Shown here: positions 1 to 64,000 of the stretch, one piece after another
How the letters are laid out: the number at the start of each line of letters is the position of its first letter
How positions within the stretch are numbered: position 1 is the stretch's first letter
Source of the DNA: a virus
Reading direction: 5' to 3' (one strand)
DNA length: 64,000 bases
Virus record (IMG/VR): IMGVR_UViG_3300013738_000004
Coordinates: 1,931 to 65,930 of that record
Translations under genes and position numbers: made by a program
Notes under the pieces: model-generated
Database searches by the model: none
Told to the model about the DNA's origin: nothing
What the model saw: the letters and a program-made list of their open reading frames with translations, nothing else

Positions 1-2
1 CC

Positions 3-203
3 GCGCATCTGGCGGCGTCGCTCGGCAAGCCGTGCTGGGTGCTGCTGCCGCACTACGACCTGGACTGGCGCTGGATGCACGGGCGCGAAGACTCGCCGTG
101 GTATCCCGGCACGATGCGCCTCTTCCGCCAGCGGATCGACGAAGCGTGGCCCGCCGTCGTGGAGCGCGTGCGCGTGGCGTGCGCCGAGCGCTTCGGGGGT
201 TGA
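3..203 (+). CDS. 3' end of host TPR/glycosyltransferase-9-like protein (partial)
   Basis: Own translation, frame 3: AHLAASLGKPCWVLLPHYDLDWRW...DSPWYPGTMRLFRQ...*, the typical C-terminus of TPR-GT9-like proteins; higher GC than the phage DNA. Confidence 0.8.
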   Translation, partial: AHLAASLGKPCWVLLPHYDLDWRWMHGREDSPWYPGTMRLFRQRIDEAWPAVVERVRVACAERFGG

Positions 204-225
204 AACAGGAGGCGCGGGGCGCGCC

Positions 226-444
226 TCAATCCCAGATGTTGCGGAACGCCACGGCGACGATCACCGGCACGCACATCACGAGCGGAATGGCGAAGTACGG
301 AATCTCCATATCGACTTCCCACTTGTAGACGATCCAGCCGATACCGAGCGCGAGCGTAAGCACGCCCACGAGCGCCGTGAGGGTATTCAGCAGCCATTTG
401 GGCGGCTGCTTGCGCGCAGGTTTGTTCTCGGGTGACGGGTTCAT
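226..444 (-). CDS. Host small two-TM membrane protein
   Basis: MNPSPENK...WLLNTLTALVGVLTLALGIGWIVY...IPLVMCVPVIVAVAF; start set at ATG 444. Confidence 0.65.
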   Translation of the reverse strand: MNPSPENKPARKQPPKWLLNTLTALVGVLTLALGIGWIVYKWEVDMEIPYFAIPLVMCVPVIVAVAFRNIWD

Positions 445-587
445 GGCGGCGGTGGCGAAAAGCGGGAACGTCTCGATCCGGGCTTGGGATGCTGCGTATT
501 TTACTCCGTGGCGCGTATTCGACCGAAGCCCGCGTAGCGCCCGCATTACCTCCCAGGTAACGCACAACTAAGCCCAGCAAGGCGCTC

Positions 588-609
588 CGCTTATTCGTCG
601 CTTATTCGT
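588..609. repeat. Tandem 11-bp duplication CGCTTATTCGT at the probable attL boundary
   Basis: 588-598 and 599-609 are identical and directly abut the integrase stop codon. Confidence 0.55.
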
Positions 610-1734
610 CTACAATTTTACGCCGGTCAGTTTGACCTCCGTCCACTCTGCGCCACGCATATCGCGGTACATGTCGGTCATGTCGGCGCTCTTGTGCCCG
701 AGGATCGCCTGAGCAAAATCGGCCCCGTATTGCTCCGTATAGAGACGCGCGGCGAGGCTACGAACCTCATGGTAAGAAGGCGCTGTTCTGCCCTCTTCCC
801 ACGTGATTTCTGCCGCCTCTCGCACCCTTTTGAACAACTGCGTGATGGCAGGTGAGCCCACTGGATCTCCAGCCTTTTTCTTGATCTGTCGCCGGTCGTG
901 GTGGATTAGCCACTTCGAAACCGTGGCGTTGCGGCAGCGCCGTACCACGTCCTCTAGCGACAAGCCGATTACGTCCAGGCGAACCGTGAGCGGTATGCGC
1001 AGCTTGACCTTCGTCTTGCTCTGCTCCACGAAGAGGAATCCATCTTTGATGTCATCGAACGTCATGTTGGCGACGTCCTCCCGGCGCTGAGCGCTGAGCA
1101 ATGCCAGTTCGAGGCTGCGCGCCACCCACGGATCGAAGGCTTCAGCCGCCTTGTGGATCTTCTGGAACTGCTCCCAAGTGAGGCGCGATCGCTCCACCTC
1201 GAAATCGGGCACCCGGGTAACGGTGACGGGATTCTTGCCCTTCTCGATGTGTCCTTTAATCTCGGCCTCGCGGAAGATGTCAACGAGAGTCTTGCGGATC
1301 AACTTCGCCATCTGCGGTCCACGGCTTTCCGCCGACTTGTCGATGAAGTCTGCGATCTCCCGGGTTTCGATATCCCTCAAGTTCTTCTTGAGGAAGGCGC
1401 TCGCACGGACGGCGCGCATGCCGGCCCGTACGGTTTTTATCGTGGCGGCAGAGACATTGCGCGTCTCCATGTAGATGGTTTCGTATTCACTCATCCAGGT
1501 GTCCAGCGTGCGCGCGTCGGGAGCCAGCAACTTCTGGGCAAGCGACGTATTCCCTCGTCTCTGCGCGACAGCCAGATTCGCCGAGCGCGCCTCCTGAAAC
1601 GCCTTCTCCTGATCTCGTCCGAGCCCATGACTCTTCTTCGTGTCCGGATCTCGCCAGTAGAAATATCCGGCGCCGTTCTGGTTTAGATATTGCGGCCAGT
1701 TTCGGCGCTTGGCCTCGCGCTTTCTAGCTGCCAT
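610..1734 (-). CDS. int: Tyrosine recombinase (lambda-type integrase)
   Basis: N-terminal arm-binding domain; catalytic R (SAQRRED), HEVR (HxxR), LGH and Y (TDMYR). Confidence 0.96.
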   Translation of the reverse strand: MAARKREAKRRNWPQYLNQNGAGYFYWRDPDTKKSHGLGRDQEKAFQEARSANLAVAQRRGNTSLAQKLLAPDARTLDTWMSEYETIYMETRNVSAATIKTVRAGMRAVRASAFLKKNLRDIETREIADFIDKSAESRGPQMAKLIRKTLVDIFREAEIKGHIEKGKNPVTVTRVPDFEVERSRLTWEQFQKIHKAAEAFDPWVARSLELALLSAQRREDVANMTFDDIKDGFLFVEQSKTKVKLRIPLTVRLDVIGLSLEDVVRRCRNATVSKWLIHHDRRQIKKKAGDPVGSPAITQLFKRVREAAEITWEEGRTAPSYHEVRSLAARLYTEQYGADFAQAILGHKSADMTDMYRDMRGAEWTEVKLTGVKL

Positions 1735-1945
1735 TGCCTAGCCTCCGGGCCATCTCCCCTCTTTGGTCTGCGTAGACCGCGTTTGGCTCGACGTAGTACC
1801 GCCTTCCGATCTTGATTGGCGACGGCACGATCCAGCCGAACTTGCGCCAGTTGTACAGTGTATTCCGGCATGGTCGGCCATCCCCGAAAATTCGCTCGGC
1901 CCATTCTTCGAGGGGGATGAGTTTGGGCAATTCGACTACTGCCAT
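1724..1945 (-). CDS. xis: Excisionase (lambda Xis-like winged helix)
   Basis: IPLEEWAERIFG..PCRNTLYNWRKFGWIVPSPIKIGRRYYV; GGAGAG RBS before ATG 1945; overlaps the int start. Confidence 0.85.
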   Translation of the reverse strand: MAVVELPKLIPLEEWAERIFGDGRPCRNTLYNWRKFGWIVPSPIKIGRRYYVEPNAVYADQRGEMARRLGNGS

Positions 1946-2001
1946 TTGTTCTCTCCACAAAGCCGCCGTGGCGGCTAGGATTCTCTGTGCTGCTGCCTCC
2001 A

Positions 2002-2340
2002 TCACTGCGCCTGAGTCCTCGCAATCTCGGCAGCCGCCCGGACGATTGCTCGGCGCGTGGCGGCGCAGGAATCGCCTTGATGCAACTCAACTGCGATGCC
2101 TTTCTGGCTATCGAGAATCCCACTGATCTCCGTTGACATGATTCCAATGTCAATCTCAAAGTGCATCTTCACAGCCAGCCTCAATGCTTGGCCGCCATCC
2201 TCTAGCGGATTCCATGGAAACGGATCGTAGTGCTCAGCCGGATTCGGTCCGTTGATGACGTAGAACTTCTCGCCAATCCATCCGCGAATGCGGAAACCTG
2301 CTGCTTTGGCGGCTAGCTCCAACAGTTCGCGATCGCTCAC
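2002..2340 (-). CDS. Phage hypothetical protein
   Basis: ORF coupled by overlaps; PWNPLEDGGQALRLAVK motif common in phage early proteins. Confidence 0.75.
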   Translation of the reverse strand: MSDRELLELAAKAAGFRIRGWIGEKFYVINGPNPAEHYDPFPWNPLEDGGQALRLAVKMHFEIDIGIMSTEISGILDSQKGIAVELHQGDSCAATRRAIVRAAAEIARTQAQ

Positions 2341-2834
2341 TGTGTCATCTCCGATTGTTTGCGCGCAATCTCAACCAATCGCGGATCGGCCTTCGTCAGC
2401 ACATCAAGCAATAGCCGCTTCTCTTCGAGATACGTCACGGCGAACTTCGGATCGTGCTGGACGATGCTCGATGTGTTGCTGATGAGATCGGCGCACTTGA
2501 TGGTTTGGACCCAGCCCGGAGCTTGCGCAAGTCGTTCGCGGGACAGGCGTTTGCGCTCGGCACGGTTGCCGCTTTCGAGGTCGGAGAGCAGTACAACTCC
2601 CGCAGCGATGATCTCGCCGAACTGATCGCGGAGAGTCGCGGCGCTGACGCCCTGGTCCTCAATCGCGTCGTGCAGCCAAGCCACGGCTACGGCATGATCG
2701 GTGTCCAATGCCACTGTCGCTACAATCCCCGCAACCTCGGAAAGATGCGTCCAGTACGGCACCTCTGTATATTTCCGCCGCTGATCCTTATGCGCCTCAC
2801 GCGCGAACTGCATTGCTCTGAACGCTAGGCTCAT
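2337..2834 (-). CDS. HD-domain protein, RelA/SpoT hydrolase-like (small alarmone hydrolase/Mesh1-like)
   Basis: AH..Q.RK...PY..H...VA, AWLHDAIED and IKCADLISN motifs. Confidence 0.85.
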   Translation of the reverse strand: MSLAFRAMQFAREAHKDQRRKYTEVPYWTHLSEVAGIVATVALDTDHAVAVAWLHDAIEDQGVSAATLRDQFGEIIAAGVVLLSDLESGNRAERKRLSRERLAQAPGWVQTIKCADLISNTSSIVQHDPKFAVTYLEEKRLLLDVLTKADPRLVEIARKQSEMTQ

Positions 2835-3043
2835 GCGCTATACCCCTGCAGATCCACAAGGCATTCCACCATCTCGATCACGTCGCCTTCCGAAATGGCG
2901 CGAGTGGCGCGATCCAGTGAGACCTTCATCATCGCGACGGCGTATGCCGCAGGCGCTCCGCACTGGACATAAATCGGAATCAGTGCCGTCACGCGCTTGA
3001 TCTCTTCGGGCAGCGCATCGCCCAGCGTTTTCGTTTCGTTCAT
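2831..3043 (-). CDS. Phage hypothetical protein
   Basis: 70-aa ORF with 4-nt overlaps at both ends. Confidence 0.7.
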   Translation of the reverse strand: MNETKTLGDALPEEIKRVTALIPIYVQCGAPAAYAVAMMKVSLDRATRAISEGDVIEMVECLVDLQGYSA

Positions 3044-3195
3044 ACTTCCTCCCTCTTCTCTTCCTGTTCAATCAGCTTTCGATACTCGTCGACTTGCGGA
3101 CCCCAGCGTTTGACGAATTCCTTCGCAGAGACGAGGTTGCACTCCTTGCACTGACAACTCCACGGAATACCGTGTGAGCACATATCGCCTAGCAT
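3040..3195 (-). CDS. Small Cys-rich hypothetical protein (51 aa)
   Basis: Own translation MLGDMCSHGIPWSCQCKECNLV...; GGAGG RBS; fills the gap between coupled genes. Confidence 0.6.
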   Translation of the reverse strand: MLGDMCSHGIPWSCQCKECNLVSAKEFVKRWGPQVDEYRKLIEQEEKREEV

Positions 3196-3473
3196 TGGGC
3201 CTCCTCGAAGAAAACGATGATGTCCACCACATCGCCCTGTGCGCTGGAATGAGCGTGATATCGCAGAGCATCGCCCTTTTGGTTCCAGTCGTGCATCAGG
3301 TCATCAGGAAAGGCGTTGCGGTGGTGGACGGCCTCCTGTGTCGCGGTGAATTCCGTTTCGTTGAGAAGCAACCAGACAGCGCGGATCTTGCGACCGGCGT
3401 ACTCATCCGGCAATGGGTGAAGAATGCGCGAATTGTTGACTACGCCTCGCATGACGATGTGTTCGCCCTTCAT
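3189..3473 (-). CDS. Phage hypothetical protein
   Basis: Coupled ORF in the operon. Confidence 0.65.
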   Translation of the reverse strand: MKGEHIVMRGVVNNSRILHPLPDEYAGRKIRAVWLLLNETEFTATQEAVHHRNAFPDDLMHDWNQKGDALRYHAHSSAQGDVVDIIVFFEEAQC

Positions 3474-3847
3474 AACCCCTCCCTCTGCGCCAGAGCGGCA
3501 TTGACCATCGCGAGGTACTGCTTTCGCATAATCCTGATGCGAGCCTCCGTTTCGGCGCGAAGCATCGGGCCATCATGCTCGGAATATAGGCCGCTGCTGT
3601 AGAGCGCTGGATGCGTTATCGCCAGTGCCGCGCGAATCATTTCATCGGTCGGTTCCATCAGTGACGCCGCCCGCTCGCACGCCTCCCGATGCAGCCGCAC
3701 CTCTTCTTCCTTGTCTGCCATCAGGATGGCTAGGTCGCGCTGGAGTTGTTCGATAGCGTCGGCGGCGTCCAGCATTGCGAGAAACGCACCCTCCCAGCCG
3801 ATGTCATTGGAACGGAGTCGTTTCACCAGGTCGTCGTGGGTGGTCAT
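3470..3847 (-). CDS. Phage hypothetical protein
   Basis: MTTHDDLVKRLR...EAADAIEQL-type early phage ORF. Confidence 0.7.
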   Translation of the reverse strand: MTTHDDLVKRLRSNDIGWEGAFLAMLDAADAIEQLQRDLAILMADKEEEVRLHREACERAASLMEPTDEMIRAALAITHPALYSSGLYSEHDGPMLRAETEARIRIMRKQYLAMVNAALAQREGL

Positions 3848-4032
3848 TCAGTTCTCCCGTTGAGCCGTTTCGTAACTTCATAGTTCGCCCATGAAGTTAG
3901 AGCCTCGTCCACATCCGACGGTCTATGTCCGTCATCAATAAGGATCTCGCGCAACGTCTTTAGATGGCGGATATTGTGCATGCGAGCGACGTTCACGGCG
4001 CACTTGAGAGCGGCTAATACTTCATCAGTCAC
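3844..4032 (-). CDS. Phage hypothetical protein
   Basis: 62-aa coupled ORF. Confidence 0.6.
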   Translation of the reverse strand: MTDEVLAALKCAVNVARMHNIRHLKTLREILIDDGHRPSDVDEALTSWANYEVTKRLNGRTE

Positions 4033-4319
4033 GCGTTCTCCCCTTCCTCTTTAGCCAAGGCGCGGATGGCGTCGCGGATCTCGCGCAAACTATCCATCGT
4101 CATTTCGCAAGCGATCTCGCCTGCTGCGCTGTTTCCTACGCTGACCTGATATGTCTCGACAATGCGAGTGGCTTCTTCGAGTGCCGCGACACGCGAGGCT
4201 TGCCATGCCGCCTGCAGTTGGTACAACGTCCCACCACCCATGGGCCATAAGCCATTCTTGTCGCGAAATGCGAACCTTTCCTTAATCGCCCACTTCTCAA
4301 ACTTCTCTCGCGAGGTCAT
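4029..4319 (-). CDS. Phage hypothetical protein
   Basis: MTSREKFEKW...QAAWQASR motif typical of lambdoid early genes; start at ATG 4319. Confidence 0.7.
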   Translation of the reverse strand: MTSREKFEKWAIKERFAFRDKNGLWPMGGGTLYQLQAAWQASRVAALEEATRIVETYQVSVGNSAAGEIACEMTMDSLREIRDAIRALAKEEGENA

Positions 4320-5443
4320 GGTTGCTCCTCGGATTTCTGAGGCGACTTCCGCACCTCCAACGACGAAACCTTCCCCCTGCACTCGACCACGATCCACGTG
4401 ATTTCGCCATCTGCGCTAACAGTGAGATTGCGAACACGAAGGCCGAGATTGCGGCGGAAACAGGCGTCGATAGCGTCGTCGGTGTTGAGGGGCTGCGGGG
4501 TGGCGGCGCGGTCACATGCATTGTGAGGATTCTTGCATCGCGGGCACGCCGTAACGAATGGATTGCATTCTGCGGTCGGATCGAATGCCGTGGCTTGAGA
4601 GGTGGCGCGGGCTTCGTCCAGTTTTTTGCGAATCTCTTCGATAGCGGCTTGAACGACAGGCTTCGTGTCATTGAACCAATCACATGGTCCGCCGTCTTCC
4701 TTGTTTTTACCGCTGGCACCACTCATGAATGCTGTGTAGGCAATGTCGATGAGGCGCGGCGTTAGGCGATTGTGCAAGTCGTCCTGAAGCACGTAAGCCA
4801 ATAGGCCGTCGAATGTGCTTTGCCATGCCAACGGGATAGCTGCGCGCTCATCGGGCTGCGCTGCCGCATGGCAAGCATCGCACTGGTGCAGATGCCGACG
4901 TGTTGCGTCGCTCGTGTGCCACGGATCCATCGTTTTCGCATCGCAGAAATCACACGGCAATGGCTCATCGCTCGGCGCTGCCGCATCTGGGGCGACAGTG
5001 GCGCGCGTCATCGCGTCATAGACGTCGCTCCATCGGAATTGAGCGGGCAAAGGGTGGGCATGCTTGAAGGTTTCAAAGTATTTTTGCGCCGCTTCGCCCA
5101 TGGAAGCCTGATAGGCACCAGGCGAAAGAGCGTGACGATAGCCAGTCTCGTACGCTTGTTGCAATTCGGCGTTATCCGGGGATCGCTGGCTGTCCACGAC
5201 GGGAGCGGCGTAGAGCTTGCTGCCAATCTTCAGCCCGTGTTTCTCTACAATGGGCGCGATCGGACCGCAGCCGGCGTAGAAGAGTTGCCAGTCGGAGCCG
5301 ATGACCGCGACGGGCTCCGGTGCTCCCGCATCGGAAGGAAGAGCGGCGAGAGCAGCCCGCAGTGATTTCGCGATTGCGCCATCGCCTTCCGTTTCGAGGT
5401 CGGCGGCGATCTTCATCAGTTCGTTGTAGTGGCTCTGTTTCAT
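4316..5443 (-). CDS. Mosaic phage early protein with CxxC clusters
   Basis: 375-aa ORF; CDFCD..CDAC and CPRC motifs; Ala/Pro linkers. Confidence 0.7.
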   Translation of the reverse strand: MKQSHYNELMKIAADLETEGDGAIAKSLRAALAALPSDAGAPEPVAVIGSDWQLFYAGCGPIAPIVEKHGLKIGSKLYAAPVVDSQRSPDNAELQQAYETGYRHALSPGAYQASMGEAAQKYFETFKHAHPLPAQFRWSDVYDAMTRATVAPDAAAPSDEPLPCDFCDAKTMDPWHTSDATRRHLHQCDACHAAAQPDERAAIPLAWQSTFDGLLAYVLQDDLHNRLTPRLIDIAYTAFMSGASGKNKEDGGPCDWFNDTKPVVQAAIEEIRKKLDEARATSQATAFDPTAECNPFVTACPRCKNPHNACDRAATPQPLNTDDAIDACFRRNLGLRVRNLTVSADGEITWIVVECRGKVSSLEVRKSPQKSEEQP

Positions 5444-5458
5444 CGTTTCCTCTATTCG

Positions 5459-5677
5459 TTATGCCGCAATCGGCTTGCCCGTGAGCAGCCAACCGATGTT
5501 CGTGCCGGGAAGCGCCTCGACTATCTTTACGATCGAATCGAGCCCGGGCTTATAGACGCCACTCAGGTAGTGCGAGAGCATCGATTGTGAGAAGCCGGTG
5601 CGCTCGCAGAAGGTCGTCAGCGTGATCTGTTGATGCTGCTCAATGGCAATGCGTAGGCGTTGGCCGAAGGTGCTCAT
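5459..5677 (-). CDS. XRE-family HTH protein
   Basis: FGQRLR...TLTTFCERTGFSQSMLSHYLSG..KP. Confidence 0.88.
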   Translation of the reverse strand: MSTFGQRLRIAIEQHQQITLTTFCERTGFSQSMLSHYLSGVYKPGLDSIVKIVEALPGTNIGWLLTGKPIAA

Positions 5678-5689
5678 ATCTCTCTGCCG

Positions 5690-5941
5690 TTACGGGTGGG
5701 GAGTCAGGCGTCCTGCGTCTTTCAGCGCCGTGCTAATGGCTTGTTCAGTCGTCGGGCCTCGCATATCCGCACGCGCTCCCTCGACCCATCCAGCGCCACG
5801 AGAGAACGTGTGGGCAATCACGCGCCACGACACAAGATCGACTCCAAGCACCTTTGCGCATTGCTGCTCGCTGAGGTATTCATCGCCCTGCAACTCGGCC
5901 AATAGGCGCGCAACGCGGATATGGAAAGATAGATCGCTCAT
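5690..5941 (-). CDS. Phage hypothetical protein
   Basis: 83-aa ORF with RBS, in the operon. Confidence 0.6.
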   Translation of the reverse strand: MSDLSFHIRVARLLAELQGDEYLSEQQCAKVLGVDLVSWRVIAHTFSRGAGWVEGARADMRGPTTEQAISTALKDAGRLTPHP

Positions 5942-5960
5942 GCTGTCTCTCGGTTAGGGT

Positions 5961-6119
5961 TCAACGAATCGTCGTCTGCGCGCACAACGACGCAGCGCTG
6001 TGCCCCGTCAGGTCGGATGCCTGCGCAATAGCGCCGCGGTCGGTCAGGGCGAGTACGACGATTACGAGCTGGCCGGCGCGATAGACATAGAATTTCATGA
6101 GTTCGTCGCGGGGGTACAT
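5961..6119 (-). CDS. Small hypothetical protein (52 aa)
   Basis: Own translation MYPRDELMKFYVYRAGQLVIVVLAL...; GAGG RBS. Confidence 0.5.
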   Translation of the reverse strand: MYPRDELMKFYVYRAGQLVIVVLALTDRGAIAQASDLTGHSAASLCAQTTIR

Positions 6120-6127
6120 ATGGTTCC

Positions 6128-6508
6128 TCACTGCGGCTTGCGCGACGCTTCGAGAATCGGCAGATTCGCTTCGGTCGGCACATACACAACCGTCTTGTTC
6201 TGTTCGCTCGCCATGTTGTTGATCCAGAGGTAGCGCAGATACGCCTCGTTGTCTTTCAGCGACTGGCCGATGATCGCGTTAGCCTTGGCGACCCCTTGCG
6301 CGCGGATGACCTCGGCATCGGCATACGACTGAGCCGCCTGCTTCTTCGCCTCAGCCTCCTGAACCAATACCTGTTTGCTGTATTGCGCTTTGGCGAGTTC
6401 AGCCTCGCCATCCATGCGCTGCGAGTACACCTTGTACGGGGGATACATGTCGCAACCGGAGAGGGAGAAAACGATGGCGATTGCCGCAAGGGTGATGATG
6501 GTCTTCAT
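6128..6508 (-). CDS. Lipoprotein with SPFH/band-7-like coiled coil
   Basis: Signal peptide with lipobox LSGC; AEAKKQAA...AEVIRAQGVAKAN; YLRYLWI; VVYVPTE. Confidence 0.75.
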   Translation of the reverse strand: MKTIITLAAIAIVFSLSGCDMYPPYKVYSQRMDGEAELAKAQYSKQVLVQEAEAKKQAAQSYADAEVIRAQGVAKANAIIGQSLKDNEAYLRYLWINNMASEQNKTVVYVPTEANLPILEASRKPQ

Positions 6509-6589
6509 GCGTGGACTCTCGAAATAGAAAACGGCCGAAGCCGCGTAAAAGCCTCGGGGGAGGCTGGGGAGATTGCTGTTGGGGCGTGG

Positions 6590-8215
6590 TCAATCCCACC
6601 GATCCAAGGTGTATTCGATCGTCGCGCCTTTGCTTGTCACGCGGACGCGATTTGATTCGAATTGACGACCATTTCCGCGCTGGAAAAGTAAGCCGCATGC
6701 AGATGATTCGGGCAGCCCTGCAATCGTGGCGCGTCGCGAATACGCTTCGATAACCGATCGAACCGGATGCAGGTCCGATTTCAACATCTCCGGGAATAGC
6801 GCATTTCCAGCGCCGCCGTGCTCATAGTTGAGGTCTTTCGCTCCATCAATCATGAACATGACGCCAGAGCCTTGATGAGCGTTCTCGGCATACCACATCG
6901 ATGGTTGGGCGCTGACGGCGGTCACTCGCTCATATGCTCCAGCGCGCAGATTCCATCGTTGCGCAGTCGATCCGCCGTTGTATAGATACCAGGAGACCGG
7001 ATTGCGCTGGGCCTCGGAATCCCACTGGAGAATCGGCGGCGCGTCAGCATGAACCGCAGTCACGTATGCAGCGAACGACGCATGCGCGGGGACCAGAATC
7101 TCGATCTGTTCCGCATCCGGAAGGACCGTGCGCGAGAACTTGTCCCATGTCATGGTCTGGGCCGGGATTCGCATGGCAGGAGCGGAAACGTCGCCCTTCG
7201 GCGGGAGATGGCTGAAAACACTTCCTGCGGGCTTTTCAACTTCAGGCTTGGCAAGAGGCAACCACAGCGTCTGAATTTCCTCCAGTCGCGCGAATCGACG
7301 CTCCAGTGACGGCGCAATACCCATTTGCTCGACCAGCTTTTCAGCTTGGGCGATGGCTCCGGCAGTCGGAGCGGCCTGTGGGCGCTGATACTGGAGCGGA
7401 TGCATCTTCGCCGCGAACTTGGCTTTCACGTCTTCGAATGGCAACCCGGCGGCAATATCCTCCAGCAGTGTGCCGATCATCGATGAACGCGGATGGGCAA
7501 AGCCGACTGGAGCAGTTGCCACGGCACGCCACAAAAGATTCGCCTGAGTGCGGCCATTCTTTGTCGCGCCACGAGCTACGATCAGTTCTCGAAGCCACTC
7601 AGCTACGCCCAGGCACTTCTCCGAACGGTAGAGTGAGTCTGTTTTCAGTAGCGTCAGCGCGGTCTCGACGGTCGATAAAGAGAACTCGTTAAGCGCCGTA
7701 ATCATCGTGTAGAAATCCTCGCGCTTCTCGGCACTCGCCTGATATGCGGTCTTCACCCGATTCGAATGGATCAGGTGCGCAGGCGGTTTGAGAGAAAAGT
7801 GCGTCCATTCGCCCGTGACCGGTTGACCCCATACCTTGTCAGCCGAATAGAAAACGCCTGTCACCCTGGCGCGCTCGGAGACGGCACGCATTGCATCCAT
7901 TGCCGGCGCATAAAAGGCATATTGTCCGTCCGCTTCCGGCCATGCTGCGGCGCGCTGGTAGCCGTCCGCATTGATTGTCACGAGACCGCCAAATCGCTCA
8001 ATGAACTGGCGGCAGGCGTGGCATGTGTGATATTGACGATCAGCGGGGAGCGCATCGAGATACACAGACCACAGATTGTCGGCGTCGATCGTGTAAAGCT
8101 TTGTTGAGGAATCGCCTACGCGCGCCGCGAAAGCCTCCCGCATCGCATGCAGCACGTGCGGATATTGGGCATCATGATCGTTCATTTCCATCTCGATAGT
8201 TATTGTTTGTTCCAT
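6590..8215 (-). CDS. Large conserved-looking phage protein of unknown function (541 aa)
   Basis: Long ORF; GAGGAAAGC before ATG 8215; HTCHACRQF metal-binding-like motif. Confidence 0.8.
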   Translation of the reverse strand: MEQTITIEMEMNDHDAQYPHVLHAMREAFAARVGDSSTKLYTIDADNLWSVYLDALPADRQYHTCHACRQFIERFGGLVTINADGYQRAAAWPEADGQYAFYAPAMDAMRAVSERARVTGVFYSADKVWGQPVTGEWTHFSLKPPAHLIHSNRVKTAYQASAEKREDFYTMITALNEFSLSTVETALTLLKTDSLYRSEKCLGVAEWLRELIVARGATKNGRTQANLLWRAVATAPVGFAHPRSSMIGTLLEDIAAGLPFEDVKAKFAAKMHPLQYQRPQAAPTAGAIAQAEKLVEQMGIAPSLERRFARLEEIQTLWLPLAKPEVEKPAGSVFSHLPPKGDVSAPAMRIPAQTMTWDKFSRTVLPDAEQIEILVPAHASFAAYVTAVHADAPPILQWDSEAQRNPVSWYLYNGGSTAQRWNLRAGAYERVTAVSAQPSMWYAENAHQGSGVMFMIDGAKDLNYEHGGAGNALFPEMLKSDLHPVRSVIEAYSRRATIAGLPESSACGLLFQRGNGRQFESNRVRVTSKGATIEYTLDRWD

Positions 8216-8308
8216 GCTTTCCTCAATAGTAGGCACCCCACCACACAGTTCCACACCTGGACCCGTGCGATGCACCAAACAGATGTGCTGTGGGTGAGGC
8301 GCGTTCGG

Positions 8309-8638
8309 TCAGGCTGGCTTCCTCACAAGCCGATAGCCCAGTTTGTTTGCTGCGCTCTTGAGTAGTCGCACGATTGCCTCATCACTGACAGGCCCGCGCG
8401 CCCACGGCTGAGCATCGATGTGCTTGAACACGGTGTAGCCGTCCAGCATGGCGAGAGTCTGCTGATCGGCGTGAACGCACTCGACAACCTGCCCGTAGCC
8501 GCCGATTGATGCCATGTCTCGACGCTCTGGCGAACTGGCATAGTTCATCGCGCGGCTGATCTTGCGCCCAAGTTCCGTGTCGCGTTCCCACTCGTGGGCG
8601 TGGTCATTTGACAGCATTACCACTGTGCGGAATCCCAT
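8309..8638 (-). CDS. Phage hypothetical protein
   Basis: 109-aa ORF with GGAG RBS. Confidence 0.7.
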   Translation of the reverse strand: MGFRTVVMLSNDHAHEWERDTELGRKISRAMNYASSPERRDMASIGGYGQVVECVHADQQTLAMLDGYTVFKHIDAQPWARGPVSDEAIVRLLKSAANKLGYRLVRKPA

Positions 8639-8646
8639 GGTGGCTC

Positions 8647-9420
8647 CTAGGCGGCTTGTTGGCGGAGGGCCGCTTCGTAGTGGTCGACAAAGACGGCGAA
8701 TTCCCAGAGGTCTTTCTCCATCGCCTCAATGAACGCGTCGTCGCGCTTGACTTCGACCATCGTGAATTGCTTGCCGACCGATGCGAGCGCGGGGCAGTAC
8801 AGGCCGACGTGCCACCAGTTGCGACCGCAGAGCCACATCCCGCCAAGCGCCTGCTCCTGCACTTCGGAAACGTCGTGCTCAAGCACGATGGCGCGGAGTT
8901 TGTCGGGCGCGAGAAAGCATTTGTACTCGCTGCCGCCGTCCGGATCGATGAGCCCGTCGGCGCTACAGCCGAAGCGGCCATCTTCCGTGCGCACGAACCC
9001 GGCGCGCTTGACGAACAGACCGGTCAGGGCTTCGTGTTCCATGCGTGCCTCAGGCTCCAAATCCCGCCCGCGGCGCATTTGCCACGTCTCGAAGCCCTCA
9101 TCCAGTGGCGCACCGCTGATGCGCTCGACGGCCAGTCGAAAGGCGTAATCCTTCGCCACGTCCGACCAGTCGCCAACTTTCTCGCCTTTAAGAGCACGCT
9201 TGATGCCGTCTGCGCTGGGCGCAGTCTTGTACCCGGCAAACTCGGCGGCGGCCTTCTCCGTCATCCCGCCAATAACCGCATCCACATACTTCTGCTGGCG
9301 TTCGTCCAGGCAACCGACTTTCTTGCGCACGGTAGAGAACATGCTGGCCGTTATCACGCCCGCTCTTGCGCGGAACCATTCTTCTCCGCCTTGCGGGCAC
9401 TCGATAATCTCGACGCTCAT
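8647..9420 (-). CDS. YqaJ/lambda-exonuclease-family recombination nuclease
   Basis: QGGEEWFRARAGVITAS, GRDLEPEAR, GCSADGL, EYKC, VQEQALGGMW motifs. Confidence 0.9.
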   Translation of the reverse strand: MSVEIIECPQGGEEWFRARAGVITASMFSTVRKKVGCLDERQQKYVDAVIGGMTEKAAAEFAGYKTAPSADGIKRALKGEKVGDWSDVAKDYAFRLAVERISGAPLDEGFETWQMRRGRDLEPEARMEHEALTGLFVKRAGFVRTEDGRFGCSADGLIDPDGGSEYKCFLAPDKLRAIVLEHDVSEVQEQALGGMWLCGRNWWHVGLYCPALASVGKQFTMVEVKRDDAFIEAMEKDLWEFAVFVDHYEAALRQQAA

Positions 9421-10331
9421 TGCTCACCTCCCTGCTCTCGTGCAAGTTGCTGCTGGAAGTCGGCCTCCAGTCCAGCGTCGTCAGAGCCGGGCTCGCGCGG
9501 TGGCGGCTCCGCGACCTTGGCCGGAAGCGTCTTGCTCTTTTCGGCCATTGCCGTTTTGAAGGCATCCGATGCGCCAGCGTCCTTCGCGGCGTTGATTTCC
9601 TTCACGCCACGCTTCCAAAGAATGTCGAATTCCTCGCGCGTCTTTACGGCCTCGACATCAGCAACCAGCTTTTGCGCCAGCGCACTCAATACAGGCTCGG
9701 CGGCACCCTCCTGCCCCGCCAGATGGTCGCGGAGCGTTTCGTCGAGGTCGTCCAGATCCTGAGAAAAGATGTCCGATGCTGCCGTGACATTGAGAACCAT
9801 CGCCATCTTGGCGCGCTTGCAGGCCATTTTCAGGACCGTGTTCGCGAGGTCCGATGGCTCCGTTCGGACTTGATTGGCCTTGTAGAAGCCGCCGCCTCGC
9901 TGCCTCCCGTACTTGACCCTGCGCATCGTGGCAGGCGTTGCCTCAAACTCTTCGAGGCAAACAGCGCCGCGCCATTTGTACTTTTCCTCGCCGGTCGATG
10001 CTTCGCCCATCCCGGAACCCAGTGCCACGTCGCTAACCTGGTGCTTGCCGATACAAGTCACCCGATAGCGGATCATGTCGGAGGTGGACAGGTCGTCGAT
10101 ACGGTACTCGTCAGCGATGCGGAATGACATGCACAGGACTTCCGCCCCCGACTTGTACAGCGTCGGCTTGTCGGTGCCGGGAATCTTGCCGTAGTGGACG
10201 TTCTCCTTCATCACCGCGCGCATGACTTCCTGAACGGCTGCGGCATGGGCCACAACCTCCATCGCGGACATGCGACCAGAGTTGACGAGCGCCACGGGGG
10301 CGCGTTGCGGCATTTCAATAATGTCGTTCAC
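9417..10331 (-). CDS. Putative single-strand annealing recombinase (YqaJ partner)
   Basis: Coupled to YqaJ; HYGKIPGTDKPTLYKSGAE and NTVLKMACKRA motifs; low-complexity tail. Confidence 0.65.
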   Translation of the reverse strand: MNDIIEMPQRAPVALVNSGRMSAMEVVAHAAAVQEVMRAVMKENVHYGKIPGTDKPTLYKSGAEVLCMSFRIADEYRIDDLSTSDMIRYRVTCIGKHQVSDVALGSGMGEASTGEEKYKWRGAVCLEEFEATPATMRRVKYGRQRGGGFYKANQVRTEPSDLANTVLKMACKRAKMAMVLNVTAASDIFSQDLDDLDETLRDHLAGQEGAAEPVLSALAQKLVADVEAVKTREEFDILWKRGVKEINAAKDAGASDAFKTAMAEKSKTLPAKVAEPPPREPGSDDAGLEADFQQQLAREQGGEQ

Positions 10332-10612
10332 AGTACCTCCGCATCATGTTCAATCGCCAAGGGCTGATCAACCTCAATCAGCCGCGCCGTATCCACCGCA
10401 TCAGCCATGGCAGACTTAACGCTCGATGCGAGCCGTTTGGCGCGCTGTGCCGCGTCTTCCTCGATCAGCGCTAGCACGCGGACAATAAACCCCGGTGCGA
10501 GGTCCATTTCCATCTTGCCGTCCGGGCCTTCGAAGTTGGCGGTTGCCTTCAGAGAGCCGCCATCGTTTTCCCAGCTTTCGCGGCGCTGAATCGTCAGTGT
10601 TTTCAGTTTCAT
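10328..10612 (-). CDS. Phage hypothetical protein
   Basis: 94-aa coupled ORF. Confidence 0.7.
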   Translation of the reverse strand: MKLKTLTIQRRESWENDGGSLKATANFEGPDGKMEMDLAPGFIVRVLALIEEDAAQRAKRLASSVKSAMADAVDTARLIEVDQPLAIEHDAEVL

Positions 10613-10735
10613 TTATTGACTCCGTGCAGCGCTAACCTTCGCCGCTGCGGTTGTGTGGATATGGCACTCGGCTGCGTAAAATGTCGCGCCGAGGATTAGG
10701 AATAGGCTGAGATAGAGGGCGGTGAGGATGTTCAT
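10613..10735 (-). CDS. Small hydrophobic peptide (40 aa)
   Basis: Own translation MNILTALYLSLFLILGATFY...; coupled on both sides. Confidence 0.5.
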   Translation of the reverse strand: MNILTALYLSLFLILGATFYAAECHIHTTAAAKVSAARSQ

Positions 10736-11049
10736 TGCGGCGCCTCTGCGCGTTCCGCAATCCAATTCAGAATCGCGATGATCTTTTTCGCGACCGTCTT
10801 GCGGATCGGCTTCGCCACACCCTCTCCAGCCAACTCCTCACTGAAGAACAGGATCGATGACACGGGCACGCTGAATGCTTTCGCGTATTTGTCGAGCGTC
10901 TCCAAGCTGGGGTTTTTCGTCCCGTTTTCGAGCATGGAAATCGTTGCGCAGCTCATGGCAATCTTGTGGCTCAGTTCGACCTGATTCATGTCGTGATAGA
11001 CGCGGATCAGGCGCAGAGCTTCAGCGAGCATTGGGGGTTTGTGGCTCAT
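10732..11049 (-). CDS. XRE-family HTH protein
   Basis: LRLIRVYHDMNQVELSHKIAMSCATISMLENG..NPSLETL. Confidence 0.88.
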   Translation of the reverse strand: MSHKPPMLAEALRLIRVYHDMNQVELSHKIAMSCATISMLENGTKNPSLETLDKYAKAFSVPVSSILFFSEELAGEGVAKPIRKTVAKKIIAILNWIAERAEAPQ

Positions 11050-11057
11050 TGATTCTC

Positions 11058-11381
11058 CTACCGCCAAACGCTGACCGTGGCACTCGGGTTCGCGGCGCAT
11101 GCCTTGATGTAGTCAGTGAGCCACGCTAAGAACCCGTCATAGGTTCCCCATCCGTTTTCTGGCTGGAATTGCCAGTAATGTGATGGCCGACTCAGCATGT
11201 CCACGAGCCCTTCCGTCAGGGGCGCAACCAGTTCAGCCGCCTTTGTGATGCCGATTTCCTCCGGACGCCATAGGTGCTTGTAGATGCCGGCAGCGTCTGC
11301 CATCTTGTTCAGGTTGTGCGTGATGTTGGCGGTATAGACTTCCTCGCCATCGGCGTTTTTCAGATAGACGTCGAGGCTCAT
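11058..11381 (-). CDS. Phage hypothetical protein
   Basis: MSLDVYL...NITHNLNKMA..AGIY...PENGWGTY. Confidence 0.8.
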   Translation of the reverse strand: MSLDVYLKNADGEEVYTANITHNLNKMADAAGIYKHLWRPEEIGITKAAELVAPLTEGLVDMLSRPSHYWQFQPENGWGTYDGFLAWLTDYIKACAANPSATVSVWR

Positions 11382-11617
11382 GCCGCACCTCGAATCCAGC
11401 CGATGTGCTGGAAGTGTTTCGCCACAGCGGGCGGAACATACTTGCTCCCGATGGCTACGCGTGGCTCGACGTGACGCTCAACCAGTCGAGCCTTGGCGGC
11501 TTTCTGGCGGCGCTCCGTGCGAACGCAGAGTGCCCGGTATTCGGCCTCGACAATCTCTTGGCGCGACAGGCGAACGCCGGTGAAAACGTGGCGCAGATCG
11601 ATATTCTGGAAGTTCAT
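11378..11617 (-). CDS. Phage hypothetical protein
   Basis: Start at ATG 11617 (MNFQNIDL). Confidence 0.6.
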   Translation of the reverse strand: MNFQNIDLRHVFTGVRLSRQEIVEAEYRALCVRTERRQKAAKARLVERHVEPRVAIGSKYVPPAVAKHFQHIGWIRGAA

Positions 11618-11799
11618 CAGTTGCCTCCAATAAACGAGAAAGCCGCATGCATCGCCCAAACCACCTGATCGATGATCGGCTGGCCAATCAGGAAAACCAG
11701 CGTGCCAAATGCTGCGAGTATTACCAGTGCAGCGAGGATGCAAAACCCAAGGACCAGATCGCAGGCCATGTTCAGATCGTCGTGTGTGAATTCGTTCAT
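11617..11799 (-). CDS. Small membrane protein
   Basis: One long hydrophobic segment. Confidence 0.55.
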   Translation of the reverse strand: MNEFTHDDLNMACDLVLGFCILAALVILAAFGTLVFLIGQPIIDQVVWAMHAAFSFIGGN

Positions 11800-11803
11800 A
11801 GCG

Positions 11804-11995
11804 TCAGTGGCATGCATGATTAACCGCCTCGCGCTCGATGGCGCATTGCATGAAGGTTCGCGCGACTCCGCAACGTGCGGCGAGTTGATACTTTTCCTCG
11901 CTCGTGATGTCGTTGTTCAGTAGCGCATTCTGGGCGTTGTCGAGGTCGCGAATGATCTCGGCTGCTGTCTGGGTGGACATTGTTATGATGGTCAT
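11804..11995 (-). CDS. Phage hypothetical protein
   Basis: Coupled ORF, GGAGG RBS. Confidence 0.55.
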   Translation of the reverse strand: MTIITMSTQTAAEIIRDLDNAQNALLNNDITSEEKYQLAARCGVARTFMQCAIEREAVNHACH

Positions 11996-12201
11996 TGCGC
12001 CTCCACTCGTTCCTTCGCCAACCAAGCCTCCAGCGCCGCCGATTCAACCGGCACAGGCAGGATTGCGCCGTGGTAATCCACGTATGCTTTGAGACTGCCG
12101 CCCGCGTCTTCGTAGATCCTGGATTCGTGTTCGGTCTCGCTAAGCAAGTGGTCCGATGGGTCGTCCATCAGATAAAGGCGGATTCGGATTGATGGGGTCA
12201 T
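11992..12201 (-). CDS. Phage hypothetical protein
   Basis: 69-aa coupled ORF. Confidence 0.6.
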   Translation of the reverse strand: MTPSIRIRLYLMDDPSDHLLSETEHESRIYEDAGGSLKAYVDYHGAILPVPVESAALEAWLAKERVEAQ

Positions 12202-12773
12202 GACGACTGCTCCTCGTCATCTGGCGAACGGAATGCCGCGAGGAACGTCTCGTCATCCGGCAGGCTGTCGAGCGGCCATGAGGCGGCAAACTTGATCGGG
12301 TGATACCCCGGCAAATCCCGGTCGGGCGGCACGCTGTAAAATCGATCGGCTGTTGTCAGTGGCTCACTGTGGCCCCGATACGCCTCGAAAGTGCCTTTGT
12401 CGAAGTCGGCCAGCCACGCCCACATGCACCCGACATCGCCCGCGTAGTCAACATCAATTCGAATCGGCGTCGGCTCTGTTGTGCTCTGGATCAGCGAGAG
12501 AATCTTCGCGCAGGTATCGCGACTCAGACTTGGGTAAAGCTGTGATGGCGCCTTGTTTTCAGCCTTCAGGCGCGCGTTGAAGTCGTCAATCTGCGCATCT
12601 GTCGGCTCAAACATAAGATCCAAGCCTGCGAAGAACTTCTCGCGATTCAATTCATCGCGTAGAAATGTAAGCGCCGTCAGTCCTTGACCGTCCGGATAGC
12701 CGTCCCACTGGCCGTATTGAGCGACCACATACTTACCATCCTTGAAAACCATCGTCAGATTTCTCGTGCCCAT
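12198..12773 (-). CDS. Phage hypothetical protein
   Basis: MGTR...VAQYGQWDGYP motif; AGGAG RBS. Confidence 0.8.
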   Translation of the reverse strand: MGTRNLTMVFKDGKYVVAQYGQWDGYPDGQGLTALTFLRDELNREKFFAGLDLMFEPTDAQIDDFNARLKAENKAPSQLYPSLSRDTCAKILSLIQSTTEPTPIRIDVDYAGDVGCMWAWLADFDKGTFEAYRGHSEPLTTADRFYSVPPDRDLPGYHPIKFAASWPLDSLPDDETFLAAFRSPDDEEQSS

Positions 12774-12947
12774 CTTCGCACTCCTGAATTAGTTGAATGT
12801 TGCCTTGGCGGATTGCAGCGACGCTCACTGGAATTCATCAGGGCTCTCCCGCTTGCCGAAGGCGGGAGAAAATCATTCGGTCTCGCGCACAGCCTGTTGC
12901 ATCCGAGGATCTCGCAGGCTGGAGCGCTGCTCCTGGCGGGTTGCTCG

Positions 12948-13475
12948 CTACGCTTCCAGCGCGCCCTTTTGCATCCCTCGCAACATGGATAGCTTCGCAA
13001 TCGCATCCATGTTTTCCTTGCGCTGGGCGTCCGTCAGTTGATCTTGACGAACGTTTTTGAGCGTCAGCGCGGCGCGCTTGTATGCCTTCGCTGCTTCGCG
13101 CTCAAACTTCTCCTGGGCTAGCTCAGTTTGCTCGCCAGGGGGCACAACACGGTAGCCTTCGCCGAATACAACGCTCAGAAAAATCTGGTGATTTTCCAGA
13201 AGTTCAGCGCGGAAAGCCTCCATATTGCGAAGCCATTCAAACTGACGCTCCTGAAAATCTTCCGCTGTCATCGGGCCAGCGATTGGTTCCATGCCGAAGT
13301 GCATTTCGAGCCACGACTTGCTAACCACATCACCTTCGCCGAAACCCTCGTCAAAGAAGTCCTTTACGGCCTGCCTCCATTCGGGGAACAGGCTGACATT
13401 TTCTTCTTCATCAAGGCCGCATTTACGCAGGCCTTCGCGGGCGCTTTGAATTGCCTCCAATACGTCTCTCCTCAT
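12948..13475 (-). CDS. Protein coupled to the RAMP gene (putative accessory/effector)
   Basis: ATG 13475 lies 2 nt after the RAMP stop; GGAG RBS; helical C-terminus. Confidence 0.75.
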   Translation of the reverse strand: MRRDVLEAIQSAREGLRKCGLDEEENVSLFPEWRQAVKDFFDEGFGEGDVVSKSWLEMHFGMEPIAGPMTAEDFQERQFEWLRNMEAFRAELLENHQIFLSVVFGEGYRVVPPGEQTELAQEKFEREAAKAYKRAALTLKNVRQDQLTDAQRKENMDAIAKLSMLRGMQKGALEA

Positions 13476-13477
13476 AA

Positions 13478-14047
13478 TCACTCCACCGTGACCGAGAAGC
13501 GGCCAAAGCGCGGACGGTACTCGCACACGCCGATGAGTGCGCCAGCGTCAGCCAGTGTCTTTTTGACCTCGGACATGTTCAATACGTCCGGGTTGAATGC
13601 AACCTCGAGCTCGCACGCCCATTCCGAGAACACGGGGCGGTAGCGCATCACCTTGGCGGTGCCAACCTTCACGCCTCGGCAGTCCACAAACTGGGTATCT
13701 TCCCAAAGCTTTTCGGGCGTCTTCGGACCTGCATGGATCAGCTTTGCGCGATCCGTCAGGACTAGCGCGCCTCGCGTCCATGCGGTGCCGAGCTTTTGGA
13801 GCTTCGCTCCAGCCTTGAACGTGGCATCGAAGTTCGCTCCGGGCACGTAGATGCCAGTCGATTCGCTGAAATAGATGCCGCTCAGGAATTCCGATTTGGC
13901 GATGGCAAGATGGTCGTCGTCCGTTTTCTTGCGCTTGCCTGTCAATTCCTTATGTGCTTTAGTTTCTGGCAGAAGCGGATTCGCCAGGCGATCCGAGTGC
14001 ATCATGAGGGGCGACGTGCCAACGATTTTCAATTTCAAAACTTCCAT
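13478..14047 (-). CDS. Stand-alone RAMP/Cas7-like (RRM-fold) RNA-binding protein; putative Vipr-type guide-binding protein
   Basis: N-terminal LKIVGTSPLMMH, central GIYVPGANF (cf. IPGSS of Csm3/Cas7 RAMPs) and C-terminal G-rich loop GALIGVCEYRPRFGRFSV; no other cas genes nearby. Confidence 0.75.
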   Translation of the reverse strand: MEVLKLKIVGTSPLMMHSDRLANPLLPETKAHKELTGKRKKTDDDHLAIAKSEFLSGIYFSESTGIYVPGANFDATFKAGAKLQKLGTAWTRGALVLTDRAKLIHAGPKTPEKLWEDTQFVDCRGVKVGTAKVMRYRPVFSEWACELEVAFNPDVLNMSEVKKTLADAGALIGVCEYRPRFGRFSVTVE

Positions 14048-14060
14048 GATGGTTTCCTTG

Positions 14061-14623
14061 TAGAGAACATCCCATACCCGGCCTTACCACGACATACCGC
14101 TCCCAAGCGAAACCTATCGGAGCCAACCGTTGCCGTAGTCTGCCCAGCCAATGATGCAAGCGCATCGGGAAAGCCGAAGCCTTCCCACTGCGTTCGCAGT
14201 CCGAAACAGAGCCTGCCTCGACACACCGCGCCTTGATGCAACGTGCCCTGCCACTGGGCGCTATTCGCACCGCACTGGTTTGCTCCAGTGCGCTGAAAAC
14301 AGCGGTTGCCTCGCCTCGCCTCACCTAACCGTGCCTAACCTGGGCTCGCCTAACCACCCCCAGATCACCACCGATGCTATTCGCACCGATTAGCCTTTCG
14401 GCTAACCGCTGAAAACAGCCCATGCCTTGACTTGCCTTGCCACGCCTGGCCTGACCCCGACTTGCCGCGCTATGCCTTGCCGCGTCTGGGCTTGTCACAC
14501 CAAACCGTGCCACTGGCGCTATTCGCACCGGCAAACCCAAAGGCTTGCCACTGAGAACAGTCCATACCCCATCAAAGCTCACCTCAGCTCGACATACGGA
14601 GTCATGCCACTCCATGCCTCACC
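14061..14623 (-). ncRNA. Five GGY-NN pentamer arrays separated by conserved hairpins (putative guide-RNA locus)
   Basis: Plus-strand NN-RCC 5-nt periodicity at 14069-14149, 14208-14252, 14306-14365, 14417-14511, 14559-14623; GCTATTCGCACCG exact at 14260, 14376 and 14518, each followed by a hairpin and CTGA(A/G)AACAG. Confidence 0.8.
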
Positions 14624-14629
14624 GCTTTC

Positions 14630-14773
14630 TCATGCCCGATCCTTCCACGAAAGTGTCCGCGCACGCTGACTCCGGTCTGGTATGTCCCGGCGTTCATCGG
14701 CGCCTTGGAAAAAGAGAATGATCAGGTAGTCAAGGAAGGCGACGATCAGCGCCCAAATTAGCCAGGTTGGCAT
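14630..14773 (-). CDS. Small membrane protein (47 aa)
   Basis: Own translation MPTWLIWALIVAFLDYLIILFF...; GGAG RBS; ends just before the first array. Confidence 0.55.
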   Translation of the reverse strand: MPTWLIWALIVAFLDYLIILFFQGADERRDIPDRSQRARTLSWKDRA

Positions 14774-14782
14774 GGCTATCTC

Positions 14783-15007
14783 CTAAATTTCATCCGCGTC
14801 GATTGCCTCAAGCAGATCGAGGTCGTCTGTCGTCAGTGGTGAGCACTCGGCGCAGACCAGATCAGGATCGCCGCGCATCATGCGAAGGCCCGCAAGAGCG
14901 GCAGCGTGCGAAGACAGGGTGCCTACCCAGCGGTCACCCGCGTAGAGTGTTCCGCTCACAATCGTCATCGGTTGACTCCAGTCCATGTCAGCACCCTCCC
15001 AGCTCAT
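14783..15007 (-). CDS. Phage hypothetical protein
   Basis: ORF in the operon. Confidence 0.55.
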   Translation of the reverse strand: MSWEGADMDWSQPMTIVSGTLYAGDRWVGTLSSHAAALAGLRMMRGDPDLVCAECSPLTTDDLDLLEAIDADEI

Positions 15008-15125
15008 CGCGAAGGCCCGCAGCGATCAACGCCGCAGCGATTTCCCGCAACAGGTGATTCGTCAGCGCGCCGTGCGGGTGTGGCATCGCGTTCAACTCAA
15101 TCAGGTCTTTGGCCAGGGTGCTCAT
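14988..15125 (-). CDS. Small hypothetical protein
   Basis: MSTLAKDLIEL...; GGAG RBS. Confidence 0.5.
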   Translation of the reverse strand: MSTLAKDLIELNAMPHPHGALTNHLLREIAAALIAAGLRDELGGC

Positions 15126-15153
15126 GTCTGTCTCCTGTCCGCTAACGCGGAGG

Positions 15154-15498
15154 TTAGGCGGCCTTGCACATCTCATCGATCAGACCGAATACGATCTTGT
15201 CGGCCGCATCCCGGTCGTATTCGTCAAGCCCGCCATCCTCGAAAAATGAGCCTTCGACGGCGCCGCATTTGACCAGCGCGCGGTAGAGGTCGAACTCCCA
15301 ACCGCTATTCCCGAACGGGCGCTTGGAGCTAAATCCCTCGCCTTCGGCCCACATCGTGCTCAGCAGTTCGCCGAGGTATTCTCGGATGCTGATTTCTCGG
15401 TTGAGGTCGTCGCATTGGAATGTGACGTCCAGCAGCGCCGGGTTTTCGCAGGCCATCGGCGCAGGGACATAGCGCACGCCGTCGATAATCACGTTCAT
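15154..15498 (-). CDS. Phage hypothetical protein
   Basis: KRPFGNSGWEFDLYRAL motif; start at ATG 15498 with AGGAG RBS. Confidence 0.75.
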   Translation of the reverse strand: MNVIIDGVRYVPAPMACENPALLDVTFQCDDLNREISIREYLGELLSTMWAEGEGFSSKRPFGNSGWEFDLYRALVKCGAVEGSFFEDGGLDEYDRDAADKIVFGLIDEMCKAA

Positions 15499-15514
15499 GG
15501 CTTCTCCTATCCGG

Positions 15515-15765
15515 TTACGCCGCCTGCCGCATCGCAACGCGGACCAGGCTGTTCTGAAGCTTCTCCTGCTGCTTCTTGCCGAAGTGCGGGGTGTACTTGC
15601 TGCGCGAGGCGCGGCGAACGTCGACATTCGGGGTCGAAGGTTGCGGCACGTAAAGCGTCTGACCGTTCGGCGCGAGAACCTTCTTTTGCACCGGGATTTC
15701 TAGGAAGTGAAGGTTGCGCTTTGCGAGGATTTCAGCGCGGTGCGTTGGTGATGTTTGCGGCTCAT
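15515..15765 (-). pseudogene. Frameshifted small gene (1-nt deletion or sequencing error)
   Basis: The coupled ATG (MSRKHHQRT) stops after 21 codons, while another frame continues RAEILAKRNLHFLEIPV...MRQAA* with no start codon; total length 251 nt. Confidence 0.5.
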
Positions 15766-16721
15766 GCTGCGTCCTTTTCTTCAGATTTCGTTTCGACCCA
15801 AAAGCCGGTCATCAGATTGATGGGCTTCGCTTTGGCAATAACGCGCCCGTAAACCGACCACTTCGGCAGGCGCAGTCGCAGGGCGGCAAAGATTCCATAG
15901 TCCTCACCGGCTTCGATGCCCAAACCGGCTTCGATGCCCTCACCGGCTTCGATGCCCGAACCGGCTTTGATGCCCCAACCGGCTTCGATGCCCGAACCGG
16001 CTTTGATGCCCTCACCGGCTTCGATGCCCTCACCGGCTTTGATGCCCGAACCGGCTTTGATGCCCCAACCGGCTTCGATGCCCGAACCGGCTTTGATGCC
16101 CTCACCGGCTTCGATGCCCGAACCGGCTTTGATGCCCTCACCGGCTTCGATGCCCAAACCGGCTTTGATGCCCCAACCGGCTTCGATGCCCCAACCGGCT
16201 TTGATGCCCGAACCGGCTTCGATGCCCTCACCGGCTTCGATGCCCGAACCGGCTTCGATGCCCAAACCGGCTTCGATGCCCTCACCGGCTTCGATGCCCA
16301 AACCGGCTTTGATGCCCCAACCGGCTTCGATGCCCCAACCGGCTTTGATGCCCGAACCGGCTTCGATGCCCTCACCGGCTTCGATGCCCAAACCGGCTTT
16401 GATGCCCTCACCGGCTTCGATGCCCGAACCGGCTTTGATGCCCGAACCGGCACGCAACGAAAATTCGATCTTGATTGAGCCTGTCACGCGAATCGATCCG
16501 GCGAACACGAAGCGCTTTTTCTCAAGCGTCCCGACTTCCAGCACATCATCAGTTTTACCGAAAGCGTTCAGCAGCCAGCACGCGTCGTCGAAACGATCGT
16601 CGTCGCAGAGCTTGTCGAGAATTTCCTGATACTCGCCGCCTTCCGGGAAATTGCGGAGGTACCACTCGTAGCCATCCGAACAGGGATGCTTTTCCTTCAG
16701 CAGTTCTTTGGTGATCTTCAC
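15762..16721 (-). CDS. Hexapeptide-repeat (AGxGI[K/E])30 beta-solenoid-like protein
   Basis: GTG start with GGAGAAG RBS; N-terminal domain KITKELLKEKHPCSDGYEWY. Confidence 0.85.
   Translation of the reverse strand: MKITKELLKEKHPCSDGYEWYLRNFPEGGEYQEILDKLCDDDRFDDACWLLNAFGKTDDVLEVGTLEKKRFVFAGSIRVTGSIKIEFSLRAGSGIKAGSGIEAGEGIKAGLGIEAGEGIEAGSGIKAGWGIEAGWGIKAGLGIEAGEGIEAGLGIEAGSGIEAGEGIEAGSGIKAGWGIEAGWGIKAGLGIEAGEGIKAGSGIEAGEGIKAGSGIEAGWGIKAGSGIKAGEGIEAGEGIKAGSGIEAGWGIKAGSGIEAGEGIEAGLGIEAGEDYGIFAALRLRLPKWSVYGRVIAKAKPINLMTGFWVETKSEEKDAA
15912..16451 (-). repeat. 30 x 18-bp coding tandem repeat
   Basis: Unit GCC GGT (TCG/TTG/TGG/GAG) GGC ATC (A/G)AA. Confidence 0.95.
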
Positions 16722-17323
16722 GGCTTCTCCACGTAAATAGGACAACGAAACTTGATGGGCAGGATTGGGGGTTGGGGGATGCTCAACACTCACGGAGGCG
16801 CGCTGCGCTATCTCAGGGAGAGGGATGAAGGATCGCTGTTTCGGTGGATCTAGCACCGGCAGACGCCTGATCCATGCAACCGTAGCTGCATGAGGTACGC
16901 TGCCCAGCGGTGGTCCGCGTCTCTTTGAGGGGGAACGCAGTGCGCTTTCGTGAATGCTGCTACTCCGCAGGACGCTGGCGACACCCTTGTTATCGGCTCC
17001 AGCTGCCCTGCGGACTTCCGCGACGCTTCACAGATCCTGTCTGCTACGCAATCGCGGGCGCTGTCCTTACTACGCGAGGACTTGCTTTATTCCGCGCCCT
17101 TTCGGGAATGGTTCGATGTTCTGTGTCTCGTGTGGACCATGACCACATACGCCCGGTTGCTCGCTTTCGCGTCCCGGGTCAAAGACTTCAGTTGTCCAGC
17201 CTGTCGGCTAGGGGCCCGAGGGCGCCTAAAGATCATTCCGCTATCCCGGCTCTGCCGGAGCGGTTACTGATACTGCTGTGCTATCCGCACTAGCTTGGCG
17301 ATGGGCCAAGCTGCTGAGGACAG

Positions 17324-17788
17324 TTACTTCTTTGCGAGACCAGTTCCGCTGCAAACGCCACACGTCATATCCCACGCCTCTTCGGGGTCGCGAAACAGAA
17401 CGGTTCCTTTCCCGTCGCATTCCTCGCAGGCATCATGTGAGCGATCGTGCTCGATGGCCTTGTTCGGATCAGCGGTGCGCCAGTCTGGCCAGACGCGGCC
17501 TTCGTTCTTCGCCTGTTTGGCAACGAGCGCTTCAATGATCTGCTGAGGCGAACCACCTGCGCGCCATGCACCATCAAGCGCGAGAATCACGACGTCGATC
17601 CATTCGGTGAGATCGGTCGGATCAGCCTCGATCTCGTTCAGCTCTTTGCGGATATGGTCGATCACGCCCTTAGCGCGCGATCCGGGGCCAAACGTCTGCT
17701 CGGACCACTCACGCTGTCGAAGGAGGTGCCCATACAGACTAAATGCCGACGCCTCCTGTTCTTTCTTGTACTGAGGAACATCCATCAC
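17324..17788 (-). CDS. dATP/dGTP pyrophosphohydrolase-like (DUF550, MazG-like) protein
   Basis: QREWSEQTFGP..R..GVIDHIRKELNEI...EWIDVVILALDGAWRAG...KNEGRVWPDWR; C-terminal Zn finger. Confidence 0.8.
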   Translation of the reverse strand: MMDVPQYKKEQEASAFSLYGHLLRQREWSEQTFGPGSRAKGVIDHIRKELNEIEADPTDLTEWIDVVILALDGAWRAGGSPQQIIEALVAKQAKNEGRVWPDWRTADPNKAIEHDRSHDACEECDGKGTVLFRDPEEAWDMTCGVCSGTGLAKK

Positions 17789-17973
17789 TCTTCTCCTAGA
17801 ATCCGTTTCGCGTTTGCTATCGCTGCTTCTACCGCTTCGAAATCCGCGTCGCTCTCTGCCTGTATTGCCGCCTTTGCTGCCAGCCAGTCGAGAACATGCA
17901 TCGCGGTTCGCCGGTCATTCGGGAAGCGGTGCCGGACTTCGTGGCACCACTCGAGACATTTCGCGTCGTTCAT
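17785..17973 (-). CDS. Phage hypothetical protein
   Basis: 62-aa coupled ORF. Confidence 0.6.
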   Translation of the reverse strand: MNDAKCLEWCHEVRHRFPNDRRTAMHVLDWLAAKAAIQAESDADFEAVEAAIANAKRILGEE

Positions 17974-18287
17974 GCCGTGGCCTTGATGCTCCGAATTGCC
18001 TCATCGATTCGCTGCTCAACCGGCTTAACCGCCATCACATTCGCGATACAGCCAATCGAGTACTCTGCTTCGCGCCTCTGGCGTTCGATTGCGCCGTGCT
18101 TGTGGTCGGGATGGAAGAAGATTTCCGGCTTCAGACCATCTTTCTTCAGGTGGCCCAGCACGCCCTGCTTAACCGCTTCACGCAGTTCGGCGCGAACTTG
18201 AGCCGGGATGCGACCGCGAACAACCAGAGTTGCCTGGCACAGGATGCGGTCAACGTTCGGGCCGATTCCTGATTCGTACTGGCTCAT
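17970..18287 (-). CDS. First gene of the pL operon, hypothetical
   Basis: GGAGG RBS; directly downstream of the predicted pL. Confidence 0.75.
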   Translation of the reverse strand: MSQYESGIGPNVDRILCQATLVVRGRIPAQVRAELREAVKQGVLGHLKKDGLKPEIFFHPDHKHGAIERQRREAEYSIGCIANVMAVKPVEQRIDEAIRSIKATA

Positions 18288-18330
18288 CTCATCCTCCGGT
18301 CATTGCGCTTGTGGGGTGCTGATGGGATGA

Positions 18331-18372
18331 ATAATAGGAAAACTTGTCGTCTCAGGCAATAGGAAATCTTGT
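18331..18372 (-). promoter_or_regulatory. pL promoter with two repressor operators
   Basis: -35 TTGCCT (18354-59), 17 bp, -10 TATTAT (18331-36); AATAGGAAA(A/T)CTTGT at 18333 and 18358. Confidence 0.75.
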
Positions 18373-18542
18373 TTTTATGAGTAAAATTTTGCTATTGAAT
18401 ATGAGCGATTGATAGTCTTGCGGGGGAGCCCCTGGGTGGGGCTCGTTAGATACTTTGCGGGAAGAGGCCTCTCAGGAACCCTCTTGGGGGTTCTCCGTAT
18501 GCGTGCGGCATAAAGTGATGGTTATTATGAGGCGGGATGCGA

Positions 18543-18722
18543 CTACAGGCGTAAGTCGGCGAGCTGTTGAGCAACAGCCAGGCAGTAAGAGAGCTTCTCT
18601 AGGCGTTCGCGCAAGGTCTTGCAGGTCGGACACTCCCTCTCGCCGGCGACGGCTGGCGTGGGTGAAATTTCGGTCCCCGGCGATGAGTATTCGGACGGAA
18701 AACGGCTGCCTTCCAGATGCAT
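18543..18722 (-). CDS. Small hypothetical protein downstream of cI (59 aa)
   Basis: Own translation MHLEGSRFP...ECPTCKTLRERLEKL...; GAGG RBS. Confidence 0.5.
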   Translation of the reverse strand: MHLEGSRFPSEYSSPGTEISPTPAVAGERECPTCKTLRERLEKLSYCLAVAQQLADLRL

Positions 18723-18819
18723 TTTTGTTACCTCGGAATAAGGTTTCGGCCAGCGCCATACCAGGCGCCAGACAAATATTCATGCCGAAGGTAACTTTAC
18801 CGGAAGTTGGTGTAAATAC

Positions 18820-19224
18820 TTAAACAGAATTGCCGTTATCCAGAGTAGGCCCGCTGTTTTTTCGCTGCTGGCGCTCCATCTCCTCTTGTATCGCCCGATG
18901 GATGAATTCCTTCGTTTCCGGAGTCACGCCGTAGTCTCTGTTGCGCGTCGAATCACAATTGCGATACAGCTCGCGCACCTGGTCAGCCAGCACGGGGCTG
19001 ATCTCATCGATCTTCACCCCGAGCACTTTCGCGAACTGGCCCACTGCGAATAGGTTTAGTTTTGATTTTCCTTTCAGGTAGTGGCCGACGTTTGCCTGAG
19101 ATCCCATGTCGTAATCGGCGCCGAACTTCTCCTGCGTCATCCCCTCGGGACGCTTCTCATTCCATAGGCGATCCAGACGCTTTGCGTCCTCGATCTGCCA
19201 GTCCTCTAGCTTCTGTTTGACCAT
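18820..19224 (-). CDS. cI: CI-like repressor (HTH only, no S24 peptidase domain)
   Basis: DAKRLDRLW...MTQEKFGADYDMGSQANVGHYLKG...FAKVLGV..DEISP; divergent from cro. Confidence 0.88.
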   Translation of the reverse strand: MVKQKLEDWQIEDAKRLDRLWNEKRPEGMTQEKFGADYDMGSQANVGHYLKGKSKLNLFAVGQFAKVLGVKIDEISPVLADQVRELYRNCDSTRNRDYGVTPETKEFIHRAIQEEMERQQRKNSGPTLDNGNSV

Positions 19225-19232
19225 GTCGCGAC

Positions 19233-19299
19233 TCTAGCTTTTCTAGTAGTAGCTACAACAAGTTTTCCTGTTGACAGACTCCATAAGTTTTCCTAGTAT
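19233..19299 (+). promoter_or_regulatory. pR promoter and OR operators
   Basis: -35 TTGACA (19271-76), 17 bp, -10 TAGTAT (19294-99); operator copies at 19233, 19258 and 19283 match the pL copies. Confidence 0.8.
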
Positions 19300-19305
19300 G
19301 GAGCC

Positions 19306-19638
19306 ATGAAACTCGCCGACTACCTCGCCAAGCACAAGATCAGCCAGACAGCTCTGGCCGACTATCTCAATGTTAGTCAAGGCCGCGTATGGCAGTGGCT
19401 CAACGGAGAAAGGGTTACGCCGAAGTACTGCCCCGATATCGAGGTCTGGAGCAATCGCGAAGTGACGTGCGAGGAGCTTAACGACACGGTCAACTGGCGA
19501 TATCTGCGTGATTCGGCCCAGGCCATTGCGAATAGCGGACCGGTCGGCACGTTGCCGGATCGCATCAAGTCTAGCGACGACGCCCAGCCCCCTGTCGGCG
19601 GCTCCAGCGGCACGGAGAAGATGGCTGCAATGATCTAG
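19306..19638 (+). CDS. cro: Cro-like (YdaS-type) HTH regulator
   Basis: SQTALADYLNVSQGRVWQWLNG...VTCEEL..TVNWRYLR. Confidence 0.88.
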   Translation: MKLADYLAKHKISQTALADYLNVSQGRVWQWLNGERVTPKYCPDIEVWSNREVTCEELNDTVNWRYLRDSAQAIANSGPVGTLPDRIKSSDDAQPPVGGSSGTEKMAAMI

Positions 19639-19706
19639 CGAGTACATAGGAGTCCTTTTTCTTAATTACCGTCCTTAGTGACGGTTTAATTTTCCCGGAG
19701 CCGCAA

Positions 19707-20132
19707 GTGTCCACGCCAGTGTCAACTGAAGTCACTCAGTTCGAATTACCGCTGATGTGCCGCATGAACCGGCCCCAGCCCGTCGAGCAATCTGTAGTCG
19801 AATCAATTACTTGCGAGTCTGGGCTGATCCGGAAATCGATCGAACTCTCGAAGTTCAAGTTCCTGGAGAAAACCTATGCCGGAACGCTGGGTTTGTCGCC
19901 ATCCCAGTTCTCGAAGATCAAGAACGGTCGCGATGGCGCGGGCAAGGTTTGGCACATGCCGATCACTGCCGTAGCCGCGTTCGAGTGTTTAGTCGGACAT
20001 ACGCTGATGACACAGTGGATCGAGCATCAACGCGATTTGCTGCTTGACGACGAGATGAGAGAGATCTGGGAGCTTCAGCAGCGCATCGAGGAACTGAAGA
20101 TGAAGAAGGCCAAGGTTGGGAGGGCGGCGTGA
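19707..20132 (+). CDS. CII-like regulator (positional call)
   Basis: Follows cro; HTH-like AGTLGLSPSQFSKIKNG; start uncertain. Confidence 0.6.
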   Translation: MSTPVSTEVTQFELPLMCRMNRPQPVEQSVVESITCESGLIRKSIELSKFKFLEKTYAGTLGLSPSQFSKIKNGRDGAGKVWHMPITAVAAFECLVGHTLMTQWIEHQRDLLLDDEMREIWELQQRIEELKMKKAKVGRAA

Positions 20133-20848
20133 ACGATCTGATTAATAACGGCGTGCCGTCGATGTCGACTCATGAAATCGCGGAACTGACTGGCAAGCGC
20201 CACGACCATGTCATCCGAGACGTTCGCAAGATGGTCGAAGACATGGTCTCCACGGATGCCCCAGAAATGGGTAATCCGAAAAATCAAGGGGTTACGGAGG
20301 TCACCGACGCGCGCGGCTACACGTCGATGTTTATGCTCGACAAACGCATGTCGATGATCCTCGTTTCCGGCTATAGCGTCGTTCTGCGTGCTCGCATTAT
20401 TGACCGCTGGCAAGAACTGGAGGCGATGGCTAGCGCGCCGAAGTTTGCCATCCCCACGACCCTTTCCGGTGCCCTGCGTCTCGCTGCGGAGCAGGCCGAA
20501 GAAATCGAGCGCCAGGCGGCTCAGCTTGAGGCTCAGAAGGCCGCCGTAGAGTTCGTTGACCGTTACACGAGCGCCGATGGCAACAAGGGATTCCGCGAGG
20601 TCGCCAAGCTGCTGAACGCGAACGAACGCGAATTCCGGGCCTTCCTGATTAGTAACGAGATCATGTATCGCTTGGACGGTCGTCTGACCGCCTACGCCCA
20701 TCATCAGCACGCCAGCCGTTTTGCAGTGAAGACGGGCATTGGCGGTAACGAGCACGCCTTCACGCAGTCCATGTTCACGCCCAAAGGTATCGAATGGGTT
20801 GCTGGCAAGTGGGCGGCATATCTCCTGAGCCAGTCGGAGACAGTATGA
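20129..20848 (+). CDS. Antirepressor: Rha N-domain plus KilA-C/ANT domain
   Basis: MSTHEIAELTGKRHDHVIRDVR; IIDRWQELE; FTPKGIEWV. Confidence 0.9.
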   Translation: MNDLINNGVPSMSTHEIAELTGKRHDHVIRDVRKMVEDMVSTDAPEMGNPKNQGVTEVTDARGYTSMFMLDKRMSMILVSGYSVVLRARIIDRWQELEAMASAPKFAIPTTLSGALRLAAEQAEEIERQAAQLEAQKAAVEFVDRYTSADGNKGFREVAKLLNANEREFRAFLISNEIMYRLDGRLTAYAHHQHASRFAVKTGIGGNEHAFTQSMFTPKGIEWVAGKWAAYLLSQSETV

Positions 20849-20903
20849 ACGCCTCTCACCCGCCCATCCACACCCATCCGCTGCTCGGCGAAGGAATGCC
20901 CGC

Positions 20904-21440
20904 ATGAACGTGCGCAAGCAAATCAGCAAGAAAATGCGCTTCGAAGTCTTTAAGCGCGATGGATTTGTATGCCAGTACTGCGGCTCGCATCCTCCTGAGG
21001 CGGTGCTTGAGGTCGATCACATCGTCCCCGTCGCCGAAGGTGGCGCCAGCGAGATCGACAATTACATCACGGCTTGCTTCTCGTGCAATCGAGGCAAAGG
21101 CGCCACGCCTCTTGATCAAGTCCCCAAGTCCCTTGCCGACAAGGCGGCTGAAGTGGCAGAGCGCGAGGCGCAGATCCGTGGGTACAACGAGATTATGCTG
21201 GCAGCCCGCAGTCGGCTGGAAGAGGACGTCGAGTGCGTCAATCGTGTGTATGAGCGCTTTGTCCCGGGGTATGAGTTGTCCGACCGCTCGCGCGTGAGCG
21301 TCCGCATGTTTATTGAAAAGCTGGGTGTCTTCCCGGTGATTGACGCCATGGAGCTTGCTGGGGAGCGCTGGGCTTGTAGTAGCTCAAAAGTTTTCCGCTA
21401 CTTCTGCGGCATCTGCTGGAACCGTATTAGGGAGCAATAG
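20904..21440 (+). CDS. HNH endonuclease
   Basis: RFEVFKRDGFVCQYCG...LEVDHIVPVAEGG....NYITACFSCNRGK. Confidence 0.92.
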   Translation: MNVRKQISKKMRFEVFKRDGFVCQYCGSHPPEAVLEVDHIVPVAEGGASEIDNYITACFSCNRGKGATPLDQVPKSLADKAAEVAEREAQIRGYNEIMLAARSRLEEDVECVNRVYERFVPGYELSDRSRVSVRMFIEKLGVFPVIDAMELAGERWACSSSKVFRYFCGICWNRIREQ

Positions 21441-22309
21441 TGAGACGCCCATCGTTTCAGTTTTACCCGGGCGACTGGACGTCTAACAGCAACCTTCGCC
21501 GCTGCTCGCACGCGGAAAAGGGAATCTGGATCGACGTCATGTGCCTGCTGCATGACCAGGAAGAATACGGCATCGTCCGATGGCCGTTGAAGGAGATTGC
21601 TCAAGCTGTGAACTGCACTGTGTCGGCGCTCAAGGGTCTCGTAACGAAGGGGATTCTCAAGGGCGCAGATGCGCCGAATAACGCCGAGTCGTTCATCTAT
21701 GTGCCGCGCTCCGGAAGAAAGGATGGTGATCCCGTGACTTTGGTTCCAACTCAAGTAGGTCCTATTTGGTACTCCTCAAGGATGGTAAAGGATGAATATG
21801 TCCGCACCGTACGTGGCGAAGGATCGCGCTTTGGTGCGGGAGATGGTGAAGCACCAAAGCTAACACCAAAGGATGCACCAAAGCCCCCCTTGGGTGACGG
21901 CTCTTCTGCTTCTTCTTCTCCTTCTCCTTCGGTAAAACCTAAAGCGGTTCCTATCGGAACCGACGCTAACGCGTCGAACGGCCTGTCTGCGCACGAGGCG
22001 ATCTTCCAGATCGGTGTTCCATGGCTGCTTGCCAACGGTGCGACGGACAAGGTTCGGTCCATGCTCGGAGGTGCCGAGAAGCACATCGGCGCTGACGCGG
22101 CATGGGAAATGGTGCAGGACTGCATGGACAAGAAGCCGCTGGACCCGATTTCCTGGCTGGCTGCGGCGCTGAACGCGCGGAAGAAGGTCGCGCCCAGCAC
22201 CGCGCCTCGTCGCAGCGGCGTAGCCCCTACGCAATCGGAAATCAATGCCGAGAACGCCAAGGCTAAGGCCCTGCTCTTCGGCGAATCTTCGGAGGTGGTC
22301 GATGTTTGA
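21440..22309 (+). CDS. Replication initiator (O-like, YdaU/DUF1376-type N-terminus)
   Basis: RPSFQFYPGDW..N..LRRCSHAEKGIWIDVMCLLH; position after cII and antirepressor. Confidence 0.8.
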   Translation: MRRPSFQFYPGDWTSNSNLRRCSHAEKGIWIDVMCLLHDQEEYGIVRWPLKEIAQAVNCTVSALKGLVTKGILKGADAPNNAESFIYVPRSGRKDGDPVTLVPTQVGPIWYSSRMVKDEYVRTVRGEGSRFGAGDGEAPKLTPKDAPKPPLGDGSSASSSPSPSVKPKAVPIGTDANASNGLSAHEAIFQIGVPWLLANGATDKVRSMLGGAEKHIGADAAWEMVQDCMDKKPLDPISWLAAALNARKKVAPSTAPRRSGVAPTQSEINAENAKAKALLFGESSEVVDV

Positions 22310-23093
22310 AACCGACTTTGACCCGTTCATCGACATGCTCGATGCGGTCTATTCGCTGCACGGCAAGACGATCCCGGCCGGTGCCAAGGCGCTTTTCTTC
22401 CGCGCCCTTGCTGGCTACCCGCTGCAAGTTGTGCGCTCGGCCATTGATGCGCACGTGAAGGATTCGCAGCGCGGCCAGTTCCCGCCGAAGCCTGCCGACC
22501 TGATCGCGCAGATCGAAGGCCATGCAGCCAATGATTCGCGCCCCGGTCCGGAAGAGGCTTGGGCAATCGCAGTGCAGGCGTTCGATGAAGCGGCAACGGT
22601 CGTGATGACCGGCGAGATTGCCGAAGCGATGAGCATCGCGCGCCCCGTCTTCGAGATCGGCGACGAGGTGGGGGCTCGGATGGCGTTCAAGGAAGCCTAC
22701 GGCCGCCTGGTGACGCAGGCCCGCTCCAACGGCGCCCCGGCCGACTGGTTCCCGTCGCTCGGCTCTGACGCGGGCCAGCGGGCGGAAGTGCTCGAGCGAG
22801 CCGTCTCGCAAGGACTGCTGCGCTCGGACGTGCCGGCTATCGTCGGCGCCCTGCCCGCGCCGGTCGATACGGTGCCGTTGCTAGCTGCGGCAGAGTCGGC
22901 GGCAACGTCCAATGCCGACGCTCGCGCCACCCTGAATGGTTTGCGCAAGCTGCTTGAGCGCGATCCCGGGGCCGAAGAAGCGGAACGCCAAGCGCGCTTG
23001 CAAGGCGAGCGCGATGCCTTGGCTGCCAAGAAGGCCGAGATTCAGCGTCAGGTGGAGGAGCGTCTGGCTGGCGACGAGGAAGCTGCTGCATGA
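22302..23093 (+). CDS. Replication protein P-like / helicase-loader candidate
   Basis: FPPKPADLIAQIEG...EEAW...ARMAFKEAY; follows the initiator. Confidence 0.7.
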   Translation: MFETDFDPFIDMLDAVYSLHGKTIPAGAKALFFRALAGYPLQVVRSAIDAHVKDSQRGQFPPKPADLIAQIEGHAANDSRPGPEEAWAIAVQAFDEAATVVMTGEIAEAMSIARPVFEIGDEVGARMAFKEAYGRLVTQARSNGAPADWFPSLGSDAGQRAEVLERAVSQGLLRSDVPAIVGALPAPVDTVPLLAAAESAATSNADARATLNGLRKLLERDPGAEEAERQARLQGERDALAAKKAEIQRQVEERLAGDEEAAA

Positions 23094-23350
23094 GCGCCCA
23101 GCACATCCCGAAAATCCGCTCGGTTCTCGCTGGCCGCCCGTTCGGCGCATCGGCTCACGAAATCGCCCGGGTGATGGATGTTCCGGTCGAAGTCATCGCC
23201 GAATAATTGGCCCGAATGGTCGAGCGTGGCGACGCGGTGCAAAACGGCTCTGGGTGGCGTTTGAATCGGTCGGATGTGACTCCGCCTATCTTCCGCGCCA
23301 TGGAGACGCTGGAGGCCATGCAAACGCTTGCTAGGGGCATGCAACCATGA
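23090..23350 (+). pseudogene. Winged-helix-like gene interrupted by an in-frame TAA
   Basis: 86-codon frame coupled at both ends (ATGA overlaps) with a single TAA at 23204-06. Confidence 0.6.
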
Positions 23351-23586
23351 ACGATGTGATCGAGTTTTACCCGCAAGAGCGTGCCGTGAAGACGATCTCG
23401 GTCGAACTGACGAATTTCAACGCAGTTCGACTGGACTTTGGCACTTCGTTCGGAGAGTCGGAAGAGGATCTGCGTGCGGCAATGGACATTCTCATTGAGG
23501 CTGCGTGTCTGATCCGCGAACAGATTGGCGCGTTCCGCCTGCGCAATGCGATGAAGAAGCACTTCACGGACGGGATGCAGGAATGA
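23347..23586 (+). CDS. Phage hypothetical protein
   Basis: Coupled ORF. Confidence 0.65.
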   Translation: MNDVIEFYPQERAVKTISVELTNFNAVRLDFGTSFGESEEDLRAAMDILIEAACLIREQIGAFRLRNAMKKHFTDGMQE

Positions 23587-23735
23587 CGTCAGAAGAGGTG
23601 GTCGAAATCGTCGACGAGATTGTCAATTGGTCGCTCGAGCAACGCCGCGCCTACATAGCAAGTCTCGAGCGCGCCTTCGGCCCCGCAGCAGCACAACAGA
23701 TTAAGGACGCGCTCAGTGAGCGCTGGAAACGGTAA
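23583..23735 (+). CDS. Small hypothetical protein
   Basis: MTSEEVVEIV...; coupled. Confidence 0.55.
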   Translation: MTSEEVVEIVDEIVNWSLEQRRAYIASLERAFGPAAAQQIKDALSERWKR

Positions 23736-23749
23736 AAGAGGCCCCAACA

Positions 23750-24256
23750 ATGAATCAGATGGCAGACGGTGTGGGTAGTACAACTAAGCGAGTGATTCTC
23801 GCTATCGATCCCGGCACCGAAGAATCCGGCTGGTGCCTCTATCACCCGGAAGGCGCTGTGCTTGGATCTGGCGTGAAGCCGAACGACATCATGCTGATGG
23901 AGATCCGCTCTGCCTACGCTGACGAGCTCGCAATCGAGATGATCGCCAGCTACGGGATGGCTGTTGGGCGCGAAGTGTTCGAGACCGTCTGGTGGATTGG
24001 TCGATTCACGCAGGCATGGCATCGCCCCGACTCTGTGCGCCGCGTCTACCGCCGCGACGTGAAGTTGCACCTGTGTGGCACGTCGAAGGCGAAGGATGCA
24101 AATGTCCGCGTCGCCCTGATCGATCTTTTTGGCGGAAAGGAAAAGGCGGTGGGCCGCAAGGCTTCGCCGGGACCGTTGTACGGAGTCAAGTCGCATGCGT
24201 GGCCGGCGCTGGGCGTGGCTGTTACTGCGGCTCATCAGATGAAGGAGGCAGCATGA
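23750..24256 (+). CDS. RuvC-like (RNase H fold) Holliday junction resolvase candidate
   Basis: ILAIDPGTEESG, LAIEM, DVKLHLCG...KD motifs. Confidence 0.75.
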   Translation: MNQMADGVGSTTKRVILAIDPGTEESGWCLYHPEGAVLGSGVKPNDIMLMEIRSAYADELAIEMIASYGMAVGREVFETVWWIGRFTQAWHRPDSVRRVYRRDVKLHLCGTSKAKDANVRVALIDLFGGKEKAVGRKASPGPLYGVKSHAWPALGVAVTAAHQMKEAA

Positions 24257-24729
24257 AGCACGCCAAACACTACGACCGCAACAAGACCGCAGCAAACCGC
24301 TTCGCTGCGATCAATCGCCTGATGGCGAGAGCGCCGATCCGCGACGACGCGCAGCGGGATATCGAGATCGCGGCGCATATCGCATTGGATCGGATGATCC
24401 GGGGCGGCGACAAGGAATCGCTCTACGTGCTCGCCACGGCTCTCGACGTGTCACACGAACTGGCTATCCAAGGGTGCGGGAAGTCCAGCCTGACCGCGAT
24501 CAAGCAAGGCATGGCCGCACTGATTCGCACGAAGAAGGCCGCGAACCTGTCAGGTGAGTGGAAGTTCGACGAAGCCGCCGCAGAAGCTGTCAAGGTCGCA
24601 GTCGCCATCCACGACGCGCAACTCGAAGCCGCGCCTCGCGCCTTGGTCGTGAAAGTGATGCGTGAAGTTTTGGCCCGCGTTGAGAGCGGATCCGATACGG
24701 AATTTGAAGAATCGCTGCTGGCAGCGTAA
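24253..24729 (+). CDS. Phage hypothetical protein (nin-like region)
   Basis: Coupled ORF. Confidence 0.7.
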   Translation: MKHAKHYDRNKTAANRFAAINRLMARAPIRDDAQRDIEIAAHIALDRMIRGGDKESLYVLATALDVSHELAIQGCGKSSLTAIKQGMAALIRTKKAANLSGEWKFDEAAAEAVKVAVAIHDAQLEAAPRALVVKVMREVLARVESGSDTEFEESLLAA

Positions 24730-24739
24730 GGAGACTGAC

Positions 24740-25372
24740 ATGGAAGTGATCGACGTTCGCACCCGGATCTACAAGAAGGAAAAGCTGTACTTCGTGACGC
24801 ATATCCCTGGCTATGTCGTCTGCAAGTACTCGCACCGCACGCCTTTTGTGATGCGCCAAACGATCTGGAAGAAACTCAACGTTTTTGAGGGCAAGGTTCC
24901 CGTCAAGAACGCTCACAAGCCCGAGAACGTGACCGCCGTATGCAAAGCGCTCGGCGAAAAGATGATTGCCCCCACGTCTGTCATTTGCAAGATGACGGGC
25001 CTGACGCAAGTGACGGTGGACAACATCCTCGCCTATCTGCACGGAAGCCATAAGGTCTACATCGCCGATTACGACGTTGGCAAGTTGCGTATCAATCGCA
25101 CGCGTCTATGGTCTTTGGGTAATCACGCCGATGCCACGGTTCCCCCGTCTGAGCCAGCAGAAGTACGTCGCCAGAAGATGAAAGAACATCGGTCGACATA
25201 CGAAGAGAGGCGGCAACAGAAGAAAGCGGGCGTCGGGAGCGATGGCCCGCACCGTGACCCGTTGACAGCAGCGTTTTTCGGTTCAGCAGCCGCGCCGAAT
25301 TCGCTCGCGGATCTGCCGTCGCGCGTGTTCAAGCAAAGCATGGAAGTTTCGGACGAGATGGAGGTCGCATGA
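24740..25372 (+). CDS. Phage hypothetical protein
   Basis: AAGGAG RBS; C-terminal RDPLTAAFFG motif. Confidence 0.7.
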   Translation: MEVIDVRTRIYKKEKLYFVTHIPGYVVCKYSHRTPFVMRQTIWKKLNVFEGKVPVKNAHKPENVTAVCKALGEKMIAPTSVICKMTGLTQVTVDNILAYLHGSHKVYIADYDVGKLRINRTRLWSLGNHADATVPPSEPAEVRRQKMKEHRSTYEERRQQKKAGVGSDGPHRDPLTAAFFGSAAAPNSLADLPSRVFKQSMEVSDEMEVA

Positions 25373-25469
25373 CCAACACTGAACATCCACCGTCAGCAGC
25401 ATTTTTCGATCTTCCGTTCGACTGGAAGACTGCGATGGAAGCGTGGAATCGTCAAAGGGGAGAGAGGAA

Positions 25470-25637
25470 ATGATCTATCTCGCAGACCAACGTTACTGCG
25501 TCAAGCGCGACCGTAAGCCCCAGATCTATTTCCTCAATGGGCGATGGTCGATTGCGTTTAAAGACGGCGTTAGCCTCAAACGAATCATGAGGGCTGATCG
25601 GTGGTGCGACGAAATGAATGGAGGCATTCGGAAATGA
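25470..25637 (+). CDS. Small hypothetical protein
   Basis: GGAGAGAGG RBS. Confidence 0.55.
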   Translation: MIYLADQRYCVKRDRKPQIYFLNGRWSIAFKDGVSLKRIMRADRWCDEMNGGIRK

Positions 25638-25864
25638 ATATCCGCGACGTAAAGGGCTTCGACACCACCCAGGAACTGTACGAGTTCATGTCGATCGAGC
25701 ACAAGCTCCACGCGGGCAGCATGGACGACTTGATTCGCTGCGTGTCTGAGTTGCAACGCCGCGCTCTCGCCGACCGAGATGCGCGAGAGTTGGCCCTAGA
25801 TCGGATGGTGGCGGATGCTGAATCACTCGATCTGTACATTTCCAAGGAGAACGAGAATGCCTGA
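25634..25864 (+). CDS. Phage hypothetical protein
   Basis: Coupled ORF. Confidence 0.55.
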   Translation: MNIRDVKGFDTTQELYEFMSIEHKLHAGSMDDLIRCVSELQRRALADRDARELALDRMVADAESLDLYISKENENA

Positions 25865-26087
25865 AAACAGCGCCTACCTGATCGCCCTGCTCAAGGCGAA
25901 GCTCTCGCGCGTAGAGCATGCATCCGCAAAGGGTATCGACCGCATGGCCGCATTCGAAATCGCGGAGTTTTCGGGCCTTGCGATGCATCTGCACTACGTG
26001 GCAGAGGAAGAGCTGGAGGAGCAGCAGATTACCAACGCCGAACGCGACCGCCAGGCACGCGCGGCACTTCAGGTGAGGTCGGTATGA
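25857..26087 (+). CDS. Phage hypothetical protein
   Basis: AAGGAG RBS. Confidence 0.6.
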   Translation: MPENSAYLIALLKAKLSRVEHASAKGIDRMAAFEIAEFSGLAMHLHYVAEEELEEQQITNAERDRQARAALQVRSV

Positions 26088-26539
26088 GCAAACTGACGCC
26101 AGAACAAAAGGCAGCGAATAAGGCTGCTCAGAAGGTTCGAGACGGAGCCTTTTCAGCGCGGCGGCGTGAGTACCGCAGCGCTCTTGGCGCGGCCAAGGAA
26201 AAAGCCGAACTAAGCGTGTTTGCCGCACGGAGGGACGTCGCCGGAGATGAAATTGAGCGCGAAATTCAAAATCGCATTCAAGCGCTCCACAACATTGATC
26301 GCGAGATTGCAGAGTTGGAAGAAAAGAAGAAGCGTATCCGCGGGCAATACGATTTGTCTATCCAACCAAAGAGGGAGGCGAGAGACGCCGCATGGCAGGC
26401 ATTTCGCGATCACGCGAGCACCCTTGAAAAGGATGTCAATGACCAATACCCAGATATGGCTGGCGTGTGGTCCGCAGCGGGATGGAAAATTCCCAATGAT
26501 GTGAAGGCGCAGATGGAAGCCGCCAGGGAGGCCGCATGA
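26084..26539 (+). CDS. Coiled-coil hypothetical protein
   Basis: Coupled ORF. Confidence 0.7.
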   Translation: MSKLTPEQKAANKAAQKVRDGAFSARRREYRSALGAAKEKAELSVFAARRDVAGDEIEREIQNRIQALHNIDREIAELEEKKKRIRGQYDLSIQPKREARDAAWQAFRDHASTLEKDVNDQYPDMAGVWSAAGWKIPNDVKAQMEAAREAA

Positions 26540-26682
26540 AACTCGCCAGCCTACTGATCTGGCTATCTCTCGGTCTTCTCGGGGGACTTATCACTTGCGT
26601 TGCATGGGCGTTAATGGCGCCGTCTTTCCTCCTGGGGAAGGTCGGAGAGTGGGTTATTGAGTGCGGAGAACGTTTCGAATGA
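26536..26682 (+). CDS. Small membrane protein (48 aa)
   Basis: Own translation MKLASLLIWLSLGLLGGLITCVAWALM...; ATGA overlaps at both ends. Confidence 0.55.
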   Translation: MKLASLLIWLSLGLLGGLITCVAWALMAPSFLLGKVGEWVIECGERFE

Positions 26683-26873
26683 GTGACAAGCGAGTAACCG
26701 TCAGCAAGGTTCTCTTCAACCAGAAGCCGAACGAGTTGCTTCAGCGCTGGTGCGAGCTGGCTGCGGCCAATGGTGGTGCGTTCGCCGTCAATCAGGAATG
26801 GACGGACCGCAACTGGTACACGACCTATACCATCGAATGGCCGGAAGGCATTCGGATTCCGGAGGGCGCATGA
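26679..26873 (+). CDS. Phage hypothetical protein
   Basis: Coupled ORF. Confidence 0.6.
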   Translation: MSDKRVTVSKVLFNQKPNELLQRWCELAAANGGAFAVNQEWTDRNWYTTYTIEWPEGIRIPEGA

Positions 26874-27322
26874 GCACGATCACTCCGACGTTCAGCGGAG
26901 AAGTACAGTTGGCCGCCTGGAGCGAGAGCCACTCAGGGGGCTGCAAAGTGGTCCTGTGGCTTGCCGACCCTAGCGACCTCGATGCATTCCGCGCGCTCAC
27001 CGTCCGTAAGGGCAACACGGCGGGCCATCGTTTCATGGCTGTGCTGGTCGAAGTGGGTGACGACGAGCTGCCGGTGCAGCCGGAACCTGAGAAGCCCAAG
27101 GGCGGAGTGTTGGCTAAAGAAGCGGCTATGTTGTGCGACATGCCCACCTTCCGGGAGTTCTGCGAGGAACAGGATGCTGAGGGTGCGGCCGACTGGATTC
27201 GCTTCACTTGCAACGTCGCGAGCCGAGCCGAGCTGGATAACTCCGAGCGTGCGGCTGCGCTGTTCAGGTCGAACGTTCGCGGTCCCTACATGAAGTGGAA
27301 GCAATCGCGAGGTGCGGCATGA
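26870..27322 (+). CDS. Phage hypothetical protein
   Basis: GGAGG RBS; RFTCNVASRAELD motif. Confidence 0.7.
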   Translation: MSTITPTFSGEVQLAAWSESHSGGCKVVLWLADPSDLDAFRALTVRKGNTAGHRFMAVLVEVGDDELPVQPEPEKPKGGVLAKEAAMLCDMPTFREFCEEQDAEGAADWIRFTCNVASRAELDNSERAAALFRSNVRGPYMKWKQSRGAA

Positions 27323-27450
27323 AAACAAGCACAACAATGTTTATGGGCATGGTCATCATCGGCGCGCCGCATCTGAATTCGCAGACTGCGGTATTCGTTC
27401 AGGTAGTCGCATTCGTGGCTGGCATTGTCGCCGCGTGGATGGAATCGTGA
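27319..27450 (+). CDS. Small membrane protein (43 aa)
   Basis: Own translation; hydrophobic; coupled. Confidence 0.5.
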   Translation: MKTSTTMFMGMVIIGAPHLNSQTAVFVQVVAFVAGIVAAWMES

Positions 27451-27884
27451 AGCGCTCATCGTTCGGCCCACGCAAGACCCCCCTCAAGCGCTCCCCATGG
27501 CCCCTAGCCGACCGCAAGACTTCGCTGCGTAGGAGCGAAATGAAACGCAAGGTGAAGCGCGTCACGGTGGCTGATGGGGCGAAGTATCTCGAAGCGTGCC
27601 GCGGCGAAGACTGCTTTCTGCGCGTGCCGGGGGTGTGCTGCGGAAATTCCGAGACAGTGGTCCCAGCGCATAGCAACGAATCGGCGCACGGAAAAGGAAT
27701 GGGCATCAAAGCAAAGCATCGGTACACGATTCCGTGCTGCTTCACCTGTCATGCGTGGCTGGATACCGGGCCCGCATGGTGGAGCGAGAAGACTTCAGCA
27801 TGGCGTGCGGCATACGCCGAATGGAAGCCCGTCAGAAATAGAAAGATGGGATTGGTTGAAGAACAAGAAACGGAGGTGGTGTGA
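27447..27884 (+). CDS. DUF1364-like Zn-binding putative nuclease
   Basis: YLEACRGEDCFLRVPGVC...ETVVPAHSN...GKGMGIKA...CC..CH.WLD. Confidence 0.8.
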   Translation: MKRSSFGPRKTPLKRSPWPLADRKTSLRRSEMKRKVKRVTVADGAKYLEACRGEDCFLRVPGVCCGNSETVVPAHSNESAHGKGMGIKAKHRYTIPCCFTCHAWLDTGPAWWSEKTSAWRAAYAEWKPVRNRKMGLVEEQETEVV

Positions 27885-28609
27885 ATGAGTTGGCTCTTTT
27901 CGCAGGCGCTGGCGGAGGTTTGCTCGCAGGGCACCTCCTTGGCTGGCGAACAGTTTGCGCAGTTGAACGTGACGGATACGCCGCACAAGTTCTGGCACAA
28001 AGACAAAACGATGGAGTCCTCCGACCATTCCCGATTTGGTCTGACGTCGTCCACTTTGACGGACGACCATGGCGAGGAATTGTTGACGTCGTATCGGGCG
28101 GGTTTCCGTGCCAAGACATATCTCCCGCCGGCACCCAGTTGGGCCTCGATGGAGAGCGAAGCGGACTCTGGTCTGAATTCTTCCGGATTGTGGGCGAAGT
28201 TCGACCCCGCTTCGTGTTCATTGAAAACAGCTCAGCACTCATTGCTCGAGGACTTGGCCGCATCCTCGCCGACCTTGCCAGTATCGGGTTTGATGCGCGG
28301 TGGTCGCATTTATCAGCGGCCCAGCTTGGCGCCTGCCACGAGCGCAACCGCACCTGGATCGTTGCCTACTCCGCTGAAGTCGTGGGGCCGGCGTGGACCG
28401 GGCCTGTCGAACAACCTCGACAATTTGCGGTGCAGCCTTGGAATTACGAAGGAGTGTCTAGCGATAGTGGACGCCGTTGGGTGGAGATGGCCCGCCAGTT
28501 TCGTCGAATGGATGATGGACTGGCCTACGCAGTGGAGCGCACTGAGGCCATTGGAAATGCACAGGTTCCAATCGTGGCGGCAACAGCATTTCGTGAACTC
28601 TCAAGATAA
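27881..28609 (+). CDS. DNA cytosine-C5 methyltransferase, alpha-type subunit
   Basis: Motifs I (LFAGAGG), IV (GGFPCQ), VI (IENS), VIII (HERNRTWIVA), X (IGNAQVP); no TRD or motif IX visible. Confidence 0.9.
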   Translation: MNELALFAGAGGGLLAGHLLGWRTVCAVERDGYAAQVLAQRQNDGVLRPFPIWSDVVHFDGRPWRGIVDVVSGGFPCQDISPAGTQLGLDGERSGLWSEFFRIVGEVRPRFVFIENSSALIARGLGRILADLASIGFDARWSHLSAAQLGACHERNRTWIVAYSAEVVGPAWTGPVEQPRQFAVQPWNYEGVSSDSGRRWVEMARQFRRMDDGLAYAVERTEAIGNAQVPIVAATAFRELSR

Positions 28610-28625
28610 CCAGGAGGCAGCATGA
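27885..28625 (+). CDS. Overlapping +1-frame ORF, probable beta subunit of the C5 methyltransferase
   Basis: 246 codons open across the whole MTase; C-terminal WPASFVEWMMDWPTQWS resembles motif IX; its stop overlaps the next gene's ATG. Confidence 0.6.
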   Translation: MSWLFSQALAEVCSQGTSLAGEQFAQLNVTDTPHKFWHKDKTMESSDHSRFGLTSSTLTDDHGEELLTSYRAGFRAKTYLPPAPSWASMESEADSGLNSSGLWAKFDPASCSLKTAQHSLLEDLAASSPTLPVSGLMRGGRIYQRPSLAPATSATAPGSLPTPLKSWGRRGPGLSNNLDNLRCSLGITKECLAIVDAVGWRWPASFVEWMMDWPTQWSALRPLEMHRFQSWRQQHFVNSQDNQEAA

Positions 28626-29107
28626 TCGACTCACTCGACAACCTCGAATCTTTGGCGAAGGATGACCGAGCGGCCTTCCCCGCCTCGACGATTCGCGAGC
28701 TATGCGCAGAGGTGCGGAGGCTGCGGGAGCGGCTGGAGATCGACTCTCGCCACCCATACGACGGCATCGATTGCCGGGACGAGACGATACGGGTGCAGGA
28801 TGAGGAGATTGCGGGGCTGCGAGGGGGAAACGAACGGCTGGCCGCGCAGTTTGCCGAGCTTGAGGCAGTGGCCCGGGACGCCATCGCGAAAGCAGAACAC
28901 TGGAAGGCCAACCACGATAACCAGGTGGCTCGCGCCCGCTTCCTGATTGAGCGTGGCGATATTCCGCTTGAGCGTGTTAGAGCCTACGAGGAAATGGCTG
29001 CCCTGCAAGCATTCCGCGACTTCTTCCGCGACCGCTGCGAGGGGTTATTCGCTCAGTTCGGGATGACTGCCGTGGACGCGTACAACGAAGCCGAACGCAA
29101 GGAATAA
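28622..29107 (+). CDS. Ead/Ea22-like phage protein
   Basis: IRELCAEVRRLRE; coiled coil. Confidence 0.65.
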   Translation: MIDSLDNLESLAKDDRAAFPASTIRELCAEVRRLRERLEIDSRHPYDGIDCRDETIRVQDEEIAGLRGGNERLAAQFAELEAVARDAIAKAEHWKANHDNQVARARFLIERGDIPLERVRAYEEMAALQAFRDFFRDRCEGLFAQFGMTAVDAYNEAERKE

Positions 29108-29211
29108 CCCCATGCTCAGCGTCCTTGGTCCGCACTGGCTCCTTGCCCTGCTGGTCTACGTGGCGCTGAGCTTGGTTGTTTGGGTGGTGATGGAGTGAAA
29201 GGAGAAGAGGA

Positions 29212-29574
29212 ATGAGAATTCTTGTGTGTGGTGGCCGTGAGTACGGCCAACAGGTCGAAGAGGAGCGCCGAGTGTTCGAAGTGCTCGATGCGCAGTATGC
29301 CCAAAGCCCTATCGAATTGGTGATTCAGGGTGGTGCGCGCGGAGCCGACACAATGGGGAGATTATGGGCTGAGGCGCGCTCGATCGACTGTTTGACGGTC
29401 CCGGCCAAATGGGAAATCCATGGGCGAGCGGCGGGCCCAATGCGGAATACGCGGATGCTCAATTACAAACCGCAACTCGTGATTGCATTTCCGGGCGGCC
29501 GAGGCACGGCGGATATGGTGCGGAAAGCCAAGCGTGCGAATTTGCTGGTCATGGAGATCGAACACAACCCGTAG
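29212..29574 (+). CDS. SLOG-superfamily protein (DUF2493/YspA-like)
   Basis: RILVCGGREY, VIQGGARGAD, AKWEIHGRAAGPMRNTRML, IAFPGGRGTADMV. Confidence 0.88.
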   Translation: MRILVCGGREYGQQVEEERRVFEVLDAQYAQSPIELVIQGGARGADTMGRLWAEARSIDCLTVPAKWEIHGRAAGPMRNTRMLNYKPQLVIAFPGGRGTADMVRKAKRANLLVMEIEHNP

Positions 29575-29648
29575 CGTTTCTCACCGAGTCACAAGCAAGT
29601 AGTAGTGCTTAATGATATAATTAGTAGAATCCGCTCAAGGAGTTAGTG

Positions 29649-30056
29649 ATGACGCTTGATGAGAGTCAGCAAGTTGAAGACCTGCTCCTAGCGTGGCATA
29701 GGTGGCAGGAGTCGTACACCATCGAGAAAGGCTTCCCGCGCTGCTCCCCTTCGTTGAGAGAGTGCGAATCCGGAAAATATTCTGGAAATGTAATCGAGCA
29801 AGCGCAAGCCGCCGACGAGAAAATCTGGAAGCGCAACAGTGAAGCCGTGGAATCCTGTGTGGACGCTCTGCCGAAGTGGGAGCATCGAGCATCCATTCAG
29901 ATGTCCATGATGAACAAGCGTTGCGGTGCAGTAGTGTTCAAAAATCCGCGCCTGGGTCCCGAAGAGTCTCACCGGTACTATCAGGAAAGTAAGGATCTGT
30001 TGCTGCCCAAATTCGTATCGCGCGGGCTGATCAAGATTGCGGAGGTGGTGGCGTGA
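29649..30056 (+). CDS. Q-like late antiterminator (putative)
   Basis: VEDLLLAWHRW...; located at the end of the early-right operon, upstream of a promoter-terminator unit. Confidence 0.6.
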   Translation: MTLDESQQVEDLLLAWHRWQESYTIEKGFPRCSPSLRECESGKYSGNVIEQAQAADEKIWKRNSEAVESCVDALPKWEHRASIQMSMMNKRCGAVVFKNPRLGPEESHRYYQESKDLLLPKFVSRGLIKIAEVVA

Positions 30057-30277
30057 GCATTCGAATTTCAATACCGACGACAACCAGGGATCACTGGTCG
30101 GGCTATGAGGTTGACACGACCATGACTTTTGACCTATCGGTAGGCCAAGCACAAGCATTGGTTGCATCGATCAGCGCTCAAATTCCTGCGGAGCGGGAAC
30201 GCAAGGAGCGCGAGGCTAAGGAGGAAATCGAACGCCTCGAATCGCGCCTTCGCACACTCAAAGGATCGGCAACATGA
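30053..30277 (+). CDS. Phage hypothetical protein
   Basis: Coupled ORF. Confidence 0.55.
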   Translation: MSIRISIPTTTRDHWSGYEVDTTMTFDLSVGQAQALVASISAQIPAERERKEREAKEEIERLESRLRTLKGSAT

Positions 30278-30561
30278 TCAGCCTTGACGTACTGGAAGCG
30301 CTGGCGATAAATGCGAGCGTAGAGGATGGGCCGTCCGTGCGCGATTGGCAGGACTATTGCCGCGTTACGGGTCCAGCATACATCCTTGACCTGATCGCGG
30401 AGGTGCGCAGGCTGCGGGCGCGCAGTGCGCTCGCGGACAGCGTTTCTCACTACGCCGACAGCGTATGCGGGATGCTGCGACAAGGCGGTTGGCCCGGCAA
30501 GGCTGAGGCACTGGAATCGCGAATCAAGGCCGTAATCGACTTCGACAAGGAAAGCCAATGA
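30274..30561 (+). CDS. Ead/Ea22-like hypothetical protein
   Basis: PAYILDLIAEVRRLR motif. Confidence 0.65.
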   Translation: MISLDVLEALAINASVEDGPSVRDWQDYCRVTGPAYILDLIAEVRRLRARSALADSVSHYADSVCGMLRQGGWPGKAEALESRIKAVIDFDKESQ

Positions 30562-30770
30562 GCAATCAGGCGGAAGTGATGCGCTTTGACCCGGCAACGT
30601 GCATGCCGCGACCTTATCCGAGCCATGCCGAACAGTACCGTGAGTGGCACGGCAAGACGGCATGGCTCTATAACCCATGGACGGGCGATCTGCGCGACCC
30701 GCGAGATATTGGCTCAGACGTCTTCGGGCATCTGATTGTTCGCCCGCAACCAGAAGAGCGAGCGCTCTAA
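30558..30770 (+). CDS. Phage hypothetical protein
   Basis: AWLYNPWTG..RDPRDIGSD motif. Confidence 0.7.
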   Translation: MSNQAEVMRFDPATCMPRPYPSHAEQYREWHGKTAWLYNPWTGDLRDPRDIGSDVFGHLIVRPQPEERAL

Positions 30771-30789
30771 AAATATTTTCTCCAAGGGG

Positions 30790-30818
30790 TTGTATACCCC
30801 GCCGATTTGGGGTACTGT
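30790..30818 (+). promoter_or_regulatory. Late promoter pR'-like
   Basis: TTGTAT-17 bp-TACTGT followed about 50 bp later by a terminator. Confidence 0.6.
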
Positions 30819-30870
30819 ACAGACGTGGTGCTAGAGCTACATCTAGCGCCAGTAGCAAAAAGATACCCCA

Positions 30871-30908
30871 AGCCCGCCAGGTTCGCGCCTCGCGGGCTTT
30901 TCCGTTTT
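30871..30908 (+). terminator. tR'-like intrinsic terminator
   Basis: AGCCCGC...GCGGGCT followed by TTTCCGTTTT. Confidence 0.65.
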
Positions 30909-30918
30909 CAGGTTTGCC

Positions 30919-31194
30919 ATGGCCCGCTCGATCACATTTCAAGGTGCGTTCGGGGGTGACCCATTGGCGAATCTTGAACGCAATCGCGCCGAGCAAGCGG
31001 GCAGGAAACCGACAAAGCGCGAGTGCCTTGAGATGGGAAATCGCCCGCTGTCCGATTCGGGCCGGCGCACGCCGGATGAGGCCGCAAAGCCCGCGCACAA
31101 GCCATTCGAACAGTTCCTGGCAGAGGAGTTTGCACCCAGGCAGCGGAGCGAGGCCTGGCGGCGCCTGGAAGCCTTGTTTGAGAGTAAGCCATGA
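30919..31194 (+). CDS. Phage hypothetical protein
   Basis: First late ORF; GDPLANLERN. Confidence 0.65.
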   Translation: MARSITFQGAFGGDPLANLERNRAEQAGRKPTKRECLEMGNRPLSDSGRRTPDEAAKPAHKPFEQFLAEEFAPRQRSEAWRRLEALFESKP

Positions 31195-31319
31195 CCGCCC
31201 AGCAAATCATCGACAGCCTCGAACGCGACATCGAGCGCATGCGCATCGATCCGGCGTTGCTGAAGAGTCTGGTGGCGCGGTTGGACGCTCTACGCGAGAT
31301 GGTGAAGCATGGCGGCTAG
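31191..31319 (+). CDS. Small hypothetical protein (42 aa)
   Basis: Own translation; overlaps both neighbours. Confidence 0.5.
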   Translation: MTAQQIIDSLERDIERMRIDPALLKSLVARLDALREMVKHGG

Positions 31320-31536
31320 GAAGACGGTCAAGATCGAGCCGGCTGAGCCAACATCGACTTGCAAGGCTTGTAAGCACGGATGGCTATACGAAGGCGAGGA
31401 TTCCGCGCAGTGGTACTGCCGACGCTATCCGCCCACGGTCACATACGACTACGAGGAAGGTTGTCCAGTTAGTTCGTTTCCGTGTGTCGCACCCGATTTG
31501 ACCTGCGGCGAATTCGCTGCGCAGCTTAATTCTTGA
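31309..31536 (+). CDS. Small Cys4 Zn-binding protein
   Basis: CKAC...CRRYPP...FP.V....TCGEF. Confidence 0.7.
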   Translation: MAARKTVKIEPAEPTSTCKACKHGWLYEGEDSAQWYCRRYPPTVTYDYEEGCPVSSFPCVAPDLTCGEFAAQLNS

Positions 31537-31545
31537 GGATCCCAA

Positions 31546-32733
31546 GTGGCGATTGACGACTTGAAGAAAGCCGTGGACCGCCATGGCAGCATTCGTGGTG
31601 CCGCCCGTGCCATGGGCATTGCGGAAAGCACACTCCGGAGCCGCCTCCGCGCCGCCGAGGCAGCGAATGATGAGCCCGAAAAGCCCGCATTCACCCGCGC
31701 CGACGAGCTCGAAAGTGAACTGCGAACCCTTCGGACGCAACTAGCGACGGTCAAGCGCGAGGCGCTGGACGACGAATTCGTAAAGCGCCGCATCCTCAAG
31801 ATGTCTGAGGAGCACATCGAGCCGCCCAAGTGGCTGATTCAGGCGAAGCCGACCAAGACCTCGCCCGGCGTCCCCACGCTGTTCGCATCTGACTGGCACT
31901 GGGCCGAAGTCGTCGATCCTACGCAGATTGGCGGCGTGAACGAATATGATCTGGCGATCGCCCACAAGCGCGCACGCCGGATGATCGAAGTCTCGATTGA
32001 TCTGTTGAACAATCACATGGTCAATCCGAAGTACCCCGGCATCGTGTTCGCCCTTGGCGGCGACATGGTTTCGGGCGATATTCACGAAGAACTGCAGGCC
32101 ACGAACGAATGCGAGATCATGGCCGCGGTCACGGACCTGTACGGCGTGCTGGTCTGGTGCATCAATACGCTGGCTGACCGATTCGGGCGTGTGTTCGTGC
32201 CGTGCGTCTCAGGCAATCATGGCCGCAACACCCATAAGATCCGCGCCAAGGGGCGGAACTATACGTCTTTCGACTGGCTGCTGTATTGCTTCCTGGCGAA
32301 GCACTTCGAAGGCGATTCGCGGGTCAATTTCCTGATCCCGAATGGCCCGGACGCTCTCTACAAGGTTTATGGCACGCGGTATCTGCTCACTCATGGTGAT
32401 CAATTCCGCGGCGGCGACGGCATGATTGGCGCGCTCGGCCCGATTATCCGCGGCGACCATAAGAAGCGCAGCCGTCAGACGCAGATCGGCGCGAGCTATG
32501 ACGTGATGCTGCTAGGTCACTGGCACCAGTTGATCCAATTGCAGCGCCTGATCGTCAATGGCTCGCTGAAGGGCTACGACGAGTACGCGAACGCGAACAA
32601 CTTCGGATATGAGCCGCCGCGGCAAGCGCTCTGGATAACCCATCCGGTCCAGGGAATCACATTCAGCATGCCGGTGAATGTTGACGAGCCTAAGGAAGCC
32701 GAGAAAACCTCATGGGTGAGTTGGGCCGCATGA
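31546..32733 (+). CDS. Calcineurin-like metallophosphoesterase with N-terminal HTH
   Basis: SDWHW, GGDMVSG, SGNHG, HGD and GHWHQ motifs; N-terminal GSIRGAARAMGIAESTLRSRL. Confidence 0.88.
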   Translation: MAIDDLKKAVDRHGSIRGAARAMGIAESTLRSRLRAAEAANDEPEKPAFTRADELESELRTLRTQLATVKREALDDEFVKRRILKMSEEHIEPPKWLIQAKPTKTSPGVPTLFASDWHWAEVVDPTQIGGVNEYDLAIAHKRARRMIEVSIDLLNNHMVNPKYPGIVFALGGDMVSGDIHEELQATNECEIMAAVTDLYGVLVWCINTLADRFGRVFVPCVSGNHGRNTHKIRAKGRNYTSFDWLLYCFLAKHFEGDSRVNFLIPNGPDALYKVYGTRYLLTHGDQFRGGDGMIGALGPIIRGDHKKRSRQTQIGASYDVMLLGHWHQLIQLQRLIVNGSLKGYDEYANANNFGYEPPRQALWITHPVQGITFSMPVNVDEPKEAEKTSWVSWAA

Positions 32734-32906
32734 AACCCGCCTTCTCCGACCGCCTCCGCGACCTGCTATCCGATCCCGAGGCAGCAAAGCAGCTTCAATC
32801 GTGGATGGCGACGGGAAAGCCAGAGTTGATCACGATCCGCAAGGACGGGAACGAGATCGTGGTGCGGGCTGAATACGTGAATCGCTATGGGATCAAGTGC
32901 GGCTAA
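32730..32906 (+). CDS. Small hypothetical protein
   Basis: ATGA-coupled start (MKPAFSDRL). Confidence 0.55.
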   Translation: MKPAFSDRLRDLLSDPEAAKQLQSWMATGKPELITIRKDGNEIVVRAEYVNRYGIKCG

Positions 32907-32932
32907 GGCTGGGAAGCGTACAAACGAACAAT

Positions 32933-33008
32933 TGCCGGGTAGCTCAATTGGTAGAGCAGCGGGTTTTGATCCCGTTGGTTGCGCGTTCGAGTCGCGCTCC
33001 GGTTGCCA
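32933..33008 (+). tRNA. tRNA-Gln (anticodon TTG) with atypical acceptor stem
   Basis: 76 nt; D arm AGCTC..GAGC, anticodon stem GCGGG/CCCGT with loop TTTTGAT, T loop TTCGAGT, encoded CCA. Confidence 0.85.
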
Positions 33009-33464
33009 GCACTTCATGGCCGTAAATGGAATCGGCTAAGCCCAAGGCTCCGGTTCTCACCCCGAGCGGCCACTAACCTAGTCGGTGCCGAGTAGTGAGC
33101 CGGCCGGATGCCTCACGAAACGAGGCCTCTCACTAGCCTGCATTTGAGCCTATTCAGGTAGCCCCCGCGAGGGGCGCATCAGTGCGGGCCAGTGAGAGCG
33201 AATGCGCGTGCTGACGCGCCCGAAAAGATAGGACGCGAGAGCGACGCCAATGCCCTTCGCGATGCGTGCCGGAGATCAGAACTGGCCGCTCTCAACCATC
33301 AATGGGCACTTGGCAGTCTGCGGAGCATACCGACGAAGGGTGAATGCGCAGCCCCGAAAGGTCAGTTCGCGGTGACGGTTCGATTCCGGCTCATGCCCAC
33401 CAAATGCGCACCAAAGCGCACATACCCCGCATCGCTACAAGCGGATGAGCACAAAGGTGCGCAA

Positions 33465-33593
33465 ATGAACGTCTATACCCTAACGGGCCAGTATTGGAAT
33501 GCGTGTGCTCGCAACGCTTGGCTATGGTCACAGTACTCGCGTCAATGGTCGGTGTGGTACGACGGCTTGGCGCTGGCGTGCTACGGCCTGTAG
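33465..33593 (+). CDS. Small Trp/Tyr-rich peptide (42 aa)
   Basis: AAAGG RBS; MNVYTLTGQYWNAC... Confidence 0.4.
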   Translation: MNVYTLTGQYWNACARNAWLWSQYSRQWSVWYDGLALACYGL

Positions 33594-33812
33594 CGCCTTT
33601 CTGCGTGCGTCTCTAGTGGGCGTAGGCACGAAGGCGAAATTAGCGACGCGCGATCCGATTGGATGCCACTGCGCCATGCGGTCGTGACAAAGTAGCCCTC
33701 CCCAAAAGGCAGTTGCCGGATTCTGCTAGGCGTCGATAACGGGCGCATAAACAACACCGGCCAATTTCTCCTCAGGTTGCTCACGCGACTTTGCCCGTAG
33801 GGGCTTTCTTAT

Positions 33813-34070
33813 ATGGACGATACCGTCGAATCCTACTTCGCCACTATGCAGGCAGCGTTCGACAAGGTATTCAGCGCTCCCGAGATGGTCCAGCCGAAGA
33901 CGTACACGGCGATTGACGTCTCGCGCATCCCTCCGAAGCCCTGGCCGTGGCCCAGATCAATGGCCGCCGTCGAGATTGCCGAGTACGAAGCGCTGCTGGG
34001 CGGCGAATACCGTGTCACGCGCGGGGTTGTGACGGCGCGAGGTGATCAGGTGTTTGGTGAGCCGCGATGA
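33813..34070 (+). CDS. Phage hypothetical protein
   Basis: ORF coupled to the next gene. Confidence 0.55.
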   Translation: MDDTVESYFATMQAAFDKVFSAPEMVQPKTYTAIDVSRIPPKPWPWPRSMAAVEIAEYEALLGGEYRVTRGVVTARGDQVFGEPR

Positions 34071-34333
34071 ATCTCTTACGCAGACTACAAATCTGGTGGG
34101 ATGACCTCGGATGGATGGGCGAGGCCGAAGAATTCATCGACAACTTCCTCGACGTCTACGAGGCTAGCGGCGGCCCCAGGCCGATGAGCAAGCGGCTTCG
34201 AGGCGAGACGATGCGGGAATACCGCGCGCGGTATGTAGAATGGCTAACGGCTCCGCACACGTATTCGAACTGGGCTAGTGATCAGCTGGTAAAGCCTATC
34301 AGCCATAGAATCGACCCGGCATTGACTCGGTAA
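34067..34333 (+). CDS. Phage hypothetical protein
   Basis: Coupled ORF. Confidence 0.55.
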   Translation: MNLLRRLQIWWDDLGWMGEAEEFIDNFLDVYEASGGPRPMSKRLRGETMREYRARYVEWLTAPHTYSNWASDQLVKPISHRIDPALTR

Positions 34334-34482
34334 GCGCTGGTCATGAACCGACCGTGCTCATCGTCGCCAAGTGCTAGTGGATCAGACATTTCGCTGTGAA
34401 AGCTGGTGACGGCTACGCGCAGGGTGTTCACCTCCGCCTCGGTCAGTGGCCGGCCGTTGATGGTGATGATGGGATCGGCCAT
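34282..34482 (-). CDS. Moron hypothetical protein
   Basis: ITINGRPLTEAEVNTLRVAV. Confidence 0.6.
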   Translation of the reverse strand: MADPIITINGRPLTEAEVNTLRVAVTSFHSEMSDPLALGDDEHGRFMTSAYRVNAGSILWLIGFTS

Positions 34483-34483
34483 G

Positions 34484-34663
34484 TCACTTCCTGATGAGTT
34501 GGCCGCAGCACGGGCAGCGCTTGTGCTCAGTATTCTCGGCGTTGAGCTTGGCGCGCGTCACGGTAGACGGCGACAGACCGAACTGCTTGGCGGCGGCATA
34601 GGGCGTGGCTCCCGGGTTCTCCTTGAGCCATTGCAGGGCCTGCTGAGTCTTGCTGAGTGCCAT
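34484..34663 (-). CDS. Small HTH protein with C-terminal CPCCG Zn-ribbon (59 aa)
   Basis: Own translation ...NPGATPYAAAKQFGLSPSTVTRA...KRCPCCGQ; AGGAGG RBS. Confidence 0.75.
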   Translation of the reverse strand: MALSKTQQALQWLKENPGATPYAAAKQFGLSPSTVTRAKLNAENTEHKRCPCCGQLIRK

Positions 34664-34672
34664 AGATCCTCC

Positions 34673-34867
34673 TTAGTAGCCCAGCCAGTCACGCGCGGCT
34701 TGCATGTTGTTCTCAATGAGCGTCCAGTACGGTCCATAGAACTCACGGGCCGTATCCGGGAAGCCTTCTCCTGCGAACTGCTCCTCGCCCAGCAACTTGC
34801 CATTGGGCAACATGACGACGCGCACGGCGTGGGTGCGGATGAATGCGCATACAGGGGCTTGGCTCAT
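34673..34867 (-). CDS. Moron hypothetical protein
   Basis: GGAG RBS; first gene of the divergent three-gene unit. Confidence 0.6.
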   Translation of the reverse strand: MSQAPVCAFIRTHAVRVVMLPNGKLLGEEQFAGEGFPDTAREFYGPYWTLIENNMQAARDWLGY

Positions 34868-34948
34868 GATCGGCTCCGCGGTGTTGAGTCAGTAATAGCA
34901 GTATGTGCTAACACATAGCAAATAGCAAGCACCCAAAGAGAAATATTT

Positions 34949-35530
34949 ATGGGCCGAAAGTCAGCCCTGACGCCCGAGCAATGGATCGAGATTGAGCGGC
35001 GCCACCTGATCGACGGGGAGTCAATCAACTCTCTGGCGAAAGCGTTCAAGGTGGATGAGTCCACCATCCGGAAGAAAATAAACCCGAATAAACCCGAACG
35101 GGATAAATCCGCCAAACCCTTACGGGAACTGGCTCAAGAGAAAGCGGAGTCCGATCGGCGCTCAAAAGATATTTCCGATCAAATCGCCGCTTTGCCCGTC
35201 GCTCGCCAGCGTATCGTCACCGACCTTGCGCAGCGCCTGACGAACATCAGCGGGCACCTCGCATCGGCTGCTGAATATGGGGCCGCGACGGCTCATCGCC
35301 TCTCCGGGATCGCCCACATGAAGGTGGCTGAGATAGACGATAGCGCGCCTTTGGCTGAGAACATCCTCACGCTCAAGGACATCTCCATTCTCACGAAGAT
35401 GGCGAACGAGTCGAGCGAAATCGGCATGAACCTGCTGCGCGCGAACAAGGAAGCCGTCGAGCGCCTGAACGAACCCGAATCCGACCGCGAAACCCTCTTG
35501 CGCGAGATCGCCGAACGACTACCTGACTAA
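34949..35530 (+). CDS. terS: Terminase small subunit
   Basis: N-terminal HTH (ESINSLAKAFKVDESTIRK); immediately upstream of terL. Confidence 0.8.
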   Translation: MGRKSALTPEQWIEIERRHLIDGESINSLAKAFKVDESTIRKKINPNKPERDKSAKPLRELAQEKAESDRRSKDISDQIAALPVARQRIVTDLAQRLTNISGHLASAAEYGAATAHRLSGIAHMKVAEIDDSAPLAENILTLKDISILTKMANESSEIGMNLLRANKEAVERLNEPESDRETLLREIAERLPD

Positions 35531-36859
35531 ATGGCCATCAGTCTGCAAACCCAGCGTGAACTTGAGCGTTGGTACAGGCTGATCGACCATCCGGTCCAAA
35601 CGGACCTCATCCACGCCGTCGAGAATGGCGTGCGATTCCCGGTAGTTCCTGCTGGACGACGGTCGGGCAAGACTGAGCGAGCAAAGCGCTTCGTTGCCAA
35701 GATGGCGATGAAGAATCCAGGCGAGATGTACTTCATTGCCGCGCCGACGCGCGATCAGACAAAAAAGATTTATTGGTCGGACATGAAGAAGTTGTGTCTG
35801 ACGAGCCTGTGCAGCAAGCCGCCGTCAGAAACTGAACTGATCATCTTTCTGGACAACGGCACGCAGGTTCAGCTGATCGGCCTGGATCGCCCGGAGCGTA
35901 TCGAAGGCGTGTTCTGGTCTGGCGGCGTCATTGACGAGATCGCGGACGTGAAACAGGAGGCGTGGGAGGCAAATATCCGCCCGGCGCTTGACACGTTCAA
36001 CCCGACGCGCCCGGATTACAAGGCGTGGTGCTGGCTCATTGGCGTGCCGGATGGCCTGAACCACTACTACGAGATGGCGCAGTACGCGGAGACTGCGAAC
36101 GACCCCGACTGGAAACTGTTCCACTGGAAGAGTTCGGAGATTCTGCCAGCCGAGACGATCGCCGCGGCCAAACGGCAAATGTCGCCGAAGCAGTACAAGC
36201 AGGAATACGAGGCGAGTTTCGAAACTGCTTCAGGCCGGATCTACGAGGATTACAGCAAGGACAATTACACGTCCGAGATCATCCTTCCGCACGAACAATT
36301 GCTGTGGTATCACGACTTCAACTTCACGCCGCTCTCGAGCGGTATCGGGGTGCGGCGCAAAGATTCGCTGTATCTGCTCGACGAAATCATTCTGACGTCG
36401 GCTGTCTCGCGTCAATCGGCGCTGGAGTTTGTCGACAAGTACCGGACCCATCAAAACCGCGAAGTCATCATCTACGGTGATCCGGCTGGCAAGGCTGGCG
36501 AGAAGCACGGCCACGCGTCGGACTATACCGAGATGGAAAAGGTGCTGCGCGACAACGGATGGACGTTCAAGCGCCGCGTGAAGCCTGCCGCTCCAGCGAT
36601 CAAGGACCGGCAAAACGCGGTGCGCGCGAAGATCAAGAATGCGGCCGGCGAGGTTTCGCTATTCGTGAACGCCAAACAGGCACCGTACACGCACAAGGGA
36701 TTGGCGACGACGCAACTCAAGGAGGGGTCATCGTTTCTTGAGGCCGAATCGGACTATCAGCACATCACGACGGCGATTGGCTACATGACGGATGTCGAGT
36801 TCCCGGTTGTGCGCGGTACGCCCACCCAATCCGCCCACGTCCCCCATATGCACAGGTAA
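35531..36859 (+). CDS. terL: Terminase large subunit
   Basis: Walker A AGRRSGKT, Walker B GVIDE, C-terminal RNase H-like nuclease (WYHDFN, YGDPAG). Confidence 0.95.
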   Translation: MAISLQTQRELERWYRLIDHPVQTDLIHAVENGVRFPVVPAGRRSGKTERAKRFVAKMAMKNPGEMYFIAAPTRDQTKKIYWSDMKKLCLTSLCSKPPSETELIIFLDNGTQVQLIGLDRPERIEGVFWSGGVIDEIADVKQEAWEANIRPALDTFNPTRPDYKAWCWLIGVPDGLNHYYEMAQYAETANDPDWKLFHWKSSEILPAETIAAAKRQMSPKQYKQEYEASFETASGRIYEDYSKDNYTSEIILPHEQLLWYHDFNFTPLSSGIGVRRKDSLYLLDEIILTSAVSRQSALEFVDKYRTHQNREVIIYGDPAGKAGEKHGHASDYTEMEKVLRDNGWTFKRRVKPAAPAIKDRQNAVRAKIKNAAGEVSLFVNAKQAPYTHKGLATTQLKEGSSFLEAESDYQHITTAIGYMTDVEFPVVRGTPTQSAHVPHMHR

Positions 36860-36864
36860 CGAAA

Positions 36865-38316
36865 TTGTTCAAAACCATCCAGTCCAAGCTGCCGAAAGAC
36901 AAGGATCTGCCGGAGCGCAATTTCCGGCTCCAGGTCCTGCAGCGTGTGCTGAATGGCACGCTGTACGACGAGCTTCCTCACGCCTTCCACGAAGAGCAGA
37001 ACGGCGCCGAGGAATACATTCCGCTGCGTGACCGGCGTCCGTGTGTGCGCTCGAATCTGTGCCGCACAGTGGTTGATGATTCCGTCTCGCTGCTGTTCTC
37101 GGAGGGGCATTTCCCGACCGTCGAGATGGACAGCGACGAGCAGAAGGCCGCGATCGCCAAGCTCGTGAAGGAAATCAAGCTCAACGCAGTGATGATCGAT
37201 GCTGCGACGCGCGGTTCCGTTGGCTCGGTCGCGATTCTGTTTCGCGTGCTCAAGAAGCGCGTCTTCCTCGACGTGATGGGCACCGAATATCTCACACCGA
37301 ACTGGGATACCGAAGCGCCCGATACGCTGCTGTCGGTGACGGAGAAATACAAGGTCAGCGGGACAAGCCTCGCAGCGCAGGGCTATGCGATTGCGAAAGA
37401 TGAGTTGGGCGCGACGTTCTGGTTTCAACGAGACTGGAACGACGGCGCTGAAGTGTGGTATCTGCCATGGAAGGTTGCCGACGAGAATCAAGAGCCGAAG
37501 ATCGACAAAGACAAGACGGTCGAGCATGAACTCGGCTTCGTGCCTGTCGTGTGGATACGCAATCTCCCTGGCGGGGATGCGATTGACGGCGCTCCGACGT
37601 TCGCCGACGAAGCGATCGACACGCAGATCGAGATCGATTACCAGCTCTCACAGGCTGGCCGCGGGCTGAAGTACACGTCCGATCCGACGCTACTCATCAA
37701 GGAGCCGGCATACGGCGAACAAGGCCCGACCGTCAAGGGTGCGGCCAACGCGATCAAAGTGTCAGCCGAGGGCGACGCCAAGTTGCTCGAAATCAACGGT
37801 ACGGGCGCTGCTGCGGTGCTGGATTACGTCAAGCATCTGCGTGAAATCGCGATTGAGACGATGCACGGCGACCAGACGAGCCCCGAAAAGATGGCGGCTG
37901 TCCAGTCTGGGCGTGCGATGGAAATCGCCAAGCGTGCACTGGTGAACCTCGCCGACCGGCTGCGCATTAGCTACGGCGAAGAGGCAATCTGCCAGATTGT
38001 CTGCATGGTCGTCAAGGCATCGCAGAAGATCGCGCTGCAGTTCAAGAATGGCGCCAAGGTCGGCAAGTTCGACCAGAACGCGGAAATCTCGCTGCGCTGG
38101 CCAGACTGGTTCGAGCCGACGCTGCAGGACATGGCGGCACGCGCGACCACGCTCAAGACGCTCTGTGACTCAGGGCTGCTCAGTCGTGAGACGGCCATCA
38201 AGATCCTGGCGGCGGAATACGACATCGATGACCCGGCTGCCGAAAAACTCCTCGCCGATGCAGACATGGCTGAAAGAAACGCTGCGGCTCAGGTGAAAGC
38301 GCAGATCAACGAATAG
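36865..38316 (+). CDS. Portal protein
   Basis: 483 aa, follows terL; GLLSRETAIK C-terminal motif. Confidence 0.85.
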   Translation: MFKTIQSKLPKDKDLPERNFRLQVLQRVLNGTLYDELPHAFHEEQNGAEEYIPLRDRRPCVRSNLCRTVVDDSVSLLFSEGHFPTVEMDSDEQKAAIAKLVKEIKLNAVMIDAATRGSVGSVAILFRVLKKRVFLDVMGTEYLTPNWDTEAPDTLLSVTEKYKVSGTSLAAQGYAIAKDELGATFWFQRDWNDGAEVWYLPWKVADENQEPKIDKDKTVEHELGFVPVVWIRNLPGGDAIDGAPTFADEAIDTQIEIDYQLSQAGRGLKYTSDPTLLIKEPAYGEQGPTVKGAANAIKVSAEGDAKLLEINGTGAAAVLDYVKHLREIAIETMHGDQTSPEKMAAVQSGRAMEIAKRALVNLADRLRISYGEEAICQIVCMVVKASQKIALQFKNGAKVGKFDQNAEISLRWPDWFEPTLQDMAARATTLKTLCDSGLLSRETAIKILAAEYDIDDPAAEKLLADADMAERNAAAQVKAQINE

Positions 38317-38324
38317 GAGCCTTC

Positions 38325-38663
38325 ATGGCTGCAGTCAGTTCATCCGGCCGCCCGATCGAGACGGTCGAGCCGCCATCAAACTATCAGGTCGTGCCCGCCA
38401 GTTCATCGAATGTCGTGCTCAAGACGGCCAACGGTGGGACCAGCGACTACATCGAAAACCTGATCTGCGTCGTTTCGACGGCGGCGACCTCGCAGGTGCA
38501 GATCAAGGACGGCACTGGCTCGGCTATCACCGTCCTGCCCAATGCCGTAGCCGGTGGCATCGGCACGTACGTTATCCGTCTCGCAGCGAAATCCAACTCT
38601 GGTAGTTGGCAAGTCACGACGGGCGCTGGCGTCTCGGTTATCGCGACAGGCGCATTCACTTAA
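38325..38663 (+). CDS. Small beta-rich virion or hypothetical protein
   Basis: Between portal and scaffold; AGGAG RBS. Confidence 0.7.
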   Translation: MAAVSSSGRPIETVEPPSNYQVVPASSSNVVLKTANGGTSDYIENLICVVSTAATSQVQIKDGTGSAITVLPNAVAGGIGTYVIRLAAKSNSGSWQVTTGAGVSVIATGAFT

Positions 38664-38699
38664 GTATCACCACCCGGCTTGATGCCGGACGTCAAACCT

Positions 38700-38726
38700 G
38701 GCCGCTTGATGCGGCCTTTTTCTTTT
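38700..38726 (+). terminator. Intrinsic terminator
   Basis: GGCCGC-TTGAT-GCGGCC followed by a T-run. Confidence 0.65.
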
Positions 38727-38738
38727 GGAGAGGGCTAG

Positions 38739-39356
38739 ATGCCTAATCTGCTTCGACAGTTGATGATGCAACACCGCCTGATGGAAGGCGATCCGACCGA
38801 CCCCGGTTCATCCGCGCCCCCGAACCCGGCCGCCGCTCCGGTGGCAGGCAAAGAGACGTTCTCCCGCGAATACGTGCAGGAACTGAGGCAGGAAAACGCC
38901 AGTTACCGCACACGCGCCATCGAGGCCGAGAAGAAGGCTCAGGAAGCCGAAACGAAGGCGACGAAGGCTGCTGAAGAGGCTGAAGCGAGGGCAAAGAAGG
39001 CCGCCGACGACGCCGACGCGAAGGTGAAGGACACGCACACTTCCGCAGAGCAACGCATCATCCGCGCCGAACTGAAGGCGGAAGCCATAAAGGCCGGCAT
39101 GGTGGACCTCGACGGCCTGAAACTGGCCGACCTGTCGAGCATCAAGATTGACGAGAAGGGCGACATCCAGGGCGCGGCCGAGATGATGGTCGCGCTCAAG
39201 GAATCGAAGCCGTATCTGTTCAAGGAAGCAACCAGCACATCCCACGCTGGCGATCCCCCTCCGAAGAAGAAAGCCGAACCCTTCGACGCTCGCACTGCGA
39301 CGCCCGAAGAACGGAAGGCAAAGGCCCGCGAGCTGGGCCTGAACCTCAAGCACTAA
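38739..39356 (+). CDS. Capsid scaffolding protein
   Basis: FSREYVQELRQENASYR, coiled coil, LKESKPYLF. Confidence 0.85.
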   Translation: MPNLLRQLMMQHRLMEGDPTDPGSSAPPNPAAAPVAGKETFSREYVQELRQENASYRTRAIEAEKKAQEAETKATKAAEEAEARAKKAADDADAKVKDTHTSAEQRIIRAELKAEAIKAGMVDLDGLKLADLSSIKIDEKGDIQGAAEMMVALKESKPYLFKEATSTSHAGDPPPKKKAEPFDARTATPEERKAKARELGLNLKH

Positions 39357-39436
39357 ACACGTAGCACCGTATCGCCCCGTGAGTCCTGACGACGAGGGGA
39401 AACGAAGTCAATTTCCCTTTATTCAGGACTCTCAAA

Positions 39437-40798
39437 ATGGCATTGAACAATCTGCCGGCCGCGCTGCAAAGCGTTATCCAAACCGGCTTCCTCGAACATC
39501 AATTCGGCCTCCCGCTGAAGGCCAAGCTCGGCTTCCGCGCGATCGCCGACCGCGAGCCGTTCACGGCAAACATCGGTGAAACGATCACCAAGACCCGCAC
39601 GGGTCTGCTCTCGGCCGTCACGACCCCGATGTCGCCGGCTGCAAACTCCGACATCACGTCGGGTCTGACGCCGCAGAACTACTCGGTCGAACAGTACATC
39701 CTGTCGATCGCGCAGTACGCCGCGAACATGCAGATCAACATCGTGACGCAGAAGGTTGCGATCGCGAACCTGTTCCTGCGCAACGCCTACGCCCTTGGCG
39801 AGCAGGCATTCCGCTCGGTCGATACGCTCGCACAACAGACCCTGTTCAACACGTACATGGGCGGCAATACCCGCGTGCGCGTGACCCTTGGTTCGCCCGG
39901 CGTGACGATCTCGGTCGACGATATCCGCGGCTTCCAGAACACGCTGAACAGCGCGGGTCAAGTCGTTGCGATTTCCGTCTCGAACCCTGTCAACGTAGTG
40001 GTTGGCTCGAACACCTACTCGCTGACGGGCGCGACCGCTGACGGCTCCAACGTCTCGACTGCGCCTGGCGGCGTCTCGGGCACGCTGACATTCTCGGGTA
40101 GCGTGACGGTGGCTGACGGTACGGCGCTCAACGCAGTTGTGTCGTCGGTGGCCCCCTATGTGGTCCGTCCGAGCCTCACGTCGAACAATGCGATGGTGGG
40201 CACGACTGCCGCTATCTCGTCGGCGAACTGTATCAACAACGGCAAGCTGACGATGGGCATGGTGCTGAACGCCAAGGCCACGATGTCGGCTAATGCGGTG
40301 CCGGTGGTGGACGCGACGGGCATGTATCACCTGTACGTCGATCCGCTTCAGGCTACCGGCCTGTACAGCGACCCGGCCTTCCAGCAGTTCTTCCGCGGTC
40401 AGGTGACGACCGAGGAATACCGTCAAGGCGTCGTTGCGGAACTGCTCGGCGTGCGCATTGAGGAAACCAACCTCAACCCGGTCCAGACGCTGTCCGGCGT
40501 CGGTAACGTTCGCCGCGGCATGCTGGTCGGTCAGGGTGCACTCGTCGAAGGCGAGTTCACCGCAGACGCGTACAGCGAAGCGCTCGATACGGTTGACAAG
40601 GACGATCTGATCACCCTCGTCGACGGTATCGCCCACGTGACCCGTGAGCCGCTGGACGCGCTCAAGCAGGTTGTGACGCAGACGTGGTCGTACATCGGCG
40701 GCTTTGTTGTGCCGACCGACACGACGACGACTTCGGCAACCGTGCCGACTGCGAACAGCTCGGCTGCGAAGCGCGGCATTCTCCTGGAATCGCTGTAA
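39437..40798 (+). CDS. Major capsid protein
   Basis: 453 aa directly after the scaffold; strongly biased codon usage. Confidence 0.85.
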   Translation: MALNNLPAALQSVIQTGFLEHQFGLPLKAKLGFRAIADREPFTANIGETITKTRTGLLSAVTTPMSPAANSDITSGLTPQNYSVEQYILSIAQYAANMQINIVTQKVAIANLFLRNAYALGEQAFRSVDTLAQQTLFNTYMGGNTRVRVTLGSPGVTISVDDIRGFQNTLNSAGQVVAISVSNPVNVVVGSNTYSLTGATADGSNVSTAPGGVSGTLTFSGSVTVADGTALNAVVSSVAPYVVRPSLTSNNAMVGTTAAISSANCINNGKLTMGMVLNAKATMSANAVPVVDATGMYHLYVDPLQATGLYSDPAFQQFFRGQVTTEEYRQGVVAELLGVRIEETNLNPVQTLSGVGNVRRGMLVGQGALVEGEFTADAYSEALDTVDKDDLITLVDGIAHVTREPLDALKQVVTQTWSYIGGFVVPTDTTTTSATVPTANSSAAKRGILLESL

Positions 40799-40844
40799 GC
40801 AACGCTGCGGGAGGGTTCGCCCTCCCGTTTTCTAAGGACGCAAC

Positions 40845-41036
40845 ATGGCACGCAAGCCAAATGAACCGATTGCCGACGAGCAAAAGTCGTCCGGCAAGTT
40901 CGTGCTGAAGAAAAACCACGGGCTGCTAGAGGGTGGTCGAAGCGGCCGATTTTTCGAGGCCGGGTCTGAGTTTGACCCCGAAACGCAATCCGATCTGATT
41001 TCGCTGCTGATTCAGAGCGGCGCGATCTTCGAGTAA
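40845..41036 (+). CDS. Small head-associated protein
   Basis: AAGGA RBS, directly after the MCP. Confidence 0.6.
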   Translation: MARKPNEPIADEQKSSGKFVLKKNHGLLEGGRSGRFFEAGSEFDPETQSDLISLLIQSGAIFE

Positions 41037-41039
41037 GCC

Positions 41040-41435
41040 ATGCCATTCACGCCATACGTTTTCACGAGTGCCCAGCTTGTCGATATCAGGCGACATACCG
41101 GGTATCCAGCGATGGGAGACGGTAATGTCGTCTTTCCCTATCCGTGGATCATGCGGAAATATCTGGCGCTGGAATACCGGCTCCAGCACATGAGCACGGA
41201 TGAGGGAAACGTCGTCGTGAATACGTATCTGGCGAATCTGACGGCGCTCGAGACAGCGATCCCGGCTTCCAGTGCCAATCTCGACACCGATCAAGCCGCA
41301 GTATGGAAACACAATCGCGACGAGGTCCAGCACCGGGCGCAGCTGTTCGATATGTGGCGCCGCCGCCTGTGCAACTTCCTCGGCGTTCCTCCTGGCCCGA
41401 ACTTCGGCGGGGTATCTAGCGCACTGGTGGTGTGA
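41040..41435 (+). CDS. Head-tail adaptor candidate
   Basis: Position; LEYRLQHMS...WRRRLCNFLGVPPGP. Confidence 0.65.
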   Translation: MPFTPYVFTSAQLVDIRRHTGYPAMGDGNVVFPYPWIMRKYLALEYRLQHMSTDEGNVVVNTYLANLTALETAIPASSANLDTDQAAVWKHNRDEVQHRAQLFDMWRRRLCNFLGVPPGPNFGGVSSALVV

Positions 41436-41867
41436 ATGACTGTCATCGCATTTGACGGCAAGACCCTCGCCGCCGATCGCATGGGCGACGCAGGCGGCTT
41501 GAGGCGCACCACGACGAAGATTCGCCGCTTTGATGGCGGACTATTCGGCTCCGCTGGTGCTGCATCGCGCGGCGCCGAGATGTTCTCATGGATTGTGGCT
41601 GGCGCAGACCCCGCTAGAGTGCCCGCGTTTCAACTTGATCCCAACGATTATCAGTCTGTGATGGTTGTTCGCAACGACGGCACGGTCTGGGTCTACGGGT
41701 GTAGCGCCTATCCCTTCCAGATGGAAGATCCGTTTCACGCGATCGGCTCCGGGCGCGACTTTGCAATTGCCGCGATGCATCTTGGTTGCAATGCCGAGCG
41801 GGCTGTTGGCGTGGCATGCCGGTTCGATTCTGGCTGCGGGATGGGCATCGATACGCTGGAGTTGTAA
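41436..41867 (+). CDS. Ntn-hydrolase / proteasome-beta (HslV-like) protein
   Basis: Thr at position 2; IAFDG..LAAD, K, GSAG, AIGSG..FAIAAM, D..CG. Confidence 0.8.
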   Translation: MTVIAFDGKTLAADRMGDAGGLRRTTTKIRRFDGGLFGSAGAASRGAEMFSWIVAGADPARVPAFQLDPNDYQSVMVVRNDGTVWVYGCSAYPFQMEDPFHAIGSGRDFAIAAMHLGCNAERAVGVACRFDSGCGMGIDTLEL

Positions 41868-42509
41868 TTGGATAGCGCCACTTTGCAAGCGCGGATTTAC
41901 AAAGGCTACGGTCTCGCTGCCCTGCGCATCGGCCCCGTCTACAGCCTCTACCGCCCCACTTCTGCGACGAATCCGATCAGCGCAAACACCCTTCTCGGCA
42001 CGCTCAACGCGAGCTTCAACGCCGAGGACATGACTTACACGAAACCTCGTGGTTATGCAAAAGCCACGTGGTATGCGCTGCTTGATGGATCGTTGACCAA
42101 GGTCGGCGATTACCTCATCGGCGACAAGACGTTTTTCATCGCGGCACAGCAGGACACGCTGCCGATTCTGGCGGTTGAGTGCACGAACACGGTCAACCTG
42201 CTGCGCCCCGCCCAGCAGTCTACAGTCGGCGCGGTTGGCTACGGTGGCGACACGGCGGCTGGCGAAACGATGCTCATGAAGCAGTGGCCCTGCTCGATCC
42301 TGCAAGGCACAAAGGGCGAGAAAAATGAAGTCAACCTGCCGGGGGATACACGTAATCCGTGGTGGGTCGTATTGCTTCCTTATTGGTCGGGCGTGACGCT
42401 TCGCACCTCCGACATCATCACCGACGACATGAGCCGGCGCCTGGTCATCAGCAGCGCCGAAAAAACGCCCCTCGGGTGGCGGCTAACCGCGCAACAGGCA
42501 CAGACATAA
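41868..42509 (+). CDS. Head closure / virion protein
   Basis: Position in the neck module. Confidence 0.65.
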   Translation: MDSATLQARIYKGYGLAALRIGPVYSLYRPTSATNPISANTLLGTLNASFNAEDMTYTKPRGYAKATWYALLDGSLTKVGDYLIGDKTFFIAAQQDTLPILAVECTNTVNLLRPAQQSTVGAVGYGGDTAAGETMLMKQWPCSILQGTKGEKNEVNLPGDTRNPWWVVLLPYWSGVTLRTSDIITDDMSRRLVISSAEKTPLGWRLTAQQAQT

Positions 42510-42511
42510 AA

Positions 42512-43378
42512 ATGGCGGACTTAGCTGATTGTCAAGATTCTTTGGTCTCCCTGATCGCCAGCACGCTTTACCCCAACGGAACCAGTCAGCCATCCGCTCC
42601 AGGCATTCCGGTCCGCGTCTATGCCGGCTGGCCCACGGCAGCGCAACTCGACGCCGATCTGCTGGGTGGAACTGCCCACGTCTCCGTCTTCAACCGCGAA
42701 TCAAAGAACTCGACGCGCTACCAGCTTGCGCAGGTCGATCCGGTCGTCACTGCACCGCTTCTGACGCTGACGATCTCGGGCCGCACGGTCACGGTAGGCG
42801 GCACAGTAGCCGCGGGCGTCAATACTGCCGTCATCGTCGGCACGAACGCATTCACGTACCAGACGGTCGCAAATGACACGCTCAGCACGATTGCAACGGC
42901 GCTCGCGAACAGCATCAATCTGACCTATCCCGGCACATCCGCATCCGGCGCAGTCATCACGTTGCCGAACAGTGGTCCAGCGATCAACGCCGCTAGAGTC
43001 GGTGGCAGCGCATCGCAGTCGATCGAAGTTGGCCGCGTCGAACAGGTCTTCCAGATCACGGTCTGGGCGAACACGCCGGCCAATCGCAAGGCCATCGCAT
43101 CGCTGATCGTGCCGACGCTGATGCAAAGCCACTTCCTGACGCTCGCCGATGGCTCTGCCGCGCGCCTGATCCTCAAGGGCCAGCGCGACGACGATGTGCC
43201 GCAGAAAGAACTGCTGTACCGCCGCGACATCATGGTCACCGTTGAGTACGTCGAGACGGCAAGCGTGACCGCTACGACAGTGGTCGATATCGTCCAGAAC
43301 ACGTCGGTTGGCGTGAATGGATTCAACGGCACGACGAATTCGCAGCTTTACCCGAACACGACAACCGTCAACACATAG
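42512..43378 (+). CDS. Tail terminator / completion-like protein
   Basis: Upstream of the sheath; VYAGWP and QVFQITVWA motifs. Confidence 0.7.
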   Translation: MADLADCQDSLVSLIASTLYPNGTSQPSAPGIPVRVYAGWPTAAQLDADLLGGTAHVSVFNRESKNSTRYQLAQVDPVVTAPLLTLTISGRTVTVGGTVAAGVNTAVIVGTNAFTYQTVANDTLSTIATALANSINLTYPGTSASGAVITLPNSGPAINAARVGGSASQSIEVGRVEQVFQITVWANTPANRKAIASLIVPTLMQSHFLTLADGSAARLILKGQRDDDVPQKELLYRRDIMVTVEYVETASVTATTVVDIVQNTSVGVNGFNGTTNSQLYPNTTTVNT

Positions 43379-43386
43379 GAACGCAC

Positions 43387-43524
43387 ATGCAATTTCATCT
43401 GATCGTCCGCGAGCCGTTCGGCGGCTATGCGAAGGGCGAAAAAATCACCGACGAGGCCAAAGTCGCCGAGATCCTGGCCGGCGAGAACGAGCACCACGTC
43501 ATCAAGATTGTCGCCGCGGAATAA
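43387..43524 (+). CDS. Small virion-associated protein (45 aa)
   Basis: Own translation MQFHLIVREPFGGYAKGEKITD...; AGGA RBS. Confidence 0.65.
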   Translation: MQFHLIVREPFGGYAKGEKITDEAKVAEILAGENEHHVIKIVAAE

Positions 43525-43545
43525 CCCGACACTCGCTTCACCCGA

Positions 43546-43576
43546 AGGCCTGCCACTGCGCAGGCCTTTTTGTTTT
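43546..43576 (+). terminator. Intrinsic terminator with CACTG loop
   Basis: AGGCCTGC-CACTGC-GCAGGCCT followed by a T-run. Confidence 0.7.
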
Positions 43577-43666
43577 CTGGCTCCCGATAGGTCGACGGAC
43601 TGAAAGCGCGTTTCCCTGGACGCGCCCTCGGGAGTTTCAATTCCAGGGATTTTCAGGGAAATCCCC

Positions 43667-44167
43667 ATGAATAGCTTTCCGTTTCCTCTCGTTGTGCCGA
43701 TCGAAGGCGAGGCCCGTGCTTCGTCGGAAATCATCGCCCGCGGCGTCGAAGTTCAACACAAGAACGTGCTCGCCATGATTCGCAAGTACGAACGCGATCT
43801 GTCTGAGTTCGGTCAAGTCGCGTTTCAAACGCGGAACCCCGCCAGGCAAGGCGGGCGGCCAACCGAATACGCGATGCTCAACGAGCAGCATGCAACCTTG
43901 CTTCTAGCCTTCATGCGCAATTCACCGAAGGTGATCGAGTTCAAGATCGCGCTCGTCAAAGAGTTCTTCCGCATGCGCGACGAGTTGGGCAAGCGTGAAC
44001 AGTCGCTCTGGAAGCAGATGCAGGAACTGATCGCGAAGGAAGTTGAATCCAAGATTCGCGCGTCGTTCGGCTCCCACCTGATGCTAGAGCGGAAACGAGA
44101 AATCCCGAAATTCGAAGAGCAGAGGTTCTGGCTGGAGAGCCAGATTCAACCCTCGCTACTCAACTGA
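43667..44167 (+). CDS. Rha-family regulatory protein
   Basis: SSEIIARGVEVQHKNVLAMIRKY, TEYAMLNEQHATLLL, KIALVKEF. Confidence 0.9.
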   Translation: MNSFPFPLVVPIEGEARASSEIIARGVEVQHKNVLAMIRKYERDLSEFGQVAFQTRNPARQGGRPTEYAMLNEQHATLLLAFMRNSPKVIEFKIALVKEFFRMRDELGKREQSLWKQMQELIAKEVESKIRASFGSHLMLERKREIPKFEEQRFWLESQIQPSLLN

Positions 44168-44188
44168 CCCCGCTTCGGCGGGGTTTTT
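44168..44188 (+). terminator. Intrinsic terminator
   Basis: CCCGC-TTCG-GCGGG followed by a T-run. Confidence 0.75.
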
Positions 44189-44205
44189 CATTTGGAGCTG
44201 TCTAG

Positions 44206-45732
44206 ATGACTCAGATTGTGCAATACGGTCAAGTCAATACCACGGCGCTGATCGTGCCGGATCTGATCGTCCAGATCATCGCCCCGCAAGTGGCGCAACT
44301 GAACGGTGTGCCCACGAACGTCGCCGGCTTCGTCGGTACGGCAACGTGGGGACCGACGAACTCGCCGACCATCGTCGGCAACATGGCCGATTACGCCCGC
44401 AACTTCGGTGCAATCCAGAACCGCCTGTACGACATGGGCACGGCAGTCGCTGCCGCCGTCCTGCAGGGCGCGAATAATTTCCGTTGCGTGCGCGTGACGG
44501 ATGGCACGGATACGGCTGCATCGGTCGCGGTGCTGACGACCTGCATCACGTTCACGGCCAAATATACCGGCACGCTGGGCAACTCGGTTCAGGTGCAGGT
44601 TGCGCCGGGTTCGGCGGCGAACAGCCAGAAGGCCATCGTCTCGCTTCCCGGCCAGACGCCGGAAGTGTTCGACAACATCACTGGATCGGGTAACGCGCTG
44701 TGGGTCAACATGGCCGCAGCGATCAACAATGGCCAGGTCGGTGCGCGCGGTCCCTCGCAGATCATCATTGCGACGGCTGGCGCGGGCGTGACGGCTCCGA
44801 GCGCAGCAACGTACAGCCTCGCGAGCGGCACGGACGGCGCGACGACGATCACCTCGTCGATTCTGCTTGGTCAGGACACGATCCCGCGCAAGGGCATGTA
44901 TGCACTTCGCGGCACGGGCGCATCGGTCGCGGCTCTGGTGGACTGTTCGGATACGACCAGCTTCAGCACCCAGGTTGCATACGGCCAGTCTGAAGGCACG
45001 TACATGATCGGCGTCACGCCTGTCGGTGACACGATCAGCAACGCGGTGTCGACAAAAGCCACGGCGGGTATCGATAGCTATTCGTTCAAGTACATGTTTG
45101 GCGACTGGGTCTATTTCAACGACCCGGTGAACGGTGGTGTGCGCCTCATCTCTCCGCAGGGCTATGTCGTTGGCGTGCTGGCAAACCTCGCACCGCAGAA
45201 CTCGTCGCTGAACAAGCAACTGTACGGCGTTGTCGGCACGCAGAAGTCGTTTCAGAACCAGCAGTACTCGAGCGCGGAACTGCAATCTCTGGCTCAGGCC
45301 GGCATCGATGTCATCACGAACCCGATTCCGGCCGGTGCGCAGTTCGGCGTGCGCATCGGCCACAACAGTTCGTCGGACAACACCCGCAACGGCGACAACT
45401 ACACGCGGATGACCAACTACCTCGCGGCCACGACGGCGCAGGGCATGGGTATCTACGACGGGCGCCTGCAATCGTCGCAGCCGACCGATCCGCTGCGCCG
45501 CGACGTGAAATCCACGCTGGACAACTTCTATCTCGGTCTCCAGCAGCAGCAGATGATCGACGATTTCACGGTCCAGTGCGACTTGAACAACAACCCAACG
45601 AGCCGTATCGCCCTGGGCTACCTGCAGGCCGATGTCCGCGTGCGTTACCTCGCTGTCGCCGAAAAGATCCTGATCAACCAGGAAGGCGGCCAGTCCGTGA
45701 CGATCACCCGTCAGCAACTCTCGTCCTTCTAA
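44206..45732 (+). CDS. Tail sheath protein
   Basis: GVPTNVAGFVGTATWGP; C-terminal sheath domain. Confidence 0.92.
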   Translation: MTQIVQYGQVNTTALIVPDLIVQIIAPQVAQLNGVPTNVAGFVGTATWGPTNSPTIVGNMADYARNFGAIQNRLYDMGTAVAAAVLQGANNFRCVRVTDGTDTAASVAVLTTCITFTAKYTGTLGNSVQVQVAPGSAANSQKAIVSLPGQTPEVFDNITGSGNALWVNMAAAINNGQVGARGPSQIIIATAGAGVTAPSAATYSLASGTDGATTITSSILLGQDTIPRKGMYALRGTGASVAALVDCSDTTSFSTQVAYGQSEGTYMIGVTPVGDTISNAVSTKATAGIDSYSFKYMFGDWVYFNDPVNGGVRLISPQGYVVGVLANLAPQNSSLNKQLYGVVGTQKSFQNQQYSSAELQSLAQAGIDVITNPIPAGAQFGVRIGHNSSSDNTRNGDNYTRMTNYLAATTAQGMGIYDGRLQSSQPTDPLRRDVKSTLDNFYLGLQQQQMIDDFTVQCDLNNNPTSRIALGYLQADVRVRYLAVAEKILINQEGGQSVTITRQQLSSF

Positions 45733-45744
45733 CCTGGAGCAAAC

Positions 45745-46176
45745 ATGAGTATTGGTCCGTTTAATACCGGGCGGGACGTTGTGCTGAACATCGCGACGCC
45801 CACCGGCCCGCTGCGACTCCCCACAACCACGACTGAGTGGGAAGCCAAGCCGAAGTACAAGGAAATCGAATCCGTTGCGCTGAGTGGCGAAAACAACCAC
45901 GCAAGCGTACCTATCGGCTGGACTGGCACGATCGGCCTGGATCGCACGAACAACCAGGTGGATTCTTTCTTCGCCACGCTCGAATCGAACTATTACGCCG
46001 GCATCAACATCGGCTACGCGACGATTACCGAGACGATTTCCGAGAGCGATGGCTCGACGAGTTCGTATCGCTACACGAAAGTTTCGCTTCGACTGGAAGA
46101 GAAAGGCAAGTTTGTCGGCGATGACCGCGTGCAGGTTCGCATCGGATTCTCGGCATCGCGTCGCGTCCCGATCTAA
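45745..46176 (+). CDS. Tail tube protein
   Basis: 143 aa directly after the sheath. Confidence 0.8.
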   Translation: MSIGPFNTGRDVVLNIATPTGPLRLPTTTTEWEAKPKYKEIESVALSGENNHASVPIGWTGTIGLDRTNNQVDSFFATLESNYYAGINIGYATITETISESDGSTSSYRYTKVSLRLEEKGKFVGDDRVQVRIGFSASRRVPI

Positions 46177-46268
46177 TCGTTTGGCGCGGCCTAGACCGAT
46201 CATCGAAAAGCGGCGCGCACACCTGCGCCGCCTGAGCGCGCCTCTATCCTCAGGTGCAAGAGCGTGAA

Positions 46269-46631
46269 ATGAACAAAAAGCCTACGTTGGAACTGAATGC
46301 GGCCACGGTTGAGCCGGTCGCGAAAGCCGATAACCTCGTCAAGGACAAAAAAGGGCGCGCGCTGAAGGTGGTTGAGCCTGACATCCTCGCCGAAAGCCGC
46401 CTGATGCGCATGGTTGGCCCGGAAGCGGCATTGAATCCGGCCTACATGCGGCTCTACGTGATGCCGGCCGTCTCCGTTATCGAAATTGACGGCGTGGAAA
46501 TGGACTTCCCGATGACGCAGCGTGAGGTCGACGCAGCTATCGAGCGACTCGGGCATGAGGGTATCAATGCGGTTGTGGCGCACATCGCCGCGAAGCGGAA
46601 AGAAGAAGAGGACGGGGCAGTAAAAAACTAG
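46269..46631 (+). CDS. Tail assembly chaperone (G-like)
   Basis: Between tube and tape measure; ends at a slippery site. Confidence 0.8.
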   Translation: MNKKPTLELNAATVEPVAKADNLVKDKKGRALKVVEPDILAESRLMRMVGPEAALNPAYMRLYVMPAVSVIEIDGVEMDFPMTQREVDAAIERLGHEGINAVVAHIAAKRKEEEDGAVKN

Positions 46632-46825
46632 CCCGGAATCCCGGTTTTCAGGAGGCCTGCTGGCTCGTGAAGAACGGGGTTCCGTTTCATAGCGCCTTTG
46701 GCATGCCGAATAATCGCGACTGGCCGCTCGACAGGGTTGAACGTCGGGCGATGGCGATCACGTTTTCCATCTTCAGGGGCGCCGAGTACGACTGGGAAGC
46801 GATGCGCTTCAGGGAGCCGAAGTGA
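46622..46825 (+). CDS. -1 frameshift extension of the tail chaperone (GT-like)
   Basis: A AAA AAC heptamer at 46622-28; the -1 frame is open KLARNPGFQEACWLVKNGVPF...REPK* to 46825. Confidence 0.8.
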   Translation, partial: KKLARNPGFQEACWLVKNGVPFHSAFGMPNNRDWPLDRVERRAMAITFSIFRGAEYDWEAMRFREPK

Positions 46826-47298
46826 AACAGTATTCGAGTTTCGGCGCATTCGCCGGGCACCTCGAAAAGCTCGCGGTGACCGCGCCGGAAGTGACGCATT
46901 CGATGGTCAAGGCCGGCGCGGAAGAGATCAAGGATGTGGCGCAGGGCGAAATCGGCTTCTATCAGACCGACATTGCGCCCTATCCCGACTGGGCGCCGCT
47001 GGCTGATAGCACCGAAGCGGAAAAGGCGCGTTTGGGCTATGAGCCCGATGCACCTTTGCTCCGTACCGGCGACATGAGGGCGAGCATTAAATCTGAAGCC
47101 GAAGGAAATGAGGCGGTTGTCGGCTCGAATGATGAAAAGCTGAAATATCACGAGTTCGGCACCGACAAGATGCCTCCCCGCCCTGTGCTCGGCCCCGCCG
47201 CGCACTACAGCACGCCGCGAATCCTCTCCCGCATGGCGACGACGACCCTTTATTGGCTGTCAGGCCGCGGCTGGCGCAATCAGCTACGCCGGAAGTAG
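46822..47298 (+). CDS. HK97 gp10-like / virion morphogenesis protein
   Basis: PLLRTGDMRASI...VVGSN...YHEFGT..MPPRPVLGPA. Confidence 0.8.
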   Translation: MKQYSSFGAFAGHLEKLAVTAPEVTHSMVKAGAEEIKDVAQGEIGFYQTDIAPYPDWAPLADSTEAEKARLGYEPDAPLLRTGDMRASIKSEAEGNEAVVGSNDEKLKYHEFGTDKMPPRPVLGPAAHYSTPRILSRMATTTLYWLSGRGWRNQLRRK

Positions 47299-47528
47299 AA
47301 GAACAGAAAGACGACGGCCAGCGCCGCCAGATAGACGCCGATGTACGGCACGAACAGAAACATCGAGGGCATGAAGATCGCGAATAGCCGGTTCATCGGC
47401 GGTCGCGTCGCCCATCGTGCATGCCAGCCGTGCTTGTGCCCGCTCAGACTCTTGAGCCTGGGCTTCGGGTACTGAATAAAGCTGATGTGATCGGCAAGCC
47501 ACTCGTGAACGTGGCGAACGAAGTCCAT
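47280..47528 (-). CDS. Antisense small membrane protein (possible moron)
   Basis: Hydrophobic C-terminal half; fills the gap before the tape measure; start uncertain. Confidence 0.45.
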   Translation of the reverse strand: MDFVRHVHEWLADHISFIQYPKPRLKSLSGHKHGWHARWATRPPMNRLFAIFMPSMFLFVPYIGVYLAALAVVFLFFYFRRS

Positions 47529-47562
47529 AAATCCTCCAGCAAGTCCCTGATATTACATCGAA

Positions 47563-49467
47563 ATGATCAACGTCTACGAAATCGGGACGACGCTCAAGCT
47601 TAACGACCTGATCACGCCGCAACTGATCAAGTTGGCCGATGAGTTCCGCAAGGTCGATGCGCAGGTTCTGCAGATCGGCAAGCGCCTGCAAAAGATGGGC
47701 GCGGAAGTTGTAGGCATCCGTAATCTCGCTGGCGCATCCAAGAATCTCGCGGCCAGCATGAAGGCGATCAAGGACGAATCGGCGCTTGCCGAAAGGAATC
47801 TGTTCGCGCTGCGCTCCGCATTGCCGGGTGGCGGTCTCGGGCTCGAATCCGAACTGATCGCAGCGAACGTGCAGGCACGAACGCTCGCGGCAACGCTCGC
47901 CGGTATTCGTGGCGGCGGTCGTCTTCCGGGTGGCGGAGCATTGCCAGGCCCTGCCGCTGGCGGCGGCGGTCGGCACGGTGGGCGCATCCATGGCGGCAAT
48001 CTGCACATGGGCTCGGGTGGTGTGGGCATCGGTGGAGTTGGTGTCGGCCTGATGAGCGACGCGCTGATCCCGCTTGGCGCCGGCATGGTCACCTATTACG
48101 TCGGAAAACAGTTTTACGAAGGCGCGAAGGATTATCAGGACGCCTTCATGCGCTTCAAGTCGCTCAATCTGGGCGATCAGGTCAACTCTGAGGCGGACAA
48201 GTTCGTCAAGGCGACGAAGGTCTACGGCGTTTCGCAAACCGAGTTGATGAAAGCGCTCGGCGAATCGGTCGGCCTGTTCGGCTCATTCGATGAGGCGAAG
48301 AAGTTCACGCCCGAACTGCTGACGCTCGGCAAGGCCAATTCGGCGGTATTCGGCGACAAGAACGGACAGCTCGACGATGAGGGGCTGAAAAGCCTGCTCA
48401 AGTTCATCGACCGCCGCGGTGGATTCAAGGACGAGGCGACATTCAAGCGCAATCTCGACCTGGCTGAAAAACTGGTGACGGGGTCGTCCGGCTTCCTCAA
48501 ATTTCAGGATCTCGGTGCGTTCTCGCAGAACGCCGGTACGGCATTCCGCAGCCTGTCAGATGAAGGCCTGCTTCGCATGGAAGGCCTGATGATCGAGCAA
48601 GGCGGCCAGAAATCCGGTACTGCGTTGATGAGTCTGTATCAGAACCTCGTCGCCGGCCGCACGCCGAAAAAGACGATGGGGCTGCTGCAAGACCTCGGAC
48701 TCGCCCAGCTTGCGATGCAGGAGCACGGCTCAGTCGGCGGCAAGCCGATCAAGTCGCTCGTCATGACGGGCATCAAGGGCGGCGATCTGCTTCAGGCTGA
48801 CCCGGCCAAATGGATGACGGATGTTCTGCTACCCGCGCTTTCAGCCAAGGGAATCACGAAAGAGGGTGACGTTCTTAAGGCTGTCAATGACGTTCTTTCG
48901 AACCGCAATGCATCGAATCAAGGCTCCTTGATGACGACGCAGCAGTTCCAGCTCCTGCGTGACTTCAAGCTCGCCAAGGGCGCGATGGGCGCAGGCCAGG
49001 TCGGCGGCATGTTCAAGGACTCCGCGTCAGGCGCGGAAGCAGATTTCGACGCCGCATGGACGGACTTCAAGAAGCAGTTCGGCACGACGATGCTGCCGCA
49101 GATCACGAACATGCTGAAAGTCGGTACGGACATGCTTCGATCGCTGGCGAGCGTGACCGACAGCCCCGCATTCAAGGCGGTTATGAGCGTCACCGAAGGC
49201 GCCGGACATGCGTTTGCGTGGCCCTATCGTCTCGCGGCCAATCTGTTCAGCGGTGATGCCAAGGCGGCTCCCGGAAATAGCCCGAATATCAAGTCCAGCA
49301 ATCAGCAATTCGTCCAGTTGAACACGAAGATCAACGTCGATGGCAGACCGCTTGCGGATGTCGTCACGACACATCAATTACGCGACATGCTGCGCCCGCA
49401 AAGCACGAATTCCGGCTATGACTTCGGTATGGCCCCTCCCCCGATCGGTCACACTTCCGCACGGTAA
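47563..49467 (+). CDS. Tape measure protein
   Basis: 634 aa, Ala/Gly-rich and helical, follows the chaperones. Confidence 0.88.
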   Translation: MINVYEIGTTLKLNDLITPQLIKLADEFRKVDAQVLQIGKRLQKMGAEVVGIRNLAGASKNLAASMKAIKDESALAERNLFALRSALPGGGLGLESELIAANVQARTLAATLAGIRGGGRLPGGGALPGPAAGGGGRHGGRIHGGNLHMGSGGVGIGGVGVGLMSDALIPLGAGMVTYYVGKQFYEGAKDYQDAFMRFKSLNLGDQVNSEADKFVKATKVYGVSQTELMKALGESVGLFGSFDEAKKFTPELLTLGKANSAVFGDKNGQLDDEGLKSLLKFIDRRGGFKDEATFKRNLDLAEKLVTGSSGFLKFQDLGAFSQNAGTAFRSLSDEGLLRMEGLMIEQGGQKSGTALMSLYQNLVAGRTPKKTMGLLQDLGLAQLAMQEHGSVGGKPIKSLVMTGIKGGDLLQADPAKWMTDVLLPALSAKGITKEGDVLKAVNDVLSNRNASNQGSLMTTQQFQLLRDFKLAKGAMGAGQVGGMFKDSASGAEADFDAAWTDFKKQFGTTMLPQITNMLKVGTDMLRSLASVTDSPAFKAVMSVTEGAGHAFAWPYRLAANLFSGDAKAAPGNSPNIKSSNQQFVQLNTKINVDGRPLADVVTTHQLRDMLRPQSTNSGYDFGMAPPPIGHTSAR

Positions 49468-49470
49468 CGC

Positions 49471-50424
49471 ATGTCAACTTCCCTCTCCCTCGGTGACGTG
49501 CTCTTTGCGGATCTCGAGATCCCCGAACACATGCCGTTCGGCGGTGAGCAGCGGCTGGTTGTGCAGGAACTGGTCGGCGGCACGCGCATTATCGACGCGA
49601 TGGGCCGCTCGGATATGCCGCTGGAGTGGTCTGGCTGGTTCATGGGCGAAAACGCCCTGTCTCGGGCCAAATACCTCGATGCCCAGCGAATTGCTGGCGT
49701 CTCGCTTCCGCTCGTCTGGTCCGAGTTCTTCTACGACGTCGTCATCCGGCGATTCGAAGCTGATTTCCAGCGCGAATGGATGATCCCGTACCGGATCGTC
49801 TGCGAGGTGGTGAAAGATCACTCGCAGCCGCAGACGTCACTTGCGGGTCCGTCGATCAATGACCTGATCGCAACGGACCTGTCGAGCGCCAACCTGCTGA
49901 CGGGCCAGATCGGCAATAGCACGCTGACTGGTTTGATGGGCACGGTAAATTCAGCGATTTCCGCCGTATCGAATTTCGCCAGCGCGACGGCCAGCACGAT
50001 CAACAGCGTGCTTCAGCCGGTCAACGCGGTGCAGCAACAGGTCGCAACGCTGATCGCCAGCTCGGCGAACACGATGCTAAACGTCACGACGCTGGGCGGC
50101 ATCCTGCCGAACAACCCGATTTCCCAATCGGTGGCGAATATCGCGGCACAGGTCACGGCGTATCAGCAGTCTCCTCTGCTCTACAACCTGCAGTCGGTGA
50201 TGGGGCGCATGTCGACCAACCTCGGCAGCGTCAACGGAGCGACGCAGCAGGTCACGATGGCAGGCGGCAACCTGTTCGACCTGGCGGCAAAGGTCTACGG
50301 CAACGCAGAAGCATGGACAGGCATCGCGAAGGCCAATGGCGTCAGCGATCCTGTCGTGCAGGGCGTTCAGACAATCAAAATCCCGGTCACGCCGGATAAC
50401 TCTGGAGGACTGCTGCAAGCATGA
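49471..50424 (+). CDS. Tail tube initiator / baseplate protein with C-terminal LysM-like domain
   Basis: LVGGTRIIDAMG; NLFDLAAKVYGNAEAWTGIAKANG. Confidence 0.75.
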   Translation: MSTSLSLGDVLFADLEIPEHMPFGGEQRLVVQELVGGTRIIDAMGRSDMPLEWSGWFMGENALSRAKYLDAQRIAGVSLPLVWSEFFYDVVIRRFEADFQREWMIPYRIVCEVVKDHSQPQTSLAGPSINDLIATDLSSANLLTGQIGNSTLTGLMGTVNSAISAVSNFASATASTINSVLQPVNAVQQQVATLIASSANTMLNVTTLGGILPNNPISQSVANIAAQVTAYQQSPLLYNLQSVMGRMSTNLGSVNGATQQVTMAGGNLFDLAAKVYGNAEAWTGIAKANGVSDPVVQGVQTIKIPVTPDNSGGLLQA

Positions 50425-51566
50425 CAACTCTCAATATCGTTCCCGCGGTGCCGTCCGCCAGGCAACCGCGCGGGATGGTATTGCTCGGCGATCCGAATCA
50501 GCCCGGTACGTCAGTGCCGTGGATTGACTGGGACGTCGACCAGAACACTTGGCATTCAGCCAGCACGTTCCGCATGAGGCTTCCTGTCTCAGCACTGACG
50601 GCGCCGATCGACCTGAATTATGTGCTCAGCACGAACCCGATTCAGGCGCAGATCTTCGCAGGCTTTCCGGGCGATCCCGATCATTACGGGACGGCAGACC
50701 TTCAGCAACTCATTACCGGCAACGTCGACCAGATTCACTTCGACCCGGTTCGCCGTGTTGTTGAACTATCTGGACGCGATTACACGTCCCTGCTGATCGA
50801 TGCCAAGACGTTCGATCGGTGGACCAACCAGACCGCATCGGAAATTGCGACGACGCTCGCGAAGCGGCACGGCCTGACGCCAAAGGTCACAGCGACCACT
50901 GGCGCAGTCGGCAAGATCTACGAGATCGACAAGATTCACGACCGGCACGGCTCGACTGAATGGGAACTGCTCACGTGGCTGGCGAGCATCTATGGCTATG
51001 TCGTCTACGTGCAAGGCATGACGCTCTACTTCGGCCCGAGACCGGACCCGAAGACCGCGACGCCCTACGCGTTGCAGTGGAAGCAACCCGATGGCATGAC
51101 GGCCATGACGTTTCAGGGCAACGTGCGCGATATGTCGTTCTCGCGGACGCTCACGGTCGGCAAGGGCGTCACTGTGCAGGTTCATAGCTGGAACCACAAA
51201 CAGAAAGCCGGGTTCACTGTCACCTACCCAGAAAGCAAAGCCAAAGGCATTAAGCCGGGAACGGCGGCGTCACCCGACCAGGTCTACAGCTACATCATCG
51301 CCAACCTCACGCAGCAGGACGCACAGCAGCGCGCGGCGAAGATCTACAACGACATCATCCGGCACGAACTCAAGATGACCGCCGAACTGCCTGGCGACAA
51401 CATCCTGCAGCCGAATGTGATGGTGAGCGTTTCCGGGACGCAAACGCCGTTCGACACGATGTATTACGTCGAGGCGGTCAGCCGGCGCATGTCGTTCGAC
51501 AGCGGTTACACGATGTCAGTCCGCGGCAAGAATCACTCGCTTGATACCACCACGATTCCCTCATGA
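50421..51566 (+). CDS. Baseplate hub (late control D-like)
   Basis: LSGRDYTSLLID, WELLTWLA..YG, GDNILQP. Confidence 0.8.
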   Translation: MTTLNIVPAVPSARQPRGMVLLGDPNQPGTSVPWIDWDVDQNTWHSASTFRMRLPVSALTAPIDLNYVLSTNPIQAQIFAGFPGDPDHYGTADLQQLITGNVDQIHFDPVRRVVELSGRDYTSLLIDAKTFDRWTNQTASEIATTLAKRHGLTPKVTATTGAVGKIYEIDKIHDRHGSTEWELLTWLASIYGYVVYVQGMTLYFGPRPDPKTATPYALQWKQPDGMTAMTFQGNVRDMSFSRTLTVGKGVTVQVHSWNHKQKAGFTVTYPESKAKGIKPGTAASPDQVYSYIIANLTQQDAQQRAAKIYNDIIRHELKMTAELPGDNILQPNVMVSVSGTQTPFDTMYYVEAVSRRMSFDSGYTMSVRGKNHSLDTTTIPS

Positions 51567-52213
51567 TCGACCATCTGTTAAATGCGATGCGTGCGCAGGC
51601 TCAAATGAGCCTCGGCGAGAAGACGGCGCATCGTGTCGGCCAGGTAACGGCATACGACCCGAACAAGTACGCAGTAAAGGTCAAGATGTGGCCCGACACG
51701 CAGGAATCACTGGGCTGGATTCCGCTTCAGTCCGACTACATTGGCAACGGCTGGGGAATGGTGGCGGGCCCGTCAATAGGCGATCAGGTGATGATCGCTT
51801 TCGATCGGGAAGATCAGGACGCCGGCCAAGTGACGGGGCGCAACTTCACGGATGTCGAGCAGCCGCCGCCTGTCCCATCTGGCGAGTTCTGGCTCATTAA
51901 CAAGTCGGGCTCTCTTCTGAAATTCCACAATGACGGAACAGTCGAAATCGCCGCAGCCAGCACCATGAAGTACACCGCGACACAGCATCATTTCGTCGGC
52001 CCGGTGCAGATGGATAACACGCTCAACGTGAACAACACCATTAGCGGCGAAGGCGGCATGGCGATCTCCGGCGACAACGGTAGCGGCCATGCGTCGACCG
52101 TCACGGGTAATACGAACTTTGTCGGCGGCGTGACTGCAAACGGGCACGACATCGGCAGTACTCACCAGCACGTCAACTCGGGTGGCTCCGGCCTCGGCGG
52201 GGTGCCGCAATGA
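51563..52213 (+). CDS. Baseplate spike (gpV-like)
   Basis: OB-fold GQVTAYDP, PSIGDQVMIAF; C-terminal HQH. Confidence 0.88.
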   Translation: MIDHLLNAMRAQAQMSLGEKTAHRVGQVTAYDPNKYAVKVKMWPDTQESLGWIPLQSDYIGNGWGMVAGPSIGDQVMIAFDREDQDAGQVTGRNFTDVEQPPPVPSGEFWLINKSGSLLKFHNDGTVEIAAASTMKYTATQHHFVGPVQMDNTLNVNNTISGEGGMAISGDNGSGHASTVTGNTNFVGGVTANGHDIGSTHQHVNSGGSGLGGVPQ

Positions 52214-52611
52214 CGACGCAAGTTCTTTGTGACGCATCACATTTGTGGGGGAATGATGTCGTCACCAGCCCCACAGGCGATATCGGCATCGCAACAGACG
52301 CCACCCGCAGCCAGCAACGCGTCATCCGCCGTCTGCTGACGAATCCGCTCGACGCGAACGGGCCGCCTGACTACCCGCTTCATCCGACCTACGGCGCAGG
52401 ACTCGCCCGCTACGTCGGCACGAACGTTGATGCCGCTAAGATGCGCGCACTGATCCGCGGCCAGATGTTGCTTGAGGATTCGGTCGCGAAGAAGCCGCAG
52501 CCACAGGTCACCGTGACAGTGCTAGATCCGACGACGATCTCTGTCTACATCCGGTACACCGTGGCCGGATCGGGAGCGCCGGCAACTTTAGCGTTCAACG
52601 TCAACAACTGA
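52210..52611 (+). CDS. Baseplate wedge (gp25-like)
   Basis: QQRVIRRLLT...HPTYGAGL. Confidence 0.8.
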   Translation: MTTQVLCDASHLWGNDVVTSPTGDIGIATDATRSQQRVIRRLLTNPLDANGPPDYPLHPTYGAGLARYVGTNVDAAKMRALIRGQMLLEDSVAKKPQPQVTVTVLDPTTISVYIRYTVAGSGAPATLAFNVNN

Positions 52612-52630
52612 CACGCCTACACTCAATCTG

Positions 52631-52657
52631 AACCGCCTTCGGGCGGTTTTTTGTTTT
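52631..52657 (+). terminator. Intrinsic terminator
   Basis: AACCGCC-TTCG-GGCGGTT followed by a T-run. Confidence 0.75.
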
Positions 52658-52667
52658 CTAGGACGAC

Positions 52668-53795
52668 ATGGCATCGGTCAATCAATGGAGTTTGAGCCAG
52701 GCGATCTCAAACATGGTCGCCAGCGCCCAGGCCCGAGCCAAGGTGCTACTCGACTTCACGATCGGCTCCGTCAACCTCGCCATCATCGAAGCGGTGGCTC
52801 AGGTTGTCGTATGGCTTGAAGGCTTGATCCTTCTGCTGCTCGCCACGACACGCGCGGCGACGTCAAGCGGTAGCGATCTCGATACCTGGATGGCCGACTA
52901 TGGCCTGACGCGGCTTGCTGCTACCTCGTCGACTGGACAAGTTACGTTTTCCCGCTTCACGCCGACGTATCAGGCGGTTGTCCCTGTCGGCACGGTCATC
53001 CAGACCGCTGACGGCACGCAGCAATTCACCGTCATAGCGGACACGACGCAGACCGCATACAGCGCGACGCTGGGCGGCTATGTGATTGCGGCTGGCATCT
53101 CAGGCGCGGTCGCGACGGTGCAGGCGGTCAACACCGGCACAGTGACGAATGTGCTGGCGAACACGATTACGACGCTGACGCAAGCCGTGCAGTACGTCGA
53201 TACGGTCACGAATGGCGCGGGTTTCACCAATGCGCTAGATACGGAAACCGATACGGCATTTCGTGCGCGATTCATCACATACATCAACAGCCTGTCGAAG
53301 GCGACGAAATCCGCTGTTGGCAATGCGGTCCTGGCTGTGCAGCAAGGGCTTTCCTACGTGCTGGTGGAAAACCAGACGTATGGCGGCGCTACCCAGATGG
53401 GCTACTTCTACGTGGTAGCCGCCCTCAACGGTACAGCCCCAGGCTCGACCTTGCTCAATTCAATAAGCAATGCCGTGGATGCAGTTCGGCCTATCACATC
53501 GACATTCGGTGTCTTCGCCGCAGTCACGGTGAATGCCAATATCACGATGACCATCACGACGGCATCGGGTTACACGCATTCGGCCGTCGTGACACAGGTA
53601 ACGACAGCCCTACAGAACTACATCGCCACACTGGCAATCGGCCAGACCCTCGCTTATACCAGACTCGCCCAAGTTGCTTATGACGCGTCTCCGGGCGTTA
53701 CCGATGTCACGGCCATGACGCTGAATGGCGGGACGGCTGACCTTACTGCAACCAACCAGCAACTGATCGTTGCCGGCACGCTCACGATCTCGTAA
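52668..53795 (+). CDS. Baseplate J-like protein
   Basis: LDTWMADYGLTR, ETDTAFRARF. Confidence 0.92.
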   Translation: MASVNQWSLSQAISNMVASAQARAKVLLDFTIGSVNLAIIEAVAQVVVWLEGLILLLLATTRAATSSGSDLDTWMADYGLTRLAATSSTGQVTFSRFTPTYQAVVPVGTVIQTADGTQQFTVIADTTQTAYSATLGGYVIAAGISGAVATVQAVNTGTVTNVLANTITTLTQAVQYVDTVTNGAGFTNALDTETDTAFRARFITYINSLSKATKSAVGNAVLAVQQGLSYVLVENQTYGGATQMGYFYVVAALNGTAPGSTLLNSISNAVDAVRPITSTFGVFAAVTVNANITMTITTASGYTHSAVVTQVTTALQNYIATLAIGQTLAYTRLAQVAYDASPGVTDVTAMTLNGGTADLTATNQQLIVAGTLTIS

Positions 53796-54511
53796 TGGCT
53801 ACTGGCGATCAAACCGATGTCTTCGCGCGCCTGAAGGCAGCCCTTCCGCAGCGCTGGTTCGGCTCGACATCGGACTCGATGCCGGTTGTCGATTCACTGC
53901 TGACGGGATTCACGACCGGACTAAGTTTCGTTTATTCGTTGTATGCGTATGCGAGAGCCCAGTGCCGCCTTTCAAGTGCTAGCGACGGATTCCTCGATTT
54001 AATCGCTAGCGATTTCTTCGGCTCGACAATCCAACGCAAGGCCAACCAGTCGGATGCATCCTTCAAGGCAGTTATTCAGGCGAATCTGTTCGCCGAAAAG
54101 GCGACGCGCAAAGGGGTCGTCAACGCGCTCACAACGTTGACCGGGCGCGCGCCCGTCGTGCTTGAGCCTAATCGCCCCGCCGACATTGCGATCATGGGTG
54201 CGCCGACTGTCGGCGGCCAGAACTACATGGGCATCCAGACTGGCATGTATTCCGGACCAGCGCGAATGGGTTCGATGTCGGTTCCATATCAAGCGTTCAT
54301 CACAGCCTACCGCCCGCAAGTGACGGGGGGATCGGCTGGCGGCGCATTCATGGATGCGCCCAAACAGGCGGCACTCAATACCCCGCTCGCGAAGTCGTAC
54401 ATGAACTCGCTGACGTTTCAGACCTCTGGCGCGACAGACGCAGACATCTACCAAGCCGCAGATCAGGCAAAGCCCGCAGGAACGATCCTGTGGGTCGCCA
54501 TCACGAATTGA
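53795..54511 (+). CDS. Baseplate/tail protein (gpI-like)
   Basis: Follows J; FLDLIASDFFG...KPAGTILWV. Confidence 0.75.
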   Translation: MATGDQTDVFARLKAALPQRWFGSTSDSMPVVDSLLTGFTTGLSFVYSLYAYARAQCRLSSASDGFLDLIASDFFGSTIQRKANQSDASFKAVIQANLFAEKATRKGVVNALTTLTGRAPVVLEPNRPADIAIMGAPTVGGQNYMGIQTGMYSGPARMGSMSVPYQAFITAYRPQVTGGSAGGAFMDAPKQAALNTPLAKSYMNSLTFQTSGATDADIYQAADQAKPAGTILWVAITN

Positions 54512-54611
54512 CAAGCATGCCTAATCTATTTCGGCTAAAATAGCGAGACCCGCTCGGTGCTACTAACACCTTGCGGGCCTCTGACCAAGCCAACCTATCT
54601 GAGAGGTCAAC

Positions 54612-55286
54612 ATGGCTGTCTATGATTCTACCCCAATCGGTGCGGTGTTCTCGCGCCTCACCGTGATTGGCTCGCCTTTCAAGCCGGATACCGGCAAGCA
54701 TGCCAAGTGGCATGTGATGTGCCGCTGCGAGTGCGGGGCCGAGAAATCCGTTATGTGTCGCTCGCTCACAACCGGCGTGACGAAGGCTTGTGGATGCCTG
54801 AAGGGACTCAAGGGCATCCCCAACCTGAAAAACAGGCGACATGGCCATACGGCGGGAGACAAAAAGACTTCTCCGACGTACATGAGCTGGCGCGCGATGA
54901 TGCAGCGCTGCTATGACGAACCGAATGTCGATTACCACAATTACGGTGGACGTGGCATCGTTGTTTGCGAGCGGTGGCGCGAATCTTTCGAGAATTTTCT
55001 CGTCGACATGGGCGAGCGTCCCACAGGAATGACGCTTGATCGCTTTCCCGACACGAGCGGCAACTATGAGCCGAACAATTGCCGCTGGGCAACAGCCCGC
55101 GAGCAGGCCAGCAATAAGAGGAACAACGTCCTGCTAATGCATAACGGCGAGATGAAGACCGGATCGCAGATTGCGCGAGAAATTGGCATGAAGCCAACAG
55201 TTTTCCTGTGCCGCCTCGAAAAAGGATGGTCACTTGAGCGTGCCATCTTGCAGCCTCTTAGGCGCAGCCCAGCAAAAGCGCCGTAA
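54612..55286 (+). CDS. HNH homing endonuclease-like protein
   Basis: CRCECG, YMSWRAMMQRCY, YGGRGIVVCERW, TLDRF.D..GNYEPNNCRWAT..EQ..N. Confidence 0.9.
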   Translation: MAVYDSTPIGAVFSRLTVIGSPFKPDTGKHAKWHVMCRCECGAEKSVMCRSLTTGVTKACGCLKGLKGIPNLKNRRHGHTAGDKKTSPTYMSWRAMMQRCYDEPNVDYHNYGGRGIVVCERWRESFENFLVDMGERPTGMTLDRFPDTSGNYEPNNCRWATAREQASNKRNNVLLMHNGEMKTGSQIAREIGMKPTVFLCRLEKGWSLERAILQPLRRSPAKAP

Positions 55287-55306
55287 CGCAAGGCCAAACA
55301 GTCCAC

Positions 55307-55338
55307 AACCCCGCCACTGAGCGGGGTTTTCTTTTTTA
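55307..55338 (+). terminator. Intrinsic terminator with CACTG loop
   Basis: AACCCCGC-CACTGA-GCGGGGTT followed by a T-run. Confidence 0.75.
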
Positions 55339-55378
55339 TAGCCCGCCGCGCGCGGGCTTTTCTGTTTTCGGAGATCGG

Positions 55379-57100
55379 ATGGATCGCCTCATTACGAACG
55401 TCGGGGAAAGTATCTACGAGTGGATGCTGAGTAAACCCGACCAGAACACGATGGTCGGCCTCGCCAAACTCTCGGCGGCCATGCTCGGCTCCAGCACCAT
55501 CGTCAACGGATTGTCGTGCGTTCCGACCGGCCCCGCATCGTTGCAGGTTGTCGTTAATCCCGGCGAGATTTACTCGCTCGCCAACCTGGAAGCAAGTGTT
55601 TGCGGCACGCTCCCGACCGATAGCCACCAGATCGTCAAGCAAGGCGTCATCCTTGATGCCTACACGAGCGCTGCTGGCGCACTCCCCGCGCCCGGCTCTG
55701 CCGGTCAATCGGTCAATTATCTGATCGAGGCGCAGTACGCTGACTCAGACATCAGCATTGACCCGACGACCGGAACCACGCCTGTCGTTCTGCAGTTCTA
55801 CAACTCCAGCAACCCGCAGACTCCGTATAGCGGCCCGGGTGGTCTTGGCGCGACCAGCACAACCTTCCGCAAGGGCGTTGTGTCGCTGCAGATCAAGGCT
55901 GGTGCCGCGGCAACGACGGGCTCACAGACGACTCCTTCGCCTGACGCCGGTTGGACTGGCCTCTGGGTCGTCACCGTCGCGAACGGCCAGACGCAGATCC
56001 TCGCCGGCAACATCGCCCAGTACGCAGGCGCACCAATCCTCCCGTCGTCCCTGCTCGCCTCAATCCAGAACGGCAACCTGTCGTATGCCGTCGCCACTGG
56101 CACGGCCAACGCGCATGTCGTCGCACTGACGCCTGCTCTCGCGTCCCGCGTCGACGGCATGGTGATCCGTTACAAGGCGCCGGCTGCGAATACGACTGCG
56201 CTGACGCTAAATGACGGGCTTGGCGCTGTCGCCGTGGTGGGCGGTGCCCACGCAGCCCTGCAAGGCGGCGAAACGGTCACGAACGGCGATGTCTGGGTGC
56301 AGTGGAACAGCTCGATCGGCGGTGGTTCGTACATCATGCTCGACTCGAGCGGGGGCGCCCTCCAAATCGCCCCCGCCACGCAGAGCCAGCATGCGGTGCA
56401 ATTGGGGCAGGTGCAATTCTCCGGAACGAACTACGCGACGACGACCGGCTCGGCGAATACGTATGCCGTTACCCTGTCGCCGGCTCCGGCAGCGATCACT
56501 GATGGGTTCAAGTTGCGGCTGAAGATCAACGCGACGAATACTGGCGCTTCGACGCTGAACGTTAATGGCGCTGGCGTTGTTGCGATTCTGGGTGGGGCGG
56601 CGCAGCCGTTGCAGACGGCTGAATTGGTGGTAAACGGATATGTTGAGCTCGAATATTCTAGTTTTGTTGGTTCATGGCTGATTACGAGCCCCTGTACGGG
56701 CGCCAACCAGCAGGTTGTTGCCGGGTCCAAGACGCTGCACGCGATCAACCGCAGCCAGGTTCTGTCGCTTGAACCACCGAACAACAGCGCGAACATTTCC
56801 TCGCCAGCCGCAAGCACGGCATACCCGATCAGCGTATCGATCACCGTTCCCTCAACCGGATCGGTGTGCGTAATCGGAACACTTTCTGGCACGACAGCGA
56901 ACAACCCAACCGCGACACTTGCAATTACTGGCGTAACGACGCTAGGCCCGATCTCGTATGGCCCATCGATGAGCCTGCTCAATTCCATAAACGTAACGCA
57001 GGGGCAGTCGATCACCGCAACGCTGACCTGTAACACGGGCGGCGCCATTCCTGGCGGTTTCTACATGTCGCTGCTGATGATCTTCAACCCGACGCCCTGA
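55379..57100 (+). CDS. Tail fibre protein
   Basis: Conserved-type N-terminus; two internal YA..TG.AN...V.L.PA modules; ATQSQHAV motif. Confidence 0.88.
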   Translation: MDRLITNVGESIYEWMLSKPDQNTMVGLAKLSAAMLGSSTIVNGLSCVPTGPASLQVVVNPGEIYSLANLEASVCGTLPTDSHQIVKQGVILDAYTSAAGALPAPGSAGQSVNYLIEAQYADSDISIDPTTGTTPVVLQFYNSSNPQTPYSGPGGLGATSTTFRKGVVSLQIKAGAAATTGSQTTPSPDAGWTGLWVVTVANGQTQILAGNIAQYAGAPILPSSLLASIQNGNLSYAVATGTANAHVVALTPALASRVDGMVIRYKAPAANTTALTLNDGLGAVAVVGGAHAALQGGETVTNGDVWVQWNSSIGGGSYIMLDSSGGALQIAPATQSQHAVQLGQVQFSGTNYATTTGSANTYAVTLSPAPAAITDGFKLRLKINATNTGASTLNVNGAGVVAILGGAAQPLQTAELVVNGYVELEYSSFVGSWLITSPCTGANQQVVAGSKTLHAINRSQVLSLEPPNNSANISSPAASTAYPISVSITVPSTGSVCVIGTLSGTTANNPTATLAITGVTTLGPISYGPSMSLLNSINVTQGQSITATLTCNTGGAIPGGFYMSLLMIFNPTP

Positions 57101-57101
57101 T

Positions 57102-57548
57102 ATGACGACGCTCACCTATTATCTTATGCATGATGCTTCCGGCAATGTGATCGGCTCCGGGATCACCAATGCAGCGACAATCGATCCGACGACTCAGGCG
57201 GTCACGTTTAGCGATCCAAACTGCATTGCCTGCACCGAGGCGCAATACGGGAATTCGTCGGCCTACATGGTCGACATGACGCAGACGCCGCCTGCCATCG
57301 CCTCGCTACCGGCCGCTGAGCTCCAGGCTTTGCAACAGGCCGACACGGTTGCAGCGAATACTGCAACGCAGGTGAACCTGATGGCGGCTGCAAATGCGGC
57401 GACCTTGGGCATGGCGGATGCATTTTCCGCCGGCCTGCTCAACGCAACCGATACCGCAACGTTCAAATCGTGGGCTGCCTATAAGCTTGCGCTCGCGAAA
57501 GTTACTCTGACGCAGACATCTCCTGCGTGGCCTGCGCTGCCCGCATAG
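57102..57548 (+). CDS. Tail fibre assembly chaperone
   Basis: C-terminal WAAYKLALAKV......WP.LP. Confidence 0.85.
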   Translation: MTTLTYYLMHDASGNVIGSGITNAATIDPTTQAVTFSDPNCIACTEAQYGNSSAYMVDMTQTPPAIASLPAAELQALQQADTVAANTATQVNLMAAANAATLGMADAFSAGLLNATDTATFKSWAAYKLALAKVTLTQTSPAWPALPA

Positions 57549-58677
57549 TCCCAAAGCCGTCGTCACTGCGATTCAGCATCCGCTGTGCGATGGCCTTTCC
57601 TTTCATCTGGAAGGGCTTCTCGACGAACCGGAAATTCAATTCTGCGGCGATGCCTGTAATAGCGAGCGCGGTGAGCAAATAACGCAGGGTAAATGTCGAA
57701 TCGAACACCGTGCCAGCGGGCTCGATCGATGCCCATATTTCCCGCGTGAAAAGGTAGGCTGGCACGTGGATGAGATAGATCGAGTACGACCTGGAGCCAA
57801 TCCACAGAAGGATGTTGCGAGCCTTCGACGCAGGCATTAGATAGCCGTGATCATATGAGGCAAGCCAAACGGCGATAGCCCCAATGATGGCCACCATCCC
57901 GGTATAGAAGCTCACGATCTCGTATCGTGTGGTAGCGACAAACGCGACCAGCAACATCGGTGGAATAATGAACCGGAGTGCAGTCGATGTAATTCGGGGA
58001 TCAAGCATCTTGTATTCTGTCGTTCGCGAGAACATCGCGAGGAGAACGCCGAGGCACAACGCGTCTGAGCGAATGAAGTACGGGAGTCCAACCCACGCCT
58101 CTCGATGCAGGAAGACTTGGGCCAGCACTGCGGCAATCAGAAACAACCTAAGACGCTTTCCGCACAGAAGGATGACGAAAGGGAGCGCCAGATAGAATTG
58201 CTCTTCGAGTGAAAGCGTCCAGTAGGGCAAGTAAAGTCCGCATGTCCCGCTTCCCACTGTGCAGCCGTAGTAATGCAAATTGGCAACGTGGAGCACTGCG
58301 GCAACCACATCACTGATGCTTGGCGCGGTGAAGTAATAGATCTTCGTGTGAACCGCGAAGACCCCGAAGAGGAGCGGCAACGCGAGCCAAAGCCACGCAG
58401 ACGGCGCGATCCGGTAAAACCGCTTGAGCCAGAATGCGCCAACCTCTCGCCAGAACTCGACACCCTTCTTTCCGTCTATGCGGGGCAAGAGGGGGCGCGA
58501 GATAACGTATCCCGATATGACGAAAAACAGGTCGACACCAGCCCAGAGGCCGGTGCCAAAGCTATGCCACCTGTCAGGCTCCCAATTGAACAGAGCTTGG
58601 AGGTGGTGCCCCATTACCAACAGGATCGCCACTGCGCGCAAGACCTGAATTTCGTCGTTGTATCGCTGTTGCATCAT
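57502..58677 (-). CDS. Acyltransferase-3 (OafA/Oac-like O-acetyltransferase)
   Basis: IQVLRAVAILLV..HH, GVDLFFVISGY, RFYRI.P, WTLSLEEQFY, IGSRSYSIYLIH, VEKP. Confidence 0.93.
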   Translation of the reverse strand: MMQQRYNDEIQVLRAVAILLVMGHHLQALFNWEPDRWHSFGTGLWAGVDLFFVISGYVISRPLLPRIDGKKGVEFWREVGAFWLKRFYRIAPSAWLWLALPLLFGVFAVHTKIYYFTAPSISDVVAAVLHVANLHYYGCTVGSGTCGLYLPYWTLSLEEQFYLALPFVILLCGKRLRLFLIAAVLAQVFLHREAWVGLPYFIRSDALCLGVLLAMFSRTTEYKMLDPRITSTALRFIIPPMLLVAFVATTRYEIVSFYTGMVAIIGAIAVWLASYDHGYLMPASKARNILLWIGSRSYSIYLIHVPAYLFTREIWASIEPAGTVFDSTFTLRYLLTALAITGIAAELNFRFVEKPFQMKGKAIAQRMLNRSDDGFGTMRAAQATQEMSASE

Positions 58678-58734
58678 TTCGGAAGGATTGACAAGGGCCG
58701 GGCGATTATCGCACGCCCTTGGTCAAGTTTCTCG

Positions 58735-59445
58735 CTAGAACACATTCACCCTGTACTTCGCGAGTAAGACATGAGTCCCCGACCACACAGGCGGATACGG
58801 GTTATCGGCCGTCACTCCTTCCTTGTTGGCAAAGTACTGATAGTTCAGGCTGAAGTTCTTGTAGCCCACGGATGCGCCGACCACATACCCAAGCTTCCAT
58901 TGGGCCTTGTTCTCGACATGGATGTTGGTCGGGGCAGCATCGGGCGATGACCGCCATCCCTGCACATCGACCGACCACGTGTTTTTGAACAGGTACGGCC
59001 CAGCCTCGACACCGAAGCGCCATCCGCCGAGGTTGTAGTGCGGCTCCAGCGTCAGGATGAAGCCACTGTTGTGCCCGCTACCGAGGTAGTTCGCCATCGG
59101 CCAGCAGGCACCGTTGCAGGACTTTGTTTGCAGGTTGTAATTCGCGTCTGATGGGGTTGCAAGGCCCTGCGTATGGACGGTCGCAAGCCAGACGTAATCG
59201 GCGTGCCATGCGAGGCCCCAGCGCGGGCGGCTGAGAATGTCTCCGGTCAAACCGACTTCTATAGCCGGCGCGGTCAGGTGGAGGTTGTGTTCGAATCCAT
59301 CCTGGATCCAAAGACCGTCAGGACCACGCTGGTAGGCGCTTCCGCCGATGCCAGCCTCGATCTCGAAGAAGGTTTTGGCCGATGCATTCTGAATCGTCAG
59401 GGCGAGCGCCGCCCCCGCGACGAGCGCGGTCAGTTTTGCTTTCAT
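58735..59445 (-). CDS. Exported, probable outer-membrane beta-barrel protein
   Basis: Signal peptide; alternating beta-strands rich in aromatic residues; C-terminal F. Confidence 0.65.
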   Translation of the reverse strand: MKAKLTALVAGAALALTIQNASAKTFFEIEAGIGGSAYQRGPDGLWIQDGFEHNLHLTAPAIEVGLTGDILSRPRWGLAWHADYVWLATVHTQGLATPSDANYNLQTKSCNGACWPMANYLGSGHNSGFILTLEPHYNLGGWRFGVEAGPYLFKNTWSVDVQGWRSSPDAAPTNIHVENKAQWKLGYVVGASVGYKNFSLNYQYFANKEGVTADNPYPPVWSGTHVLLAKYRVNVF

Positions 59446-59449
59446 GGTG

Positions 59450-60328
59450 TTAGCTCCCGATGAGCGTCTTGACGAGTGGCGCTATCACGGCTTGAGCCTG
59501 TTGCGCCTCGATGTTGTTCAGATATGCATCCGGGATCTCGCAGTTCTGCATATGCGCAGCCCAATCCGGGATGGTCTTGACGTATGAGTACAGGCCGATC
59601 ACGGGCACATTGAGCTGCTGCCCGACGCTATCGATGACGCCGACGTATTGACCCTGGAAGGGGTCGCTGGAATCGCAGACTGGCGCTGGTTCCTGAAGGA
59701 CGGGCGTGATGCCGTTGGCCTGGGCATCCTCGACCCACTGGATGAGGTCGGCCTGGAACTGTTCGACCGTTTCGCCGCCAAGGAAGTCATGCAGGCTATG
59801 CGCCTCGACTGCGATTTTTGCGCCTGACGCGGCCATGCGTGCGGGTTGGGCCTGGCCGCCGCCATCTACGCCCGCCAATTCGTTTTGCAGGCTCGATGCG
59901 GAGCCGCCCGTGCTCGCGTTCGTCACGGTCACGCCGGTATCGTTGAACGCGGCTTGCAAGAGAGATTGAAGCGATGCGGGCTGGGTTGGCGAGGTCATCG
60001 CGAGGCCGCCATACTGGCCGATGACGTCGCCTTGAGTCTGGTCATCGCCGTAAAAAACGATGTCTATCAGGGGTGTTGACGCTGGCGCTGGAGCCGACGC
60101 GACAGGCTCAGACGCTGCTGGCGCAGATGCCGCAACCGGCGCGCTTGCCTCAGGTGTCGAAGTCGGCTCGCTAGCCGCCTGTGTTGCCGATGCTGGCGTG
60201 ACGACTTGCGCGGTTGACTTGGGAGCGGTTGCAACGATGTCGGGCGCTGTGGTGGGCTTTGATTCGCCGCCACAGGCCGATAGCAGAGCGAGCAGCCACG
60301 CGGCTGCGATATACTTGAAGCGATTCAT
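59450..60328 (-). CDS. Lipoprotein with SGNH/GDSL-like domain
   Basis: Lipobox LSAC, Ala/Pro/Ser linker, IVFYGDD block, ITPVLQEP. Confidence 0.7.
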   Translation of the reverse strand: MNRFKYIAAAWLLALLSACGGESKPTTAPDIVATAPKSTAQVVTPASATQAASEPTSTPEASAPVAASAPAASEPVASAPAPASTPLIDIVFYGDDQTQGDVIGQYGGLAMTSPTQPASLQSLLQAAFNDTGVTVTNASTGGSASSLQNELAGVDGGGQAQPARMAASGAKIAVEAHSLHDFLGGETVEQFQADLIQWVEDAQANGITPVLQEPAPVCDSSDPFQGQYVGVIDSVGQQLNVPVIGLYSYVKTIPDWAAHMQNCEIPDAYLNNIEAQQAQAVIAPLVKTLIGS

Positions 60329-60404
60329 GGTAGGTCTCTCTCAAAGTTGTCTACCGTGGGTCATGCGCCCTGCCCGGTTGCCGCCGGTGCGGGGCGCGAC
60401 TGTT

Positions 60405-61256
60405 TTAGGCGGCCTTCGATGTGAACTCAGAGAACCGCGTTAGCACCTCAGAGACATGTTCATAACGGAGCATTTCGATCGCGCATTCATATAAGCCGTA
60501 TGGAACCTCCAAGACCGGCCAGCCGCACTCCCCGGATAGTTCGCGTGCGAATATAGTGAGACTATCAAGCGCAGCAAATGTCGATATGCTGGTCTGTTGG
60601 TGAGGGTTCCGCTCCCCTATATCCGCAGCCATCTCGCTCGATTGGACGCCGAACTCCAGCATCTCCGAGATCGCCTCTCGGGCGATTTTCACCATGACAG
60701 AACATGACGTTTCGTCGTCTTCGTCCACGCTCTCCCATGCGTCAGCCAATCGAGTGCCGATAGCATGAATTTTCGCTAGGCACGACAGCGTGACCCCCGT
60801 GTTATCAAAGAGGGGCATCGGCTTGCCGGGCCCAAGCAACTGTTGAGCGGAATTCGCCTCGGAATCCTGAGCCCACCAGCGCTTGAAGGTTTCAACGACG
60901 GCCTCTCCTCGTTGCCTTTCGGTTTCAATCTCCCTCTGCAGAGCGGAGTCGATGCTTTCATCGCTGACCGTTTCGAGGTCCATGGCTCGGATTTGTTGAA
61001 CGATTTCGTCGAAATCCGTCGTGAACCATTCGCCAATGCCTCTGTCGGATGCGAAATGCTTGTGAAGAGTTGCCTCAGTGTCTCTGTGCCCTTTGTGCAG
61101 TAGGCTAATGAAACGCCGCGCAGTGGCGGTTCCGGACATTCTCAGGATGCCATCGATGCGCCTCCCTGGATTCTGTGAACATCCAATCTTTCGGCGGTTG
61201 CCCAAATCGATAACGTAGACGTACCCAAATCGGGTTGGCAGACGGTCGCGGCTCAT
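60405..61256 (-). CDS. GIY-YIG-like (T5orf172/MUG113) domain protein
   Basis: GYVYVI...KIG.S.NP.RR...E..LH..F...R..GEWF. Confidence 0.85.
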   Translation of the reverse strand: MSRDRLPTRFGYVYVIDLGNRRKIGCSQNPGRRIDGILRMSGTATARRFISLLHKGHRDTEATLHKHFASDRGIGEWFTTDFDEIVQQIRAMDLETVSDESIDSALQREIETERQRGEAVVETFKRWWAQDSEANSAQQLLGPGKPMPLFDNTGVTLSCLAKIHAIGTRLADAWESVDEDDETSCSVMVKIAREAISEMLEFGVQSSEMAADIGERNPHQQTSISTFAALDSLTIFARELSGECGWPVLEVPYGLYECAIEMLRYEHVSEVLTRFSEFTSKAA

Positions 61257-61273
61257 TTATTCTCCAGTTGAAA

Positions 61274-61342
61274 CCTTCATCATGAAGGCATTAGCACATC
61301 CTAGCCGGTCTTCATAATGAAGGCAAGCTTTTATTATGAAGG
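61274..61342. promoter_or_regulatory. Three palindromic operator copies TTCATnATGAAG
   Basis: CCTTCATCATGAAGG at 61274, CTTCATAATGAAG at 61310 and a degenerate copy at 61329, between divergent genes. Confidence 0.7.
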
Positions 61343-61363
61343 CGCGCGTGCTATGCTTCGGGC

Positions 61364-61591
61364 ATGGCTACCTCAATCGACCAATCGGACTTCATGAAGA
61401 CGGCGCTCCGGCTGCCGCGCGACTTGCACGCGTGGCTGATGGAGTTCGCCGGGACACAAGACATATCGCTGAACGCTGTGATTGTTCAGATACTTGACGA
61501 GAAGCGCGGCAAGTTGCCGGTAGTCGAGATCAGCGGGAAGTCTCTGGACGAAATCGAGGCGCGATTGCGCCACGCACTGAAGACCAAATAA
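61364..61591 (+). CDS. Arc-like ribbon-helix-helix regulator
   Basis: KTALRLPRDLHAWLMEFA....ISLNAVIVQIL. Confidence 0.88.
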   Translation: MATSIDQSDFMKTALRLPRDLHAWLMEFAGTQDISLNAVIVQILDEKRGKLPVVEISGKSLDEIEARLRHALKTK

Positions 61592-61593
61592 CT

Positions 61594-61617
61594 AGCCGCC
61601 CACGAGGCGGCTTTTTT
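61594..61617 (+). terminator. Intrinsic terminator
   Basis: AGCCGCC...GGCGGCT followed by a T-run. Confidence 0.7.
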
Positions 61618-61684
61618 ACGACCACATACCAGCCACCTCCGGGTGGCTTTTTTATTTCCGGGGCCACCGCAATTGGACGACAAG

Positions 61685-62008
61685 ATGATCTCCATGCCCG
61701 ACGACGAGTTTCGACTCCACGTCGTTGAACGATTGAACGCCCAGGACGAAGCGATCCAGGAAAACACAACGCTCACAAAGAGCATTGCCGAAGACACGGC
61801 GTTCATTCGCGCGACGTGGGCCGATGGTGTCGCTGTCGTGCGGTTTGGATGCCGTCTCGCCGCGGCGTGGCGATTCCTGTTGAGGCAGGTTGTTGTGCCT
61901 GTCGGGCTGCCGGGAGTGTTCCTGTATGCGCTCTGGTACTACGCGCATTACCACGAAGTACCCGGCGCCATAGCCGACATGTACAAGCTCATCAAGATCC
62001 TGCTCTAA
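61685..62008 (+). CDS. Putative holin
   Basis: Small; C-terminal hydrophobic segment; upstream of the endolysin. Confidence 0.55.
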   Translation: MISMPDDEFRLHVVERLNAQDEAIQENTTLTKSIAEDTAFIRATWADGVAVVRFGCRLAAAWRFLLRQVVVPVGLPGVFLYALWYYAHYHEVPGAIADMYKLIKILL

Positions 62009-62030
62009 CCCGCTTCGGCGGGTTTTTTAT
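62007..62030 (+). terminator. Intrinsic terminator
   Basis: AACCCGC-TTCG-GCGGGTT followed by a T-run. Confidence 0.7.
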
Positions 62031-62040
62031 TGGGCGTCGC

Positions 62041-62397
62041 ATGAAACACGAAATCCACTGGCTCCCCGACGTCGAGGATCACGACTACCCGGCCGCGCTC
62101 AGCTACCTGTCCCTGTTCTTCGACGCACCTCAGGCGCAGGCATTGGTAGACGAGTTGCGAGCTGCGCCGATGTCCTCGTTCAAGGCGAAAGACATCGCTC
62201 GTGCGTCAGGCCTGACTCTGCTCGGCGCCGACAACCGACACGTCACGCACAACCTGAAGAAGATCGCGGCCGATGCCCGGTTGTCGCCCCTCCTTCTGGT
62301 TCGCGGCGAATCCCTATGTGTCGCTGACGGATTCCATCGACTGAGTGCGGTGCATCTGCTGGATGAGGATGCGCTGGTGCCCTGCAAGATCGTGTAG
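62041..62397 (+). CDS. ParB/Srx-like domain small protein
   Basis: LSPLLLVRG...VADGFHRLSA motif. Confidence 0.6.
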   Translation: MKHEIHWLPDVEDHDYPAALSYLSLFFDAPQAQALVDELRAAPMSSFKAKDIARASGLTLLGADNRHVTHNLKKIAADARLSPLLLVRGESLCVADGFHRLSAVHLLDEDALVPCKIV

Positions 62398-62440
62398 GCG
62401 AATCAGGCCCGCTCGGCGGGTTTTCTTTTTGGAGGCGCGT

Positions 62441-62926
62441 ATGCCAGTCATCACCGCAGCCCAAGCCGGCGGCGCCAACCGCTGCGCTTTCCTCGACGCA
62501 ATCGCGAACAGCGAAATCGGCGCAGCGCTATTAGCCAAGACTGACAATGGCTACAACGTTCTCGTCGGCTCCACGCCGGCACATCCGCTGACCTTCCCGA
62601 ACTATGCGGCGCATCCCGACATCCTGAATCGCACGCTCAACTCGACCGCGGCGGGCCGGTACCAGCTGCTGTACCGCTACTGGCTGAGCTACAGCAAGAT
62701 GCTCAACCTGCCCGACTTCGGCCCTCTCTCGCAAGACAGGATCGCACTCCAGCAGATCCGCGAGTGCAATGCGCTAGCTGATATCGATGCAGGCAACTTT
62801 GCGCATGCGGTAGCGCTGTGCTCGCGGATATGGGCATCGCTTCCGGGATCGCCCTATGGGCAGCACACGAATGCGATTGCGCTGCTGCAAGGCTATTTCA
62901 CCGCGGCAGGCGGGACGCTCGCGTAG
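62441..62926 (+). CDS. Endolysin, lambda-R-type lysozyme/transglycosylase
   Basis: AFLDAIANSE, GYNVLVG, HP, STAAGRYQLL..W, QDRIALQQI, WASLPG..YGQ. Confidence 0.93.
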   Translation: MPVITAAQAGGANRCAFLDAIANSEIGAALLAKTDNGYNVLVGSTPAHPLTFPNYAAHPDILNRTLNSTAAGRYQLLYRYWLSYSKMLNLPDFGPLSQDRIALQQIRECNALADIDAGNFAHAVALCSRIWASLPGSPYGQHTNAIALLQGYFTAAGGTLA

Positions 62927-62976
62927 GTATCACTCACACGCATAAACCCAAAAAATCGCTGTAGCCGATATTCACC

Positions 62977-63007
62977 AAAGCCCGCCACTGCGCGGGCTTT
63001 TTCTTTT
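62977..63007 (+). terminator. Intrinsic terminator with CACTG loop
   Basis: AAAGCCCGC-CACTGC-GCGGGCTTT followed by a T-run. Confidence 0.75.
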
Positions 63008-63016
63008 GCAGAAGCC

Positions 63017-63427
63017 ATGGACGATTCGATCGACCTACTGGTCTACCAGGGTGCGAACTGGCAGTACACGGACTTTGTTCAGAACGATCCTGTTGATCCC
63101 AACAACCCAACCAGCCCCGCGAATGCAGTCCAGTTGAATGGCTGCTCGGCGACCTTAACCGCAGCGGCATACCTCGGCTCGCCAACCTTCCTATTTCAGC
63201 TTTCTAGCGCAGACGGATCGCTCGTCATTAATGCGACGGCGGGCTCTGTCTCCTGGAATATGCCCGCCTCGCAGACATCCACCTTCACCGCAAATGGGCC
63301 GCCTGCCCCTCTTCAGGCGGGCGGCACATCCTACCAGATGGGCTTCTACGCGCTGAAGGTTGTCAATGCCGCCGGCGCGATCGTACGCGAATGCAGCGGA
63401 AAACTTTATCTCGTCCTAGACGTTTGA
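63017..63427 (+). CDS. Virion or fibre-associated protein (BppU-N-like)
   Basis: DLLVYQGANW...; beta-sandwich pattern. Confidence 0.6.
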   Translation: MDDSIDLLVYQGANWQYTDFVQNDPVDPNNPTSPANAVQLNGCSATLTAAAYLGSPTFLFQLSSADGSLVINATAGSVSWNMPASQTSTFTANGPPAPLQAGGTSYQMGFYALKVVNAAGAIVRECSGKLYLVLDV

Positions 63428-63434
63428 GGTACAC

Positions 63435-64000
63435 ATGACAATTGTCGTTGGCATTCCCGGCGCCCAGGGCATTCCTGGCGTCGCGGGCACGAACGGGAAT
63501 ACGGTTTGGACTACTAGCGGTGCGCCGGCTTCAACTGTGGGCGTCAATGGCGACTTCGCAGACGATCCGGTTGCGCAGGTGTGGTACGGGCCAAAGGCCG
63601 CTGGCGCATGGCCCGCCGGAGTTTCGTACAAAGGCGCAACCGGCGCAATGGGCCCACGCGGCATGCGCGGCATCTCCGATCGCATCCTTAGCGCTGGCAA
63701 CTTCTGGCAGTTCGCATCGGCGTCGCCTGTTCTCAGTGATGGTACGTCTACCACGGTGAACGCACTTGAGGGTCGGTATCTGCCCGCGGGCGGTGGTGAT
63801 CTGCGCGTTACGCTGAGCAACAAGAACGGCACCGGCTCAATCGTCGTTACTGCGTCGGTACAGTGGCCGACCAACCTCGTGCCGGAGCCGCTGACGTGGA
63901 ACAACGCAGCGAGCGTGACGATTCCGGCAGGTCAAACCGTCACCAGCGACCCATTCAACGGTGCATTGAATGTGTGGGGATGTCCGCCCCCGGGAACGGA
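63435..64000 (+). CDS. Fibre/spike-like protein with short collagen-like GXY stretches (partial)
   Basis: Own translation from ATG 63435: GAQGIPGVAGTNG..SGAP...GVNGD....YGPKA.GAWP; open to the window end. Confidence 0.7.
   Translation, partial: MTIVVGIPGAQGIPGVAGTNGNTVWTTSGAPASTVGVNGDFADDPVAQVWYGPKAAGAWPAGVSYKGATGAMGPRGMRGISDRILSAGNFWQFASASPVLSDGTSTTVNALEGRYLPAGGGDLRVTLSNKNGTGSIVVTASVQWPTNLVPEPLTWNNAASVTIPAGQTVTSDPFNGALNVWGCPPPGT

What the first reader, a model, noticed from the sequence alone, without database searches (positions are those of the whole stretch)
12948..14623. Phage-borne RAMP/Cas7-like gene plus GGY-NN pentamer arrays: a putative non-CRISPR RNA-guided system
Seen in the sequence: a 189-aa gene (13478-14047) with all three RAMP hallmarks (N-terminal strand with TSPLMMH, central YVPG helix, C-terminal G-rich loop). 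Directly upstream on the same strand lie five blocks of strict 5-nt periodicity (GGY constant, NN variable), bounded by conserved hairpins. There is no cas1, cas2, cas6 or canonical CRISPR repeat. Established knowledge: Cas7-type RAMPs polymerise along guide RNAs with a fixed nucleotide period. Inference: each block is a guide RNA in which the protein grips the GGY triplets and the NN pairs are displayed for target recognition. From memory, this matches the recently reported VIPR (Viral Interference Programmable Repeat) systems, which use a gapped NN code against competing phages; I cannot verify that here. The locus is in the pL early-left operon, where inter-phage conflict genes usually sit.
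Basis: partly seen in the sequence, partly recalled or inferred. Interest (0 to 1): 0.97.

Follow-up and report, generated by a model that had tools for sequence, protein, structure and literature searches.

The report
Prophage VIPR guide-RNA silencing system
This soil prophage carries a complete VIPR system, a CRISPR-related RNA-guided DNA-silencing system first described in 2026, so the kind is known; new here is that one guide spells the catalytic motif of the ImmA/IrrE protease gene that rival prophages need to wake up, and another matches rival VIPR loci.

Summary
On the minus strand, 12948-14625 is a type II VIPR locus: five GGY-NN pentamer guide blocks, then vipr (13478-14047), then vap1 (12948-13475).

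- **Vipr:** it aligns end to end with the solved SUSP1 Vipr (PDB 36pp, E 2.7e-45). Its model matches only CRISPR Cas7-type subunits.
- **Relatives:** 92 of 101 homologues carry same-strand pentamer arrays within 1.3 kb.
- **Tails:** the guide tails are covarying hairpins.
- **Status:** VIPR is already in print (three 2026 bioRxiv preprints), and this scan has met it in at least 42 other genomes. This is a new member of a known kind.

Decoding the guides by the published one-base-skip rule added three things.
- **Guide 5** has at least 108 exact 20/20 matches in IMG/VR; the reversed control has 0. All matches encode R-F-T-I-A-H-E-L-G-H, the zinc site of ImmA/IrrE (Peptidase_M78) genes. The provirus has no such gene.
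- **Guide 4** matches the repeat/tail junction of two related VIPR arrays 16/16, but its own copy only 14/16.
- **A relative's guide** matches this vipr gene 22/26.

Guides 2 and 3 have no target found. Expression and silencing are untested.

The parts
14509..14625 (-). vrRNA1: 13 NN-GGY units (14561-14625) plus tail A (about 14509-14560). It starts right after the stop codon of the upstream 47-aa ORF.
   Evidence: Units were parsed. The tail is in alignment A4, whose consensus has 18 pairs, 5 of them with compensatory changes. The guide's only exact IMG/VR hit extends to 25/26 in an acyl-carrier-protein gene.
14367..14508 (-). vrRNA2: 18 units (14419-14508) plus tail A (about 14367-14418). 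This is the longest guide; 11 of its 18 triplets are perfect GGY.
   Evidence: No target was found.
14251..14362 (-). vrRNA3: 12 units (14303-14362) plus tail A (about 14251-14302).
   Evidence: No target rose above chance.
14145..14249 (-). vrRNA4: 8 units (14210-14249) plus a different three-hairpin tail B (about 14145-14209).
   Evidence: The second hairpin keeps its pairing with a different sequence in L023 and L118. The guide matches L023:2686-2708 and L118:5536-5558 at 16/16, at the repeat/tail-B junction of those arrays.
14181..14203 (-). The locus's own copy of the vrRNA4 target site, inside tail B. It has two mismatches at informative positions (14/16).
   Evidence: and direct reading of the sequence.
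14048..14135 (-). vrRNA5: 13 units (14071-14135), then a truncated tail remnant that runs into the vipr ribosome-binding site and ATG. The core 10 units are the anti-ImmA guide.
   Evidence: There are at least 108 exact 20/20 matches in IMG/VR, all encoding RFTIAHELGH in Peptidase_M78 genes; the reversed control gives 0. The NN bases are identical in L023 while 6 scaffold bases differ.
13478..14047 (-). vipr: 189-aa RAMP protein.
   Evidence: PDB 36pp_D 'SUSP1 Vipr protein', E 2.7e-45 over residues 1-188. PHROG 4652, E 1.4e-71. AlphaFold2 pLDDT 94.8. The top 50 Foldseek PDB hits are all chains of CRISPR type III/VII effector complexes or Csm3. Residues H17, K33, R137 and R178 are invariant across 32 homologues.
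13932..13969 (-). Site in vipr codons 27-39 (PETKAHKELTGKR) that a guide from relative L048 matches at 22/26.
   Evidence: The same guide scores 21-23/26 at the same in-frame position in 36 relatives, but 17/26 in L048's own vipr.
12948..13475 (-). vap1: 175-aa accessory gene. Its ATG lies 2 nt after the vipr stop codon.
   Evidence: PHROG 5926. It is 50% identical to the gene downstream of vipr in Pseudomonas phage Medea1, and 30% identical (E 2e-13) to the one in Felixounavirus HY02. AlphaFold2 pLDDT 92.4; there are weak Foldseek matches (E 0.02-0.5), mostly to winged-helix DNA-binding domains.

Best explanation
This is a type II VIPR (Viral Interference Programmable Repeat) locus of a temperate phage integrated in a soil proteobacterium.

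**Proposed mechanism, by homology to SUSP1.** The leftward early transcript carries five guide RNAs (vrRNAs), each a run of NN-GGY pentamers. Three of them are capped by a conserved structured 3' tail. Vipr protomers polymerise one per pentamer, bury each GGY, and present the NN pairs. The NN pairs then read double-stranded DNA as NNxNNx, skipping one base per unit. Bound complexes block transcription, and Vap1, a probable winged-helix protein, assists. These steps were shown for SUSP1 and are inferred here.

**What the sequence shows here.**
- Guide 5 spells, on codon positions 1 and 2, the HEXXH zinc-site motif R-F-T-I-A-H-E-L-G-H of ImmA/IrrE anti-repressor protease genes found in many other phages.
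- Guide 4 spells the repeat/tail junction of closely related rival VIPR arrays, while mismatching its own copy.

**Inference.** The phage uses guide 5 to keep co-resident or incoming ImmR/ImmA-type temperate phages from inducing. It uses guide 4 to shut down rivals' VIPR operons.
For: **Protein.**
- Vipr matches the solved SUSP1 Vipr at E 2.7e-45 over its full length.
- The RNA- and DNA-contact residues named in 10.64898/2026.04.26.720927 are kept or conservatively changed: H17, K33, R137 and R178 are kept, D becomes E176, and W becomes Y177.
- The model has pLDDT 94.8, and its top 50 PDB fold matches are all chains of CRISPR type III/VII effector complexes or Csm3.

**RNA.**
- The 64 units show strong G/G/Y conservation with free NN bases, and 0 of 1000 shuffles reach the observed runs.
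- The tail consensus has 18 pairs, 5 of them compensatory, across 8 copies.
- Against the 93%-identical relative L023, the tails are conserved while the NN pairs of guides 1-4 differ.

**Family link.** 92 of 101 homologues have same-strand arrays within 1.3 kb, against 6 on the opposite strand. Vap1 is homologous to the accessory genes of Medea1 and of a SUSP1-family phage.

**Guide 5 target.**
- The 10-unit pattern gives at least 108 exact hits in viral contigs; the reversed control gives 0.
- All hits encode RFTIAHELGH with the skipped base at the codon wobble position.
- 10 of 10 tested ORFs are Peptidase_M78, and 29 of 65 upstream neighbours are XRE HTH proteins.
- The provirus itself has no M78 gene.

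**Guide 4 target.** Of 17 exact hits in the whole collection, 2 lie in related VIPR arrays. The self copy scores 14/16.
Against: - **No expression data.** No RNA run holds the locus, and no promoter or terminator was called on the minus strand.
- **Guide 5 is atypical.** Only 5 of its 13 triplets are perfect GGY, it lacks the conserved tail, and it abuts the vipr ribosome-binding site. It may bind Vipr poorly or be a relic; in SUSP1, disturbing the GGY motifs abolished silencing.
- **Guide 4 is short.** It has only 16 informative bases, and its 14/16 self match would pass the preprint's 80% threshold.
- **Guides 2 and 3**, which have some of the best GGY conformity, have no identifiable target.
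- **Host and co-residents are unknown.** Nothing shows that an ImmA-bearing phage meets this one.
- **Two contact residues differ.** The SUSP1 residues E71 and M72, which contact the pyrimidine, are A71 and N72 here.
Confidence: 0.93

Rival explanations
1. The locus is a genuine VIPR system, but guide 5 is a decaying relic or merely the 5' leader of the vipr mRNA. It has lost its tail and half of its GGY triplets. Its match to ImmA genes would then record a past target, not a current activity.
For: Only 5 of 13 triplets are perfect GGY, and there is a 1-nt register slip. The tail is reduced to a remnant that differs between the window and L023. In SUSP1, perturbing the GGY motifs abolished silencing.
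Against: All 20 informative bases are identical between the window and L023, while 6 scaffold bases in the same 10 units changed. That pattern fits selection on the code rather than neutral decay. G at the first triplet position is kept in all 10 core units and the pyrimidine in 9. The preprint itself notes frequent internal degeneracy in vrRNAs.
Confidence: 0.2
2. The guide-target matches (ImmA motif, rival arrays, ACP gene) are by-products of searching short codon-periodic patterns in huge databases. On this view the true targets are unknown.
For: - Guide 4's 17 exact hits are about what 16 specified bases give by chance in this collection.
- The 8-unit seed of guide 3 (15 hits) and the 10-unit seed of guide 2 (5 hits) did not extend beyond chance.
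- Guide 1 has a single hit, in an AT-rich contig.
- A similar breadth claim on other DNA was later marked down.
Against: - Guide 5 gives at least 108 hits for 20 specified bases, against 0 for the reversed pattern. All hits lie in one protein family, at one motif and in one frame.
- Two of guide 4's 17 hits fall on the homologous element of this locus's nearest relatives.
Confidence: 0.05
3. The system mainly serves the lysogen as superinfection immunity against incoming temperate phages (host-beneficial defence), rather than locking resident rival prophages.
For: Plasmid-borne VIPR with cro-targeting guides protected E. coli from lambda by five orders of magnitude. The locus sits in a prophage among early and accessory genes.
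Against: ImmA is needed for induction of an established prophage, not obviously for lytic growth of an incoming phage. Whether this leftward block is transcribed in the lysogen is unknown. The two roles are not exclusive.
Confidence: 0.25

Closest known systems
Type II VIPR systems: Escherichia phage SUSP1 and the Pseudomonas fulva prophage clade (bioRxiv 10.64898/2026.04.26.720920; structures in 10.64898/2026.04.26.720927, PDB 36pp)
   Same: - The Vipr protein is homologous: 43% identical to the Vipr of Felixounavirus HY02, a SUSP1-family phage, and aligned full-length to the solved SUSP1 Vipr (E 2.7e-45).
- A vap1 homologue sits directly downstream.
- The guides are YNNGG/GGY-NN pentamers followed by a structured 3' tail.
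- There are no cas1 or cas2 genes and no CRISPR array.
- The locus is phage-borne.
- Targets are decoded by the 1-nt skip rule with the skipped base at the codon wobble position.
- The gene order, guides then vipr then vap1, is the order in which the text lists the cloned P. fulva locus.
   Different: - There are five guides, all upstream of vipr. SUSP1 has one upstream and three downstream, and the 67-80%-identical relatives found here have theirs downstream of vap.
- The tail sequence differs: here it is a nested two-helix stem-loop, and no pseudoknot was tested.
- Guide 4 has a second tail type, and guide 5 has no intact tail.
- Guide 2 has 18 units, against the stated 9-16.
- The second G of the triplet is relaxed (42/64).
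- The G-loop residues are E/Y instead of D/W.
vrRNA- and vipr-targeting guides of SUSP1-family phages (bioRxiv 10.64898/2026.10.15.759431)
   Same: - Guide 4's footprint spans a repeat/tail junction of rival arrays and scores lower on its own copy (14/16 against 16/16).
- A relative's guide (L048) reads early vipr codons in this and 36 other loci, but mismatches its own gene (17/26).
   Different: These are soil prophages with about 58% GC, not Enterobacteriaceae phages. The guides sit in a VIPR-positive phage rather than as solo guides in a vipr-null phage. Nothing was tested experimentally.
SUSP1 guide aimed at the satellite excision recombinase (same preprint)
   Same: One guide reads a conserved, essential coding segment in codon register, so synonymous changes cannot escape it. 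Guides of other clade members found here also spell a YTRKSTDEGL-type coding segment, which I read from memory as a serine-recombinase motif.
   Different: The target here is the HEXXH zinc site of ImmA/IrrE (Peptidase_M78) anti-repressor proteases. The main text of the three preprints does not mention this target class; their supplementary tables could not be read. The matched genes occur in contigs spanning 28-70% GC.
CRISPR class 1 backbone subunits (Cas7/Csm3/Cmr4)
   Same: The predicted fold matches these subunits, with Foldseek E from 2.6e-5 and TM about 0.5. The protein polymerises along a guide at a fixed period (polymerisation is inferred by homology to SUSP1).
   Different: No cas1, cas2, cas6 or CRISPR repeats are present. 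The period is 5 nt with three bases buried, rather than 6 nt with one base flipped. The guide is noncontiguous. Sequence identity to Cas7 proteins is only about 10%.

Membership tests
VIPR (type II) | Vipr protein homologous to the characterised Vipr | tested here: met
   phmmer against PDB: 36pp_D 'SUSP1 Vipr protein', E 2.7e-45, residues 1-188 aligned to 1-189. 43% identity to the Vipr of Felixounavirus HY02.
VIPR (type II) | Minimal RAMP fold (single RRM core, glycine-rich loop, thumb) | tested here: met
   AlphaFold2 model with pLDDT 94.8 and pTM 0.87. The top 50 Foldseek PDB matches are all chains of CRISPR type III/VII effector complexes or Csm3. The thumb and G-loop were assigned only by alignment to SUSP1 residues, not inspected in 3D.
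VIPR (type II) | Residues that read GGY and the skipped base (SUSP1 H17, K33, R138, D177, W178, R179, E71/M72) | tested here: inconclusive
   H17, K33, R137 and R178 are kept and invariant or nearly invariant across 32 homologues. D becomes E176 and W becomes Y177, both conservative. E71/M72 are A71/N72, not conserved.
VIPR (type II) | Adjacent same-strand arrays of YNNGG (GGY-NN) pentamers with hypervariable NN | tested here: met
   Five blocks with 64 units; 0 of 1000 shuffles reach the observed runs. The NN bases differ from the 93% relative in guides 1-4 while the tails are conserved. 92 of 101 homologues have such arrays.
VIPR (type II) | Conserved structured 3' tail after each repeat tract | tested here: met
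   Met for guides 1-3: 18 pairs, 5 compensatory, over 8 copies. Guide 4 has a different three-hairpin tail with one covarying hairpin. Guide 5 has only a remnant, so the feature is not met for that unit.
VIPR (type II) | vap1 accessory gene next to vipr, predicted DNA-binding | tested here: met
   Homologous to the downstream genes of Medea1 (50%, E 4e-51) and HY02 (30%, E 2e-13). The winged-helix likeness is weak only, with Foldseek E 0.02-0.5.
VIPR (type II) | Natural targets found by the 1-nt skip rule, with the skipped base at codon wobble and no self-targeting | tested here: met
   Guide 5: at least 108 exact matches in one gene family, in frame, with 0 for the control. No M78 gene in the provirus, and no self score above the shuffled-guide maximum for any guide; guide 4's 14/16 equals it.
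VIPR (type II) | vrRNAs are expressed, processed and bound by Vipr; the complex represses transcription | not testable with these tools
   No RNA run holds the locus. This needs small-RNA sequencing, pull-down and reporter assays.
CRISPR-Cas class 1 | cas1/cas2 adaptation genes and a repeat-spacer array | tested here: not met
   PF01867 and PF09827 have no match in the 70.5-kb provirus. Tandem Repeats Finder on 12000-17000 reports only the pentamers and an 18-bp coding repeat. There is no PADLOC hit.

The most novel reading that the evidence does not exclude
A single vipr-proximal guide without an intact tail is a broad-spectrum anti-induction weapon. Its code is conserved between relatives while its scaffold drifts. 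By reading only codon positions 1 and 2 of the invariant HEXXH zinc site (RFTIAHELGH) of ImmA/IrrE anti-repressor proteases, it could silence the induction switch of very many unrelated ImmR/ImmA-type prophages. At least 108 viral contigs match, spanning 28-70% GC. Rivals would be locked in lysogeny while this phage grows. Its position in the vipr leader might also couple guide loading to vipr translation.
Probability: 0.4. Interest if true: 0.6.

Novelty: new member of a known kind. Interest (0 to 1): 0.38.

Why it matters
The system itself is already described, so the locus mainly adds one more well-supported VIPR example. This one comes from a soil prophage lineage whose nearest cultured relative is Pseudomonas phage Medea1.

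Its value lies in the decoded guides.
- **New target class.** They give a concrete, testable prediction: RNA-guided silencing of the ImmA/IrrE protease gene that releases prophage repression. The readable text of the preprints does not name this target.
- **Catalytic motifs as targets.** Guide 5 suggests that VIPR guides can be aimed at catalytic motifs shared by whole protein families, so one guide could cover many rivals.
- **Conflict within one clade.** The locus both attacks relatives' arrays and is itself matched by a relative's vipr-targeting guide.

If guide 5 works without an intact tail, that would relax a presumed requirement for vrRNA design.

Tried and rejected
**Target searches that found nothing beyond chance**
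- Guide 2, units 6-15, exact in viral contigs: 0 hits.
- Guide 2, units 9-18, exact in metagenome contigs: 5 hits that extend only to 22-25/36, which is chance level.
- Guide 2, units 3-17 with up to 3 mismatches in 301 genomes of the genus of L005 (Pseudomonas costantinii): 0 hits.
- Guide 3, units 2-11: 0 hits. Units 1-8: 15 hits that extend only to 17-20/24, which is chance level.
- Guide 1: a single exact hit, L229, an acyl-carrier-protein gene on a 36% GC contig. It extends to 25/26. I keep it as a candidate only.

**Self-targeting.** No guide scores above the shuffled-guide maximum in the provirus; guide 4's 14/16 equals it.

**Host identification failed**
- The left flank encodes a TPR/GT9-type protein whose best matches in 301 Pseudomonadota genomes are only 40-50% identical.
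- Sequencing runs that hold the locus are soil metagenomes with at most 40% of the sampled words, and none is RNA.

**Other negatives**
- Rfam has no family for the tails.
- Pfam and PADLOC have no model for Vipr or for Vap1.
- The promoter and terminator scan gave nothing usable on the minus strand.
- The weak period-5 signal near 42975 contains no pentamer array.
- The preprint's supplementary target tables are not held, so I could not check whether ImmA genes are listed there.
Full report
**Observation.** All features lie on the minus strand.
- Upstream of it, read 5' to 3' from 14625 down to 14071, are five blocks in a 5-nt register.
- I parsed 64 NN-GGY units: 13, 18, 12, 8 and 13. The triplet is G in 60/64, G in 42/64 and a pyrimidine in 56/64. 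The NN pairs use 15 of the 16 dinucleotides.
- Runs of 6 or more conforming units hold 65 units, against a mean of 3.7 and a maximum of 26 in 1000 shuffles.
- The 21 strongest period-5 G signals of the whole window, and 24 of the top 25, fall inside this locus.
- A caller run over the whole window finds arrays only here, apart from one weak 6-unit run at 8235-8264, and none on the plus strand.
- 'Strict' is too strong: only 34 triplets are perfect GGY, and block 5 slips register once.

**The protein.**
- Pfam and PADLOC have no model for it; PHROGs places it in the unannotated family 4652.
- Against PDB sequences it matches 'SUSP1 Vipr protein' (36pp_D) at E 2.7e-45 over its whole length.
- The residues that the cryo-EM preprint assigns to reading G1, G2, Y3 and the skipped target base are mostly kept. 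H17, K33, R137 and R178 are invariant or nearly so in 32 homologues. D177 becomes E and W178 becomes Y. E71/M72 are not kept.
- An AlphaFold2 model (pLDDT 94.8) finds only chains of CRISPR type III/VII effector complexes or Csm3 among its top 50 PDB matches. That library copy predates the Vipr entry, so this is an independent check of the RAMP fold.

**The accessory gene.**
- The true start is the ATG at 13475, 2 nt after the vipr stop codon, giving 175 aa.
- It is 50% identical to the gene after vipr in Pseudomonas phage Medea1, and 30% identical (E 2e-13) to the one in a SUSP1-family Felixounavirus. It is therefore vap1.
- Its model (pLDDT 92.4) resembles winged-helix DNA-binding domains only weakly. 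That agrees with the preprint's description but does not prove it.

**The RNA tails.**
- Blocks 1-3 are each followed by CTGTTYTCAG, a hairpin, and GGTGCGAATAGC.
- Eight copies from the window and two relatives give a consensus of 18 pairs. The inner hairpin has 5 pairs with compensatory changes, and the outer helix pairs CUGUU with AAUAG.
- Block 4 has a different three-hairpin tail. Its middle hairpin keeps pairing with unrelated sequence in L023 and L118.
- Block 5 keeps only the first bases of a tail and runs into the vipr ribosome-binding site.
- Rfam has no matching family.

**Relatives.**
- Back-translated searches gave 101 loci.
- 92 have same-strand pentamer arrays within 1.3 kb of vipr, and 6 have any on the other strand. 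Arrays lie only upstream in 40, only downstream (after vap) in 44, and on both sides in 8.
- Relatives at 67-80% identity carry their arrays downstream. Only this locus and its 93% relative L023 among the close ones have them upstream.
- Aligned to L023, the tails are conserved, the NN pairs of guides 1-4 differ, and guide 5 is nearly identical.

**What is known.** VIPR is described in three 2026 preprints.
- Vipr polymerises one protomer per YNNGG repeat.
- The NN pairs read DNA with one skipped base per unit.
- The complex silences transcription.
- Natural targets are rival phages, satellites and other VIPR loci.
- The text lists the cloned P. fulva type II locus as vrRNA1-3, vipr and vap1, the order seen here.
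- This scan has already met VIPR in at least 42 other genomes.

**Targets: guide 5.**
The same pattern read backwards gives 0.
- Every match encodes, on the opposite strand and in frame, R-F-T-I-A-H-E-L-G-H, with the skipped base at the wobble position.
- 10 of 10 tested ORFs are Peptidase_M78 (ImmA/IrrE).
- 29 of 65 same-strand upstream neighbours are XRE-type HTH proteins. This is the ImmR/ImmA layout as I know it from ICEBs1, recalled from memory and not checked in a paper.
- The matched contigs span 28-70% GC.
- The provirus has no M78 gene.
- Between the window and L023, all 20 informative bases are the same while 6 scaffold bases changed.

**Targets: guide 4.**
- It has 16 informative bases and 17 exact hits in the whole collection, about what chance gives for 16 specified bases.
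- Two of those hits are the repeat/tail-B junction of L023 and L118.
- Its own copy at 14181-14203 scores 14/16.
- This is the pattern the October preprint reports for vrRNA-targeting guides.

**Targets: the reverse direction.** A 13-unit guide of relative L048 matches vipr codons 27-39 at 22/26 here. It scores 21-23/26 in 36 relatives and 17/26 in L048's own gene.

**Targets: the rest.** Guide 1 has one candidate, an acyl-carrier-protein gene at 25/26. Guides 2 and 3 have none.

**Context.**
- The record is a 70.5-kb IMG/VR provirus from soil.
- The integrase (610-1734), a YqaJ-type exonuclease (8647-9420) and the VIPR locus all point left.
- A repressor-like gene (18820-19224) and the switch to rightward genes (from 19707, with an Ant-like gene at 20129) lie about 5 kb upstream.
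- The 'early-left operon' placement is therefore a reasonable reading of the layout, not a demonstrated transcript.

**Verdict.** The locus is a new member of a published kind. The added content is specific target predictions, above all the ImmA zinc-site guide, together with two unusual guide architectures. Function remains inferred by homology.

Noticed in passing
window 15762-16856 (-): A 364-aa ORF contains about 30 tandem 18-bp units (TRF: 15906-16451, period 18, 30.3 copies, 88% matches) encoding AGxGI(K/E) repeats. It has no Pfam family. Another first-reader note already covers it.
   Followed up: no
L002-L102 (relatives): The guide array switches sides within one Vipr clade. It lies downstream of vap in the 67-80%-identical relatives and upstream of vipr in this window and L023. 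Across all loci, 40 have it only upstream, 44 only downstream and 8 on both sides.
   Followed up: partly
L065:2745, L067:2855, L076:2617 (guides) against the ImmA-bearing loci L121-L228: Guides of other VIPR loci in this family match a coding segment that reads (A)VYTRKSTDEGL at 88-92% of informative bases. I read this from memory as a serine-recombinase catalytic-serine motif; it was not checked against a family model. L082 and L083 match IIVVYKIDRLT. If the reading holds, it echoes the published recombinase targeting.
   Followed up: partly
L048:4074-4138 (guide) against window 13932-13969: A relative's guide reads vipr codons 27-39 (PETKAHKELTGKR) in this and 36 other loci at 21-23/26, but scores only 17/26 in its own vipr. 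This looks like vipr-targeting with self-avoidance inside a soil prophage clade.
   Followed up: yes
L104 (Pseudomonas phage Medea1, NC_074658.1 6092-11658): In Medea1 the vipr-vap pair sits as an insertion between the tail genes K and I, next to its own HTH, Arc and Rha regulator genes. It is not in an early-left block.
   Followed up: no
window 14630-14773 (-): A 47-aa hydrophobic ORF ends 4 nt before the first pentamer of guide 1. It has no family match.
   Followed up: no
window 17324-17788 (-): A dATP/dGTP pyrophosphohydrolase-family gene (PF04447, E 3.6e-27) lies in the same leftward block.
   Followed up: no
L229:6349-6576 (-): A 76-aa acyl-carrier-protein gene (PP-binding, E 6.7e-14) on a 36% GC viral contig is the only exact IMG/VR match to guide 1, and it extends to 25/26.
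   Followed up: partly

What the first reader, a model, noticed from the sequence alone, without database searches (positions are those of the whole stretch)
14260..14560. Conserved hairpin spacers define the guide units (processing or boundary signals)
GCTATTCGCACCG occurs exactly three times (14260, 14376, 14518). Each copy is followed by a different but fully paired inner stem (CACTGG/CCAGTG, TTAGCC/GGCTAA, GGCAA/TTGCC) and then CTGA(A/G)AACAG. On the transcript, GCUGUU...AAUAGC can close an outer stem around a conserved internal loop. The inner sequence varies while pairing is kept, which is covariation within one genome and strong evidence for a functional RNA structure. A GA(A/G)ACA-type motif also borders the remaining two blocks (14203, 14063).
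Basis: seen in the sequence. Interest (0 to 1): 0.85.

Follow-up and report, generated by a model that had tools for sequence, protein, structure and literature searches.

The report
Guide-RNA tail hairpins of phage VIPR
The three conserved hairpins are the structured 3' "tails" that end each guide RNA of a phage-borne VIPR system, an RNA-guided gene-silencing system described in 2026 preprints, so the feature is real and functional but belongs to a known kind.

Summary
GCTATTCGCACCG occurs exactly three times (0.01 expected), each beside a differently sequenced but fully paired stem.

The RNA is read from the minus strand. The region is a 580-nt non-coding array directly upstream of a 189-aa gene that matches the solved SUSP1 Vipr protein (PDB 36pp, E 2.7e-45) and of a vap1 homologue. 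This is a type II VIPR locus: tracts of GGYNN pentamers (vrRNA guides), each followed by a roughly 45-nt structured tail. The three hairpins are those tails.

Covariation across 20 close and 102 distinct wider tails favours three tandem hairpins:
- P1: R-CUG, 4-nt loop, CAG-Y
- P2: a variable 8-9 bp stem
- P3: RRUGC-GAAUA-GCRYC

The P1 and P3 loops are complementary.

Two things seem not to be in the preprint text I read. Guide-less "orphan" tails sit just after ordinary genes, including window 17274-17326 and phages without vipr. The same tail also serves Vipr proteins only 27-35% identical.

Processing and end positions are untested, because no RNA data exist. Verdict: a new member of a known kind.

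The parts
14515..14561 (-). P1 14550-14561 (ACUG-UUCU-CAGU), P2 14530-14549, P3 14515-14529 (GGUGC-GAAUA-GCGCC).
   Evidence: Covariance model 70.5 bits, E 1.2e-18; alignment A1 and pair counts.
14373..14419 (-). Tail of vrRNA B (copy at 14376). P1 14408-14419, P2 14388-14407 (GAAA loop), P3 14373-14387 (GGUGC-GAAUA-GCAUC).
   Evidence: Covariance model 67.1 bits; the P2 is identical to the third tail of L004.
14257..14303 (-). Tail of vrRNA C (copy at 14260). P1 14292-14303, P2 14272-14291 (8 bp, 6-nt loop), P3 14257-14271.
   Evidence: Covariance model 58.9 bits.
14564..14623 (-). Guide tract of vrRNA A: 12 pentamers in GGYNN register, several of them degenerate. It starts about 7 nt after the stop of the upstream 47-aa ORF.
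   Evidence: Pentamer parsing.
14422..14511 (-). Guide tract of vrRNA B: 18 pentamers in GGYNN register, with internal degenerate units.
14306..14360 (-). Guide tract of vrRNA C: 11 pentamers, the cleanest GGYNN run in the window.
14203..14252 (-). Guide tract of vrRNA D: 10 pentamers.
14150..14202 (-). Variant tail of vrRNA D with the same three-hairpin plan: P1 ACUGCG-AA-CGCAGU, a variable P2, and P3 GAUGC-GCUU-GCAUC as aligned by the model. The same type is present in L004 and L197, each with a different P2.
   Evidence: Covariance model 35.0 bits, E 6.5e-8.
14070..14149 (-). Unit E: a degenerate pentamer tract with a one-base register slip and no recognisable tail. It runs into the vipr ribosome-binding site and is probably a remnant or 5' UTR.
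   Evidence: no model hit.
13478..14047 (-). vipr gene (189 aa), a RAMP-family guide-RNA-binding protein.
   Evidence: PDB 36pp_D 'SUSP1 Vipr protein', E 2.7e-45 over residues 1-188; phrog_4652; 72.5% identical to a Pseudomonas phage Medea1 protein.
12948..13475 (-). vap1 homologue (175 aa), the VIPR accessory gene.
   Evidence: 50% identity (E 4e-51) to the gene after vipr in Medea1 and 30% (E 2e-13) to the one in Felixounavirus HY02 of the SUSP1 clade; phrog_5926.
17274..17326 (-). Orphan tail. It has the same P1-P2-P3 module (P1 loop UCCU, P3 loop GGAUA), directly abuts the stop codon of the Q-like / dATP-dGTP pyrophosphohydrolase gene, and has no GGYNN tract before it.
   Evidence: Covariance model 35.3 bits, E 5.2e-8; sequence; upstream ORF.

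Best explanation
The three hairpins are the structured 3' tails of three vrRNAs in a type II VIPR (Viral Interference Programmable Repeat) locus of a provirus. The minus strand carries an array of five units followed by vipr and then vap1. Four units have a tail, and the array is probably co-transcribed with the genes.

Each unit is a run of GGYNN pentamers. By homology with the solved SUSP1 and P. fulva complexes, one Vipr protomer holds each GGY and presents each NN for gapped pairing with target DNA.

Each tail starts one base after the last GG. It folds into three tandem hairpins with no linkers:
- P1: R-CUG, UUYU loop, CAG-Y (sequence conserved)
- P2: 8-9 bp of free sequence with a 4-6 nt loop
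- P3: RRUGC, GAAUA loop, GCRYC

Three bases of the P1 loop (UUY) can pair with three bases of the P3 loop (GAA). This would give a compact pseudoknot-like cap, comparable to the 3' pseudoknot that caps the SUSP1 filament.

Inferred function: the tail fixes the 3' end and the register of the Vipr filament, marks the RNA as a Vipr substrate, and, being a stable structure, sets the 3' boundary of each mature vrRNA within the array transcript.

Shown here: the homology, the architecture, the covariation and the distribution. Inferred: capping, loading, and any processing.
For: - Vipr identity: E 2.7e-45 to PDB 36pp_D across the full length.
- vap1 homologue next to it.
- GGYNN tracts lie on the gene's strand beside vipr homologues in most of 80 related loci and in none of about 100 unrelated control loci.
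- Published description of the vrRNA as repeats plus a ~40-nt structured tail that caps the 3' end and confers competence for Vipr complex formation.
- Strand: intrinsic terminators end homologous arrays on the gene-sense strand. The antisense strand folds worse, with z -1.3 to -4.0 against -5.1 to -6.1.
- Structure, close family: RNAalifold returns three hairpins. P2 has 7 of 8 pairs changed on both sides. P1 pair 3-14 is GC 12 / AU 5. P3 pair 36-48 is GC 14 / AU 3 / GU 3.
- Structure, wider family: 96% of cells paired, 12 pairs with changes on both sides, and 0 of 500 shuffles reach the observed covariation score. P3 switches such as GGUGC/GCACC, GAAGC/GCUUC and GAUGC/GCAUC occur.
- Loop-loop complementarity covaries (UUY:GAA, AUC:GAU, UCC:GGA): 24 of 27 positions pair against 69% in shuffles, and 2 of 5000 shuffles do as well.
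- No sigma-70-like promoter or terminator lies inside the array, which fits one precursor transcript.
Against: - No RNA data exist for this phage, so expression, the ends and the fold in vivo are unverified.
- The only tail with a solved structure (SUSP1) is an H-type pseudoknot with a different sequence and topology. Its capping role is carried over by analogy.
- Single-sequence minimum-free-energy folding gives the extended hairpin rather than three hairpins, and the two folds differ by only about 1 kcal/mol on average.
- The wider alignment A2 was fitted to the three-hairpin model, which biases its pair counts.
- The tail is shared by Vipr proteins only 27-35% identical and occurs without any guide or vipr. 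This is not what a strictly Vipr-specific handle predicts.
Confidence: 0.8

Rival explanations
1. The hairpins are double-strand-specific RNase (RNase III-type) processing sites. The conserved flanks pair to give one irregular ~20-bp hairpin. A host enzyme cuts this hairpin to release the units, as in phage T7 early transcripts. This could coexist with the tail role, as an alternative conformer of the precursor.
For: The extended fold is the single-sequence minimum-free-energy structure for all three copies (-27 to -29 kcal/mol, z -5 to -6). On average it is 1 kcal/mol better than three hairpins. Its length is about two helical turns. The P1-loop to P3-loop covariation is equally compatible with this helix. 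There are no internal promoters or terminators, so some processing is needed.
Against: No outer pair changes on both sides, and pair 3-46 is broken in 8 of 20 sequences. Covariation of columns 35-37 with 47-49 (P3) and of 3 with 14 (P1) is unexplained by this fold. In sister tail subfamilies the extended helix cannot form, while P1 and P3 persist (for example GAAGC/GCUUC places A opposite A at pair 12-37). No cleavage data exist.
Confidence: 0.15
2. The three-hairpin element is a portable RNA 3'-end module read by a host factor or a general phage factor, for stability, processing or termination control. VIPR arrays would have co-opted it, so it is not primarily a Vipr-specific handle.
For: Guide-less copies abut or closely follow the ends of unrelated genes: window 17274-17326, L103/L184, L149, L231 and L225/L243. 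Five such records, three of them estimated complete, lack GGYNN tracts and both Vipr lineages. Arrays next to Vipr proteins only 27-35% identical use the same tail, while Viprs 68-76% identical use other tail subfamilies.
Against: Most copies sit exactly one base after a GGYNN tract, in fixed register. The published SUSP1 tail sits at the filament's 3' end as its cap and is taken there to confer Vipr competence. Orphans could instead be remnants of deleted guides or decoys for Vipr. The vipr searches could miss very divergent types.
Confidence: 0.25
3. The element acts on DNA, as a cruciform or recombination site (like integron attC sites or other hairpin recombination sites) that allows guide cassettes to be exchanged.
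For: The conserved flanks around a variable paired centre superficially resemble attC sites. Tail types are shared between otherwise divergent loci, which recombination at the tails could produce.
Against: No integron-type integrase gene was seen next to the array among the neighbouring ORFs searched. G-U pairs are frequent in the stems and work only in RNA of the gene-sense strand. The opposite strand folds poorly. The terminator-ended arrays point to transcription.
Confidence: 0.03
4. The array is a CRISPR-like array whose repeats are the hairpins, processed by a Cas6-type RAMP.
For: The adjacent gene is a RAMP-family protein, and the layout of repeat, variable segment, repeat looks similar.
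Against: The 'repeats' differ in their stems within one array. The 'spacers' are 5-nt periodic GGYNN tracts of 45-90 nt, not unique protospacer copies. None of the neighbouring ORFs searched matched a Cas family. The preprint's tree places Vipr outside Cas5, Cas6 and Cas7.
Confidence: 0.02

Closest known systems
SUSP1-clade vrRNA 3' tail (H-type pseudoknot) of type II VIPR (bioRxiv 10.64898/2026.04.26.720920 and 10.64898/2026.04.26.720927)
   Same: It has the same position (immediately after the last GGYNN repeat), a similar length (~40-45 nt) and the same locus architecture (array, vipr, vap1). It also begins with a short hairpin right after the last GG, and that hairpin's loop pairs with downstream sequence (HY02 tails; loop-loop pairing here).
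   Different: There is no sequence similarity. Here an extra variable hairpin (P2) and a stem (P3) are inserted, and the loop pairing is only 3 bp between two hairpin loops rather than a ~8-bp pseudoknot helix. The preprint calls tails invariable, whereas here P2 differs between tails of one array. The Vipr proteins are only 42.6% identical.
P. fulva-clade VIPR (Pseudomonas prophages; nearest cultured relative found here is phage Medea1, 72.5% Vipr identity)
   Same: It has the same vrRNA array, vipr, vap1 order as described for the cloned P. fulva locus. The Medea1 tail shows the same P1-P2-P3 plan (GCUG-AAAA-CAGC, a long P2, then P3).
   Different: It belongs to a different tail subfamily: the P1 loop is AAAA or ACAA, P2 is longer (28-30 nt), and P3 usually has a GNRA tetraloop with no P1-P3 loop complementarity. 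I found no structural description of this clade's tail in the preprint text.
CRISPR repeat-derived crRNA handle bound by Cas6 or Cas5
   Same: It is a conserved structured element that caps a variable guide, marks unit boundaries in a multi-guide transcript, and is associated with a RAMP protein.
   Different: The guide is non-contiguous (GGYNN). The tail stems vary within an array. No adaptation genes or other cas genes were seen. No evidence exists for RAMP-catalysed cleavage.
Phage T7 RNase III processing hairpins (R1.1 and others)
   Same: They are conserved irregular hairpins of about 20 bp with internal mismatches that separate units of a polycistronic phage transcript. The extended conformer modelled here looks like this.
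   Different: Covariation supports three separate hairpins rather than one helix. Cleavage is untested.
Hammerhead-ribozyme-interspersed VIPR arrays (types I and V)
   Same: They are structured RNA elements placed between adjacent vrRNAs that define unit boundaries.
   Different: No hammerhead or other ribozyme family matches here, at either the Rfam gathering or the E-value threshold. The element here has no ribozyme core.

Membership tests
VIPR system, type II (vipr + vap1 + vrRNA array) | Vipr protein (minimal RAMP) encoded at the locus | tested here: met
   Window 13478-14047(-) against PDB 36pp_D 'SUSP1 Vipr protein': E 2.7e-45, residues 1-188 aligned to 1-189. The N-terminal strand and the C-terminal G-loop region (RPRFGRFSV) are conserved.
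VIPR system, type II (vipr + vap1 + vrRNA array) | vap1 accessory gene adjacent to vipr | tested here: met
   Window 12948-13475(-) is homologous to the gene following vipr in Medea1 (50%, E 4e-51) and in SUSP1-clade phage HY02 (30%, E 2e-13).
VIPR system, type II (vipr + vap1 + vrRNA array) | vrRNA tracts of about 9-16 GGYNN/YNNGG repeats in flanking intergenic DNA, on the gene strand | tested here: met
   There are five tracts of 10-18 pentamers in register, with the internal degeneracy the preprint also notes. The tracts co-occur with vipr homologues across 80 loci.
VIPR system, type II (vipr + vap1 + vrRNA array) | Conserved structured 3' tail of about 40 nt directly after the last repeat | tested here: met
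   There are three canonical tails and one variant tail. The covariance model gives 59-71 bits and 35 bits respectively. Covariation supports the structure.
VIPR system, type II (vipr + vap1 + vrRNA array) | vrRNAs are expressed as ~100-nt RNAs and co-purify with Vipr | not testable with these tools
   No RNA-seq run holds this sequence; only soil DNA metagenomes hold parts of it.
VIPR system, type II (vipr + vap1 + vrRNA array) | NN dinucleotides match natural DNA targets by the 1-nt-skip rule | tested here: inconclusive
   Unit C has no exact 10-repeat match in viral contigs. Local scans of 1.7 Mb are at the shuffled-guide background, except unit D at 18/20 on the tail junction of L197. At database scale 18/20 is at chance level.
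SUSP1-type pseudoknot tail | H-type pseudoknot in which the loop of the first hairpin pairs with ~8 nt downstream; SUSP1 consensus sequence | tested here: not met
   There is no sequence similarity to HY02 tails. The topology here is three hairpins with at most a 3-bp loop-loop contact.
CRISPR array | Near-identical direct repeats separating unique spacers; cas1/cas2 or effector cas genes nearby | tested here: not met
   The stems differ among the three copies. The segments between them are pentamer-periodic. None of the neighbouring ORFs searched matched a Cas family.
Rfam-described RNA families (including hammerhead and other ribozymes) | Match to a curated covariance model | tested here: not met
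   There is no match at gathering threshold in the window region, and only noise at E up to 10.
RNase III substrate hairpin | A continuous ~20-bp helix maintained by selection; cleavage by RNase III | tested here: inconclusive
   The helix is thermodynamically possible, but its outer pairs show no compensatory change and one pair is broken in 8 of 20 sequences. Cleavage is not testable here.

The most novel reading that the evidence does not exclude
The tail is a portable three-hairpin RNA module that is not tied to one Vipr lineage. Arrays next to Vipr proteins only 27-35% identical use it, and guide-less orphan copies directly follow ordinary genes, including in apparently complete phages with no vipr and no GGYNN tract. 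Two readings would go beyond the current VIPR picture. Either a host or general phage factor reads it, for RNA 3'-end formation or stability, and VIPR co-opted it as its handle. Or tail-only RNAs are a new class of Vipr decoy. In addition, the freely varying P2 stem could act as an identity tag that lets rival arrays target each other's tail DNA while sparing their own.
Probability: 0.25. Interest if true: 0.6.

Novelty: new member of a known kind. Interest (0 to 1): 0.4.

Why it matters
VIPR is a newly described, phage-borne RNA-guided DNA-silencing system proposed to predate CRISPR. Only the SUSP1 tail has a described structure.

This locus and its relatives give a second, well-supported tail architecture: three tandem hairpins with a free central stem. 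That tells an experimenter which parts of a vrRNA handle are constrained (P1, P3 and the register after the last GG) and which can be changed (P2). This is useful for annotating arrays, for building covariance models to find vrRNAs, and for engineering guides.

The orphan tails, and the sharing of one tail type between very different Vipr proteins, bear on an open question. It is not known how type II vrRNAs are matured, or what besides Vipr recognises the tail.

Tried and rejected
- **Rfam:** scans at gathering and E-value thresholds found nothing in the region. ARAGORN found no tRNA-like element there.
- **BLAST against phage records:** blastn and megablast of the region and of 10 kb around it found no match.
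- **Coding potential:** the 96-aa ORF 14325-14615(-) has no family hit. The conserved flanks fall in different reading frames in different units, and the 5-nt period is incompatible with codons, so coding was rejected.
- **First motif scan:** the scan of viral contigs was swamped by an unrelated gut-phage coding sequence. A tighter pattern solved this.
- **Genome-contig scan:** 18 of 19 hits were chance matches without a stem. Only a Burkholderiales MAG (L215) was real.
- **TRAP-like, CsrA-like or Hfq-like protein sponge, and G-quadruplex or R-loop origin:** I considered these for the pentamer tracts and dropped them once the Vipr homology appeared.
- **K-turn, C/D-box, attC, retron and tRNA-like readings of the hairpin:** considered from the sequence and rejected, because the defining motifs or partner genes are absent.
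- **Target prediction by the 1-nt-skip rule:** no exact target for unit C. Units A, B, C and E are at shuffled-guide background locally. Unit D matches a rival array's tail junction at 18/20, but a database scan shows 18/20 matches arise by chance in coding sequences, so I make no target claim.
- **Wider search for new P1-loop and P3-loop combinations:** it added only UUCG and UCCG P1 loops, both with the GAAUA P3 loop. It therefore did not strengthen the loop-loop covariation, and UCCG gives one uncompensated mismatch.

Full report
**Observation**

The 13-mer GCTATTCGCACCG occurs exactly three times in the window, at 14260, 14376 and 14518 on the + strand. Dinucleotide-preserving shuffles expect 0.01 copies, and none of 100 shuffles reaches three. 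Each copy adjoins a different, fully paired stem and then CTGA(A/G)AACAG. The copies lie in a 580-nt gap without credible genes, between minus-strand ORFs.

**Strand and context**

The neighbouring genes are on the minus strand. On that strand each unit reads as CUGUUYUCAG, then a 23-nt stem-loop region, then UGCGAAUAGC. The stretches between units are G-rich with a strict 5-nt period, GGY followed by two free bases.

In a related contig (L005) the same unit lies downstream of the homologous genes and is followed by a canonical intrinsic terminator on the gene-sense strand. Many homologous arrays end in a P1 hairpin plus terminator. The sense strand folds far better than the antisense strand, with z -5.1 to -6.1 against -1.3 to -4.0.

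**Identity of the system**

The 189-aa gene just downstream (13478-14047, phrog_4652, no Pfam or NCBIfam hit) matches PDB 36pp chain D, 'SUSP1 Vipr protein', at E 2.7e-45 over its whole length. The next gene (12948-13475) is homologous to the gene that follows vipr in Pseudomonas phage Medea1 (50% identity) and in the SUSP1-clade Felixounavirus HY02 (30%, E 2e-13). That makes it vap1.

Three 2026 preprints describe VIPR systems. [quoted passage not shown] The NN bases read DNA with a one-base skip. Sharing the consensus tail is taken to make an RNA competent for Vipr complex formation.

In 80 viral contigs that encode a Vipr homologue, pentamer tracts lie on the gene's strand in most. They sit either just upstream of the gene or 0.5-1.3 kb downstream. 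None occurs in about 100 unrelated control loci. The window is thus a type II VIPR locus with the array upstream of vipr and vap1, the order described for the cloned P. fulva locus.

**Anatomy in the window (minus strand, 5' to 3')**

| Unit | Guide tract | Tail |
|---|---|---|
| A | 14623-14564 | 14561-14515 |
| B | 14511-14422 | 14419-14373 |
| C | 14360-14306 | 14303-14257 |
| D | 14252-14203 | variant, 14202-14150 |
| E | degenerate, 14149-14070 | none |

Unit E runs into the vipr ribosome-binding site. One lies inside unit D's degenerate pentamers, and the other is a decayed remnant. No sigma-70-type promoter or intrinsic terminator lies inside the array. This fits one precursor transcript but is weak evidence.

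**Structure of the tail**

I collected 20 distinct tails of this sequence family from the window and from 12 other contigs. One of these is a Burkholderiales MAG. Two models were compared on the gap-free alignment A1.

- **Three tandem hairpins.** This model gives 97.4% of cells paired and a covariation score of 0.51, against 0.20 in shuffles (0 of 500 shuffles as high).
  - P2 has 7 of 8 pairs changed on both sides.
  - P1 pair 3-14 alternates between G-C (12 sequences) and A-U (5).
  - P3 pairs 36-48 and 37-47 vary compatibly.
It shares the inner stem, but its outer pairs never change on both sides, and pair 3-46 is broken in 8 of 20 sequences.

RNAalifold, run without constraints, returns the three-hairpin fold. 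Single-sequence folding returns the extended hairpin. The two folds are nearly isoenergetic, with means of -24.5 and -25.7 kcal/mol.

A covariance model built on the three-hairpin fold found 120 tails (102 distinct) across the Vipr loci, and no hits in loci that matched the sequence pattern only by chance. In this wider set:

- P1 is almost always GCUG-N4-CAGC, with loops of free sequence and occasional extra base pairs.
- P3 shows full switches such as GGUGC/GCACC, GAAGC/GCUUC and GAUGC/GCAUC.
- P3 usually carries a GNRA tetraloop.
- In most subfamilies the extended helix cannot form.

This alignment is fitted to the model, so I give more weight to A1 and to the qualitative switches.

In the subfamily present here, with its GNNUA pentaloop in P3, three P1-loop bases are complementary to three P3-loop bases, and they covary: UUY with GAA, AUC with GAU, UCC with GGA. 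Over the distinct combinations, 24 of 27 positions pair, against 69% in shuffles (2 of 5000 shuffles as high). A later scan added one uncompensated exception, UCCG with GAAUA. It may be a kissing or pseudoknot contact, comparable to the SUSP1 pseudoknot in which the first hairpin's loop pairs downstream. It may instead reflect an alternative conformer.

**Likely mechanism**

Shown: homology to Vipr and vap1, GGYNN tracts in register, a tail that begins one base after the last GG, and a fold maintained by selection.

Inferred from the SUSP1 and P. fulva work: one Vipr protomer binds each GGY. The tail caps the 3' end, fixes the register and marks the RNA for Vipr. As a stable structure it also defines the 3' boundary of each mature vrRNA.

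How the precursor is cut is unknown. The preprint text I read does not describe type II biogenesis, and no RNA-seq run holds this sequence. A role for the extended conformer as an RNase III-type substrate remains possible, at about 15%.

**Points beyond the preprint text I read**

1. P2 differs between tails of one array, although tails are called invariable for SUSP1. P2 type follows position in the array across phages. The UGGCAAGCC type comes first and the CGCACUGG type is the last canonical tail (window, L104, L167, L200).
2. Arrays attached to Vipr proteins only 27-35% identical to this one use the same tail subfamily (L200, L155, L104, L215). Viprs that are 68-76% identical use other subfamilies.
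3. Guide-less orphan tails exist.
   - One sits at window 17274-17326, directly after the stop codon of the Q-like / pyrophosphohydrolase gene (35.3 bits).
   - Others directly follow the stop of an upstream open reading frame (L103/L184, L149) or lie where no GGYNN tract precedes them (L231, L225/L243).
   - These five records, three of them estimated complete, have no GGYNN tract and no homologue of either Vipr lineage (positive control).
   - This suggests a portable module read by something besides Vipr, or tail-only decoys, or remnants of deleted guides. I cannot tell which.

**Targets**

No convincing natural target was found. Unit D matches the tail junction of a rival array (L197) at 18 of 20 guide bases, against 16 of 20 on its own tail. 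This echoes the published vrRNA-targeting vrRNAs. However, a database scan shows that 18/20 matches arise by chance in coding sequences, so this is only a lead.

**Verdict**

It is wrong in the proposed fold and untested on processing. The feature is a new member of a known kind, the vrRNA tail of a type II VIPR system, with a tail architecture that the preprint text does not describe.

Noticed in passing
window 17274-17326 (-) and downstream to about 17100: An orphan three-hairpin tail directly abuts the stop codon of the Q-like gene. After it comes a non-coding stretch of more than 200 nt that shares conserved blocks with the region after the orphan tail in L149, a phage without vipr. It may be a larger conserved RNA or a late-leader region.
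   Followed up: partly
L103/L184, L149, L231, L225/L243: These loci carry guide-less tail modules (45-63 bits). In L103/L184 and L149 the module directly follows the stop of an unrelated upstream open reading frame. None of the viral records has a GGYNN tract or a homologue of either Vipr lineage, and three of the records are estimated 100% complete.
   Followed up: partly
L200:42-1090, L104, L155, L215/L224: Arrays with tails nearly identical to the window's precede a divergent Vipr-like gene. It is 27-35% identical and has an open frame of about 254 aa in L215. The tail type therefore does not track the Vipr lineage.
   Followed up: partly
window 14203-14252 (-) versus L197:5536-5564: [quoted passage not shown] This resembles the published vrRNA-targeting vrRNAs, but 18/20 is at chance level at database scale.
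   Followed up: yes
window 14260-14560 versus L004, L104, L167, L200: The P2 stem type follows position in the array across phages (UGGCAAGCC first, CGCACUGG as the last canonical tail), while the guide tracts between them differ. The arrays are syntenic, with fast-evolving guides.
   Followed up: partly
window 17324-17788 (-): This gene combines a dATP/dGTP pyrophosphohydrolase domain (PF04447, E 3.6e-27) with a C-terminal zinc-ribbon region that weakly resembles Q-like antiterminators.
   Followed up: no
window 15762-16856 (-): This 364-aa ORF has only weak, repeat-type hits (serine-rich protein, YdhT). I did not examine it.
   Followed up: no
window 43580-43648 (+) and 32933-33008 (+): Rfam finds an int-alpA RNA (41.7 bits, above the gathering score). 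Both Rfam and ARAGORN find a tRNA-Gln (UUG) inside the provirus.
   Followed up: no
L223 (Pseudomonas phage LESphi2) 2020-2500; L222 (phage HY02) 2100-2500 and 3520-3700: Cultured phages annotated only with 'hypothetical protein' carry complete VIPR loci with vrRNA arrays. In LESphi2 the array lies upstream of vipr, in the locus that also carries the cI and cro genes.
   Followed up: no

Follow-up and report, generated by a model that had tools for sequence, protein, structure and literature searches.

Genes at the Locus

The DNA analysed here, hereafter called the window, is a stretch of 64,000 nucleotides (positions 1,931 to 65,930) of the virus record IMGVR_UViG_3300013738_000004. The complete record measures 70.5 kb with a GC content of ~0.59 and represents an uncultivated soil phage, whose terminase shares 67-68% identity with its counterparts in siphoviruses of Pseudomonas, Variovorax and Xanthomonas. 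In a search of sequencing runs, soil DNA metagenomes alone contained the phage sequence, in part, and the locus described below was absent from RNA runs, all runs with matches being DNA. In addition, a tRNA-Gln with the anticodon TTG is encoded at 32933-33008 of the window.

The locus lies on the minus strand and comprises an array of short periodic tracts (14069-14623), the gene vipr (13478-14047) directly downstream of it, and a candidate accessory (vap-like) gene (12948-13475) that is translationally coupled to vipr. The vipr gene encodes a RAMP-family protein of 189 aa, whose residues 1-188, namely its full length, match PDB entry 36pp_D, “SUSP1 Vipr protein” (E 2.7e-45), and which also matches phrog_4652 (E 1.4e-71). 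Homologs of Vipr were found in 132 phage records, and the protein encoded here is 42.6% identical, over its full length, to the Felixounavirus/SUSP1-like copies. The product of the 12948-13475 ORF belongs to phrog_5926 and had neither a Pfam family above threshold nor a PDB match; its homologs lie directly downstream of vipr homologs in the Pseudomonas phages Medea1 and LESphi2. These two were the only phages with such a gene beside vipr, in contrast to the SUSP1-like phages, in which none was found.

VIPR was first described in preprints of 2026, which outline a system of a Vipr protein and vrRNAs in which GGY and NN motifs alternate, with a tail at the 3′ end (10.64898/2026.04.26.720920); a companion structure paper is bioRxiv 10.64898/2026.04.26.720927. 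Several features by which such a system is recognised were found in the window. The locus has a RAMP-type Vipr gene, as judged by the PDB 36pp_D and phrog_4652 matches, and where at least four tandem GGY-NN (YNNGG) pentamers with variable NN are expected on the vipr strand, there are five tracts of 10-18 units. Each tract is followed by a structured 3′ tail with a three-hairpin consensus, and guides A, B, D and E reach an NN match of at least 80% at a skip of one base only. Furthermore, same-strand GGYNN tracts adjoin vipr in 21/21 related loci from Burkholderiales, Pseudomonas, Vreelandella, actinobacteria and others, indicating that the periodic tracts are not a product of chance; the tracts of related loci end with a like start of hairpin 1 (GGCAT GGGCT G....CAGC). 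On the other hand, the identical direct repeats of ~23-50 bp with contiguous spacers that define a CRISPR array were not seen, the array being built of 5-nt periodic tracts and ~52-nt tails.

Anatomy of the vrRNA Array

Each vrRNA is made up of consecutive GGY-NN pentamers and, after them, a conserved tail of ~52 nt, and is oriented in the same direction as vipr. The NN lists that the earlier note had given for four blocks, A to D, were all exactly reproduced by reading the minus strand in 5-nt steps, and a fifth tract, E, which that note had not counted, is also present at 14149-14069. The exact-GGY counts were 5/13 for A, 12/19 for B, 9/12 for C and 5/9 for D.

The guide tract of vrRNA A (14564-14623) has 12 units with a degenerate scaffold, and its NN pairs are GA AT GT AT TC AT GA GA GA TT GG AT. 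Its tail (14512-14563) contains the hairpins ACTG/CAGT, GGCAAGCC/GGTTTGCC and GGTGC/GCGCC. The guide tract of vrRNA B (14422-14511) has 18 units and 36 informative bases (AC TT GT AA CA GC AA AT GC AA GG CA CA GT AA AA AA AT), and is followed by a tail at 14366-14421 whose 3′ limit is approximate. The guide tract of vrRNA C (14306-14365; tail, 14253-14305) has 12 units as first read (TG GT TA GA CA TA AC TA GA GA GA AA). Although this list was reproduced, its first unit, ATCTG, is not of the GGY type and probably lies outside the guide, so that C probably has 11 informative pairs.

The guide tract of vrRNA D (14203-14252) has 10 units, AG AC GC AA GC GT GA AG CT TC, which is two units (GCTCT and GTTTC) more than previously read, and the D tail begins with GGACT at 14202-14198. 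The omission of a final, supposedly constant CT from the target codes was appropriate for A, B and C, where it belongs to hairpin 1 of the tail (GCTG-loop-CAGC), but not for D, where it is a guide pair. The D tail (14150-14202) forms ACTGCG/CGCAGT, GGGAAGGC/GCTTTCCC and GATGC/GCATC, with co-varying stems. Finally, vrRNA E (14069-14149), placed between the D tail and the vipr start codon, has 16 units, of which about half carry an exact GGY, and a 1-nt insertion (register slip) at 14129. Only the start of its tail is present (GGGAT GTTCTC), and it merges into the ribosome-binding site of vipr.

A second array of five guides with homologous tails was found at 4950-5623 of a 5.6 kb soil viral contig (L043), and the NN pairs of the two arrays differ in four of the five guides. 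The vrRNA A tail is 96% identical to one of the tails in L043. A consensus from nine tails, four of this array and five of L043, consists of three hairpins with 17 pairs, 7 of which show compensatory changes, mostly in hairpin 2, and it is hairpin 2 that varies among the tails of the array. No Rfam family matched the array. The 5 kb of DNA upstream of the L043 array is unrelated to this phage, suggesting an exchange of guide units or of entire arrays among phages. Note that the tails of L043 follow another order (C-like, A-like, a new one, B-like, D-like) and that a promoter-like TTGACA...TAAGAT lies directly upstream of its array. The five L043 guides had no match in ~470 kb of compared sequence.

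Decoding Rule and Nature of the Targets

According to the rule set out in the discovery preprint, every NN base-pairs with the target, successive pairs being separated by a single skipped target base, and natural VIPR targets are called at an ungapped NN match of at least 80% (10.64898/2026.04.26.720920). Our scoring followed the published one: public collections were searched with exact nine-pair seeds, and the rest of the guide was then scored. The one-base skip proposed in the earlier note agrees with the published rule, and matches arose at skip 1 alone. The idea that the blocks hold distinct, spacer-like target codes is supported by the B and A matches at skip 1, as controls gave none; a lack of excess over controls at every gap size, which the note had named as the result that would speak against its idea, did not occur. 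When the guides were compared with the 21 related vipr loci, no match was found.

Promoters had been suspected as targets on account of the AT-rich NN content, but the matched sites lie in frame within coding sequence, with the NN pairs reading codon positions 1-2 and the wobble position being skipped. The GC content of the NN pairs is 0.39, compared with 0.53 at codon positions 1+2 and 0.72 at position 3 of the phage's own genes; the AT-rich NN content is thus largely explained by the reading of codon positions 1-2. As for self-matches, guides A, B, C and E had no site on the 70.5 kb contig at skips 0-2, in line with the earlier inspection by eye, but guide D has one (16/18) in its own tail, as described below.

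Guides E and B Match Genes of Mobile Elements

The seed taken from the in-phase part of block E (pairs 2-10) gave more than 108 exact viral matches, compared with 0-10 for the other seeds. Read in frame on the opposite strand, its target gives RFTIAHELGH, the HEXXH box of ImmA/IrrE-type metallopeptidases, the matched genes being Peptidase_M78. The ten pairs matched 20/20 in all 80 of the fetched loci. Moreover, the four units 5′ of the slip extend the target frame as [FL]-V-L-H, and the extended guide matched 28/28 in 9 of the 80. Among 101 Burkholderiales genomes, the 14-pair pattern with up to three mismatches had 9 sites in 8 genomes, one with no mismatch and one with a single mismatch, while a reversed control pattern had none in the same 101; the perfect bacterial site (28/28) lies within a 300-aa Peptidase_M78 ORF. 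Since L043 has the same NN pairs in an unbroken register, the slip in the present array is a 1-nt insertion. Judging by guide E, a continuous target may still be readable by a guide in which one scaffold unit is 6 nt long. We regard the assignment of block E to the ImmA/IrrE box as very likely correct. The ImmA/IrrE family includes proteases that control the induction of prophages and ICEs. [quoted passage not shown]

For guide B, a seed of pairs 1-9 matched two viral contigs, among them a 32 kb provirus (L026). In the latter, the first 13 pairs match at 26/26 bases, and are followed by one extra codon and then by three further matching pairs, so that the ungapped score is 31/36. The site lies in frame in a 204-aa ORF with the NN pairs on codon positions 1-2, and the footprint corresponds to an invariant stretch, TTFVKQANIAxGHQQVNN, of a family of ~200-aa proteins whose function was not assigned. 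All family members seen have GHQQV, whereas the guide (G-CA-CA-GT) is one H/Q codon shorter, and this missing codon puts the last five pairs out of register. The score was 30/36 in an island of Polynucleobacter paneuropaeus, and overall B scores were 83-86%; in 13 GC-rich proviruses, the first 13 pairs matched at 22-25 of 26 bases. When 14 loci were fetched by protein homology and not by DNA pattern, B reached at least 75% at skip 1 in 13-14 of them, and in the same 14 loci skips 0, 2 and 3 as well as 200 shuffled B guides gave no sites at that score. We assign guide B to this island/provirus gene with high confidence.

A seed of B pairs 10-18 found three AT-rich matches that were judged to be due to chance, and the 13-pair pattern at four spacings had no sites in three genomes, a result that is uninformative, as Polynucleobacter was not among them. 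In its satellite-like layout, the P. paneuropaeus island (~8 kb; L028:4110-12300) combines genes for a P4-type integrase and a Toprim/DUF3987 primase with a few small ORFs. Metagenome contigs of ~6.3-7.7 kb were the source of many homologs of the B target. The islands may represent an undescribed family of satellite-like elements of freshwater Burkholderiales. In one GC-rich provirus, the gene of the B family has an antirepressor and defence-like cargo nearby. In a GC-rich provirus (L088:9097-12616), downstream of it come a Cap4-type nuclease-domain protein and an AAA/SMC-like ATPase, which look like defence cargo.

Guide A and an Acyl-Carrier-Protein Helix

Guide A at skip 1 decodes to [DE][IM]V[IM]S[IM][DE][DE][DE][FL]G[IM], the helix of an acyl carrier protein (ACP). 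A complete match (24/24) was found in a 76-aa PP-binding (ACP) ORF of a viral contig (L034), and 22/24 in a second ACP-like ORF with the motif DSLDTIEIVMSIEEEF, which was called ACP from this motif and not from Pfam. The contig L034 was rejected as the source of a real target. It is an AT-rich phage contig from another habitat with fatty-acid (lipid) desaturase genes, and on the grounds of its AT-richness and these genes we regard the match as a shared peptide. In bacteria, the full pattern with up to three mismatches matched 20/401 Burkholderiales genomes, with acpP as the sole match in each. These matches carry the housekeeping motif ELVMALE[DE]EFG[IM] and always have exactly three mismatches (21/24). 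The reversed pattern had no match in the 401 genomes, and skips 0, 2 and 3 gave no match in five of the matched genomes. Taken together, guide A was probably derived from an ACP-type sequence.

Such a sequence could belong to the host itself, and guide A would then act on acpP or another host ACP gene for host takeover or growth control. This reading would account for a single genome-wide match (0.875) at acpP in 20/401 Burkholderiales genomes, as against none for the reversed pattern, although Burkholderiales may not be the order of the host, and for the fact that no ACP of a mobile element from a comparable habitat was found. We nevertheless consider it improbable, because the acpP matches never have fewer than three mismatches, the silencing of an essential gene would be costly for a temperate phage, and the scaffold of A is the most degenerate of the guides (5/13 exact GGY).

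The state of that scaffold bears on a further explanation, that the array is partly a decaying relic in which A and E, with poor GGY, and B, which lost a unit, no longer work while the ancestral codes can still be read. Exact GGY is found in 5 of 13 units of A and in about half of those of E; E also has the 1-nt insertion that is absent from L043 and lacks a full tail, and the register of B is off by one codon relative to all the targets seen. Mutations of GGY abolish silencing in the assays presented in the discovery preprint (10.64898/2026.04.26.720920). However, the VIPR papers describe natural vrRNAs as often internally degenerate with variant unit types, and the occurrence of the same E pairs in two otherwise different arrays suggests selection. 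Decay of this kind is a minority view in our judgement.

Guide C and a Candidate Integrase Box

Seeds of guide C (pairs 1-9 and 3-11) had no matches in viral contigs. A metagenome scan with the C seed gave 26 matches, ~13 of them distinct, one of which lies on a 1.8 kb contig (L069) with a GC content of 0.56. Here guide C matches 23/24, which becomes 22/22 once the doubtful first pair is left out, and the site is in frame on GVYDQYTYDDEK of a tyrosine integrase with Arm-DNA-bind_3, Phage_int_M and Phage_integrase domains. The consensus of the integrase family at this site is GVEGVYD[RQ][HY]xYxxEK, which we take to be the catalytic-tyrosine region of P4-type integrases. The exact C peptide occurs in 2 of 121 family members, and the 11-pair pattern with up to two mismatches had no site in 101 Burkholderiales genomes. 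The assignment rests on one short contig, with 4-5 bases matched beyond the seed in a scan of a very large collection, and we favour the integrase box by a narrow measure.

It is also conceivable, if rather less likely, that chance, or convergence on widespread acidic or aromatic peptide motifs, explains some of the decoded targets, namely that of C and perhaps that of A. Of the ~13 distinct C-seed matches, one extends by 5/6 further bases, for which the overall chance is ~0.05-0.1, and the A seed also matched unrelated runs of the DIVISIDED type. Against this, the C site is in frame, on a soil contig of matching GC content and in the catalytic box of a mobile-element integrase, and the active site of a recombinase is a target class reported in a VIPR preprint (10.64898/2026.10.15.759431). 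As for guide A, the uniqueness of acpP in each genome, together with the absence of matches in controls, cannot be chance.

Guide D Matches the vrRNA of a Related Phage and Its Own Tail

A nine-pair D seed found L043. In the fifth vrRNA of L043, guide D scores 18/18 where the last repeat units meet the tail; the homologous site in the tail of D itself (14178-14203, minus strand) scores 16/18, which 0/500 shuffled D guides reached on the contig. The D-type seeds also matched L042 and L044, at sites that lie outside the reading frame of a primase-like ORF and were set aside as chance matches. According to Lopez et al., there are vrRNAs that target vrRNAs with the same repeat/tail footprint and with a self score lower than the non-self score (10.64898/2026.10.15.759431). 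On this basis, guide D is likely directed at the vrRNA junction of a rival.

Alternatively, guide D might be mainly autoregulatory: Vipr would act on its own D-tail site, ~130 bp upstream of the vipr start codon, and D would throttle read-through into E, vipr and the vap-like gene, giving negative feedback. The D self-site scores 0.89, exceeding the 0.80 cut-off for natural targets in the papers, and is placed between the upstream end of the array and vipr. No self-hits of at least 0.80 are described for the clades in the discovery paper (10.64898/2026.04.26.720920), so that the D self-site would be unusual. The self score above the usual cut-off makes autoregulation a live alternative, yet we hold it to be fairly unlikely: the site in L043 is the better one for D (18/18), the lower self score follows the pattern outlined for vrRNA-targeting vrRNAs (10.64898/2026.10.15.759431), and two mismatches may suffice to spare the phage's own DNA. 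A still bolder interpretation, in which the array goes beyond an anti-rival role, with D as an RNA-guided loop of self-regulation and A dampening host acpP, seems to us quite improbable. If true, it would extend VIPR from warfare between elements to self-control and host manipulation.

Proposed Mode of Action and Comparison with Known Systems

Returning to the rival vrRNA as the target of D, the panel of guides would be composed as follows: B for an island/provirus gene, E for the ImmA/IrrE motif, D for the vrRNA of a related phage, C perhaps for an integrase box, and A for an ACP-type gene. The minus-strand region 14069-14623 of the window is thus, as judged from its sequence, very probably a VIPR vrRNA array of five guides that are mostly aimed at other mobile elements. 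By homology to the SUSP1 system, Vipr protomers would polymerise on the RNA in such a way that GGY is hidden and NN is presented. Double-stranded DNA would in turn be bound by the NN pairs, which pass over every third base of the target, with a block of transcription as the result. The expression and processing of the vrRNAs, the binding of Vipr to them and the silencing are likewise presumed from this homology. Because the guides lie on invariant motifs with the skipped base at the wobble position, synonymous drift in a target would be tolerated and escape would need a change of a conserved residue.

VIPR as a kind of system is already known, and the present locus is a further, well-supported example of it. 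With Type II VIPR, as in Escherichia phage SUSP1 and a Pseudomonas fulva prophage, it shares a phage-borne small Vipr, GGY-NN guides with a structured 3′ tail, an array beside vipr, the one-base skip, and in-frame coding targets with the wobble base skipped. In contrast to Type II VIPR, the whole array lies upstream of vipr. The tail also differs, its consensus fold being three simple hairpins; a pseudoknot is reported in the VIPR preprints for tails of the SUSP1 clade.

With regard to targets, the main text of the VIPR preprints does not name the ImmA/IrrE box, ACP or tyrosine integrases. SUSP1 vrRNA4 is reported to target the active site of a satellite serine recombinase (10.64898/2026.10.15.759431), and the guides described here resemble it in lying on codons of invariant, catalytically important residues, where escape is costly; unlike vrRNA4, the candidate found here is a tyrosine (P4-type) integrase, known from one site. 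Guide D shares with the vrRNA-targeting vrRNAs the footprint on the repeat/tail junction and a self score below the non-self score, but its self score of 0.89 exceeds the usual 0.80 cut-off. The array also resembles class 1 CRISPR-Cas in its guide units, which are arranged in tandem and each combine a constant handle with a variable targeting part, in a protein of the RAMP fold, and in the existence of related arrays with common handles and differing targeting parts. However, unlike in class 1 CRISPR-Cas, no direct repeats flank contiguous spacers, no cas1/cas2 was seen near the locus, and the guide is noncontiguous, using 2/5 of the RNA bases and 2/3 of the DNA bases.

Beyond the E. coli and Pseudomonas clades, few sets of natural VIPR targets have been decoded. 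The published skip-one code worked directly on the raw sequence of an uncultivated phage and gave interpretable targets, and these targets speak for a placement of VIPR guides on invariant codons. The high self-match of D, the match of A to an essential host gene family and the scaffold insertion in E provide test cases for the tolerance rules of VIPR.

Sequences Upstream of the Array

A 47-codon ORF on the minus strand (14630-14773) precedes the array; the N-terminal half of its product is hydrophobic and begins with MPTWLIWALIVAF. Its TGA codon occupies 14632-14630, leaving a gap of 6 nt to the start of vrRNA A. Between the two, no promoter was called, and a sigma-70 promoter scan found none near the vrRNA array. 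Given the 6-nt gap and the absence of a called promoter, the array may share a transcript with upstream early genes. Farther upstream, within a long minus-strand ORF, an 18-bp tandem repeat with the consensus ACCGGCTTCGATGCCCGA occurs in at least 5 copies (15762-16721), and this repeat region is ~75% identical to genes of several Ralstonia phages.
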